From: Eubacteriales bacterium
Lineage (GTDB): Bacteria > Bacillota > Clostridia > Oscillospirales > CAG-272
Length of the DNA: 38,375 nt
NCBI GenBank assembly: GCA_045653865.1
Contig: JAZOMJ010000173.1
Span: 1-38,375 of the forward strand
Direction of reading: 5' to 3'
Shown here: in pieces, positions 1 to 38,375 of the stretch
How positions within the stretch are numbered: the stretch's first letter is position 1
Layout: the number at the start of each line of letters is the position of its first letter
Position numbers and translations under genes: made by a program
Notes under the pieces: model-generated
Database searches by the model: none
Told to the model about the DNA's origin: nothing
What the model saw: the letters and a program-made list of their open reading frames with translations, nothing else

Positions 1-706
1 TACAATACTCGGTTGCTTGAATGAGATACTGTGCAGAACGCACAATGCGAATGACCGAGAAGATGCCAAGGGAAACGGTAAGATAACGTTCTCCGTCTCT
101 ATCATTGCTCCCAAAGCAAAGAGGTGCTTCGAGACAAGAAAGTACGGGCTTGGGAATGTCACTTTCGTGGCAGCAACAACAGCATTTGCATTCGCTGACA
201 CGCTCTACGATGCGTGTACCGAGAATAACGGGAGAAACAACCTCAACAATTGCGGTGGGTTCGTTTTCTTCGTCGCTTTCCTGCGGTGTGCAACCGCAAA
301 AGTTTTCGCCAACACCGTGACTCTTAAATACGCTGACATTGCTTTCGCCACCGTAAAGGATCACACGCTTTTCAAGCACGGTGATGCCCTCAATCTCTTG
401 CGAACGTCCTACGCAAACGCAAGCCTCAAACACAAGTTTTACGTAAAAACGAATATTAACCGAGTAAAATCCGCGGTTGAAACGAATGGGCTCAATATCG
501 ATACAAGTCCAAACAATTTTGGCACTCTTGGCACGAATGTTGCTGGTGTGCTCCAATACTTCGTTGCCAAAATCCGAAAGATAAACGCGTGCATTTTCAA
601 AGCAATCGCGGTCGCGGCAGGAATCCAGAACGCGATTTGTGTCAATGCATACGGTTTCGCGTGCAGGAGAGCACCCCGGCACGCAAGAAAATTTATTTTC
701 TGCCAT
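1..706 (-). CDS. Cysteine-rich conserved hypothetical protein, N-terminal 235 codons (C-terminus lies beyond the left window edge)
   Basis: ATG at 706-704 lies 8 nt downstream of AAGGAG (reverse complement of 715-720). The frame stays open to the window edge. My own translation is MAENKFSCVPGCSPARETVCIDTNRVLDSCRDRDCFENARVYLSDFGNEVLEH...VSECKCCCCCHESDIPKP.... It is absent from the ORF track because it has no in-window stop; track ORF 17..724(+) is its antisense shadow. Confidence 0.6.
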   Translation of the reverse strand, partial: MAENKFSCVPGCSPARETVCIDTNRVLDSCRDRDCFENARVYLSDFGNEVLEHTSNIRAKSAKIVWTCIDIEPIRFNRGFYSVNIRFYVKLVFEACVCVGRSQEIEGITVLEKRVILYGGESNVSVFKSHGVGENFCGCTPQESDEENEPTAIVEVVSPVILGTRIVERVSECKCCCCCHESDIPKPVLSCLEAPLCFGSNDRDGERYLTVSLGIFSVIRIVRSAQYLIQATEYC

Positions 707-852
707 AGCCAAATCTCCTTTTGAATAAATTCAGAGAACTACTCTCTTTGCTAATATTCTATGCTTGGCGCGGTGAAATGACACCGAAATTTTCCTTTTT
801 TCGACCAAAAGTTTTGTTCTCATTTCCTTCAAAAAAAGTTTAAGCAATTTTC

Positions 853-881
853 TTGCATTTTGATGAAAAAAAGTTTATAAT
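853..881 (+). promoter_or_regulatory. SigmaA-type promoter for the 916..2298 lipoprotein gene
   Basis: -35 TTGCAT (853-858), 17-nt spacer, -10 TATAAT (876-881). Confidence 0.5.
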
Positions 882-915
882 ATAGTTAGTTTATTGATGA
901 AAGGCAGGTTATCAC

Positions 916-2298
916 ATGCTAAAAAAGATTTTCCTCTTCGTTTTGGTTGTGGCAATGCTCACGCTTTCCTCTTGCAAGGTTGTTGAGGTAATCGACCACG
1001 GCAATACGCAACCCGAAGAAACCACACCTCCCACAGAAACCACTCCGCCCAAAGAATACGATCCTTGGGGCATTTGGTACTCTTATGATGCCTCTAGCGC
1101 CCTTGAACTGACGCAAGGCAGTAACAAAGCAAAACTTTATTACCTTACAACGGGCTACTATGAATACAATGATGTGAAAGAAGTGGATTGCGTTTACGAT
1201 GGCAATACACTCTTTACACTTTCCTATCAAAATGAAAGCATTGTTTGCGTATTCGATAAGTTGCAAGATACCCTGACCATTTCGGGAACGGTCTATACGC
1301 ATCAAACAGTGGCGCCCACAGAGCATCCCACATATGCTTTGCCCAATTATGCCGAACTCGACCCATCTTCTTATATTACGATTGGAGAAATTGATTTTGA
1401 TTCGATTGCCCCGCTCGTGTTTGAGGTTACTCCCTACAAAATTGCAAACACGTTTTATGGTGGCATTCAACATGCTCCCTTTGCTGAGGAGATTTCCCGT
1501 CCTGCGCAAAAAGGCGACTGTGTAAAAATTGACTATTGCGGAAAATTGGACGGTGTTGCGTTCCAAGGAGGAACCGCAAACGGTGTTTCAATCTTTATTT
1601 CGGAGTATGACAACAAATATATCCCCGGTTTTATAGATGGCATTATTGGTCACAGCGTTGGCGAAACCTTTGATGTAAACGTAACCTTCCCCGAAAGCTA
1701 CCACGCAACCGATCTTGCAGGAAAAGCAGTTGTATTTACAATGACTCTCCACGGCATTTATGACCTTTCTTTGACAGATGAACAAGTAAACGCATTTAAA
1801 AGTCCCACATACACAACCTATGCCGAGTGGCTAAAAGGTGAGCAGTTGTCTCTCACCGAAGAACTCTTCACCAATGAAGTTCTCAAAGCAACCACCACTA
1901 CAACACCGATTCCTGCCGATACCTATCTCTACTATTACCAACAAGCAATAGATTACTATCACTTGCTCTCCTACTATTACGGCATCAGCCTTGACTATTT
2001 GCTGTACTACTATGGCTTGAGTGAAACAATCCTTATGCAGCGCGCCCTCAACCAAGCAACTTATAATATGGCTCTGTTTGTTTTGATGGAACAAGAGGGA
2101 CTTTCTTGGACGGATGAAGAATTCACCCAAAAATATGACGCGTATGTAGCGGAATATCTTTCCGCCAACAAGGATGCATCCCAAGAGGATGCACAAGCTT
2201 ATGCCGACGGAATGAAGGGTCAAATTGAACTTGACCTAACTGAAGAAAAGGTATTGGTTTGGTCGTTTGGCAAGATCTTCCCTGCCGAAAACGAATAA
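916..2298 (+). CDS. Lipoprotein with trigger-factor-like FKBP-type peptidyl-prolyl isomerase domain and TF-like C-terminal region
   Basis: Lipobox signal MLKKIFLFVLVVAMLTLSSC. The segment GDCVKIDYCGKLDGVAFQGGTANG...YIPGFIDGIIGHSVGETFDVNVTFPESYHATDLAGKAVVFTMTLHGIY aligns closely with the trigger factor PPIase domain (GDxVxIDFxGxxDGxxFxGG...FIPGFExQLxG...FPEDYHAxxLAGKxAxF). Confidence 0.75.
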   Translation: MLKKIFLFVLVVAMLTLSSCKVVEVIDHGNTQPEETTPPTETTPPKEYDPWGIWYSYDASSALELTQGSNKAKLYYLTTGYYEYNDVKEVDCVYDGNTLFTLSYQNESIVCVFDKLQDTLTISGTVYTHQTVAPTEHPTYALPNYAELDPSSYITIGEIDFDSIAPLVFEVTPYKIANTFYGGIQHAPFAEEISRPAQKGDCVKIDYCGKLDGVAFQGGTANGVSIFISEYDNKYIPGFIDGIIGHSVGETFDVNVTFPESYHATDLAGKAVVFTMTLHGIYDLSLTDEQVNAFKSPTYTTYAEWLKGEQLSLTEELFTNEVLKATTTTTPIPADTYLYYYQQAIDYYHLLSYYYGISLDYLLYYYGLSETILMQRALNQATYNMALFVLMEQEGLSWTDEEFTQKYDAYVAEYLSANKDASQEDAQAYADGMKGQIELDLTEEKVLVWSFGKIFPAENE

Positions 2299-2303
2299 AA
2301 CCC

Positions 2304-2345
2304 AAGAGGAAATCTTTATAAGTGTGAAGATTTCCTCTTTTTTTG
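2304..2345 (+). terminator. Rho-independent terminator
   Basis: 12-bp perfect stem AAGAGGAAATCT (2304-2315) / AGATTTCCTCTT (2328-2339), followed by a T-run. Confidence 0.7.
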
Positions 2346-2378
2346 ATGCTTCTTGTCTATTTTTGCGATAAACAACAG

Positions 2379-2407
2379 TTGACAAACGCAACAAAATACT
2401 GTATAAT
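2379..2407 (+). promoter_or_regulatory. SigmaA consensus promoter of ssrA
   Basis: -35 TTGACA (2379-2384), 17-nt spacer, -10 TATAAT (2402-2407), about 18 nt upstream of the mature tmRNA 5' end. Confidence 0.65.
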
Positions 2408-2424
2408 ATATAGGCACACCACAT

Positions 2425-2816
2425 GGGGGTGCAATGGTTTCGACGGGGATTCTGAAACACGATAAGCGTGGCGAGCCGGGTAATCTCGTAAACTGCCCAA
2501 ACTTTTAAAAATAAACGACAACAATTCTGTTGCTATGGCTGCCTAATCTTTACGCGTTAGCGTAAAGATGGCAGTGCGGTGCGGTGGGGCTCACCCGTTC
2601 CTCCGATGAGTACCACGGCTTCGGACTGAGCGTCATTTGAGTGGTGCACGTGCATCGGCCGTTCGCACTTGAGCCGATCATGCAAAAAAGGGCTACCTGA
2701 CGGGATAGCGTGTCTGTTCGCGCTCTCAGACGGGACTTCTAAATAACAGACTGTCCACGAAGAAAGTTGTGTGGATGGGTTTTCGGACAGGAGTTCGATT
2801 CTCCTCACTTCCACCA
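2425..2816 (+). ncRNA. ssrA: tmRNA (transfer-messenger RNA, SsrA)
   Basis: The 5' end GGGGGTGCAATGGTTTCGACGGGG pairs with the 3' end CACTTCC-A-CCA, forming an acceptor stem with a G3:U pair. T-arm is GGAGTTCGATTCTCC. An internal tag frame ends ...AAC GAC AAC AAT TCT GTT GCT ATG GCT GCC TAA (2514-2546), giving ...NDNNSVAMAA-stop, the usual hydrophobic ..AA degron end. The exact resume codon is not certain. Confidence 0.92.
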
Positions 2817-2820
2817 AAAA

Positions 2821-2856
2821 AGACTGTAATTTTGATACAAAATTGCAGTCTTTTTT
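2821..2856 (+). terminator. Rho-independent terminator of ssrA
   Basis: Stem AGACTGTAATTTT (2821-2833) / AAAATTGCAGTCT (2839-2851, one G-U pair), followed by TTTTTT. Confidence 0.7.
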
Positions 2857-2860
2857 AACT

Positions 2861-3048
2861 AAATCCGCCTTCGTCGAAATAAATCCACTTTCGTGGATGA
2901 AATCGCTTTGCGATGAAATCTTGCTTCGCAAGGTTAAGAAGAGGCGGATTTAATTTCATCTGAGGCGCTATGCCGAAGATTTCATCCAAACTCGTTTGGA
3001 TTTCATCCTGCAAAGCAGGATTTCATTAAATCGGGATGGTTTTCATCC
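2861..3048. repeat. Array of short palindromes (ATC...GAT) joined by GAA (first half) or TTC (second half) linkers; recurring motif GGATTTCATCC / GGATGAAATC
   Basis: Hairpins or palindromes at 2883-2898, 2902-2914, 2918-2934, 2984-3001, 3005-3021 and 3034-3048. An outer 10-bp pairing AAATCCGCCT (2861-2870) / AGGCGGATTT (2942-2951) encloses the first three. No convincing ORF is present. Confidence 0.6.
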
Positions 3049-3199
3049 TTGTAAGCCTTTTTTTGTTTTATGGCTGTAAATTATGGCAGCAACCCCTGCT
3101 CGTTTTCAAAGAAAACGAGCATAACGCGCTCCGTGTGCAGAATATCTTGCTGAATAATCGGCGCGTTTGAGTTCTGATTTCCCATTTCTATTCAAATCG

Positions 3200-3228
3200 T
3201 TGACAAAATTTACATTTTATGATATCAT
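3200..3228 (+). promoter_or_regulatory. SigmaA promoter with extended -10 for the 3288..4286 gene
   Basis: -35 TTGACA (3200-3205), 17-nt spacer, TGaTATCAT (3220-3228). Confidence 0.55.
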
Positions 3229-3287
3229 ATAAATAGTTAAACAGCTTTGCTTGACTACGCATCTTTTTATTTCAGGAGGAAAGAAAA

Positions 3288-4286
3288 ATGACAAGAACAC
3301 TGACTATTTTAATTTGCGCCATTATGTGCGTAACGCTCCTTGCGTCTTGTTCCCTTTTGCCTTTCAAACAAGAAGATGAAAGCGAACACGAGCACACAAA
3401 AGGCAATTGGATAGGTGATGTACACGGTCATTGGCAACCGGAATTCTGTAGTTTAGACGGTTGCGTTTTTGGACCTTCGAAAAAAGAATATCATATTGAC
3501 AATGACGCAAACAACGTCTGTGACATTTGCGCCTATCAATATGAGTATATTTTCAAGCTGAATGCCGACAAAACAGAATACGAGCTTGACAGTGTCGGTC
3601 CCGGATATAAGGGCGGCAAGGTAGTTATCCCTGCAGAGCATAACGGACTTCCCGTTACAGAGATTGGATACGGCGTATTCAAAAGCGATGATTACAAGCT
3701 GACTTCCGTAGTGATTCCCGATAGCATTACGCTGATTGACGATGATGCGTTTGAAAACCAGACCGCCCTTACAAGCATTATTGTAGGAAAGAATGTTGTC
3801 ACCATCGGAGTGAGTGCGTTTGAGGGTTGCACGAATCTGCAAACCGTTATCATCGGCGATGCTACCGAAAACATCTACGCTCACGCTTTTGACGGCTGTA
3901 CAGCGCTGGAAACCGTTATTCTTGGTAACAACATCAAGAAAATCGGCGGTTCGGCATTTGAGGAATGCACAAGTCTTAAGACGATAACAATCCCTGCCTC
4001 TATCGAGGCGTTAGGCGCGTGGGTCTTTTACGGAAGCAGTGTCACCAATATTTACTTTGGCGTTTCTGCTCCCACAGAAATTTGGGATGAGAAATGGGCA
4101 GAGGGTCTTCGTGAGAACGTAAACATCAATTGGACAAAGACAGCCGAATGCAATCATCAATGGGACGATGGTGTGGAAATTGAGAGCGGAACCGGTGCTT
4201 ATAGAATGGAATATACTTGCCAATTGTGCGGTGAGAAAACCCAAGAAATCATAACCATTATTCCGCCGGAAGGACCGGAAAGCTAA
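3288..4286 (+). CDS. BspA-type leucine-rich-repeat lipoprotein with N- and C-terminal Cys/His modules
   Basis: RBS AGGAGGA. Lipobox MTRTLTILICAIMCVTLLASC. LRR_5/BspA-like repeats: VVIPDSITLIDDDAFENQTALTSIIVGKNVVTIGVSAFEGCTNLQTVIIGD...IGGSAFEECTSLKTITIPASI. Cys/His modules lie at 3384-3533 and 4143-4253. Confidence 0.75.
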   Translation: MTRTLTILICAIMCVTLLASCSLLPFKQEDESEHEHTKGNWIGDVHGHWQPEFCSLDGCVFGPSKKEYHIDNDANNVCDICAYQYEYIFKLNADKTEYELDSVGPGYKGGKVVIPAEHNGLPVTEIGYGVFKSDDYKLTSVVIPDSITLIDDDAFENQTALTSIIVGKNVVTIGVSAFEGCTNLQTVIIGDATENIYAHAFDGCTALETVILGNNIKKIGGSAFEECTSLKTITIPASIEALGAWVFYGSSVTNIYFGVSAPTEIWDEKWAEGLRENVNINWTKTAECNHQWDDGVEIESGTGAYRMEYTCQLCGEKTQEIITIIPPEGPES

Positions 4287-4316
4287 ACCAAATTTCTCAT
4301 GTGAATTTATATAAAA

Positions 4317-4359
4317 CACAACAGCGGCAAACTGCAAATTGTAGTCTGCCGCTGTTGTG
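4317..4359 (+). terminator. Terminator hairpin (weak T-tract)
   Basis: 13-bp perfect stem CACAACAGCGGCA (4317-4329) / TGCCGCTGTTGTG (4347-4359). The downstream T-run is poor. Confidence 0.5.
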
Positions 4360-4381
4360 CTATCAAATTTCAATCAACCTA

Positions 4382-4410
4382 TTTACATTTGCCGCTTTGT
4401 GTGCTATAAT
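4382..4410 (+). promoter_or_regulatory. SigmaA promoter with extended -10 for the 4446..7832 gene
   Basis: -35 TTTACA (4382-4387), 17-nt spacer, TGcTATAAT (4402-4410). Confidence 0.5.
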
Positions 4411-4445
4411 AAAAGCAATACTTCACTTTTACTTGGAGGGTTAAT

Positions 4446-7400
4446 ATGAAACGACCTATAAAAATATCAGCGTTTTTATTGGCATTTTCCATTTTGTTGG
4501 GCATTGCACCTACGGTATTTGCCGAGGAATTGCCATCGGCAATCATCGACGAAAATTTCGACAATATGACGCGCAATCAAGAACCCGACGGCTGGGTGGT
4601 TGAACCCATTGGTCGCAATGACGCAGGAGTCATGGTAACTGCATCACCAAACAGTATTCAAGGAGGTAATGCTATGCGCATTGAAGACAATTCAACTGAA
4701 TTTGAAAAGCCTGCTCTGGCTTGCAAAACCTTTGCGCCATTGGCTGATGTAACTCTTTCGTTTGACTATTATTTGGAAAGCGTAAAAGGTGCAAACGCGT
4801 TTGCACTTGCCAGCGGTGGTTCTGCCACGCGGCAAAAGCGTGTCAACATTGCTACATTTGACAATGGAGACGAAACTGCAACCTTGAAATATTTTGACAC
4901 CGCGCAATATAAGTGGATTGCCACGCCCAAAACAGACATGCAAAAAGGAACTTGGTATTCATTCAAAATCATCACAAATGCCAATTCCGGCTCTGCAGAT
5001 CTCTACCTCGACGGCACCAAGCTTTGCGAAATTTGGGCTGACCAAAGCATTTTGACGGTTGATAGGGTTCTTTTTCATACCAATAGCAAAGCAAGTATCA
5101 ATGATGTATTTTATATCGACAATGTAAAGGTGGCAAAGGCGGTATCCTCTGTTACCGATTACGCGATTGAAGCGTGCGAAAGCGGAAAATTCGGTTTTAC
5201 CGCAACACTTTCGAATGTAAGTGACTTTGAATTTGCTTTGATGTCAAACAACACCTATGCTTTTTCGATTTCTGCCAACGAGGACGGCACTCTTTGCTAC
5301 CGTCGCGATAACCTTTGGATTCCTTTTAGTGCCGCGGGTGCAGTTCGTGCCAATCAAGAATTGAAAATTGCAATTGATTTGCCTCCCGAACGAAACGTTG
5401 ATTATGCACGCGTATATGTCAATGACGTTTATGTGGGAATGGCAATTTACACAAACAAGTTCACTACCATTACTGCCCTTCGCTTTGAAAGTGGCGAAAC
5501 CTTTCGCGTTTGTGACATTTGGACGGGAGATTCGGATGGCATTACACAAATGCCCGCCCGCACCGAAAGCCAACCCGTGGTATACGTTCCCGAGGTGATT
5601 CCCTCTACTTCTTTGACCTGCAGGTTGGATTACGAACCTCAAATCGGTGTTATGTACCCCGATGACGGTGATGTTTATTTGGATACGAGAGTCACAAGTG
5701 TTGGTGTAGACCTTGGCTACAAGCAAAAGGTCAATGCCATTCGACTCTATGACAGCGACAACGAGGTTTTCCCCCGCGCCAACCATTTTACCGTTTGGCA
5801 AAGTGATGACAATCAAAATTGGAAAGAAATCAGCGGCTTCCTCTTCAATCGCATCACCGAAGACAACAAATGCCAAATTTTGATTGAATTTTCGGGCGTT
5901 GAAGCGCGTTATATCAAAGTCAATTACACCGATTTTGACGGAGAATCCAGCATTCATTTGACAAATCTTGCCACCTGCATTCGTGCGGAACGCTATATTA
6001 CACGTCAATGGCAACTCGCCGCTACGCCTATGCTTGCACAAAATGACCTCTCCCCCAATTCAACCTCAATGGCGCAGGTCCTCAAACAAGAACCCCTCAC
6101 GGTTGTCAAAGGTGATAGCATCGGGCTTTGGTTTGGCATTCACAGTGCAGTGGAAGCAATTGAAATACAAGCCGACGGCATCGATGCACTCGGTAAGGAT
6201 GCCTTTGCACTCTATTACAGTAATGATAACGTAACGTATACGCAAATCGAAAACACAACCTTGAGCCTTGGTGATGGCACCTGGCGTTTGACCTTTGATA
6301 GCATTCAATGCGGTTATTTAAAGCTTTATGCTATCGCTGATGCAAGCATTTCCTTGGCAAGTCTTGCAGATGGTATTCACGCGTATTCCTCGCAAGAGGT
6401 TCTCACAGGACATATTATGCAATCGACCGACAGAGGCGCTGACGGAGACTTTTACGCAATGCCCGATGGAACACTTGTTGCGGCTTACAACGGTTTTTCT
6501 TCTCAAGTCGGTTCTAGCGGTGGTGGCGATGCCTCCGATGCTTCCCTCAATTTCTTCACATCCACAGATGGTGGATATACTTGGAGTGCAGGTGAGAGCT
6601 TCTTGCTCAAAAATGAAGGCAGCTTGAACATACTCAATCCCACCTATATTTGGCTTGCAAACGGCGAACTTGGTCTGATTTATTGCGAAAAGGAAGAAGC
6701 CGAGATTTGCAACATTTACATTCGCCGCTCCACCGATTACGGAGCAACCTGGGGAGATGCGCAACGCATTACCGATGCACCGCAAGGCTACACTATTCTG
6801 CCAAGCGGCCACCGTGTTCTTCGTCTTTCTTCCGGTCGCATTTTGTTGCCGGTTGCCTATTCGGTTACTGTAAATGACGTTTATGGCTCTGACCGTGCCA
6901 TCGGTTACGTTTGGTATTCGGATGACGAAGGTTATACTTGGCACCGTTCTACGGATGCTTTGACACTTCCCCACGCGGCACTGGAACCCTCTGTGGCAGA
7001 GCTTTCCAACGGAAATATTTTGCTCTCTTTGCGCACCCGTGAAGAACGCGTGATTTATCAATCCATTTCCACCGACGGTGGTTTGACTTGGGCACAACCT
7101 GTTAAAACCGATATTCAATCGCCCAGTGCAACCAACACCGTTATGGCACTCCCCGCAACGGGGGATATTGCTCTGTTTTGGAACAATGATTTCTCTGCAA
7201 GCGGTTCCGAAAGACGCCCCTTGACGGTTATTCTTTCTTCGGACGATGGCCTTACTTACCACAACATTCGCAGTTTGGTGGATTGTGATTATCCCACACC
7301 TTGGCCAAGCGTTGCTTTTTATGGCAGAAGCGTATTTTTGATGCACGGAAACGAAACCCACGTGCGTGTGTTTGATATTGCCACACTCTACCAAACCACA

Positions 7401-7832
7401 TCGGGCAAAACAACCACCGCTGACCTCCCTCTTGCAGCAACACCAACGGCTGTTTTGGATGAAGAGAGCGGATGGCTCACGGGGCTTTCTGACACAATGC
7501 AGTATTCTCTTGACGGTGGCAAAACTTGGGTGTTTGCAGGTGGTAATCGCGTGCTCCTCAATCTTGAAACCGTTAGCGAGAATGAGATATTCATCAAAGA
7601 TATTGGTACCGCCCAAACGGCGCCCTCAAATGCACAAAGCATTCCACTCGCTAGAAAGGATACAGAGCAACAAACTCCCGAGACTCCCACAACGCCCGAC
7701 ATCCCCGAAAACCCGACTGTACAAGATAAGCAACCTACCAATTCGATTGAAAAAATTACCGCTTTTGCAATTGGTTGTGCCCTGGCAGTGGGTTTGATTA
7801 CCTTTATCATCATCAAACGCAAAAAGAGCTAA
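4446..7832 (+). CDS. Secreted BNR/Asp-box beta-propeller protein (sialidase superfamily-like) with N-terminal lectin/CBM-like domains, Pro/Thr linker and C-terminal transmembrane anchor
   Basis: Signal peptide MKRPIKISAFLLAFSILLGIAPTVFA-EE. Asp-boxes STDGGYTW, STDYGATW, SDDEGYTW, STDGGLTW, SSDDGLTY and SLDGGKTW. Discoidin/CBM-like segment AIRLYDSDNEVFPRANHFTVWQSDDNQNWKEI. C-terminus PETPTTPDIPENPTV...ITAFAIGCALAVGLITFIIIKRKKS. Confidence 0.75.
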   Translation: MKRPIKISAFLLAFSILLGIAPTVFAEELPSAIIDENFDNMTRNQEPDGWVVEPIGRNDAGVMVTASPNSIQGGNAMRIEDNSTEFEKPALACKTFAPLADVTLSFDYYLESVKGANAFALASGGSATRQKRVNIATFDNGDETATLKYFDTAQYKWIATPKTDMQKGTWYSFKIITNANSGSADLYLDGTKLCEIWADQSILTVDRVLFHTNSKASINDVFYIDNVKVAKAVSSVTDYAIEACESGKFGFTATLSNVSDFEFALMSNNTYAFSISANEDGTLCYRRDNLWIPFSAAGAVRANQELKIAIDLPPERNVDYARVYVNDVYVGMAIYTNKFTTITALRFESGETFRVCDIWTGDSDGITQMPARTESQPVVYVPEVIPSTSLTCRLDYEPQIGVMYPDDGDVYLDTRVTSVGVDLGYKQKVNAIRLYDSDNEVFPRANHFTVWQSDDNQNWKEISGFLFNRITEDNKCQILIEFSGVEARYIKVNYTDFDGESSIHLTNLATCIRAERYITRQWQLAATPMLAQNDLSPNSTSMAQVLKQEPLTVVKGDSIGLWFGIHSAVEAIEIQADGIDALGKDAFALYYSNDNVTYTQIENTTLSLGDGTWRLTFDSIQCGYLKLYAIADASISLASLADGIHAYSSQEVLTGHIMQSTDRGADGDFYAMPDGTLVAAYNGFSSQVGSSGGGDASDASLNFFTSTDGGYTWSAGESFLLKNEGSLNILNPTYIWLANGELGLIYCEKEEAEICNIYIRRSTDYGATWGDAQRITDAPQGYTILPSGHRVLRLSSGRILLPVAYSVTVNDVYGSDRAIGYVWYSDDEGYTWHRSTDALTLPHAALEPSVAELSNGNILLSLRTREERVIYQSISTDGGLTWAQPVKTDIQSPSATNTVMALPATGDIALFWNNDFSASGSERRPLTVILSSDDGLTYHNIRSLVDCDYPTPWPSVAFYGRSVFLMHGNETHVRVFDIATLYQTTSGKTTTADLPLAATPTAVLDEESGWLTGLSDTMQYSLDGGKTWVFAGGNRVLLNLETVSENEIFIKDIGTAQTAPSNAQSIPLARKDTEQQTPETPTTPDIPENPTVQDKQPTNSIEKITAFAIGCALAVGLITFIIIKRKKS

Positions 7833-7851
7833 TCGCAGTCTCAAAATTTTA

Positions 7852-7881
7852 AGGGAAGACATTCTATAAAATGTCTTCCCT
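7852..7881. terminator. Bidirectional terminator between convergent genes
   Basis: 11-bp perfect stem AGGGAAGACAT (7852-7862) / ATGTCTTCCCT (7871-7881), flanked by an A-rich run on the left and a T-rich run on the right. Confidence 0.6.
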
Positions 7882-7903
7882 CTTTGTTTTCTTCAATATC
7901 AAA

Positions 7904-9112
7904 TTAAGCTTCTATGTTTCCAACCTTGTAATAGATCTTTTCAAGATCCTCTACATCCCACAAAACGGGAACGGGATAGAGTGGATTGCCCTCTTTTTCG
8001 GCAAGCTTTGCCATCTTTGGGATATCTTCCTTTTGGATGCAATCAAACTCTGTGGGGATTTCCATATGCGCGTTCATTTCTTCAATACGGGCAATCAGAG
8101 CTTCAGCCGCGAGTTCGGTAGCAGTATTCTCCTCTACGAGTCCCACTGCTTTTGCAAGGCTTGCAAGCGATGCGCTTGCGTGCTCGCCATAGGCGCGCAG
8201 AACCTGCGGCAAGAGAATGGCATTTGCCAAGCCGTGCGGAACATCATATTTGCCGCCCAAGGTGTGCGCAATGGCGTGTATGTAGCCTACGTAGCTTCTT
8301 GTAAAGGCGATGCCTGCAAGATAGGATGCTTGCAACATATTTTTGCGCGCTTCAAGATTGTTTCCATCATTGTAAGCTATCTCAAGATTTTCCAAAATCA
8401 GTTTAACCGACTTCTCTGCCGCGCCCTTTGTCAGTTTGGTTTTGGATCTGCCAATGTAGGCTTCTACTGCGTGCGTCAAGGCATCCATACCCGTGGTAGC
8501 GGTTAAGGATTTGGGCATATCCTTTGTGAGCGCGGGATCCAAAACGGCATATCTCGGAATCAAACAAAAATCGTTGATAACATACTTGTGATGCGTTTCG
8601 GAGTCAACAATGACCGAAGCAACCGTAGTTTCGCTTCCCGTACCCGAGGTAGTTGGAACGGCAATGAGGAGCGGAATTCTCTTGCAAATCTTAAGGAGTC
8701 CGTGCATTTTGCGCAAAGGCTTGTTGGGGCAAACAACGCGTGCGCCAACAACCTTGGCACAGTCCATTGGAGAACCACCGCCAACAGCAATAATGGCTTG
8801 GCAACCCGTGCTATTGTAAAGTTCTACGGCTTCCTCAACATTATCGGATGTAGGATTTGGTACGGTTCTATCGTAATTGTAAAAGGCAATGCCGTTTTGC
8901 TGCATCCCCTCCTCAAGCGGTGCCGTCAGCCCCAATCCGCGCACTCTTTTTCCTGCAATGAGCAACACTTTTTGAATGTTGTTCTCCTTGAGCACGGGAA
9001 TAATATCGACTATATTGCCAAGAATTTTCGGTTCGCGGTAAGGCAGGAGCGGAATTGCCGCGTGCATTACTCCCTGAAAAACTCTACAGAATGATTTTTT
9101 TATCAGTTTCAT
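7904..9112 (-). CDS. Iron-containing (group III) alcohol dehydrogenase
   Basis: Motifs GGGSPMDCAKVV and HAIAHTLGGKYDVPHGLANAILLPQVL. I moved the start from the track GTG (9124) to ATG at 9112 (MKLIKK...), which lies 6 nt downstream of GAGG. Confidence 0.85.
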   Translation of the reverse strand: MKLIKKSFCRVFQGVMHAAIPLLPYREPKILGNIVDIIPVLKENNIQKVLLIAGKRVRGLGLTAPLEEGMQQNGIAFYNYDRTVPNPTSDNVEEAVELYNSTGCQAIIAVGGGSPMDCAKVVGARVVCPNKPLRKMHGLLKICKRIPLLIAVPTTSGTGSETTVASVIVDSETHHKYVINDFCLIPRYAVLDPALTKDMPKSLTATTGMDALTHAVEAYIGRSKTKLTKGAAEKSVKLILENLEIAYNDGNNLEARKNMLQASYLAGIAFTRSYVGYIHAIAHTLGGKYDVPHGLANAILLPQVLRAYGEHASASLASLAKAVGLVEENTATELAAEALIARIEEMNAHMEIPTEFDCIQKEDIPKMAKLAEKEGNPLYPVPVLWDVEDLEKIYYKVGNIEA

Positions 9113-9142
9113 AACAAACCTCACGTCTTTATCGATAACATT

Positions 9143-10171
9143 TTAATGGAGCGCTTTTTCAAAGAAAGCATTGATATCTGCAAGCATTTTATCATTGGAA
9201 AGATTGTAAAGATCAAGATCGGCATCCTTAAGAACGCGTTGACGTTCTGCATCGGGAATTTTCTCGCCATATTGCTCTTTGAGTGCAAGCAGTTGCGCAT
9301 TGATGTGTGCGATTTCCTCCACACTTTGTGCATTGTGGAAGATGCTTGTATGCCCGTCCTGCCCTTTATCGCTCATAGGATAAATGACAACATTGGGATT
9401 GGTAATTTCATCTTTGTGAGCAACAATGCCCGTACTATCATATTTTACAAGCGCATCTCCGGTGCCGTGCAAAAGCATAACGGGAATATTTGCGCGGTTG
9501 ATGCCTTGGGTGGCACTTAGAGTTGCATATTTGCCAAAGAGGAATAAGTGTTCGATATACGCAAACGGACGCAACAAAGCCGTTGCCTTGCCCATGGTCT
9601 CTTCTGCAAAGCTCATCATCATTTGGATAGCATCGGAATATCCCGCAACGCTTGCAGAAGCCTTGACGTTGTGCTCAAAATACAGTCCTGCGGCAACGGC
9701 ATAACCGCCCCAGCTATGCCCCATCAAGCATATGGGCAGTTGGTTAAGGGTCTCATCACTTTCGACATAAGAAAGAGCGGCGTGTAAATCGAGGGCGGAT
9801 TGAATGAGGCCTGTAGTTCCCCATCCCTCACTTGTGCAAGAACCGGTAGCATCATAGGCAAACACGCGCCAGCCGGCATCAAGCATCCAAACAATCTCTT
9901 GCATATAGCTTTCGTGACCCGAGTTGATGCCGTGTGCAAACACCAACAAGCCTTTGGTGTTGTTCTCACCGTAAATATAGCCTTGCAAACGATTTTTGCC
10001 CGAATAAAAGGCAACATTGCGACGCGGATACACATCTTTGTAGTGGTCATAAAAATAGTCGGCTACGGGATAGGTGGGATATTCCCCTCTGCCAAAATTG
10101 GTGCGCATAATCAAATGCGTAATAATCAAAGCGATTATAAATAACAGAATTAGAATACCTGCAACAATCAT
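9143..10171 (-). CDS. Membrane-anchored alpha/beta-fold serine hydrolase
   Basis: N-terminal TM helix MIVAGILILLFIIALIITHLI. Nucleophile elbow GHSWGG. Also HGINSGHESY and LLHGTGDALV. Start set at ATG 10171, preceded by AAGGAG; the track start 10231 has no RBS. Confidence 0.7.
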   Translation of the reverse strand: MIVAGILILLFIIALIITHLIMRTNFGRGEYPTYPVADYFYDHYKDVYPRRNVAFYSGKNRLQGYIYGENNTKGLLVFAHGINSGHESYMQEIVWMLDAGWRVFAYDATGSCTSEGWGTTGLIQSALDLHAALSYVESDETLNQLPICLMGHSWGGYAVAAGLYFEHNVKASASVAGYSDAIQMMMSFAEETMGKATALLRPFAYIEHLFLFGKYATLSATQGINRANIPVMLLHGTGDALVKYDSTGIVAHKDEITNPNVVIYPMSDKGQDGHTSIFHNAQSVEEIAHINAQLLALKEQYGEKIPDAERQRVLKDADLDLYNLSNDKMLADINAFFEKALH

Positions 10172-10234
10172 TTTGTTTCTCCTTGTGTTTTCTACTATAT
10201 TTATTATAACATTTTCAAATAGAAAATACAAGGC

Positions 10235-10831
10235 TCATTTCTCTTTTTTGTTACTTCTTCCATCAAAAAATCGCGCAAGAAGGGTGATTGTAAAGAAAAA
10301 AAGCGAAATTCCGTCGGCTATTTTGATGATCAGGTAAGCCGAGAAAGCCCACAAGAGCCACAAAAACAAAAACGTACAACCGTGCAAAATGCTCCCTGCC
10401 TTTTGTGGTGTGGTAAAGGATAGAAGTGCGCATTCGAGCATTCTGCCACCGTCAAATGTTTGAATAGGCAATAAGTTGAGAAGCCCCAACAAAAGAGATG
10501 CGCAGGAAAAGATTATGGCAAGCTTTCCGTGCGACCAAAAAAGTGCCCCCACAAGCGAGAAAACAAGGCTTGCAAGAGGGCCCGACATGCAAAGAAGCCA
10601 TTCTTCCCCATAAGAAAGGATGCGCCCTTTGACATCGATGCGTGCGCCAAGTAAGTCAAAGCGCATTGCACGAATGGGGATATGCATCCATTTTGCCGCC
10701 AAAAGGTGCCCAAGCTCATGCAAAGCCGCCGCCAAAATACTCATTGCGGCAATGCCGCTTTTATCACAAAAGAGTAACCAAACAAGATAAGTCACAGCAA
10801 GCGGTTGAATCAAAAAGCGTTTTCTTTTCAA
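10235..10831 (-). CDS. Small M50-family site-2 metalloprotease (SpoIVFB-like)
   Basis: HELGH zinc motif and NLLPIQTFDGGR (the NxxPxxxxDG motif) in a polytopic membrane protein. TTG start with GAGAGG RBS. Confidence 0.7.
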   Translation of the reverse strand: MKRKRFLIQPLAVTYLVWLLFCDKSGIAAMSILAAALHELGHLLAAKWMHIPIRAMRFDLLGARIDVKGRILSYGEEWLLCMSGPLASLVFSLVGALFWSHGKLAIIFSCASLLLGLLNLLPIQTFDGGRMLECALLSFTTPQKAGSILHGCTFLFLWLLWAFSAYLIIKIADGISLFFFTITLLARFFDGRSNKKEK

Positions 10832-10884
10832 TTTAAATACCTCTCTTTTTTATACAACCTATGTTGAGCGAAAAAAAGATATGC

Positions 10885-10914
10885 AAAAAGCACAACACCC
10901 ATCGATGTCGTGCT
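10885..10914 (-). terminator. Terminator after dpaB
   Basis: On the minus-strand RNA, AGCACGAC-N10-GTTGTGCT (one G-U pair) is followed by TTTTT. The pairing is better on the minus strand than on the plus strand. Confidence 0.5.
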
Positions 10915-10924
10915 TCATTCTTTA

Positions 10925-11485
10925 TTATAAAAAGAGTTTGCGGCATTGCTTGCCCGTAAATGCCGCCTCAAGCGTTGGCATCAAGAGCGAAAAATCTGCT
11001 ACCAGTGAGTGCGGCTTTTTTTCGGGGTCATCTTGATGCATCGGCACAAAATACACGCATTTGCGTGATAGCATTGTTGCAATGTTTTTGAGATTTGCAG
11101 AAAGTGCATCGTTGGAAGCAAGCGCCAAAATCATGGGGCGGTCGCAACGCAGGTGTGCTTTTGCCGCCATGCAAACCGCTGTATCGGTAATGCCGTTTGC
11201 CATTTTGGCAAGTGTATTGCCCGTGCAGGGCGCTACAATGAGGGCATCCAACGAGATTTTTGGGCCAAGCGGCTCCGCTTCGGGAATGGTGTGTATGAGG
11301 GGGCGCGAACAAATGCACTCAAGCTCCCTTTGCAAATTTTGTGCCGTACCAAAGCGTGTATCGGTAACATAAACGGTTTCGCTGACGATGGGTTGCACCT
11401 CGTAGCCTGCCGCAATGAGTTTTTTGAGTTCTCCAATTGATTGCGCGTGCGTGCAAAAGGAGCCGCACAAGGCATATCCAAGCAT
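10925..11485 (-). CDS. dpaB: Dipicolinate synthase subunit B (flavoprotein-like)
   Basis: MLGYALCGSFCT...LIVAPCTGNTLAKMANGITDT...ASNDALS matches SpoVFB/DpaB. It lies immediately downstream of dpaA. Confidence 0.85.
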   Translation of the reverse strand: MLGYALCGSFCTHAQSIGELKKLIAAGYEVQPIVSETVYVTDTRFGTAQNLQRELECICSRPLIHTIPEAEPLGPKISLDALIVAPCTGNTLAKMANGITDTAVCMAAKAHLRCDRPMILALASNDALSANLKNIATMLSRKCVYFVPMHQDDPEKKPHSLVADFSLLMPTLEAAFTGKQCRKLFL

Positions 11486-11504
11486 ATATTTTTACCTCTA
11501 TCTC

Positions 11505-12404
11505 TCAAAAGTCAGAACGCGCACTCGCGTTCGATAAAATAGAATGTACCGTTTGCCCAAGTATCACCCCTGCGCTTTCGGGTGCACATTTGCCGGGAAG
11601 TGCCGTTGCCCAAATGGAAGGAATACCAAATTCCTTTGCCGCTTCCCTATCCACTCCACCGGGAGCAGATGCGAGGTCAATGACGAGGCAATCGTTCTCA
11701 AGTGTTTCTAAAACATTGCGCGTCAAAAGACGGCTTGGAACGGTATTGAAAATAACGCGCGTATCTCCATCGAAAGCGATATTGCTTTCATTTTGGGTAT
11801 TCATAATAATCTGTTTTGCAGAGTGCCCCATCATCTCGGCACGAACGCAAACCTCCTCGCGACGGGCCCATACGGTAACTTTTGCACCAAGCGCTTTGAG
11901 TTTGCTTGCAAGTACCTCTCCTATGCGACCGTAACCAATTACGGAAACTCTTGTTCCTTCCAACACAACTGGGAGCTCGCGCATTGCAATTTCGATGGCA
12001 CCCTCGACAGTGGGAATGGCATTTTTGAGTTGTAGAATTTCGTTATCAAAATAATCAATGAAGCGAATATTCGCTTGTTCAGCTCGTTTTCGCAAGGTTT
12101 CACTACAACGACCTACAAGCCAAATCTTATCGGATGCTGCCTCAATGAGTGTATCTATGCGCAAGTCATTTTCAAAGGAAAGCATAGGAGTTGAGAGATG
12201 AACGCCGTCAAGAGATGTCGGCAAAGGAAGCATCAAAGCATCCACTTGGGCGAACCACTGACGTGCTATCTTTGAGAAAGCCGTAGCATCATCATCTTGA
12301 TTCCTTCCCCATTCTCGCACATCATAGCCCGCTCGCACAAGTTCACGAGCGGCAAAATCCATTCGTTTATCTCCACCCAAAACGGCAATGACACATTTTT
12401 TCAT
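11505..12404 (-). CDS. dpaA: Dipicolinate synthase subunit A
   Basis: MKKCVIAVLGGDKRMDFAARELVRAGYDV... plus an NAD-binding GYGRIG motif, as in SpoVFA/DpaA. Start set at ATG 12404; the track start 12596 would overlap comEC and its terminator. Confidence 0.8.
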   Translation of the reverse strand: MKKCVIAVLGGDKRMDFAARELVRAGYDVREWGRNQDDDATAFSKIARQWFAQVDALMLPLPTSLDGVHLSTPMLSFENDLRIDTLIEAASDKIWLVGRCSETLRKRAEQANIRFIDYFDNEILQLKNAIPTVEGAIEIAMRELPVVLEGTRVSVIGYGRIGEVLASKLKALGAKVTVWARREEVCVRAEMMGHSAKQIIMNTQNESNIAFDGDTRVIFNTVPSRLLTRNVLETLENDCLVIDLASAPGGVDREAAKEFGIPSIWATALPGKCAPESAGVILGQTVHSILSNASARSDF

Positions 12405-12443
12405 AGGCACCCCCGACAACTTTCGATACATTGTTAGTATATG

Positions 12444-12475
12444 AAAAAAGCCCCGTTTCGACACAGAAACAAGGC
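12444..12475 (-). terminator. Terminator after comEC
   Basis: On the minus-strand RNA, GCCTTGTTTC-N6-GAAACGGGGC (two G-U pairs) is followed by TTTTTT. On the plus strand the same positions are C-A mismatches. Confidence 0.6.
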
Positions 12476-14734
12476 TTATTTCACAAAAAATGTAATGGAT
12501 TTGGATACGTGAACAAGATTTGAAAACTTCTCCGCGTTTTTGATAAAGCGAAGTAGTTTTTTCTCTGTTATATAAACCGCTTTGTGGGTACCCCACAAAT
12601 GGGAAATAGTGGTGCTTTCGGAATTGGAAAAGCCCTTATCGCCTATAATAACATAATTTGCCGCATTTAGCATTTTGTGCATCTCATTTGCCAATAATGA
12701 CTCCGGAAGCGAACCGTTGATGTAGGTGATTACTTCCCCACCCACCGAAACCGAAAACAGAAGCGCATCGTGGCGTTCGTTCGGCATTGTTTGATGATCA
12801 AACGCAAGAATTTGCAAATCATCGATTGCAAGGTCATCGACACCAAATATAACATCAATGCCATAACGTTCTGCCGCTGCTTTGAGTTGCATGGCAATGG
12901 CACGTTCCTCATCACCCTTGGGATGTGGCAAATGTAAGGTTTTGACACGTATGCGCTTTGCCATAGAGGCAATAAAATAAGTATCGCGGTTGTGATAGTG
13001 CGAAAGAACAAGGTCATCCAATTCGGTACAACGCAACTCTTCGGCAATGCTGATCAACTCAATGCCACCCGTTGCAGTACCGTCAGAAAAATCCACCACC
13101 ACGCTTTTTGCTTTGTCGGTAAACAATAATAGATCTCCGCCACTTGCATGGACAAGCGAAAAAGAGGTTCCTCGGTTAGGTAAATAAGTGACACAAAGTG
13201 AGGTTAGGATTGTAATGACCGAAAGCGCAAGCGGCAAAAGAAGCCACTTTTTGATGTGTTTGAGTTTTGCAACTGCCACAAGCACAACCGAAAGTAAAAC
13301 GGCAAGTGCGCAAATTTGCGAAAAAATATCATGCAACGGTATTAGAATACCCTCAATATCTGAGAACCATTCTGCAATGGCAAGCATCGCGTTCCCCACA
13401 AAAGCAGTTACAATTCCAAAAGGTGGAATGATTAGTGTAATAATTGAGAAAACAAGCAAAAGCGTGGTGGGAATAGAAAGTGCTAAGGTTGCAGGAATTG
13501 ACGCAAGAGAGACTTCACCAAAAAATCTTGCTTGTAAATATAGTAGTGCAACGTTTGCGGAAAGACCGACAATGATGGCGCTAATGATCCCCGAGATCGC
13601 ATTGATCAACTTTGAGGAAATGGTAAGTTTTTCATAGAGGTATTCCCTCACGCTTTCAAACGCGGGTAAAATGACAATAATGGACGTGGCGGCAACAAAA
13701 GAGAGCCAAAGTCCTATATCAACGACCGCGTTGGGAGATATCAGTAACATCAAAGCCAACACAAAGCTAACCGATGTAAAAGCATCGTAGTCGGTGTTCC
13801 AATAGTATCCAAGCGTTAAAACACCAAGCATCACCACCGCACGCGTTGTGGAAGGAGATGCGCCCGTAAAAAGCAAATATGCAACGGCAACTGTCAAAAC
13901 GGTGATTGCACGAAGCTTTTTGGGGCAAGAAATGGCACGTAAAAGCAATTCGAGTGCGGCTATCAAAATGGAAATGTGCAAACCGCTGAGTGCCAACAGG
14001 TGTGAAACGCCTGCTCGTCCAAAATGCAGAGTGGTATCTCCCGAAAGATGGTCGCGCGTTCCCAACAGCAGTGCCGATGCAAGCTTACCGGCTTCTCCAT
14101 CAATGCTTTGCTCCAAATAATAGGAAGCCGCAAAATTCCAACGCGAAAGTGTAGCACGTAAAGAGAAAGATTTTTCTTCCAACAACTCACAATTGTGCAT
14201 GTCTTCGCTTGTGATGCAAAGAAGAATACCATTTTTGATAGCGTTTGTTTCTTCGTTTTCCATATACTTGGTTTCAAAAGCCGTTCCGACTCCCACAAGT
14301 CGAAAAGAATCGCCCACTTGCAGGGTGGAAGCATACGGAAAGAGCAATCGAACATCTGCAAAACAAGATTTTCCATTGATTGTGTGAATTTCGGCAATGA
14401 GCGAACTTTGATAGGGCTTTCCTACCTCGCGTTCGAGAATAACGCCCTCTACAACACATTCTTCACCAATCCGATTTTGCCAATTTTGGTAACGAACGTG
14501 AAAGAACAAATAGGAAGAAACCAGGGAAAGCACAACTGACACAGCCACCAAGAGTGCGAGAAAAATAGCACGCTTTTTGGTTTTGTAAAATAGAAAAATG
14601 AGGACGAGAAGTGCTAAAAGAGAGGCGATTATGCATATAAATTGAACAAATGACGACATTGAAAATGCCAAAACTGCCGCAGCGGCAAAGCAAACGGCAG
14701 AGAGCGCCAACGGTCTTTGATGGAAAATATGCAA
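12476..14734 (-). CDS. comEC: DNA internalization-related competence protein ComEC/Rec2
   Basis: N-terminal OB/DUF4131-like region, then the polytopic competence domain (GTRDHLSGDTTLHFGRAGVSHLLALSGLHISIL), then a C-terminal metallo-beta-lactamase-like domain. Start set at TTG 14734, 7 nt downstream of AAGGAGG. The exact start is uncertain. Confidence 0.8.
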   Translation of the reverse strand: MHIFHQRPLALSAVCFAAAAVLAFSMSSFVQFICIIASLLALLVLIFLFYKTKKRAIFLALLVAVSVVLSLVSSYLFFHVRYQNWQNRIGEECVVEGVILEREVGKPYQSSLIAEIHTINGKSCFADVRLLFPYASTLQVGDSFRLVGVGTAFETKYMENEETNAIKNGILLCITSEDMHNCELLEEKSFSLRATLSRWNFAASYYLEQSIDGEAGKLASALLLGTRDHLSGDTTLHFGRAGVSHLLALSGLHISILIAALELLLRAISCPKKLRAITVLTVAVAYLLFTGASPSTTRAVVMLGVLTLGYYWNTDYDAFTSVSFVLALMLLISPNAVVDIGLWLSFVAATSIIVILPAFESVREYLYEKLTISSKLINAISGIISAIIVGLSANVALLYLQARFFGEVSLASIPATLALSIPTTLLLVFSIITLIIPPFGIVTAFVGNAMLAIAEWFSDIEGILIPLHDIFSQICALAVLLSVVLVAVAKLKHIKKWLLLPLALSVITILTSLCVTYLPNRGTSFSLVHASGGDLLLFTDKAKSVVVDFSDGTATGGIELISIAEELRCTELDDLVLSHYHNRDTYFIASMAKRIRVKTLHLPHPKGDEERAIAMQLKAAAERYGIDVIFGVDDLAIDDLQILAFDHQTMPNERHDALLFSVSVGGEVITYINGSLPESLLANEMHKMLNAANYVIIGDKGFSNSESTTISHLWGTHKAVYITEKKLLRFIKNAEKFSNLVHVSKSITFFVK

Positions 14735-14814
14735 AAAAAACACCTCCTTTTGGATAAAATTTGAAAAAAAATGGGCGAAAATGCAATTCTTTTGCCGAAT
14801 AACGAAAAAAATTC

Positions 14815-14843
14815 TTGACAAAATGCACTTTATACTGTATAAT
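14815..14843 (+). promoter_or_regulatory. SigmaA consensus promoter of the ACP gene
   Basis: -35 TTGACA (14815-14820), 17-nt spacer, -10 TATAAT (14838-14843). Confidence 0.6.
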
Positions 14844-14907
14844 ATACGAGGTGGGCAAATCTGCCCAATTTGAACAAGAAAGAAAATTTGTTGGAGGACA
14901 TAAAATT

Positions 14908-15141
14908 ATGTTTGAAACTCTGAAGAACCTGCTCGTAGAAGAGCTGCAACTCAACCCTGATGAAATCACTCTTGAGTCCGATCTTGCAAACGACCTTGGC
15001 GTCAACTCTATCGAGCTTGCTGATATGATTATGATTTGCGAAGATAAGTTCGGTGTTGAAATCAAGGACGAAGACATCTTCAAATTCGTAAACGTTGGCG
15101 ACGTTGTTAAGTTCTTGGAAGAAAACGCAACCAATCAATAA
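14908..15141 (+). CDS. acpP: Acyl carrier protein (stand-alone)
   Basis: The 77-aa acidic protein MFETLKNLLVEELQLNPDEITLESDLANDLGVNSIELADMIMICEDKFGVEI... aligns with AcpP. The phosphopantetheine site reads LGVNSIE instead of LGADSLD. RBS GGAGGA. The track ORF 14815 start is an upstream over-extension. Confidence 0.8.
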   Translation: MFETLKNLLVEELQLNPDEITLESDLANDLGVNSIELADMIMICEDKFGVEIKDEDIFKFVNVGDVVKFLEENATNQ

Positions 15142-15161
15142 TTTGAACCTTGCATATAATT

Positions 15162-15190
15162 GCGACCTTGGTATACGAGGTCGCTTTTAT
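15162..15190 (+). terminator. Rho-independent terminator
   Basis: Stem GCGACCT (15162-15168) / AGGTCGC (15178-15184), followed by TTTTATATTTTT. Confidence 0.6.
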
Positions 15191-15276
15191 ATTTTTGTAA
15201 CCTCTTCTTCATTATACACAAAACACGAAAAATGTCAATATATCAAAGAAAATCTGCTAAAAAATTTGGTTTTCGG

Positions 15277-15305
15277 TTGCAATTTTTCTTTTTATTTGGT
15301 ATAAT
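15277..15305 (+). promoter_or_regulatory. SigmaA promoter with extended -10 for trmB operon
   Basis: -35 TTGCAA (15277-15282), 17-nt spacer, TGgTATAAT (15297-15305). Confidence 0.55.
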
Positions 15306-15337
15306 ATAGATAACTTTAAACAAAGGAAATAACTGCT

Positions 15338-15985
15338 ATGAGAATGAGAAGAAAAAAGCACGGTGCCGAAAGAATTGCTGCGTGCTCCCAAATTTTAATC
15401 CCTGCTCCCATATCCCCTGCCGCTCATCCGCAATCCTTCTTTTCGGATGATCACCCCGTATGCCTTGAAATTGGCTGTGGTAAGGGCGATTTTGCCGTTG
15501 GTATGTCGGCAAAGCATCAAGATCTCAACTTTATCGCTATGGAGCGTGTTCCCGACGTGGCTTGCTTGGCGCTTGAAAAAGCCATGGCAGCCAGCGACAC
15601 ACGTGCCGACAATTTGCGCTTCCTCATTGGGGATGCACGAAACCTCACCGAGTTTTTCGTTCCCCATTCGTTTGATAGAATTTATCTCAACTTCAGCGAT
15701 CCATGGCCCAAAAAAGGATACGCAAAACGCCGTTTGACACATCGCGGCTTTCTTGAGCTTTACCGCTCGTTGCTTGTTGAAGGTGGATTGTTGATTCTCA
15801 AAACCGACAACGAAGGACTGTTTGATTTTAGTCTTGAAGAATTTGAGGCTATGGGACTGACCATCGAGTGGCAAACACGTGATTTGCACAACTCTGAGGC
15901 GGCAGCTGAAAATGTGATGACCGAATACGAGCGTCACTTCTCGGAATTGGGTCAGGTCATCTATTCCGCCCGCGTTCGTTTTTGA
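15338..15985 (+). CDS. trmB: tRNA (guanine46-N7)-methyltransferase
   Basis: MRMRRKKHGAERI..., SAM motif LEIGCGKGDF, and FSDPWPKKGYAKRRL, which is typical of TrmB. Confidence 0.9.
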   Translation: MRMRRKKHGAERIAACSQILIPAPISPAAHPQSFFSDDHPVCLEIGCGKGDFAVGMSAKHQDLNFIAMERVPDVACLALEKAMAASDTRADNLRFLIGDARNLTEFFVPHSFDRIYLNFSDPWPKKGYAKRRLTHRGFLELYRSLLVEGGLLILKTDNEGLFDFSLEEFEAMGLTIEWQTRDLHNSEAAAENVMTEYERHFSELGQVIYSARVRF

Positions 15986-15986
15986 T

Positions 15987-16571
15987 ATGGCTATGCTGAA
16001 GGATTTGCTTCTTGCTTCACGCAGTTATCGCAGTTTTGACGAGAGCGTGAAAATCACCAACGAAATGCTTGCCGATTGGGTGGATCACGTGCGTTATGCG
16101 CCCTCCTCCATCAATTTGCAAATGCTCAAATTTGTTGCCACAACAAATGAGGTGCTTTGTGAAAAACTCCTTGCCAACACACGTTGGGCAGGCAAACTCA
16201 AGGATGTAAAACTTCCTCCCGAGGGTCACGCTCCCGTGGCTTACGTTGTGATTTGCGCTGATAACGATGTCATTCCAACCGCTCAAACCTTTGATAAGGA
16301 CGTTGGGATTTGTGCCCAGACCATTATGCTTGCCGCCGCCGAGAGCGGTTTTGGCGGATGTATGATTGGCTCTTTTGCGCCCGATGCCGTGGCAGAAATC
16401 TTAAACTTGGACACAAACCTTATTCCAAAGCTTGTTTTGGCACTCGGAAAGCCCGATGAACGCGTTAAATTGGTTGATGAAGCCCACGACGGCAGTGTCA
16501 CCTACTATCGCGAGGGTGGCATTCACTACGTGCAAAAGCGAAAACTGGAAACCATTTTGATTCAAAAGTAA
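15987..16571 (+). CDS. Nitroreductase family protein
   Basis: LLASRSYRSFDES...PSSINLQ...GICAQTIMLAAAESGFGGCMIG is the nitroreductase fold signature. Confidence 0.75.
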   Translation: MAMLKDLLLASRSYRSFDESVKITNEMLADWVDHVRYAPSSINLQMLKFVATTNEVLCEKLLANTRWAGKLKDVKLPPEGHAPVAYVVICADNDVIPTAQTFDKDVGICAQTIMLAAAESGFGGCMIGSFAPDAVAEILNLDTNLIPKLVLALGKPDERVKLVDEAHDGSVTYYREGGIHYVQKRKLETILIQK

Positions 16572-16587
16572 GAGAAAGGGACTCTTT

Positions 16588-17496
16588 ATGATACAAGAAC
16601 CCAATGGCGTGCTGATTGTTCACAAGCACGCGGGCGTAACCTCACATCACATTGTGGGTGTTGTGCGCCGTCTGTTTGGCACACGCCGTGTGGGCCACGC
16701 AGGAACGCTTGACGCATTGGCAACCGGTGTGCTTGTTGTGCTGATTGGCCGTGCGGCAAAGGCTTCGGAATATCTCTCTCACGATGCCAAACACTACCGC
16801 GCAACGCTTCGCCTTGGAATCACCACCGACACCGAGGATACCACGGGAACCGTTCTGACAACCTCCGAGAAAATCCCCACAAACGAAGAATTGCAGGCAG
16901 TTCTTCCCCGCTTTCGCGGTGAGATTTTGCAAGTTCCCCCTATGTATAGCGCACTCAAGGTGGACGGGCAAAAGCTTGTAGATTTGGCGCGCAAAGGCGA
17001 AGTGATTGAGCGCGAAGCAAGAAAAATTGAGATTTTCTCGCTCGAAGCTACCCCTACCGAGGATAAAAGTGAATATATTCTTGATGTGCATTGCTCTGGT
17101 GGTACTTATATTCGCACGCTTTGCGCTGATATTGGCGCTTCACTTGGTTGTGGCGGTGCTATGGCGGCTTTGGAACGCGGTGAGTCCTGCGGATTTGATC
17201 TTTCCCAAGCGCACACCACCGAGGAGTTGGAAGCGATGTCAATGGAAGAACGCTTGCAGTTGCTCATTCCCACCGAGAGCTTGTTTGCAAACCTGCCGCA
17301 AATAAAGCTTTCTGCCTTTTTTGAAAAACTCTCGCGTAGCGGTTGCGAAATCTATCTCAAAAAAATCGGACTCGATTTCCCTCTTGGTACACGCGTATCT
17401 TTGTGCGATGCGAATGGCGCTTTCTTCGCGCTTGGCGAGGTTGGCGAGTTCCGCGAGGGCGTTGCCGTAAAGGCAATTAAAATGTTTGTTCTGTAA
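16588..17496 (+). CDS. truB: tRNA pseudouridine(55) synthase
   Basis: GVLIVHKHAGVTSHHIVGVVRRLFGTRRVGHAGTLDALATGVLVVLIG contains the catalytic Asp motif GTLD. Also PPMYSALKVDGQKL. Confidence 0.92.
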   Translation: MIQEPNGVLIVHKHAGVTSHHIVGVVRRLFGTRRVGHAGTLDALATGVLVVLIGRAAKASEYLSHDAKHYRATLRLGITTDTEDTTGTVLTTSEKIPTNEELQAVLPRFRGEILQVPPMYSALKVDGQKLVDLARKGEVIEREARKIEIFSLEATPTEDKSEYILDVHCSGGTYIRTLCADIGASLGCGGAMAALERGESCGFDLSQAHTTEELEAMSMEERLQLLIPTESLFANLPQIKLSAFFEKLSRSGCEIYLKKIGLDFPLGTRVSLCDANGAFFALGEVGEFREGVAVKAIKMFVL

Positions 17497-17503
17497 CGAT
17501 ATA

Positions 17504-17538
17504 AAAAACAGACCTTTCAAGCGAAAGGTCTGTTTTTT
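17504..17538. terminator. Bidirectional terminator between truB and the convergent DUF1836-like gene
   Basis: AAAAAACAGACCTTTC (17504-17518) / GAAAGGTCTGTTTTTT (17523-17538) forms a perfect stem with A-runs and T-runs on both sides. Confidence 0.75.
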
Positions 17539-17540
17539 CT

Positions 17541-18119
17541 TTATGCACCAAGAGTTTCAAGCAACGTAGTTGCGCGGCGTCTGAGAAGTGCCGAATAATA
17601 AGTAACCACAATTACCTCGAGAGAACGATTGAGACGCTCGCGAGCACCTTCAACGGGCTCTACATAGTCTGCTGTAACTTGGGCAACACAGTCGGCAATT
17701 TCTTCCAAAGAGCAATCGCCTGTGCTGATGATGTGCTCGAGAATACGGCAAATATAGTCGTAAAGACGAGAATCGGAAATAATATCATCGCTGGTATCTT
17801 CCACGTCACCGTTGATGTACTCAATCAAGAAAGCAATGTGCTCAAGTTGCATGCAAGAACGCAACATATTGATGATGAGAATGTGCGCTACTTGATCCAT
17901 ATTATACTTTTTGAGTCTTGCGTTGGCAACCCAACCACGCTTTGTCCAGTTTTGCAATGTAGAACTATCAATACCGGAAATATCACGGATTTGTGTGAGC
18001 ATTACGCCCTCACTTACAAAAAATACCTTTTTGAGAAATGCAAGACCTGTCAAGTTCTCCATTTCTGCCTTTTTCAACTTTGTACCGGGGATATATTCAT
18101 CCAAAAATTGCAATTTCAT
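17541..18119 (-). CDS. DUF1836-like protein (predicted MerR-like HTH DNA-binding domain)
   Basis: The pattern MLTQIRDISGIDSSTLQNWTKRGWVANARLKKYNMDQVAHILIINMLRSCMQLEHI resembles the DUF1836 core (xxMINNYVKxxLxPPPxKKKYSxxxxAxLxxIxxLKxxLSIxxI). Assigned from memory only. Confidence 0.5.
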   Translation of the reverse strand: MKLQFLDEYIPGTKLKKAEMENLTGLAFLKKVFFVSEGVMLTQIRDISGIDSSTLQNWTKRGWVANARLKKYNMDQVAHILIINMLRSCMQLEHIAFLIEYINGDVEDTSDDIISDSRLYDYICRILEHIISTGDCSLEEIADCVAQVTADYVEPVEGARERLNRSLEVIVVTYYSALLRRRATTLLETLGA

Positions 18120-18155
18120 AGTTATCCTCCATTTAATATAATTTATCTCACCTAA

Positions 18156-18184
18156 ATTATATCACATAATCACGGGATTGTCAA
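18156..18184 (-). promoter_or_regulatory. SigmaA promoter with extended -10 for the DUF1836-like gene
   Basis: On the minus strand: TTGACA (rc 18179-18184), 17-nt spacer, TGaTATAAT (rc 18156-18164). Confidence 0.6.
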
Positions 18185-18231
18185 TTACTAAATGACGATT
18201 TTTTTGTGAATATTATATTTTTATGATACTG

Positions 18232-19971
18232 TCAATCCAAAACATCACGCGCAATGGCATCAGCATCGAGGTTGAAGCTTTGCCAAATGGGTTCATTTTG
18301 GGTTTGAATGGCAAAATGATTGTTCAGCGCCTTGATTTTTACGGTCTTGTTTTGCATCACATCCTCGCCTGCAAGAGCTTCGGAAAGCATCATACCCATG
18401 CCGCCTGCACGGATTTCTTCCTCAAGGAACAAAACGCGACAAGCTTTATGCGGCAAGAGACTTGCAACCTCTTTGGCAATTTTTTCATAGGGCTTGAGTT
18501 GCTCCAAAAGCAAAATGCCAACGGCTTTGCCCTTTTTTGCCAAACTGTTTTTGGCTTTGATGGCTTCGGCAGTGATGCGACCGTGGGAGACGATAACGGC
18601 ATCGAGTTTTTCGGCTTCATCGGCATTGTAATCAGCGCGAACGCGACCCAAAACGCGGCAAGCGGAATGATAAAACGTATTTTTTATGCTTACATCCTCA
18701 TAGCCGTTTGGATAACGAATGGCGGCAGGCTTGCCCGATGCCAAAGCTTCCTCCATTACAGAAGCAAGCGCTTCGTTTGTGATGGGTGTATAGATGCTGA
18801 CATTGGGAATTTGTGAAAGGAATGCAACGTCAAAAATGCCGTGATGAGTTGCACCGTCGGCAGCATTGAGACCTGCGCGGTCGATGCAGAAAACAACGGG
18901 CAGATTTTGCAGAGCAACATCGTGGATGATGTTGTCATACGCGCGTTGCAAAAAGCTGGAATAAATGGCAACCACGGGGCGATAGCCGTTTGCGGCAAGT
19001 CCTGCGGCAAAGGTAACTGCGTGTGGTTCGGCAATGCCAACGTCAAAGAATCGTTCGGGATGTGCCGATTGGAACGCGGAAAGACCTGTTCCCGAGGTCA
19101 TTGCGGCAGTAATGGCGCAAATGTGCTTCTCATTTTGTGCCATGTCGGTTAGAATAGCGCCCATTTCCTCGGAGAAACTGCGTCCCTCGGGGTGTGTTGC
19201 TCCGGCAGGATGCAGAGCGTGGTAGCGGTCGGGGTGTGCCTCGGCAAGAGGATACCCTTTGCCCTTTTTGGTTTGCAGATGCACAAGGCAACTTTTGCCT
19301 GCCTCTTTTGCTTCTTTGAGGAGTTCTTCAACCGCTTGCACATTGTTGCCGTCAACGGAGCCGTAGTAAGGGATACCGATGGTTTTGAAGAACGCCGCCA
19401 TATTTTGGGTGTTTGTGATCTCGTTGTCATTGAGAATCATCACAAGGCGCAAATCGGGATGGCAGTTGTTAAGGGCTTCGTGAATCATGCCACCGCTAAA
19501 GGCACCGTCGCCAAACACGCAAACGGTATAGGCATCCGAACCGCTGAGGCGATCTGCCTCGGCAAAGCCGAGAGCCGCTGAGAGTGAGGTGGAGCTATGC
19601 CCTGTTCCAAAGGCATCGTGCTCGCTCTCGTCGCGTTTAGGAAAACCGCTGATGCCTCCGCCAAGGCGTAGCGTATCGAACTGTTCACGTCGAGCGGTGA
19701 TAAGCTTGTGCGTGTAGCTTTGGTGACCGACGTCGAAAATAATATGATCTTTGGGAGAAGAAAAGACGCGATGAATGGCAAGTGTCAATTCTACTGCACC
19801 GAGGTTGGATGCGAGGTGTCCGCCGTTCTCCCCAACACGATCGAGAATACAAGAGCGGATTTCATCAGCCAAAGAAGGTAACTCTTCGGCGGGCATATTT
19901 TTGAGATCTTCGGGGGTGTTGATGCTTGCAAGATGCGGATATTGACCGCTTTTTTGGTTCTCCTGTGCCAT
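18232..19971 (-). CDS. dxs: 1-deoxy-D-xylulose-5-phosphate synthase (compact form, 579 aa)
   Basis: GGHLASNLGAVELTLAIHRVF...DVGHQSYTHKLITAR...GFPKRDESEHDAFGTGHSSTSLSAALG...FGDGAFSGGMIHEALN...ILNDNE. Start set at ATG 19971 (MAQENQ...), 7 nt downstream of AGGAG. Confidence 0.9.
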   Translation of the reverse strand: MAQENQKSGQYPHLASINTPEDLKNMPAEELPSLADEIRSCILDRVGENGGHLASNLGAVELTLAIHRVFSSPKDHIIFDVGHQSYTHKLITARREQFDTLRLGGGISGFPKRDESEHDAFGTGHSSTSLSAALGFAEADRLSGSDAYTVCVFGDGAFSGGMIHEALNNCHPDLRLVMILNDNEITNTQNMAAFFKTIGIPYYGSVDGNNVQAVEELLKEAKEAGKSCLVHLQTKKGKGYPLAEAHPDRYHALHPAGATHPEGRSFSEEMGAILTDMAQNEKHICAITAAMTSGTGLSAFQSAHPERFFDVGIAEPHAVTFAAGLAANGYRPVVAIYSSFLQRAYDNIIHDVALQNLPVVFCIDRAGLNAADGATHHGIFDVAFLSQIPNVSIYTPITNEALASVMEEALASGKPAAIRYPNGYEDVSIKNTFYHSACRVLGRVRADYNADEAEKLDAVIVSHGRITAEAIKAKNSLAKKGKAVGILLLEQLKPYEKIAKEVASLLPHKACRVLFLEEEIRAGGMGMMLSEALAGEDVMQNKTVKIKALNNHFAIQTQNEPIWQSFNLDADAIARDVLD

Positions 19972-20022
19972 TTTGCGTCTCCTTTCTGCCCTCGTGGGCG
20001 AATTTTTGTGACATACCATAAT

Positions 20023-20051
20023 AGTATACCACGAAAAAGCAAAAATGTCAA
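20023..20051 (-). promoter_or_regulatory. SigmaA promoter with extended -10 for dxs
   Basis: On the minus strand: TTGACA (rc 20046-20051), 17-nt spacer, TGgTATACT (rc 20023-20031). Confidence 0.55.
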
Positions 20052-20085
20052 GATTTTTGAAGAATGGAAAATGATTTTCAATAAA

Positions 20086-20115
20086 ACAAAAAAGGATGCC
20101 GCCAAAGCGGCATCC
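20086..20115 (-). terminator. Rho-independent terminator of the 20128..22338 gene
   Basis: On the minus strand, GGATGCCGC-TTTG-GCGGCATCC (20094-20115) is followed by TTTTTGTTTT. Confidence 0.7.
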
Positions 20116-20127
20116 AAAAAGTGTTTC

Positions 20128-22338
20128 TTAGTAGTACATATTGGTATTGGGCGGTAAGGATTTGTATTCTTCGGTGTTTCTTATAAAATCTACGATTTTG
20201 TAGTATGCGTAGCCGAATTCTTGATGAACTTCCCAGTCTGTATAATAATTCAAAAATGGTTCTCCGTCAATCTTAAAATTCACTGGTTCGCCTTCAATCG
20301 AATAGCTGAACTTGATGGTATAATAGGGCGATCCCAGAAGATCACTAATCCAGAAGTCTTCTTTGATTGCAAAAGCATTTGCATTGTAAAGCAAGCGGTA
20401 AACGTCCATCAGTTCTTGGTGCGTCAAAATCAAGGTTGTTTCACAATTTGCACCTAAATTGTAGTTGTAACCGTTTTCCAAATGTCCTGTTTGAGAGTTG
20501 TACTTGCCGTCAAAGCTCCAAGTTAAGGAGAATGCAAAATCGTTTGGCAATTCAACCGTGTCAGTTTCCCCACAAATGTAGCAGGTATATAGAATGACTT
20601 CTATGTCAGCGTCAGCTACTTGCGTAACAACACCCTCGTCGTAACTGTGGGCAATACCGCAGCTATGATGGTCTTGGTTCAGTTCGGCAAGAATATCAAG
20701 TGTAATAATGCCTCTATCGAAAGCTTCATTCAAAGTAAGGAGTTTGCCTTGGTAGTATATGAGAATTTCTCTTTCGTTTGCATAAGTAAAGGTATATGGT
20801 GTACCCCATATCTTATCGCTCCAAATAAAATCGTCACCCTCCGCAAGCATAAAGGCATAGACATCATAGGTGTTGGAACCGACGGTGTGCTGATATTTGC
20901 CGTAAATTTTTCCAATTTCAGGGAGTACTGCCCAATCGTTTTCTGCCATAACAGTAGTGGCTAAGATGTCACTTTCTGAAACATCCGGCAAAAAGTAGAT
21001 AACTTCTCGCGTCCAAGCCAAGCTATCCCACAAGTTTGCAGTTGATGCCTTATCATCGAACACCAAAGCGTTTTCCAATATGGTAAACACATGGGATTTT
21101 TCAGGATTTTCAATAGCAAGAATAACCTGACCATCCTTGACTCGGTAAGAATTGCAGTACGGCTCCTCCGCATCATCCGGATACTTCGCTTCAAAACGTC
21201 CGTTTTCGTAAAAAGTCAAAGAAATGGGCTCTGAACGGAGCGAATAAGGAAGATAATACGTGCCCATAGTTAAGTCGTTTATAACCTTGGGCGGGAGACT
21301 ATCTGCTCCCGGTGCCATATAATAAAGCCCCTTAAAAGAACCATCACCAAAAAAGGTTAGTAAATAACATATGTCATTTGTATAGCAAACCGCTACTTTC
21401 CAGCCGAGGGAACTACCTCCATCACTCTTTAACACGTAATATGTGGAACAGTTTTCAATCTCTCTTAATGTGTTGAGTGCTATGTTGGAATTGACGACTT
21501 CGCTACAAATATTTTGAGATTGATAGTTAATAGCAGGGGTTGATATGGTTTCTAACAAGCGAAATTGAATATTATTCAGATATATTTTTCCATTTTGCAC
21601 GATAATATCTATCGAATTTTCCATCAAGTTATCGCCATTAGAAGCATACAAATCGGCAACGAGTGTTGTTGTTTGTTTTCCGAGCGGAGCACCCGCCACA
21701 GGCGTTGGAACAGTCTCGTTATTAGCAGGCGGCGCATCGGCACCCGCTTTTGCGAAATGAATTCTCATAGGTGATTTTCCTGCCGGATTTAAGAAATAGT
21801 AAAATCCGTCAATGTAGTACACCGCCACTTTTTTGCCGCAAATATTATCGGTTTCTGTTTCTAACAGATAGCAGGTTTCGCAGTTTTTGATCTTTTCAAG
21901 GGTTTCCATCTGTTTCTCCTCGACACCTGCCAAAAAAGCATCTTGATATGTAATCTCAAAGTTGTCAACGATTCCTTTACACTCATACAAAGTATCGCAC
22001 AGATAGATCTCTCCATCTTTCACCTCAACATTGAGAATGTATGCGGATGAGATGGCAATCAATTGTGTAAAAGTTCCGGCATTAAAGGAAACATCCTCGG
22101 TGCCAAACGGATGCTCTCCGTCGGGGACAGGAACGACGATATCGACCTCAGGTGGAGTTGTCCCCTCGGGTGTTGTGCTCTCGGGCGTTGTCTCCTCTAG
22201 GGTCGTGCTCTCGGGCGTTGTTACATTCGGAGTGGTGGCATTGGGCGTTGTTCCATCGGTTTGATTGCCTTGCAAACAACCCGAAAGAGCCGTTAAAAGT
22301 AGGGATGCGAGCAAAAGAACGGAAAATAGTCTTTTCAT
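20128..22338 (-). CDS. Orphan 736-aa lipoprotein with Thr/Pro-rich linker, internal domain duplication and one Cys/His module
   Basis: RBS AAGGAGG. Lipobox MKRLFSVLLLASLLLTALSGC. Linker TTPNATTPNVTTPESTTLEETTPESTTPEGTTPPE. I recognise no catalytic motif. Confidence 0.7.
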   Translation of the reverse strand: MKRLFSVLLLASLLLTALSGCLQGNQTDGTTPNATTPNVTTPESTTLEETTPESTTPEGTTPPEVDIVVPVPDGEHPFGTEDVSFNAGTFTQLIAISSAYILNVEVKDGEIYLCDTLYECKGIVDNFEITYQDAFLAGVEEKQMETLEKIKNCETCYLLETETDNICGKKVAVYYIDGFYYFLNPAGKSPMRIHFAKAGADAPPANNETVPTPVAGAPLGKQTTTLVADLYASNGDNLMENSIDIIVQNGKIYLNNIQFRLLETISTPAINYQSQNICSEVVNSNIALNTLREIENCSTYYVLKSDGGSSLGWKVAVCYTNDICYLLTFFGDGSFKGLYYMAPGADSLPPKVINDLTMGTYYLPYSLRSEPISLTFYENGRFEAKYPDDAEEPYCNSYRVKDGQVILAIENPEKSHVFTILENALVFDDKASTANLWDSLAWTREVIYFLPDVSESDILATTVMAENDWAVLPEIGKIYGKYQHTVGSNTYDVYAFMLAEGDDFIWSDKIWGTPYTFTYANEREILIYYQGKLLTLNEAFDRGIITLDILAELNQDHHSCGIAHSYDEGVVTQVADADIEVILYTCYICGETDTVELPNDFAFSLTWSFDGKYNSQTGHLENGYNYNLGANCETTLILTHQELMDVYRLLYNANAFAIKEDFWISDLLGSPYYTIKFSYSIEGEPVNFKIDGEPFLNYYTDWEVHQEFGYAYYKIVDFIRNTEEYKSLPPNTNMYY
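22147..22254 (-). repeat. Low-complexity Thr/Pro-rich coding repeat
   Basis: Short imperfect direct repeats (GGCGTTGT..CTCGGG on the plus strand) encode TTPxxTTPxx units, aa 29-64 of the lipoprotein. Confidence 0.6.
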
Positions 22339-22531
22339 AGTTTACCTCCTTAAAATTTGTGTAAAAAACAAAAAAGCGCAAAGATAGGCCGTGTTAGCTC
22401 TACTCTTGCGCACTTATCGAATCATTTTGCCATCCACAAAACTTTGGGTGGCAATCAAACACGTTTTGCAAAGAGCAGAACTGTTTGGAAATCGCGTGAT
22501 TTTCAATGTCACCAAATTGTGTACCATTTGT

Positions 22532-22560
22532 ATTTTAGCATATTCTTCCCTGTTTGTCAA
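22532..22560 (-). promoter_or_regulatory. SigmaA promoter with extended -10 for the 736-aa lipoprotein gene (~187-nt leader)
   Basis: On the minus strand: TTGACA (rc 22555-22560), 17-nt spacer, TGcTAAAAT (rc 22532-22540). Confidence 0.5.
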
Positions 22561-22698
22561 TAGTTTTTTGACCAAAAGGAAAAAAATGGAAAATTATTTT
22601 TCTTTTCCTTTCAAATTGCGACAAAATATGCATGGGAAAAGTTCTATAATAATACAAAAAGGGCTCTGTGGAGCCCCCAAAAGAAAGGACTGATAAAT

Positions 22699-23241
22699 TT
22701 GCTTTGCGAAAAATGCAAAAAAAGGACGGCTACCGTCTTTTACAATGAAAATCTCAACGGAAAGGTGCGATCCTACTCCCTTTGCGGTGAATGTGCCGCA
22801 AAACTGCACGAAAAAGGTGATATTGGAGATATCACTTCGATGCTTGGCAGCTTTGCCGATCCCTTTTGTGATCTTCACGAAAACCTCTTTGGCGGCTTTT
22901 TTGGAATGGGCACGCAACCCTCGATGGGTGGCAAAAAGTGTCCCGATTGTTCTTCTACCTTTGCGCGCATACGTGGGAGCGGTCGCGTAGGTTGCCCCAC
23001 CTGCTATCGCATCTTTGCAGAGGAGCTTGCTCCAACACTCCATACCGTTCACGGAGCGACGACACACACGGGTGCTGTTCCTGCACGCCACCGAGCAAGA
23101 CGTGCCAAAGCGGAAAAACTTAAGCTACTCAAGCACCAAATGCAAGAGGCGATTGCAAAAGAAAACTTTGAAGCCGCTGCCTCCTTGCGCGACGAAATGA
23201 AAAGTTTGGAAGAATCCACCAAAAAGGAGTGTGATGCATAA
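22699..23241 (+). CDS. mcsA: Protein-arginine kinase activator McsA (UVR-domain zinc-finger protein)
   Basis: MLCEKCKKRTATVFYNENLNGKVRSYSLCGECA, a second CxxC pair CPDCSS...CPTCY, and a C-terminal UVR-like motif ENFEAAASLRDEMKSL. TTG start. The stop overlaps the mcsB ATG (TAATG). Confidence 0.8.
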   Translation: MLCEKCKKRTATVFYNENLNGKVRSYSLCGECAAKLHEKGDIGDITSMLGSFADPFCDLHENLFGGFFGMGTQPSMGGKKCPDCSSTFARIRGSGRVGCPTCYRIFAEELAPTLHTVHGATTHTGAVPARHRARRAKAEKLKLLKHQMQEAIAKENFEAAASLRDEMKSLEESTKKECDA

Positions 23242-24269
23242 TGGCATGGTATAACACAACAGGTCCCCTCTCTGATACCGTTATCAGCTCGCGCGTGCGA
23301 CTTGCAAGAAACATCAAAGGCTACCCCTTCCCCTCTCGTCTTGATGCGAACGGAGCAAATGAAATTATTGAAAAGATTGCCACTCCCTTGGAGAGCGCAG
23401 GTTTTCGACGCATCAATTTTTCGGATATTTCCCCCATAATGGCAACCTCTTATGTGGAGCGCCACTACGTCAGCCCCGAATTTGCCACTATGGAGACGCC
23501 CCACACGCTCCTTTTGCAGGAGTCAAGCGGTATTGCCATTATGCTTTGCGAAGAGGATCACTTACGCATTCAATCCATTCTTTCGGGGCTATCCCTTGAA
23601 GAATGCTACAAAAACGCATCCTCTATTGAAAAGAAGCTGGATGCCGATTTTGATTTCGCTTACAGCGACAGTCTTGGGTACCTGACACACTGCCCCACCA
23701 ATCTTGGCACGGGCATGCGTGCCTCGGTAATGATGTTTTTGCCTGCCCTCTCGCGTGGCGGTTATATTCCGTCGCTTGCTTCGCAACTGACAAAGCTGGG
23801 GCTTGCTATGCGTGGGCTCTTTGGCGAAGGCAGTGGCGGTGTGGGATGTATGTATCAAATCTCCAATCAGATCACACTTGGCGTGAGCGAGAGTGAAATT
23901 CTTGCAAAGCTCACCGAGGCGGTCAAGCAAATCAGCGATAGCGAGTTGCAAGCCCGAAAGAACATTCAAGAAGATGCTCTCGACGCCCTAGCGGATAGAG
24001 TTGGGCGCAGTGTGGGCATACTAAAGCATGCATATATGATTGGCACCGAGGAGTTTATCAAGCTTTTTTGCGAGGTGCGTTTGGGGATTTCCAAGGGTCT
24101 TGCCGCAGGTATCACCTACGAGCAACTCGGCACACTTTTGGTAGAGGCAATGCCTGCCACACTCACGCTCTCCTCGGAGAGCACCCCAAAAGGTGAGGTT
24201 GCACGCGATAAACTCCGTGCCTCTCGCATTCAAACCGTACTCGAGGGCAATTCCCAACAGAAAGGATAA
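23241..24269 (+). CDS. mcsB: Protein arginine kinase McsB (ATP:guanido phosphotransferase)
   Basis: SSRVRLARNIKGYPF...EEDHLRIQ...LTHCPTNLGTGMRASVMMFLPAL is the phosphagen-kinase signature. Confidence 0.9.
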   Translation: MAWYNTTGPLSDTVISSRVRLARNIKGYPFPSRLDANGANEIIEKIATPLESAGFRRINFSDISPIMATSYVERHYVSPEFATMETPHTLLLQESSGIAIMLCEEDHLRIQSILSGLSLEECYKNASSIEKKLDADFDFAYSDSLGYLTHCPTNLGTGMRASVMMFLPALSRGGYIPSLASQLTKLGLAMRGLFGEGSGGVGCMYQISNQITLGVSESEILAKLTEAVKQISDSELQARKNIQEDALDALADRVGRSVGILKHAYMIGTEEFIKLFCEVRLGISKGLAAGITYEQLGTLLVEAMPATLTLSSESTPKGEVARDKLRASRIQTVLEGNSQQKG

Positions 24270-24272
24270 CAA

Positions 24273-26723
24273 ATGAAGAACAGATTTACGCAAAAAGCAC
24301 AGAATGCACTTAATTTTTCGCTTGGGAGTGCCTCGCAGATGGGTCACACCTACATTGGCTCGGAGCATCTTTTGCTTGGTCTTTGCCGTGAAGAAAGCGG
24401 TGTTGCCGCACACTATTTGCAAAGCCGCGGTGTGGATGCCGAAAAGGTGAAAAATGCCATTATTCGCTTGGCGGGTGCGGGGGTTCCGTCGGATGTTTCT
24501 GCCACCGATATGACACCGCGCACCAAAAGCATTATTCAAGCATCCCTTAGAGAGGCGCAAAATAGCGGTCAAGAATTGATTGGAACCGAGCACCTTTTAC
24601 TTGCTATTTTGCATGAGCAGGATTCTGTTGCCGTGCGTATTTTGGAAAGTTTAAACCTTGCAACAAATGATCTTTTAAACGATTTAAACGCTTATGTCGG
24701 TGCATCCCCCAATGCAGAGGGTACGATTTCTTCAAAAAGCAAAAAAATGGAAAGAAAACAAAATAGCATTCTCGGATCTACACAAACGCTCAAAAACTAT
24801 GGTCGCGATCTTTGTGAGTCGGCGGCAATGGGAAAGATCGATCCCGTAATCGGTCGCGATAGCGAAACCGAACGGCTCATTCAAATACTTTCCCGTCGGC
24901 AAAAGAACAATCCTTGCCTGATTGGTGAGCCGGGGGTTGGCAAAACCGCAGTTGTAGAGGGGCTTGCAGGCCGCATAGTGGCGAATGACGTTCCCGAAAA
25001 TCTGCTCGACAAAACCGTTGTCACGCTTGATATCGCCTCGATGATTGCGGGTGCAAAATACCGTGGCGAATTTGAAGAACGCTTCAAAAACGTGATGGAA
25101 GAAGTTCGCAAAAATCCGAATATCATCCTCTTCATCGATGAAATTCACACCATCATCGGTGCAGGTGCTGCCGAGGGTGCGGTGGATGCCGCAAACATCA
25201 TCAAACCCGCTCTTGCACGCGGTGAGTTGCAGGTCATTGGGGCTACCACCATAGCAGAATACCGCCGCCACATTGAAAAAGATGCGGCGCTTGAGAGACG
25301 TTTTCAATCGGTAACCGTGGGAGAACCCTCTCGCGAGGATGCATTGGAAATTTTGATGGGTCTGCGTGAAAAATACGAAGCACACCACAAGCTCAAAATT
25401 TCGGATGAAGCACTCGCTGCAGCGGTGGAACTCTCGGTACGCTACATTCCAGACCGCTATCTACCGGACAAAGCCATTGATCTTGTTGACGAGGCCGCAT
25501 CGCGCTTGCGCATTCGCGCGCACACGTCGCCCGATGGCATCAAAGAAAAAGAAGAAGCGGCAAAACGTATTTCTACGGAAAAAGAAGCGGCAATTTTGGC
25601 ACAAGAATTTGAACGCGCCGCCGCTCTGCGCGACAAAGAACAAACGCTGAAAAAGGAAATTGAGGATGAAAAACTGCATTGGCGATCTTCGCAAGATGCA
25701 ATACAACTTTGCGTCAAAAAAGAAGATATTGCAGAGGTAGTGACACAATGGACGGGGATTCCCGTGCACAGTCTTTTAGAGGAAGAAAGCGAAAAGCTGG
25801 CACATTTAGATGAAGCACTCAAAGCGCGTGTCATTGGTCAAGATAATGCCATAGAGTCACTTACAAAAGCCATTCAGCGTGGCAGAATTGGGCTCAAAGA
25901 TCCTCGCCGCCCCATTGGTTCGTTCATTTTTATGGGGCCTACGGGAATTGGCAAGACCGAGCTTGCGCGCGCGCTTGCCGAGGTGATGTTTGGCAGTGAG
26001 GGGGCGATGATTCGCTTGGATATGTCGGAATATATGGAAAAACACAGCGTTTCCAAGCTTATCGGTTCCCCTCCCGGGTACGTTGGATTTGATGATGGCG
26101 GACAACTGACCGAAAAAATTCGTCGCAAGCCCTATTCGGTGGTGCTTTTTGATGAGATTGAAAAGGCACACCCCGACGTGTTCAACATTCTTTTGCAAGT
26201 GCTTGAGGATGGACACTTGACCGACTCGCAAGGGAGAAAAGTGGATTTCAAAAACACAGTCATCATTCTCACCTCAAACGTGGGAGCAGGCGAAAATGCA
26301 ACGGCAAAAACGCTCGGATTTGTTTCGGGAATGCAGAACAAAGAGGATGATGAGCGTCGCGAGCGAATGATGCGCGCATTACGTTCCACATTCCGCCCCG
26401 AGTTCCTCAACCGCGTGGATGAGGTAATCGTTTTCAACAGTCTTTCACGCGAGGATATTGCCGAAATTGCGCGCCTGATGCTTGGCGACGTGAGCGAGCG
26501 TTGCAAAAATATTGGCATTTCCCTGTCGTTCTCGCCTGCGGTGGCAGAACTGCTTGCCGAAAAAGGATTTGACCAAAGTTATGGAGCGCGCCCCTTACGC
26601 CGCACCGTTATGCGATTGGTAGAAGATACGCTTTCGACAGACCTGTTGGAAGGAAAATTCAAAGCAGGTGACAGTGTGGAAGCGGATGTAGCGGATGGGG
26701 AGATTGTGTTTGAGAAGAAATAG
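24273..26723 (+). CDS. clpC: ATP-dependent Clp protease ATP-binding subunit ClpC
   Basis: Clp N-domain repeats ([10 protein letters not shown] / [10 protein letters not shown]). Two Walker A motifs ([16 protein letters not shown]). UVR-like middle domain [10 protein letters not shown]. ClpP-docking loop LGF. Confidence 0.92.
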
Positions 26724-26733
26724 GAATTAGAAA

Positions 26734-26760
26734 AGCGAGCCGCAAAATTTGCGGCTCGCT
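26734..26760. terminator. Terminator hairpin between convergent clpC and collagen/LRR gene
   Basis: 10-bp perfect stem AGCGAGCCGC (26734-26743) / GCGGCTCGCT (26751-26760), with AAAA upstream. The T-run downstream is modest. Confidence 0.55.
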
Positions 26761-26769
26761 GATGTTGTT

Positions 26770-29049
26770 TTATTCGGTGCGGAACCAGTAATAGTTGTAG
26801 TAAGTCGATTTCAAATACTGTGCCGCGGTTGCGGGGTTGGATAGGTCGGAGGCGGAGATTGCAATGACTCTTGTTGTATCGTAGTAATACTCACACTCCC
26901 ACCCGTTCGGGTTTGCAAAGGTGACACTCGTCAAAGAGGTGCAATTTTTGAACGCCCAATAGCCAATGCTCGTGACGCTATCGCCAATGGTGACACTCGT
27001 CAAAGAGGTGCATTCAGAGAACGCCCACTCGCCAATGCCTCTTACACCATCGGGAATAGTGATGCTTGTGAGGCGAGAGCAATCGGCAAATGCATAACCG
27101 CCAATCACTTTGGTATCGGGGTGAATTGCGTAAGTGCTCATGTTTTTGTTGGTGACTGCAATCAAAACTGCGTAGGGATTTGTTTCATCGCCAACGTATT
27201 TGCCCAATTCATATTCGGTATAGAGAGCAGAATTACAGCCATCGAACGCACAATCACCAATGCTCGTGACGCTATCGGGGATGGTGACACTCGTCAAAGA
27301 GCGGCAATATTGGAACGCATACTTGCCAATGCTCGTGACGCTATCGGGGATGGTGACACTCGTCAAAGAGTCGCATGAATAGAACGCAGAATTGCCAATG
27401 CTCTTGACGCTGTCGGGGATGGTGATACTCGTCAAAGAGGTGCAATCATAGAACGCAGAATTGCCAATGCTCTTGACGCTATCGCCAATGGTGACACTCG
27501 TCAAAGAGGTGCAAGAATAGAACGCAGCACCGCCAATGCTCGTGACGCTATCGGGGATGGTGACACTCGTCAAAGAGCGACACTCATAGAACGCCATATT
27601 GCCAATGCTCGTGACGCTATCGGGGATGATAACAGATGTAATGGTTTGGTTGCTTTTGAATGCCTCTTGGTAAATCACCCTTACGGGCAAACCGTTGTAC
27701 TCCTCGGCAATGCGCACCTTGGTGGCGGTGCCGTTGTAGGCAATTACCTCGGCATAGGTGCCGTCGGTGGAAATGCCGTAGAAAATGCCCTCGGTTGCAC
27801 CAATTACCATATTACACGCGGTGCAAATGCCGTTATCATCAAGTGTGTGCTCTGCTTTGCCGTTGATAGCAGAACAGAATTGGCATTTGAACCAATGGAA
27901 GCTATTATCGGTAGTGTAAGTGCTTGCAAAGGTATGGTCAGCAATAAGCGTCTCGTTGCAAACCTCTACCTTGCCACAATTTTGACAGGTTTTTGTATCG
28001 TAACCGCCGGCTTGGCAGGTTGCGGGAGTGGTTACCGTTACAAAATTGTGGTCTTCGTATGTTCCCTCTTTCCACTCGATGGCAGAACACTCTGCACAAA
28101 TGCGATAGAACAGCACTTGCTCACAGGAAACAACTTGGCCAAGCGTGTATTCTTTCCACTCGCCAAAGCTATGCACGTGCTCCTCTTTGGGAACAACAAC
28201 GGTTTTTACGCTACCATCGGTGTAGGTAATTACAAAATTGCCGTCTTCGTCAATTTCAATTTTTTCAATGCCTACGCCCTGTTCGCCTTGGTCGCCCTTG
28301 TCACCCTTTTCACCTTGGATGCCTTGGTCGCCCTTGTCGCCCTTTTCACCTTGGATGCCTTGGTCTCCCTTTTCGCCTTGCTCACCTTGGGGACCTACGG
28401 GGCCTTGCTCACCTTGGTCACCCTTGTCACCTTTATCACCCTTATCGCCTTGGTCGCCTTTATCGCCTTTTTCGCCTTGGATGCCTTGCTCACCTTGGGG
28501 ACCTTGCTCACCTTGAGGGCCTTGAATACCCTGCGGTCCTTGAGGTCCTTGCTCACCTTGGACACCTTGTTCTCCTTGCGGTCCTTGGGGGCCTTGCACG
28601 CCACCCTCCGAAGAGCCGCTACCTGCGGGACCTTGAGGACCTTGCACGCCTTGGAGACCTTGCGGTCCTTGAGGACCTTGCACGCCCTGCTCACCTTGAG
28701 GACCTTGAACGCCTTGCGGTCCTTGTGCGCCTTGTGCGCCTTGTGCACCTTGGTCACCCTTTTCGCCCTTTTCACCTTGGATGCCCTGCTCGCCTTGAAC
28801 ACCTTGCTCGCCTTGGTCACCCTTTTCCCCTTGGAGACCTTGCTCACCTTGGTCACCCTTTTCACCTTGGATGCCTTGTTCGCCTTGTTCTCCCTTTTCG
28901 CCTTGGGCTTTTATGTCGGTTTTTTCACCGTTGATGACCCAATAGCCGTCTTCACTGATGTAAATTTCTGTCGGCTTTTGTTCGTTACACGATGCCAACA
29001 CGCATACAACTGCAAGCATCAGTGCAATCACACATAGGATTTTTTTCAT
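26770..29049 (-). CDS. Chimeric surface lipoprotein: collagen-like G-X-Y triple-helix repeats + Cys/His modules + BspA-type leucine-rich repeats
   Basis: Start set at ATG 29049 (RBS AAGGAG). Lipobox [21 protein letters not shown]. About 68 G-X-Y triplets ([12 protein letters not shown]...). Cys/His region HVHSFGEW...CTACN. Nine 23-aa repeats of the type [23 protein letters not shown]. Confidence 0.85.
26941..27125 (-). repeat. Three tandem 69-bp coding repeats (LRR units, distal block)
   Basis: The motif CCAATGC/CCAATCA recurs at 26963, 27032 and 27101, an exact 69-nt period. Confidence 0.7.
27235..27648 (-). repeat. Six tandem 69-bp coding repeats (LRR units), high nucleotide identity
   Basis: CCAATGCTC(G/T)TGACGCT(A/G)TCG... 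recurs at 27257, 27326, 27395, 27464, 27533 and 27602, an exact 69-nt period. Long stretches such as GGTGACACTCGTCAAAGAG are identical between units. Confidence 0.85.
28270..28902 (-). repeat. Collagen-like G-X-Y coding repeat (~211 aa, one GSGSSEGG interruption)
   Basis: Strict 9-nt and 3-codon periodicity (CCTTGG/CCTTTT.. on the plus strand). This periodicity creates long artefactual ORFs in other frames on both strands. Confidence 0.9.
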
Positions 29050-29081
29050 TTTCCCTTTCTCCTTTTTGATTGTTTTTCGGT

Positions 29082-29115
29082 GAAAATAAAAAGTGCGCCA
29101 ACCGGAGTCGGCGCA
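29082..29115 (-). promoter_or_regulatory. Terminator-like hairpin inside the 5' leader of the collagen/LRR gene
   Basis: On the minus-strand RNA, GTGCGCC-N10-GGCGCAC is followed by TTTTTATTTT, about 30 nt upstream of the RBS. It partly overlaps an alternative 10-bp pairing TTTTTCGGTG / CACCGAAAAA (29112-29121 with 29072-29081). Confidence 0.45.
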
Positions 29116-29139
29116 CCGAAAAACGCAAACCCCAATTGT

Positions 29140-29304
29140 CGCCAAACAAAACTTAACAAGTACAAAGAAAACTCCTTGTTCCCACCAAGCGGAATTTGCA
29201 TTTTTTCCAAATTCGAAATGATGAAAACAAGAAAAGGGTATAGAACCCCCTACATAAAAATAGCGAGTTTTCTTCCATACTTGATTATTAAGTTTTGTTT
29301 GGCG
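29140..29304. repeat. 17-bp perfect inverted repeat pair enclosing ~131 bp
   Basis: CGCCAAACAAAACTTAA (29140-29156) is the exact reverse complement of TTAAGTTTTGTTTGGCG (29288-29304). The pairing is extended by CAAGTA (29157-29162) / TACTTG (29278-29283) after a 4-nt bulge. Confidence 0.85.
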
Positions 29305-29309
29305 TATCC

Positions 29310-29337
29310 ATTATAGCACAAAAAAACCGATTTGTAA
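29310..29337 (-). promoter_or_regulatory. SigmaA promoter with extended -10 for the collagen/LRR gene
   Basis: On the minus strand: TTACAA (rc 29332-29337), 16-nt spacer, TGcTATAAT (rc 29310-29318). The predicted start falls at the outer edge of the distal IR arm. Confidence 0.5.
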
Positions 29338-29442
29338 ATAGTCTACCCAAAAAATGTTTTCATTGCATAAGAATTATTCTCCAAATTTTTATGCAATTAT
29401 TTTTATTTTTTACAAAAAAATCCCCACAAGCGCGTAATTTTA

Positions 29443-29451
29443 TGCTATAAT
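29443..29451 (+). promoter_or_regulatory. Extended -10 element for the GH73-like operon (weak -35)
   Basis: TGcTATAAT at 29443-29451, about 20 nt upstream of the RBS AGGAGGT (29471-29477). The -35 region (CCCACA) is poor. Confidence 0.4.
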
Positions 29452-29485
29452 ATAATTAACTATACTATACAGGAGGTGCGTAGTG

Positions 29486-31693
29486 ATGAACGGCTTCAAA
29501 AAATTTCTACTGGCGTTGGTTTGCGTGATGTTGATTGCTTGTCTCATTGGCGGAGTTGTGTTGGTTGTTAGCGGTAACACTCGCTATTTTGAAGGCGAAG
29601 CGGAAGCATATTATCAAGAACTGCTTGCCATGGGCTTTCCCGAAGATTATGCGCGCCCCTTGACCGAATTACATCTGCTCCACCCCGAATGGATATTCAC
29701 TCCTCTGCACATAACCGAGGGCAATCCTCTTTATCGTTGGGATTACGTTATCCATCAAGAAACCAAGGATGACGACACAAACCTAATTTCGAGTGCAGAG
29801 GACTATAGCGCATATCGTCATCCCATCAATTCTAACACATACGATTCTGGCTACTATCAAGCATCTCGTGAGGCTGTTGAATATTTTATGGATCCCCGCA
29901 ACTTCCTCAACGAAACAGATATTTTTCAGTTTTATGACCTTGCGGTCGCAAGTAGCGTTGGTGTTGACCAAATCGCGGCTGTGCTCGCTGACACGTTTAT
30001 GGAAGATGCCACTCTTGAAAACGGCAAAACCTATGCCGAATATTTCCTTGAAGTTGGAAATGAACTTGGCATCAATCCCGTTTATCTTGCCGTAAAAGCA
30101 CGTCAAGAGCAAGGTGTTGAAGGGCTTTCGCCCGTGCTTGGCGGTGAATGTGGCTCTCTCCTTGCCGAATACTATGCCAACGGTACACAAGAAACCGAAA
30201 GCGGCAGAAAAGTTCTTGCTCCCACCGAAGGTTATACATCGGAAGACTTGCTCACGCTTGATGGATATTACAATCTCTTTAACATCAAGGCGAGCGGAAA
30301 CGGGCTTTTTGCCATTTATCACAATGCAATGAAGCGCGCAACAGAAGGCACCGAACATATGGCTGACGCTTGGAACTCTCCCTCTTGGAACACGCTTTGG
30401 AAATCTTTGTACGGTGGTGCCTATACCATCAAAACAAGCTTTATTGACCGTTATCAAAACACCGTCTACTTGCAAAAGTTTAACGTTGACAGTCGTGCGG
30501 CTGACCGCAACTTTTGGGGGCAATATATGCAAAACGTAGCGGGTTCTTTGACAGAATCTCGCACGCTCTTTAGTGCACTCGCTTCCTCGGGGGTCCTCGA
30601 CGGATATTGCAATTTCCTCATCCCCGTTTATGCGGGTATGCCCTCCACCCCTTGCGCTGACCCTGCAAACGGAAATTGTTCCTATCTTGCAACCGCACCC
30701 AAGAGATATGATAGTGCATCCTTATTTGCACTCCCCATATTGCAAACCGCTACCGAAACCATTTACGATACCATTGAGGTATATGCCGGGGATTCGTTGC
30801 ATCTGCTCGGATTGGTTAGCCATTCCTACGGTGTGAACCGCGTGGAATACCGTTGGGACGGCGGTGAATGGACAACCTTGTGCAAAGGTGGCGCATTTGA
30901 TAGTTTGCTTGAGGTTCCCTATGCAGCAGGTACTTCGCACATTTTAACCCTACGCACCATTGCCGATTACGATCATTCGGACGGTTATAAAAAATCCAAC
31001 TATTCGGTTCTTGCGGCTGTTTTTTATGTGCAAGTCATAGAGCGTCCCGAAATTCAAATTTCGATTACCAATCACGAGGATACGACATCCACCACTCACC
31101 CTGCAGGCACTGCTTTTACGCTCCCTGTTTGTGAAGAAGAAAATTTTCTCGGTTGGTACGGTTCCGATGATACATTTTTTCCATCAGGTGCAATAATTTC
31201 CCCCGAGGAAAACATCACCTTTACGGCACTTTATATGCAACTTGAACAGATGTACGGTGCCGCCTTGGTCTTTTCCAACGACGAAACACATCTTCGCTTT
31301 TATGCCGCCGCTGAAATTGACATCATTGAAAAGCTTTCTGTTTCAAGCGCAAAAATTTCATTTTCGGCAACAGTTGTAGGCGATGATGGATGCGAAGAAA
31401 TTGTCCCCGTTACGTTCAGCGGCATTGAGGATGCTCGCGGCACCTCTTGGCGCATTCTTTCTGCCGAGACCAAGGCGCTTGATGAAAAACTTTACAACCA
31501 AAACTATTCTATGCAATTTTCGGCAGTTTGCACTTACTCGAATGGTAGTGTGCAAACTTCAAACTTCAATGGCATATACTGTCAAAGAAATGCAACACAA
31601 GTTGCAAAAGCCGCACTTGCGGACAAAAACATTCAATATGACAGTAACATTGTTGAGCACTTAACAAAAATTCTCTCTGTTACACCTACTTGA
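29486..31693 (+). CDS. Membrane-anchored putative peptidoglycan hydrolase (GH73-like N-acetylglucosaminidase domain) with long C-terminal beta-rich region
   Basis: N-terminal TM FLLALVCVMLIACLIGGVVLVV. FMDPRNFLNETDIFQFYDL...INPVYLAVKARQEQG...YYNLFNIKA...AWNSPSWNTLWKSLYGGAYTIKTSFIDRYQNTVYLQKFNV resembles glucosaminidase-domain autolysins. ATG 29486 is 8 nt from the RBS and is preferred over GTG 29483. Confidence 0.6.
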   Translation: MNGFKKFLLALVCVMLIACLIGGVVLVVSGNTRYFEGEAEAYYQELLAMGFPEDYARPLTELHLLHPEWIFTPLHITEGNPLYRWDYVIHQETKDDDTNLISSAEDYSAYRHPINSNTYDSGYYQASREAVEYFMDPRNFLNETDIFQFYDLAVASSVGVDQIAAVLADTFMEDATLENGKTYAEYFLEVGNELGINPVYLAVKARQEQGVEGLSPVLGGECGSLLAEYYANGTQETESGRKVLAPTEGYTSEDLLTLDGYYNLFNIKASGNGLFAIYHNAMKRATEGTEHMADAWNSPSWNTLWKSLYGGAYTIKTSFIDRYQNTVYLQKFNVDSRAADRNFWGQYMQNVAGSLTESRTLFSALASSGVLDGYCNFLIPVYAGMPSTPCADPANGNCSYLATAPKRYDSASLFALPILQTATETIYDTIEVYAGDSLHLLGLVSHSYGVNRVEYRWDGGEWTTLCKGGAFDSLLEVPYAAGTSHILTLRTIADYDHSDGYKKSNYSVLAAVFYVQVIERPEIQISITNHEDTTSTTHPAGTAFTLPVCEEENFLGWYGSDDTFFPSGAIISPEENITFTALYMQLEQMYGAALVFSNDETHLRFYAAAEIDIIEKLSVSSAKISFSATVVGDDGCEEIVPVTFSGIEDARGTSWRILSAETKALDEKLYNQNYSMQFSAVCTYSNGSVQTSNFNGIYCQRNATQVAKAALADKNIQYDSNIVEHLTKILSVTPT

Positions 31694-31715
31694 TAGAAAG
31701 GAATCTTTTTTTGCT

Positions 31716-32558
31716 ATGAAAACGCTTGGCTATTACAACGGCAAAATTGACGAGCTTGATAAAATAACAGTCCCCATGCTTGACCGTGCTTCTTATTTTG
31801 GAGACGGTGTTTATGACGTTACGTTTTGCCGCAACTATAAAGTTTATAAACTACATGAGCACGTAGAACGCATCTTTAACAGTGCGGCATTATTGAAAAT
31901 TTACCCTACCATCACCCCGGATGAACTTTGCAAATTGGTTGAGAATCTTGTAAAAAAGCTTGATTCGGATGAGCTTTGGGTGTATTTTCAGTTCTCTCGC
32001 GGAACGGATTTTCGCAATCACGCATTTCCCGAAAATGCAACTCCCAATTTGTGGATTATGCTTCGCCCTTCCCAAATCAAAGATACATACCGCCACCTGC
32101 GTGTCATTACGCGTGACGATACACGTGCTCTGCACTGCAATATAAAATCGCTCAACCTTTTGCCAAGCGTAATGGCTACCCAAGCTTGCGTTGATGCAGG
32201 CGTGGATGAGTGCATTTTGCACCGCAATGGCATTGTAACAGAGTGTGCACATTCTAATGTATCTATTTTGGTAGATGGAACCTTGATTACACATCCTGCA
32301 GACAATCTCATTTTGGCAGGAACCGGACGCGCACACCTGATGGATGCTTGTCGCCATTTTGATATTCCTATTGTGGAACGTTGCTACACTTTGGAGGAAC
32401 TGTTGGCAGCAGATGAAGTCATTTTGACATCTGCATCGGCACTTTGTATGCGCATTGTGGAAGTTGATGGCGTATCGGTGGGTCAAAAAGCACCGCAAAC
32501 ACTTAAAACACTGCAAGATTATCTTTTGGATGATTTCTTGACAGAAACAGCCCAATAA
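31716..32558 (+). CDS. dat: Class IV aminotransferase, D-amino-acid (D-alanine) transaminase-like
   Basis: DRASYFGDGVYDVTFCRNYKVYKLHEHVERIFNSAALL and the catalytic-Lys context CNIKSLNLLPSVMA match Dat/IlvE fold type IV. D-amino-acid specificity is inferred, not proven. Confidence 0.75.
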   Translation: MKTLGYYNGKIDELDKITVPMLDRASYFGDGVYDVTFCRNYKVYKLHEHVERIFNSAALLKIYPTITPDELCKLVENLVKKLDSDELWVYFQFSRGTDFRNHAFPENATPNLWIMLRPSQIKDTYRHLRVITRDDTRALHCNIKSLNLLPSVMATQACVDAGVDECILHRNGIVTECAHSNVSILVDGTLITHPADNLILAGTGRAHLMDACRHFDIPIVERCYTLEELLAADEVILTSASALCMRIVEVDGVSVGQKAPQTLKTLQDYLLDDFLTETAQ

Positions 32559-32589
32559 AATAAAAATCAAGAAAAGGAAGTACCCCGTT

Positions 32590-33573
32590 TTGTCTAACGA
32601 AAAGAAAAATAAATTGTTTGGCTTTTTTGATTACAATCGCGACAATAAAATTGACGCGGTGGAAGAAGATACCACGCCAACAGTAAAAAGATATTTCAAA
32701 CTCCTCGCCCGTCGCTTTTGGAAACTCGTTACTCTAAATTTAATGATGCTACCTCTTATTTTGCCGGCGCTGATTTGCCTCTATCTTTATATCATTATGA
32801 AACAAACTCCCGTGGCAAGTGAAGCTCTCTTCCCACAACTGTTGGGAGCAAGTGCCGTTGGAGGCTCTCCTACAACCACTCTTTTGTTTGATTTGTTTGG
32901 TGCACAACAGAATATGCCCGTTTTTACAACCGGCACCTATATTGGAATGGGCATTTGCATTGCCTTTTTGGTCATTACATTTGGTTGGCAAAATGTTGGT
33001 GCGGCTTACATTGCGCGTAATATGGTGCGCGGTGATGCTGTGTTTGTTTGGTCGGATTACTTTTATGCCATCAAACGAAACCTCAAGCAAGGATTTTTCC
33101 TTGGTTTGATTGATGCCGTTATTATCTTTACACTCGGTTTTGACATTGTGTATTTTTGGGGACGCGGCGGAACATTCACACTTGATTTTGGCTTTTTTGT
33201 AACCATAGCCCTTATCATTATCTATTTTTTGATGCGCTTCTACATCTACCTACTGCTTGTCACCTTTGACCTTTCCATTTATAAGATTCTCAAAAACGCA
33301 TTGATCTTCTCACTCTTGGGCTTCAAACGCAACATCATGGGCGTGCTTGGCATAGTAATGATCACTGCAGTACACATTTCGCTTCTTTTGCTCTTGATTT
33401 CCACTCCTTTGAGCGGACTGCCCATTATTTTGCCTTTCCTTTGGTATATGGCAGCCGTTACCTTCACCACAACCTTTGCAGCATACCCGATTATTGACCG
33501 TTATATGATTGCGCCTTACGTTAATCAAGCGGAAGAGGAAGAAGAAATAACGGAAGAATCCATTGAGGAATAA
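32590..33573 (+). CDS. Polytopic membrane protein, DUF624/YesL-like, with acidic C-terminal tail
   Basis: TTG start 9 nt after AAGGAAG. RRFWKLVTLNLMMLPLILPALI plus about six predicted TM helices. C-terminus NQAEEEEEITEESIEE. The family assignment is tentative. Confidence 0.5.
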   Translation: MSNEKKNKLFGFFDYNRDNKIDAVEEDTTPTVKRYFKLLARRFWKLVTLNLMMLPLILPALICLYLYIIMKQTPVASEALFPQLLGASAVGGSPTTTLLFDLFGAQQNMPVFTTGTYIGMGICIAFLVITFGWQNVGAAYIARNMVRGDAVFVWSDYFYAIKRNLKQGFFLGLIDAVIIFTLGFDIVYFWGRGGTFTLDFGFFVTIALIIIYFLMRFYIYLLLVTFDLSIYKILKNALIFSLLGFKRNIMGVLGIVMITAVHISLLLLLISTPLSGLPIILPFLWYMAAVTFTTTFAAYPIIDRYMIAPYVNQAEEEEEITEESIEE

Positions 33574-33615
33574 AAACATATAAACTTGTTCAATAAAATC
33601 AAAAGGAGAAAGATC

Positions 33616-34377
33616 ATGAAAAAAATCACATCTATCGTTTTATTACTAACTATGCTTTTTACAGCAACTGCTTTTTCGGCCTGCGCTCTGGGACATAAAT
33701 GCAACCCCAGCGAAGTATGGACTGTGGATGACACTTATCATTGGCACAAGTGCTCGGATGGATCCTGCGTGGAAATTTTTGAGAAAGCCGAACACACTTG
33801 GAATAACGGAGAAGTTACTACGGTCGCCACACAAGAAGCCGACGGTGTGAAAACCTTTACCTGCACTGTTTGTAATGCCACAAAAACAGAATCTGTTCCC
33901 TTTACAGGTATGACCAAAGAAGAATGGAACGCCGCATTTGATGAAAAACAGTTTGAAAATTTCACATATACCGAAACCTCTGTTTTGAAAACAACCGGTA
34001 TGCAAATTGAAACCGTCAGCATTTACGCATTTGAAAAAAGCAAAGCGAAAGTAACGGCTACCGTTGCCGGGCAAACGGAATCTCAAAAGCTTTCTGCAAG
34101 CGATACAGCAACCTATCGCTCTGCTTTGTTGGAAAGCATCGAGCCCATGACAAAATTTGAAGATTATCAATATGATGCCGCAACCAAGAGCTATGTACTT
34201 ACAGGTAGCTTTACCATTGTTGCTTTGGGTGTAAAGGCAGATACTGCAACTCTTACGTTTGAGGACGGTAAGCTTGTTGAAATGACCTACACTTGCGTAA
34301 TTGTTGATTCGGGCATTTCCTTTGACGTAACCTCTACCGTTGTTTTCAGCGATTACGGTACTACATCTGTGAACTAA
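33616..34377 (+). CDS. Small lipoprotein with N-terminal Cys/His modules, function unknown
   Basis: Start set at ATG 33616 (RBS AAAGGAG). Signal MKKITSIVLLLTMLFTATAFSAC. Module HKCNPSEVWTVDDTYHWHKCSDGSCVEIFEKAEHTWNNGEVTTVATQEADGVKTFTCTVCNATKTESVP. Confidence 0.65.
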   Translation: MKKITSIVLLLTMLFTATAFSACALGHKCNPSEVWTVDDTYHWHKCSDGSCVEIFEKAEHTWNNGEVTTVATQEADGVKTFTCTVCNATKTESVPFTGMTKEEWNAAFDEKQFENFTYTETSVLKTTGMQIETVSIYAFEKSKAKVTATVAGQTESQKLSASDTATYRSALLESIEPMTKFEDYQYDAATKSYVLTGSFTIVALGVKADTATLTFEDGKLVEMTYTCVIVDSGISFDVTSTVVFSDYGTTSVN

Positions 34378-34392
34378 TTTCAAAATGATAAA

Positions 34393-34422
34393 AAAAGAGA
34401 GTTCCGATTGGAACTCTCTTTT
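34393..34422. terminator. Bidirectional terminator between lipoprotein gene and tsf
   Basis: AAAAGAGAGTTCC (34393-34405) / GGAACTCTCTTTT (34410-34422), with flanking A-runs and T-runs. Confidence 0.75.
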
Positions 34423-34449
34423 TTATTCTCTTTTTATATTGTAGAAGAA

Positions 34450-35373
34450 TTATTTGCCTGCGGTCATCTTTGCGATTTCGTCTGCAAAGTTCTCTTCCTT
34501 CTTTTGGATGCCTTCGCCCTTTTCGAAGCGATAGAAATCAACGATCTTAATGTCGCCGCCCATTTCCTTAGCAGCAGCTGCTACGTATTGGCAAACCTTC
34601 ATTTCGTCGTCCTTAACGTAGGTCATATCGAGCAAGCAGTTGTTGTCGTAGAACTTGGAGATACGGCCTTCAACCATCTTGAGTTTGATTTGCTCAGGCT
34701 TCTTTGCGTTTGCAGGGTCGTTAGCGATTTGAGCGAGCAGAATGTTCTTCTCTTCTTCGAGAACGGATGCGGGAACGGTCTCACGAGAGAGATAAGGAGT
34801 GGGATATGCGCCGATTTGCAGAGCGATGTTCTTTGCGAATGCAGCGAAATCTGCGTGATCTGCAACGTTGGTTTCGAACTTAGCGATAACACCGATAGAG
34901 CCGGTACCGTGAATGTAGGTGCTGGTGATACCATCAACGATTACGAAACGACGGATGGTGAGCTTTTCACCGATCTTGAAGATCATTTCCTTAATCTTAG
35001 CTTCAACAGTCATCTCTGCATCATATTGGCAAGCCATGAGAGCATCGATGTCTGCAGGCTTTTGAGCGATGATGAGAGCGAGGAGCTCGTTTACAAACTC
35101 TTTGAAAGTTTCGTTCTTAGCAACGAAGTCAGTTTCGGAGTTAACTTCGATCATAGCGGTTACGTTGCCTTCTTTAGCGATAGCAACAACACCGTCAGCT
35201 GCGATTCTGGTAGCCATCTTGGACTCAGCCTTAAGCTCACCCTTCTCACGAAGGATCTTAATAGCAGCGTCGAGATCGCCATCTGCTTCAACGAGTGCCT
35301 TCTTGCACTCCATCATACCAATACCTGTTCTCTTACGGAGTTCAGCTACGTCTTTTGCTGTAATATTTGCCAT
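34450..35373 (-). CDS. tsf: Translation elongation factor Ts
   Basis: MANITAKDVAELRKRTGIGMMECKKALVEADGDLDAAIKILREKG is the EF-Ts UBA-like N-terminus. Start set at ATG 35373, 7 nt after GGAGGA. Confidence 0.93.
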   Translation of the reverse strand: MANITAKDVAELRKRTGIGMMECKKALVEADGDLDAAIKILREKGELKAESKMATRIAADGVVAIAKEGNVTAMIEVNSETDFVAKNETFKEFVNELLALIIAQKPADIDALMACQYDAEMTVEAKIKEMIFKIGEKLTIRRFVIVDGITSTYIHGTGSIGVIAKFETNVADHADFAAFAKNIALQIGAYPTPYLSRETVPASVLEEEKNILLAQIANDPANAKKPEQIKLKMVEGRISKFYDNNCLLDMTYVKDDEMKVCQYVAAAAKEMGGDIKIVDFYRFEKGEGIQKKEENFADEIAKMTAGK

Positions 35374-35402
35374 TTTTTTATCCTCCAAAAGTAGTAAATG
35401 AA

Positions 35403-36131
35403 TTACTCTGCGTCTGCAGTTGCGGGAGCTTCTTCGGTAGCGGTCTCTTCGCCTTGCTTGCCTTCGATGATAGCATCAGCGAGTGCGGAGGAGATGAGCT
35501 TGATAGCGCGGATAGCGTCATCGTTACCGGGAATTACGTAGTCAGCGTCATCGGGATCACAGTTGGTGTCAACGATAGCGATAACCGGAATGCCAAGCTT
35601 CTTAGCTTCGAGAACTGCGTTTCTTTCCTTCTTGGGGTCAACAATGAATACTGCATCGGGAAGCTTTTCCATGGTCTTGATACCGCCGTAGCTCTTTTCA
35701 AGGTCAAAGATTTCCTTTTGCATGCTTGCAACTTCCTTCTTGGGAAGCAGATCGAATGTGCCATCTTCTTGCATTTTGTAAAGATCGTTGAGACGACGAA
35801 TGGATCTCTTAATGGTCTTGAAGTTGGTCATCATACCGCCGGGCCAACGTACGTTTACATAGTACATACCGCAACGGTTAGCTTCTTCCTTGATAGCCTC
35901 AGCAGCTTGCTTCTTGGTACCAACGAACAAGAGAGTGCCATTGTTTTCGGAGAGCTCACGAACAAAGTTGTAAGCTTCTTCAAACTTCTTAACGGTCTTC
36001 TGGAGGTCAATGATATAAATACCATTTCTCTCGGTGAAGATGTACTCCTGCATTTTGGGGTTCCATCTTCTGGTGTGGTGTCCAAAGTGAACACCTGCTT
36101 CAAGCAGTTGCTTAATAGAAATAACAGACAT
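35403..36131 (-). CDS. rpsB: 30S ribosomal protein S2
   Basis: [46 protein letters not shown]. Start set at ATG 36131 after AAGGAGG. Confidence 0.93.
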
Positions 36132-36256
36132 TTTTATGTCCTCCTTCGGTTTTTTCCACCATCGCGACGCAGTTGCCAAAACCGCTTTGCGGCACCGATG
36201 CAACGCTCGTCCGATGTGTGTATTATTTTAGCCGTGCTTTTTGCACAAGCGAAAAT

Positions 36257-36285
36257 ATTATAACATATATTATATATATTTGCAA
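36257..36285 (-). promoter_or_regulatory. SigmaA consensus promoter for rpsB-tsf
   Basis: On the minus strand: TTGCAA (rc 36280-36285), 17-nt spacer, TATAAT (rc 36257-36262). Confidence 0.6.
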
Positions 36286-36319
36286 GTATTTTTTTGCTTG
36301 TTTACAGTTTTTTTACAAT

Positions 36320-36613
36320 TCAGAGGTGAAATCCCCTCTTTTTAGGGCGTGGACAAAGGCAACAGGAAAGGTCTGATTGGGAAAGGCGCACCAAAATAGT
36401 ATCCTCACCAAAACATTCTACCTTATGCCAAGGAATGATGATATCATCCTCGCGGCACATTCCAAAAAGCCCATCGCTACCGGCAATCACAAGTGCCAAA
36501 ATTTTGGCATCCTCGCAATCAAATTCAAAATCGGTAGCACAGCCAAGCCGTGCCCCATCGCACAAATTGATAATCTCCAATTTGCGCAAATCTCGGGTAC
36601 TGCATCGTCTCAT
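36320..36613 (-). CDS. YlmC/YmxH-family sporulation protein (PRC-barrel)
   Basis: DLRKLEIINLCDGARLGCATDFEFDCEDAKILALVIAG...IIPWHKVECFGEDTILV matches the YlmC/YmxH pattern (EIINxxDGxRLGxxxDxxxDxxxGxIxxLIxPG...IPWxxIxxIGxDxI). Confidence 0.7.
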   Translation of the reverse strand: MRRCSTRDLRKLEIINLCDGARLGCATDFEFDCEDAKILALVIAGSDGLFGMCREDDIIIPWHKVECFGEDTILVRLSQSDLSCCLCPRPKKRGFHL

Positions 36614-36773
36614 GGCAACAATCTCTCCTTACAAAAACATTCTACTGCATTGTATGCAAAGAGATAAGATTTTTTGGCTGTCCATTAAAAAAAGAAAAAG
36701 ATTAAGTTGTTTTCTATATAAAAACCAGAACGAGCCGCCCGTGGAATATCCGCAGGCGGCATATTTTGAAATC

Positions 36774-38375
36774 TTACATACAAATCACGTTGATTTGACC
36801 TTGCTCAACCACTACCTTTGCCACACTGTATTTATGTGTGTAGTCGGCAATGATCTTTTCGGCAAGGCGGTCTTCAACCTCTTTTTGAATATAACGGCGC
36901 ATATTGCGCGCTCCGAATTTGCGTGAGAAAGACTCGTTTGCAATGAGCTCCAACGCTTGCTCGGTGTAAGAAAGCGAAATGGATTTTTCGGCAAGAGAGG
37001 TTTGGAGTTCCTCGAGCATAATGCGTGCAATGCTGACAAAATCGTTCTCATCCAATTGACGGAAGGTGATAATTTCATCCACGCGGTTGATAAATTCGGG
37101 ACGCAAGAAGCCCTCGAGTGCCTTTTGTGTTTTGCTCTCTGCTACGGTTTGCTCGCTCATAGCAAAGCCTGCCGTAGCACCTGTGCGGTCGGAGCCTGCA
37201 TTTGTAGTCATAACGATTACGGTGTTTTCAAAATTCACCGTTTTGCCACGTGCATCAGTGATGCGACCGTCATCGAGAATTTGCAACAGAATATTGAGCA
37301 CATCGGGATGCGCTTTTTCAATTTCATCAAAGAGAACGATGGAATAAGGACGGCGGCGAATTTTTTCGGTCAGCTGCCCTGCTTCATCATATCCTACGTA
37401 TCCGGGAGGGGCTCCGATAATGCGAGAAACGCTGTGTTTTTCCATAAACTCGGACATATCAAGACGAATCAGTGTTTCGGGAGAATGGAAAAGCTCGTTT
37501 GCCAGTGTTTTAACAAGCTCGGTTTTACCAACGCCGGTAGGTCCTGCAAAAATGAAGGAAACCGGCTTTCTCTTATAGGCAATTCCCGCACGGTGGCGCT
37601 TGATTGCCTTGGAAACTGCCGCAACAGCGGTATCCTGACCTACGATATGCTCCTTTAGACGGCTCTCAAGGCGGTCGATTTGTGCAAACTCGTTTTCGGT
37701 GATGCTTGTAGCGGGAACGCCTGTCCAAAGTTCAATTACGTTTGCAATCTCTTCTTCGGTCAAGGTTACCGTTTGAGTTTCGGGTTCAATTTGGGACAAA
37801 CGCTCTGAAAGCTTGAGTTCCTCTGCACGCACGTTTGCAATCTCTTCATAGCGGCTTTGTTCTACAGAATCGTTGCCTGCAATTTCATTTTCAAGCGCTT
37901 CCCTCTTTTGTTTGAGGTCAAGCAAGCGGTCGCGAATGCGATAGGATTCGTTGATAACCGCGGAAGAAAGCGAGAGTGCCGATGCGGCTTCGTCCAAAAG
38001 GTCGATCGCTTTATCGGGCAAATAACGGTCGGTGATATAGCGTTCGGAAAGAACAACCGCACGGCGTAATACGTAGTCGGGTACAATAACGCCATGGAAT
38101 TCTTCGTAGTAATGCTTAATACCCGCAAGCATTTCCATCGTTTCTTCAACCGAAGGTTCGTTAACGGTTACAGGTTGGAAGCGACGCTCGAGAGCGGAAT
38201 CTTTTTCGATATATTTGCGATACTCCTGCAAGGTGGTGGCGCCAATCACCTGGATCTCGCCGCGCGAAAGCGCAGGCTTAAGAATGTTCGCCGCGTTCAT
38301 GCTTCCCTCGGCATCACCCGCACCCACGATGTTGTGCACCTCGTCGATGACCAGAATGACGTTCCCCGCCGCCTT
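36774..38375 (-). CDS. Second Clp/Hsp100 AAA+ ATPase (ClpC/ClpE-like), 5'-truncated by the right window edge
   Basis: The frame continues past the track start: the reverse complement of 38340-38375 reads [14 protein letters not shown] (Walker B of NBD1). It also has a short UVR-like M-domain, NBD2 Walker A GPTGVGKT, sensor motifs and an AGF loop. The N-terminal domain type cannot be determined. Confidence 0.85.

Follow-up and report, generated by a model that had tools for sequence, protein, structure and literature searches.

A probable transcription attenuator of a conserved, unclassified RNA family in the 5′ leader of a lipoprotein gene from the Clostridia

Why does a perfect 17-bp inverted repeat lie between the promoter of a surface-protein gene and its start codon? 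The original prediction for this locus, in a 38,375-nucleotide stretch of DNA from a bacterium of the Eubacteriales (the window), proposed that the gene is controlled either by inversion of the DNA between the repeats or by an unclassified structured leader that ends in a terminator platform. Its repeat, promoter, terminator and second, competing pairing were all recovered where it had placed them, on the minus strand. We found a promoter-proximal leader, an intrinsic terminator and a co-oriented open reading frame that has no promoter of its own. The proposal of an unclassified structured leader was upheld by the lack of an Rfam match, by a covarying fold and by a conserved competing antiterminator. 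We consider it likely, with a probability of about 0.68, that the region is the 5′ leader of the lipoprotein mRNA and a member of a conserved family, as yet unclassified, of cis-acting transcription attenuators. At the level of sequence comparison, the family, its fold, three alternative pairings, the promoter spacing and the arrangement of the downstream genes are established. The elements that frame the leader are as follows.

29310–29338, minus strand: sigma-A-type promoter, with −35 TTTACA at 29338–29333 and TG-extended −10 TGcTATAAT at 29318–29310
29288–29304, minus strand: 5′ arm of helix P1, CGCCAAACAAAACTTAA, pairing with the P1 3′ arm
29140–29156, minus strand: 3′ arm of helix P1, TTAAGTTTTGTTTGGCG, pairing with the P1 5′ arm
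26770–29062, minus strand: putatively regulated gene, with Shine–Dalgarno sequence GGAG at 29062–29059, ATG at 29049 and a 759-residue product

The promoter (TTTACA-17-TATAAT) matches 11 of 12 consensus positions and carries the TG extension. The conserved unit includes the promoter: in the 41 family members that bear one, the extended −10 element stands 6 nt (35 members) or 7 nt (6 members) upstream of the first G of P1. Because this spacing is fixed in the family, transcription is predicted to start at G29303 or C29304, so that the RNA would begin at P1. The 267-nt leader has a minimum free energy (MFE) of −102.6 kcal/mol, compared with −58.9 ± 4.7 kcal/mol for dinucleotide shuffles (z = −9.4), and none of 200 shuffles folded as well. 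The product of the gene that follows combines a lipoprotein signal peptide with collagen repeats, BspA-type LRR_5 repeats and a region rich in Cys. A 41-codon open reading frame within the leader (29278–29153) was rejected as a leader peptide because it lacks a Shine–Dalgarno sequence and its ATG is not kept in relatives. Two open reading frames of 735 and 736 residues were likewise rejected as paralogues, being unrelated to each other.

Searches for related sequences revealed that the element has at least 45 family members, spread over about 28 MAGs of gut or rumen Clostridia, metagenome contigs and three phage-like contigs. The host MAGs are assigned to Clostridia, Oscillospiraceae or Ruminococcus, and the roughly 45 copies share 70–87% identity. 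Homology runs from the −35 element to the U-tract, and the order of the unit is promoter, P1, variable interior, conserved tail, intrinsic terminator and then a co-oriented gene. In about 44 of 46 copies, a co-oriented Shine–Dalgarno sequence and start codon follow approximately 10–75 nt after the U-tract, a gap so short that most loci have no room for a separate promoter of the downstream gene. These genes are accessory and mostly encode surface proteins; they include genes for LRR lipoproteins, Zn-ribbon membrane proteins, MazE/AbrB-like proteins, SHOCT proteins, an EcoRI-type methylase and small Cys-rich proteins. In six divergent members (L004, L056, L097, L110, L113 and L121), the interior has been swapped for unrelated simple hairpins, whereas the promoter spacing, P1, the apical hairpin described below, the tail, the antiterminator and the terminator are all kept. 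Most MAGs, which are incomplete, showed a single copy in a search for the exact 17-mer, fewer than is usual for a cis element of the regulon type. The tandem copies at L003, L091 and L095 each have their own promoter and terminator, an arrangement that suits an independent small-RNA gene no less well than a leader.

The element was absent from the same site in close relatives. L125 and L001, the latter with 98.5% identity in the flanks, are among the close relatives that have an LRR/lipoprotein gene there with a short unstructured leader, and more distant relatives have no gene at the insertion site. None of 23 related loci found through the neighbouring 735-residue gene contained the element. 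These comparisons place the leader in an accessory module and not in a core RNA gene. Known RNA families did not account for it either. With Rfam 15 at E ≤ 10, the best match to the region, from an unrelated family, reached 22.8 bits where the gathering score is 57; no riboswitch family was matched, nor was there a near-gathering match to any entry, including c-di-GMP-I/II, T-box, 6S, ydaO, raiA and EAR. Scans at gathering thresholds of the whole window and of 15 member loci likewise returned nothing that matched the element, in line with the original prediction, which could not assign the interior to a known riboswitch consensus. A plasmid collection gave no match, and the single partial match in a phage collection was a divergent family member. 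In IMG/VR, a 19-mer of arm and tail gave one match, attributable to chance, a strict tail pattern gave none, and a looser tail/terminator pattern gave two real members and four chance matches. We found no description of the motif in the literature searched by sequence and keyword, or in the first 200 files of the supplements to Fremin & Bhatt (2021).

Within the window, the 17-mer occurs at three or fewer mismatches only at its two arms, with 0.36 matches expected by chance; with its extension, the repeat spans 20 nt at 95% identity. The arms continue into a rod-like fold, the interior of which contains the following elements.

29265–29283, minus strand: 5′ strands of helices P1b (CAAGTA, 29283–29278) and P1c (29275–29265), from the MFE fold
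29157–29174, minus strand: 3′ strands of P1c (29174–29164) and P1b (TACTTG, 29162–29157)
29235–29263, minus strand: junction hairpins P2a (29263–29250) and P2 (GGGGG...CCC, 29249–29235)
29175–29231, minus strand: long hairpin P3 (helices 7–9), which bears an apical hairpin

The extension of P1 by pairing of CAAGTA with TACTTG, as first proposed, was thus borne out as P1b. Across 43 sequences, P1 (helix 1) was 96.3% paired, with double changes in 10 of 17 pairs, and P1b and P1c (helices 2 and 3) had 87–93% of cells paired and compensatory changes at 17 of 17 pairs. P3 showed clear compensatory changes (CTGCCA/TGGTGG, GCTAA/TTAGT and CTACCA/TGGTAG), and its apical hairpin is formed by segment 1, GAATTTG (29214–29208), paired with CAAATTC (29198–29192). 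P2a, P2 (helices 4–6) and the J-regions are confined to a 'main type' of the family; a weak terminator-like site is also predicted at P2 and the T-rich run that follows it. For the whole fold, 92.5% of 2,897 cells were paired compared with 41–51% in slid controls, and double changes were found in 64 of 74 pairs, although fitting of the CM-based alignment to the structure inflates these counts. The covariation score was 0.352, against 0.06–0.09 for slid and 0.141 for shuffled alignments, and was reached by 0 of 500 shuffles. Numerous G–U pairs in the aligned fold fix the transcribed strand. Members were sought with sequence patterns of the arms or the tail, so conservation there partly reflects ascertainment bias. 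Together, these comparisons indicate that the inverted repeat is the closing stem of a conserved, unclassified leader RNA of about 215 nt.

Downstream of P1, a short region contains two competing hairpins and their shared strand.

29118–29139, minus strand: tail (segment 3), ACAATTGGGGTTTGCGTTTTTC, identified in alignments; its alternative partners are segment 2 and the terminator loop and 3′ strand
29099–29138, minus strand: antiterminator hairpin, in which CAATTGGGGTT.GCGT pairs with GCGC.GACTCCGGTTG, excluding the terminator
29083–29117, minus strand: intrinsic terminator, an 11-bp GC-rich stem (29117–29092) followed by the U-tract TTTTTATTTT (29092–29083)
29072–29082, minus strand: post-terminator segment CACCGAAAAAC, complementary over 11 bp to GTTTTTCGGTG at 29124–29114

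In the alignments, no stretch of the family is more conserved than the tail, whose run of five or six T residues is invariant. The antiterminator, in which the tail pairs with the loop and 3′ strand of the terminator, is the form that the full leader adopts at its MFE and that the RNAalifold consensus shows; in 43 sequences, 93.6% of its cells were paired compared with at most 62% in slid controls, with double changes in six pairs. The terminator stem (helix 10) had 98.3% of cells paired and double changes in 10 of 11 pairs; its loop is UCCG in the window and UUCG in most relatives. The mean energies of the two forms, −15.7 kcal/mol for the antiterminator and −16.4 kcal/mol for the terminator, are nearly equal, and folding of the 3′ region gave the antiterminator as MFE structure for 22 sequences and the terminator for 20. 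The two hairpins are predicted to form a mutually exclusive expression platform. The post-terminator segment, present in read-through RNA only, is conserved in about 10–12 loci of the lipoprotein type. A role of P1 itself as the switching helix gained no support, as P1 stops 1 nt before the antiterminator without overlapping it. Its 5′ arm has no conserved alternative partner in the tail or terminator (mean z = −0.3), a value that also ruled out this arm as an antiterminator strand.

A third pairing connects the tail to the tip of the rod.

29191–29206, minus strand: segment 2, AAAAAATGCAAATTCC, at the rod apex and complementary to GGGGTTTGCGTTTTT in the tail

RNAduplex gave −20.6 kcal/mol (z = −4.0) for the duplex between segment 2 and the tail in the window, and the homologous site provided the best duplex between interior and tail in 41 of 43 members. 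The pairing is 15–20 bp long, and its partners covary in divergent members: AAAAAGUG-CAUCC/GGAUGACACUUUUU in L110, AAAAAACACAU/AUGUGUUUUUU in L004, CAC/GUG in L015 and UGC/GCA in L091a. Summed over members, each segment 2 with its own tail gave −253.7, compared with −193 ± 11 for permuted partners, and 0 of 20,000 permutations were as good. Aligned column by column, the main group had 95.5% of cells paired, against at most 69% in slid controls. Segment 2 always lies at the rod apex, maximally distant from the tail. Pairing within one RNA would thus need the rod to fold back or open; folding back is conceivable in the main type with its three-way junction, whereas in the short type, a simple rod, intramolecular pairing looks sterically difficult.

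These observations suggest a model in which the first base to be transcribed would also be the first of an exceptionally long closing helix of about 34 bp, made up of P1, P1b and P1c. A variable interior lies within this helix, which probably protects the 5′ end of the RNA as well. Downstream of the rod, four segments would compete for partners. Segment 2 would have two alternatives: it could pair with segment 1 to form the hairpin at the rod apex, or with the tail in the 15–20-bp long-range duplex. The tail in turn could pair with the terminator loop and 3′ strand to form the antiterminator, the alternative being the terminator hairpin and its U-tract. A free tail would favour the antiterminator and allow RNA polymerase to continue into the gene; capture of the tail by segment 2 would favour the terminator and release an RNA of about 215 nt. 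We infer that termination and read-through occur, that the logic runs in this direction and that P1 protects the 5′ end. As the two hairpins are nearly isoenergetic, a modest input could shift the balance; it might come from a protein or RNA factor, from the kinetics of transcription or a pause at the T-run, or from accumulated terminated leader acting in trans. This last possibility, a self-contained 'auto-antisense' attenuator in which the terminated ~215-nt leader captures the tails of nascent leaders and forces them to terminate, is a tentative and less likely reading. If it were true, the leader, protected at both ends, would display a tail-complementary segment at the tip of its rod, the sequence classes of tail and segment 2 would be specificity groups, and the targets would be the same or matching copies.

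An alternative is that the element is primarily an independent small-RNA gene of about 215 nt, with its own promoter and terminator, that acts in trans on other mRNAs or on its own nascent leaders, with read-through into the downstream gene being secondary. Promoter, RNA and terminator are conserved together while the flanks differ between species, the RNA would have both ends protected, segment 2 is exposed at the end of a long stable rod much as the recognition loops of antisense RNAs are, and the tandem copies also fit. We nevertheless regard this as unlikely, given the co-oriented start sites that closely follow nearly every U-tract, the conserved isoenergetic antiterminator, for which a plain small-RNA terminator has no need, and the absence of the element from this locus in near-identical strains. 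Moreover, tail-like sites in the window do not exceed chance (7 found, 4.7 expected); close matches are limited to the tail and to the sequence complementary to segment 2. A riboswitch, in which the multi-way junction of the main type would bind a metabolite or ion and set the choice between antiterminator and terminator, is a rather improbable reading. The main type does form a three- to four-way junction, in which unpaired nucleotides are conserved, together with a long-range pairing between loop and platform; this architecture is reminiscent of cobalamin or ZTP riboswitches, and the expression platform is bistable. However, the short type has a plain hairpin in place of the junction, leaving no family-wide ligand pocket or aptamer core, the interior, the place expected for such a pocket, is replaceable in divergent members, no Rfam riboswitch matched, and the downstream genes share no metabolic or transport theme. 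A classical metabolite riboswitch, one form of the original prediction, is thus disfavoured.

Readings at the DNA level fared worse. Perfect inverted repeats between a promoter and an open reading frame could mark a phase-variable segment of about 131 bp that is flipped by a recombinase encoded elsewhere. Flipping the interior would put a tail-like sequence in place of segment 2 and abolish its anti-antiterminator pairing with the tail, so inversion would have a phenotype; in L096, the reverse orientation does not give this pairing and the arms are oddly rearranged, and a tyrosine integrase lies about 1 kb from the phage-like locus L121. That enzyme is an ordinary phage integrase found at that locus only, and the window contains no recombinase gene, as had been noted from the start. 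The interior points the same way in all 42 copies anchored by promoter or tail, which come from independent assemblies, and CM scores were 20–41 bits on the reverse strand compared with 44–252 bits on the forward strand. The pairing of an interior segment with the tail places a functional constraint on this orientation. In the distant members L118 (GTCACACGAAC/GTTCGTGTGAC), L121 (GCGACACAAT/ATTGTGTCGC) and L123, the arms are replaced by compensatory substitutions, as in an RNA helix and in contrast to a recombinase site, and conservation extends well past the repeats on either side. The comparison of homologous leaders, which was to separate the two mechanisms, therefore favoured RNA, and inversion as a switch is very improbable. 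Arms acting as a recombinase or operator site were also rejected: their perfect conservation is partly ascertainment bias, because the arm itself was the search query, and members found through the tail have compensating arms. Least probable of all is a DNA element that moves or recombines, whether a MITE bounded by 17-bp terminal inverted repeats or a folded site of the attC kind. A MITE would be consistent with the length of about 165 bp and with perfect repeats at both termini. With one mismatch each, the outermost heptamers GCCAAAC...GTTTGGC are similar to the attC R''/R' consensus (RYYYAAC/GTTRRRY), and the element and its gene form a module that occurs in variable contexts and is missing from close relatives. 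But the conserved unit overruns the repeats by about 35 bp upstream and 65 bp downstream, with promoter, tail and terminator conserved as much as or more than the repeats, the flanks (ATA and ACA) differ and form no target-site duplication, there is one copy in the window and one in most MAGs, and no integron integrase genes or cassette arrays were found. Strand-specific covariation that tolerates G–U pairs further indicates RNA.

The preferred reading, a cis-acting attenuator, places the leader beside several known systems. Multi-hairpin attenuators (the Bacillus subtilis S-box, T-box and L-box platforms and the pyr, trp and ribosomal protein L20 and L10 leaders) share with it the 5′ leader position, a terminator with a similarly stable, exclusive antiterminator, a gene directly after, and a third upstream segment able to sequester the antiterminator strand. 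It lies outside those families by Rfam, and differs in that its sensor is not a conserved aptamer or known protein site, its anti-antiterminator partner sits at the tip of a rod of about 34–45 bp whose 5′ strand starts at +1, its interior is freely replaceable, and its genes are accessory surface or phage-type genes. Countertranscript attenuation in Gram-positive plasmids (pT181 RNAI/II–repC, pIP501 RNAIII, pAMbeta1 and pCF10 Anti-Q/prgQ) offers another parallel, in which an RNA segment borne on a stable stem pairs with the nascent leader, blocks an antiterminator-like structure and induces an intrinsic terminator, as segment 2 may do here. In our family, however, the 'antisense' segment lies in the target's own strand and transcript, no convergent promoter was detected, and the context is chromosomal or prophage and not plasmid replication control.

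As in the cobalamin L5–L13 kissing loop and the ZTP pseudoknot, a conserved loop of the 5′ domain is complementary to a platform strand adjoining the terminator, and a long helix closes the 5′ domain; unlike those riboswitches, the family has no common ligand pocket and precedes non-metabolic genes, and unlike a kissing loop, the complementarity is 15–20 nt and requires the apical hairpin to open. The Clostridioides difficile cwpV and flgB switches also have inverted repeats between promoter and surface-protein gene, and there too the outcome is set by terminator formation in the leader, as we predict here. In contrast to them, the assemblies show no orientation polymorphism, no recombinase is encoded in the window, the arms appear to act as an RNA helix, and conservation reaches past the repeats. 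Finally, a 5′-terminal helix in Bacillus blocks 5′-end-dependent decay, and P1 resembles the 5′ stem-loop stabilizers of Firmicutes (the ermC and aprE leaders) in lying at or within 1–2 nt of the predicted 5′ end; it differs in being about 34 bp long, in enclosing a regulatory hairpin and in being coupled to an attenuator.

To our knowledge, almost nothing is known about gene regulation in uncultured Clostridia of the gut and rumen. The family described here would add a widespread, uncharacterized regulatory RNA to these Oscillospiraceae-like bacteria and to some of their phages. The classes of gene that it putatively regulates, namely surface proteins and lipoproteins (BspA-LRR and collagen-like), Cys-rich and Zn-ribbon proteins and a phage methylase, are relevant to interactions with hosts and phages. 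Its architecture is unusual, as a helix at +1, a replaceable interior and three mutually exclusive, energy-matched pairings would make up a compact, portable promoter–leader module. If the pairing between apex and tail acts in trans, it would represent a new way to build feedback into a leader, an RNA-only module for negative feedback or dosage compensation that is carried with accessory and prophage genes in gut Clostridia.

The lipoprotein gene (26770-29049, minus strand) and a gene for a 735-aa protein (29486-31693, plus strand) are separated by a 435-bp divergent intergenic region. The elements that the original prediction had placed here were all found, namely the promoter, the 17-bp repeat with its extension, the GC-rich hairpin with a U-tract and the second pairing, and the downstream product was indeed a lipoprotein bearing collagen repeats and BspA-type LRR_5 repeats. 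The window contains the following features.

29338-29310, minus strand: TG-extended sigma-A promoter, 11 of 12 positions matching
29304-29288 and 29156-29140, minus strand: arms of a perfect 17-bp inverted repeat, extended by CAAGTA/TACTTG
29206-29191, minus strand: segment 2 (AAAAAAUGCAAAUUCC), complementary to the tail (GGGGUUUGCGUUUUU)
29117-29092, minus strand: 11-bp GC-rich terminator hairpin with a U-tract
Within the leader: second pairing of 11 bp, GTTTTTCGGTG/CACCGAAAAAC
2425-2816: tmRNA gene (150.8 bits)
3288-4286: gene for a second BspA-LRR protein, after the tmRNA gene
4446-7832: gene for a 1128-aa BNR/sialidase-like protein with an F5/8 type C domain, after the tmRNA gene

The predicted fold of the leader RNA had an energy of -102.6 kcal/mol (z = -9.4 relative to dinucleotide shuffles). 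The 17-mer had no other copy in the window with up to 3 mismatches allowed, and no leader copy lay upstream of the genes at 2425-7832. The divergent promoter region also contains a palindrome (ATTGCATAAGAATT / AATTTTTATGCAAT; 29362-29397), ~25-60 bp before the -35, as a candidate operator; it is absent from the relative L001, where another palindrome occupies the position. The P2 hairpin (AGGGGGTTCTATACCC) with a T-rich run (29233-29251) gives a weak terminator-like score inside the leader, as it does in the metagenome contig L096. The collagen-repeat coding region (28001-29000) has an extreme strand composition (GC skew -0.19, AT skew -0.37).

The 17-mer arm, used as query against a single genome of each species, returned 88 loci. 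Approximately 59 were single chance matches in unrelated phyla, and 29 carried a homologue of the whole ~255-bp unit at 76-87% identity. These 29 came from about 28 MAGs assigned to Clostridia, Eubacteriales, Oscillospiraceae, Acutalibacteraceae or 'Ruminococcus', from animal and human guts. More members were recovered by a metagenome scan with an arm-plus-tail 19-mer, by BLAST against GenBank phages (MT835503, 'Bacteriophage sp.', human faeces) and by an IMG/VR scan with a tail/terminator pattern (L121 and L123). In L121, a phage-type tyrosine integrase (L121:3482-4603) is encoded ~1 kb from the element. A tRNA gene (L118:91-162) lies near the element in a phage-like contig, and an unrelated T-box leader (L113:65-292) lies near another copy. 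Alignment of the members showed homology from the -35 to the U-tract and divergence outside. No Rfam 15 family matched the element in the whole window at gathering thresholds, where tmRNA at 2425-2816 was the only hit, in the leader region at E <= 10 or in 15 member loci, and we found no description of the motif in the literature by sequence or keyword.

Genes behind the leader encode, among others, BspA-LRR lipoproteins, Zn-ribbon membrane proteins, MazE/AbrB-like, SHOCT and small Cys-rich proteins and, on a phage contig, an EcoRI-type adenine methylase. Members of a family of 62-68-aa proteins that recurs behind the leader (L003, L071, L084, L087, L096 and L111; the L071 copy looks truncated) share the motif CLGNG(E/T)(Q/M)GFECCCDECDY(Y/F)L(L/F)CFP and have no Pfam match. 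In other species, the element and a single gene are typically flanked by housekeeping genes unrelated to one another's setting or embedded in prophage-like DNA, resembling a moron-like expression cassette. We anchored a locus comparison on the neighbouring 735-aa core gene, which in distant relatives directly follows clpC with nothing between. In the window's sub-clade (L001 and L125), an extra surface-protein gene is inserted there in opposite orientation; in L001 and L125 it has a short leader of ~55 nt behind a similar promoter. Relative to L001 (98.5% identical flank), the segment 28082-29386 is exchanged (compared with L001:2818-3670 and L125). This segment, which comprises the promoter, leader, signal peptide and collagen/Cys-rich N-terminal half, has no counterpart in L001. 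The different N-terminus and short leader of the L001 gene, together with the lack of a gene in distant relatives, mark the site as a hot spot for accessory surface-protein genes. The element was absent from 23 of 23 related loci and is part of accessory modules, not of the core genome. In one MAG, the contigs L076 (at its 3' end) and L021 (at its 5' end) both break inside one element copy, ~25 nt into the 5' arm and with an overlap of ~20 nt. The assembly graph thus has a branch point in the element, suggesting either that strains differ or that this genome has several copies.

In all 41 promoter-bearing copies, a TGnTAnnnT extended -10 precedes the first G of the closing helix P1, with a spacing of exactly 6 nt in 35 copies and 7 nt in 6. 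Transcription is therefore predicted to begin with the helix's first nucleotide, which accounts for the promoter belonging to the conserved unit. The closing rod is long, consisting of P1 (17 bp), P1b and P1c. The window belongs to the main type, in which the interior of the rod is a multi-way junction with the small hairpins P2a and P2 and the long hairpin P3; a short type (L004, L056, L097, L110, L113 and L121) has an unrelated simple hairpin instead. After the rod come an almost invariant tail (ACAAUUGGAGUUUGCGUUUUUC), a terminator, usually with a UUCG loop and 5-8 U, and a co-oriented SD and start codon ~10-75 nt beyond the U-tract. A covariance model built from 32 sequences recovered 43 forward matches (44-252 bits). 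On an alignment that was itself fitted to this model, 92.5% of cells paired (41-51% in slid controls), double substitutions occurred in 64 of 74 pairs, and the covariation score was 0.352 (0.06-0.09 slid, 0.141 shuffled), a value reached by 0 of 500 shuffles. Compensatory changes were already obvious in a plain MAFFT alignment, and frequent G-U pairs identified the transcribed strand. Tandem pairs of elements stand upstream of one gene at L003:2154-2700, L091:2622-3162 and L095:2780-3331, each copy with its own promoter and terminator; interiors differ within a pair, and the tail/segment-2 specificity is near-identical.

The original prediction had read the repeat as either a phase-variable inverton or an unclassified riboswitch, to be told apart by comparing homologous leaders. 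That comparison found compensatory changes in the arms and across the helices, and an identical interior orientation in every copy anchored by promoter or tail. The arms at first looked invariant, because the arm itself was the search query; among members recovered by way of the tail, the arms differ and compensate for each other (GUCACACGAAC/GUUCGUGUGAC, GCGACACAAU/AUUGUGUCGC, GCCAAAACAAAUCAC). Reverse-strand matches were a weak palindromic echo of P1 (20-41 bits), conservation reached past the repeats on both sides and, as already noted in the prediction, the window encodes no recombinase. We rejected the inverton on these grounds, and a MITE and an attC-like site with it. One 1.35-kb metagenome contig carries a single P1 domain (L096:238-510) with differing outward-facing tail/terminator/gene units on either side and no promoter-like site between them; it may be a deletion or recombination product between two head-to-head copies, or a chimeric contig.

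RNAalifold, applied to the unfitted alignment, predicted an alternative hairpin in place of the terminator. In this antiterminator, the partner of the tail (CAAUUGGAGUU.GCGU) is terminator sequence (GCGC.GACUUCGGUUG) that spans the 5' strand, the loop and some of the 3' strand. Over 43 sequences its pairing reached 93.6%, and slid controls did not exceed 62%; six of its pairs showed double changes, and the most divergent members rebuild it from other sequence (AAAUGAGC/GCUCAUUU in L113; AAAUAGGA/UCCUAUUU in L110). The two hairpins differ little in energy, with means of -15.7 kcal/mol for the antiterminator and -16.4 kcal/mol for the terminator; the MFE structure of the 3' region was the former in 22 sequences and the latter in 20. 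P1 was rejected as the switching helix: neither the tail nor the terminator offers its 5' arm a conserved alternative partner, and it ends one nucleotide short of the antiterminator, which makes it a scaffold.

Segment 2, a stretch at the rod apex, shows 15-20 nt of complementarity to the tail. Of 43 members, 41 had this duplex, at the homologous position, as the best between interior and tail (-15 to -24 kcal/mol), the exceptions being L108, a natural deletion without P3, and the reverse reading of L096. In the conserved main group, where there is little variation, 95.5% of apex-tail cells were paired. In divergent members the partners change together (CAC/GUG in L015, UGC/GCA in L091a, AAAAAACACAU/AUGUGUUUUUU in L004, AAAAAGUG-CAUCC/GGAUGACACUUUUU in L110, and likewise in L113, L121, L097 and L056). 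Across 14 divergent members, the summed self energy was -253.7 kcal/mol, compared with -193 +/- 11 for permuted partners, and 0 of 20000 permutations were as good as the true partners. Segment 2, always at the rod tip and at maximal distance from the tail, has a full or half pairing of its own with segment 1, a tail mimic that lies upstream. The main type forms it as the apical hairpin GAAUUUG/CAAAUUC, the short type as a hairpin of a U-run and an A-run.

These observations point, with a probability that we put at about two in three, to an unclassified, conserved, multi-state transcription attenuator. As in classical attenuators, pairings 1:2, 2:3, 3:4 and 4:5 would alternate. With segment 2 locked at the apex (1:2), the tail would enter the antiterminator (3:4) and polymerase would read into the gene; with the tail captured by segment 2 (2:3), the terminator (4:5) would form and release an RNA of ~215 nt. 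Comparison of the sequences shows the helices, which exclude one another and have matched energies, as well as a fixed predicted start site and the arrangement of the genes; the direction of the switch logic we infer. Stems at the 5' terminus block 5'-dependent decay in Firmicutes, and by analogy the +1 helix would protect the RNA 5' end. Speculatively, the T5-6 run, which the tail keeps in every member, and its matching A-run might mark a pause or nucleation site. A natural 157-nt variant (L108:96-252) lacks P3 and segment 2 and keeps P1, P2, tail and terminator; under the attenuator model it is predicted to have lost its anti-antiterminator.

Of the predicted riboswitch, the unclassified RNA stands, with covarying helices and no Rfam 15 match, and the riboswitch is refined to an attenuator leader. 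A small-molecule ligand is unlikely as the input, because the main and short types have no conserved pocket in common and because the regulated genes are heterogeneous. Apex and tail could pair within one RNA as an intramolecular pseudoknot, with P3 folded back along P1; this is possible in the junction-containing main type but would be hard in the simple-rod type. Alternatively, accumulated terminated leader would pair in trans with nascent tails, making it a possible trans-acting by-product. Such pairing would resemble the countertranscript-driven attenuation of pT181 and pIP501, except that here the 'antisense' is encoded in the same transcript. As an attenuator, the leader would add a new family to a known class of regulators, as an unusual variant of that class.
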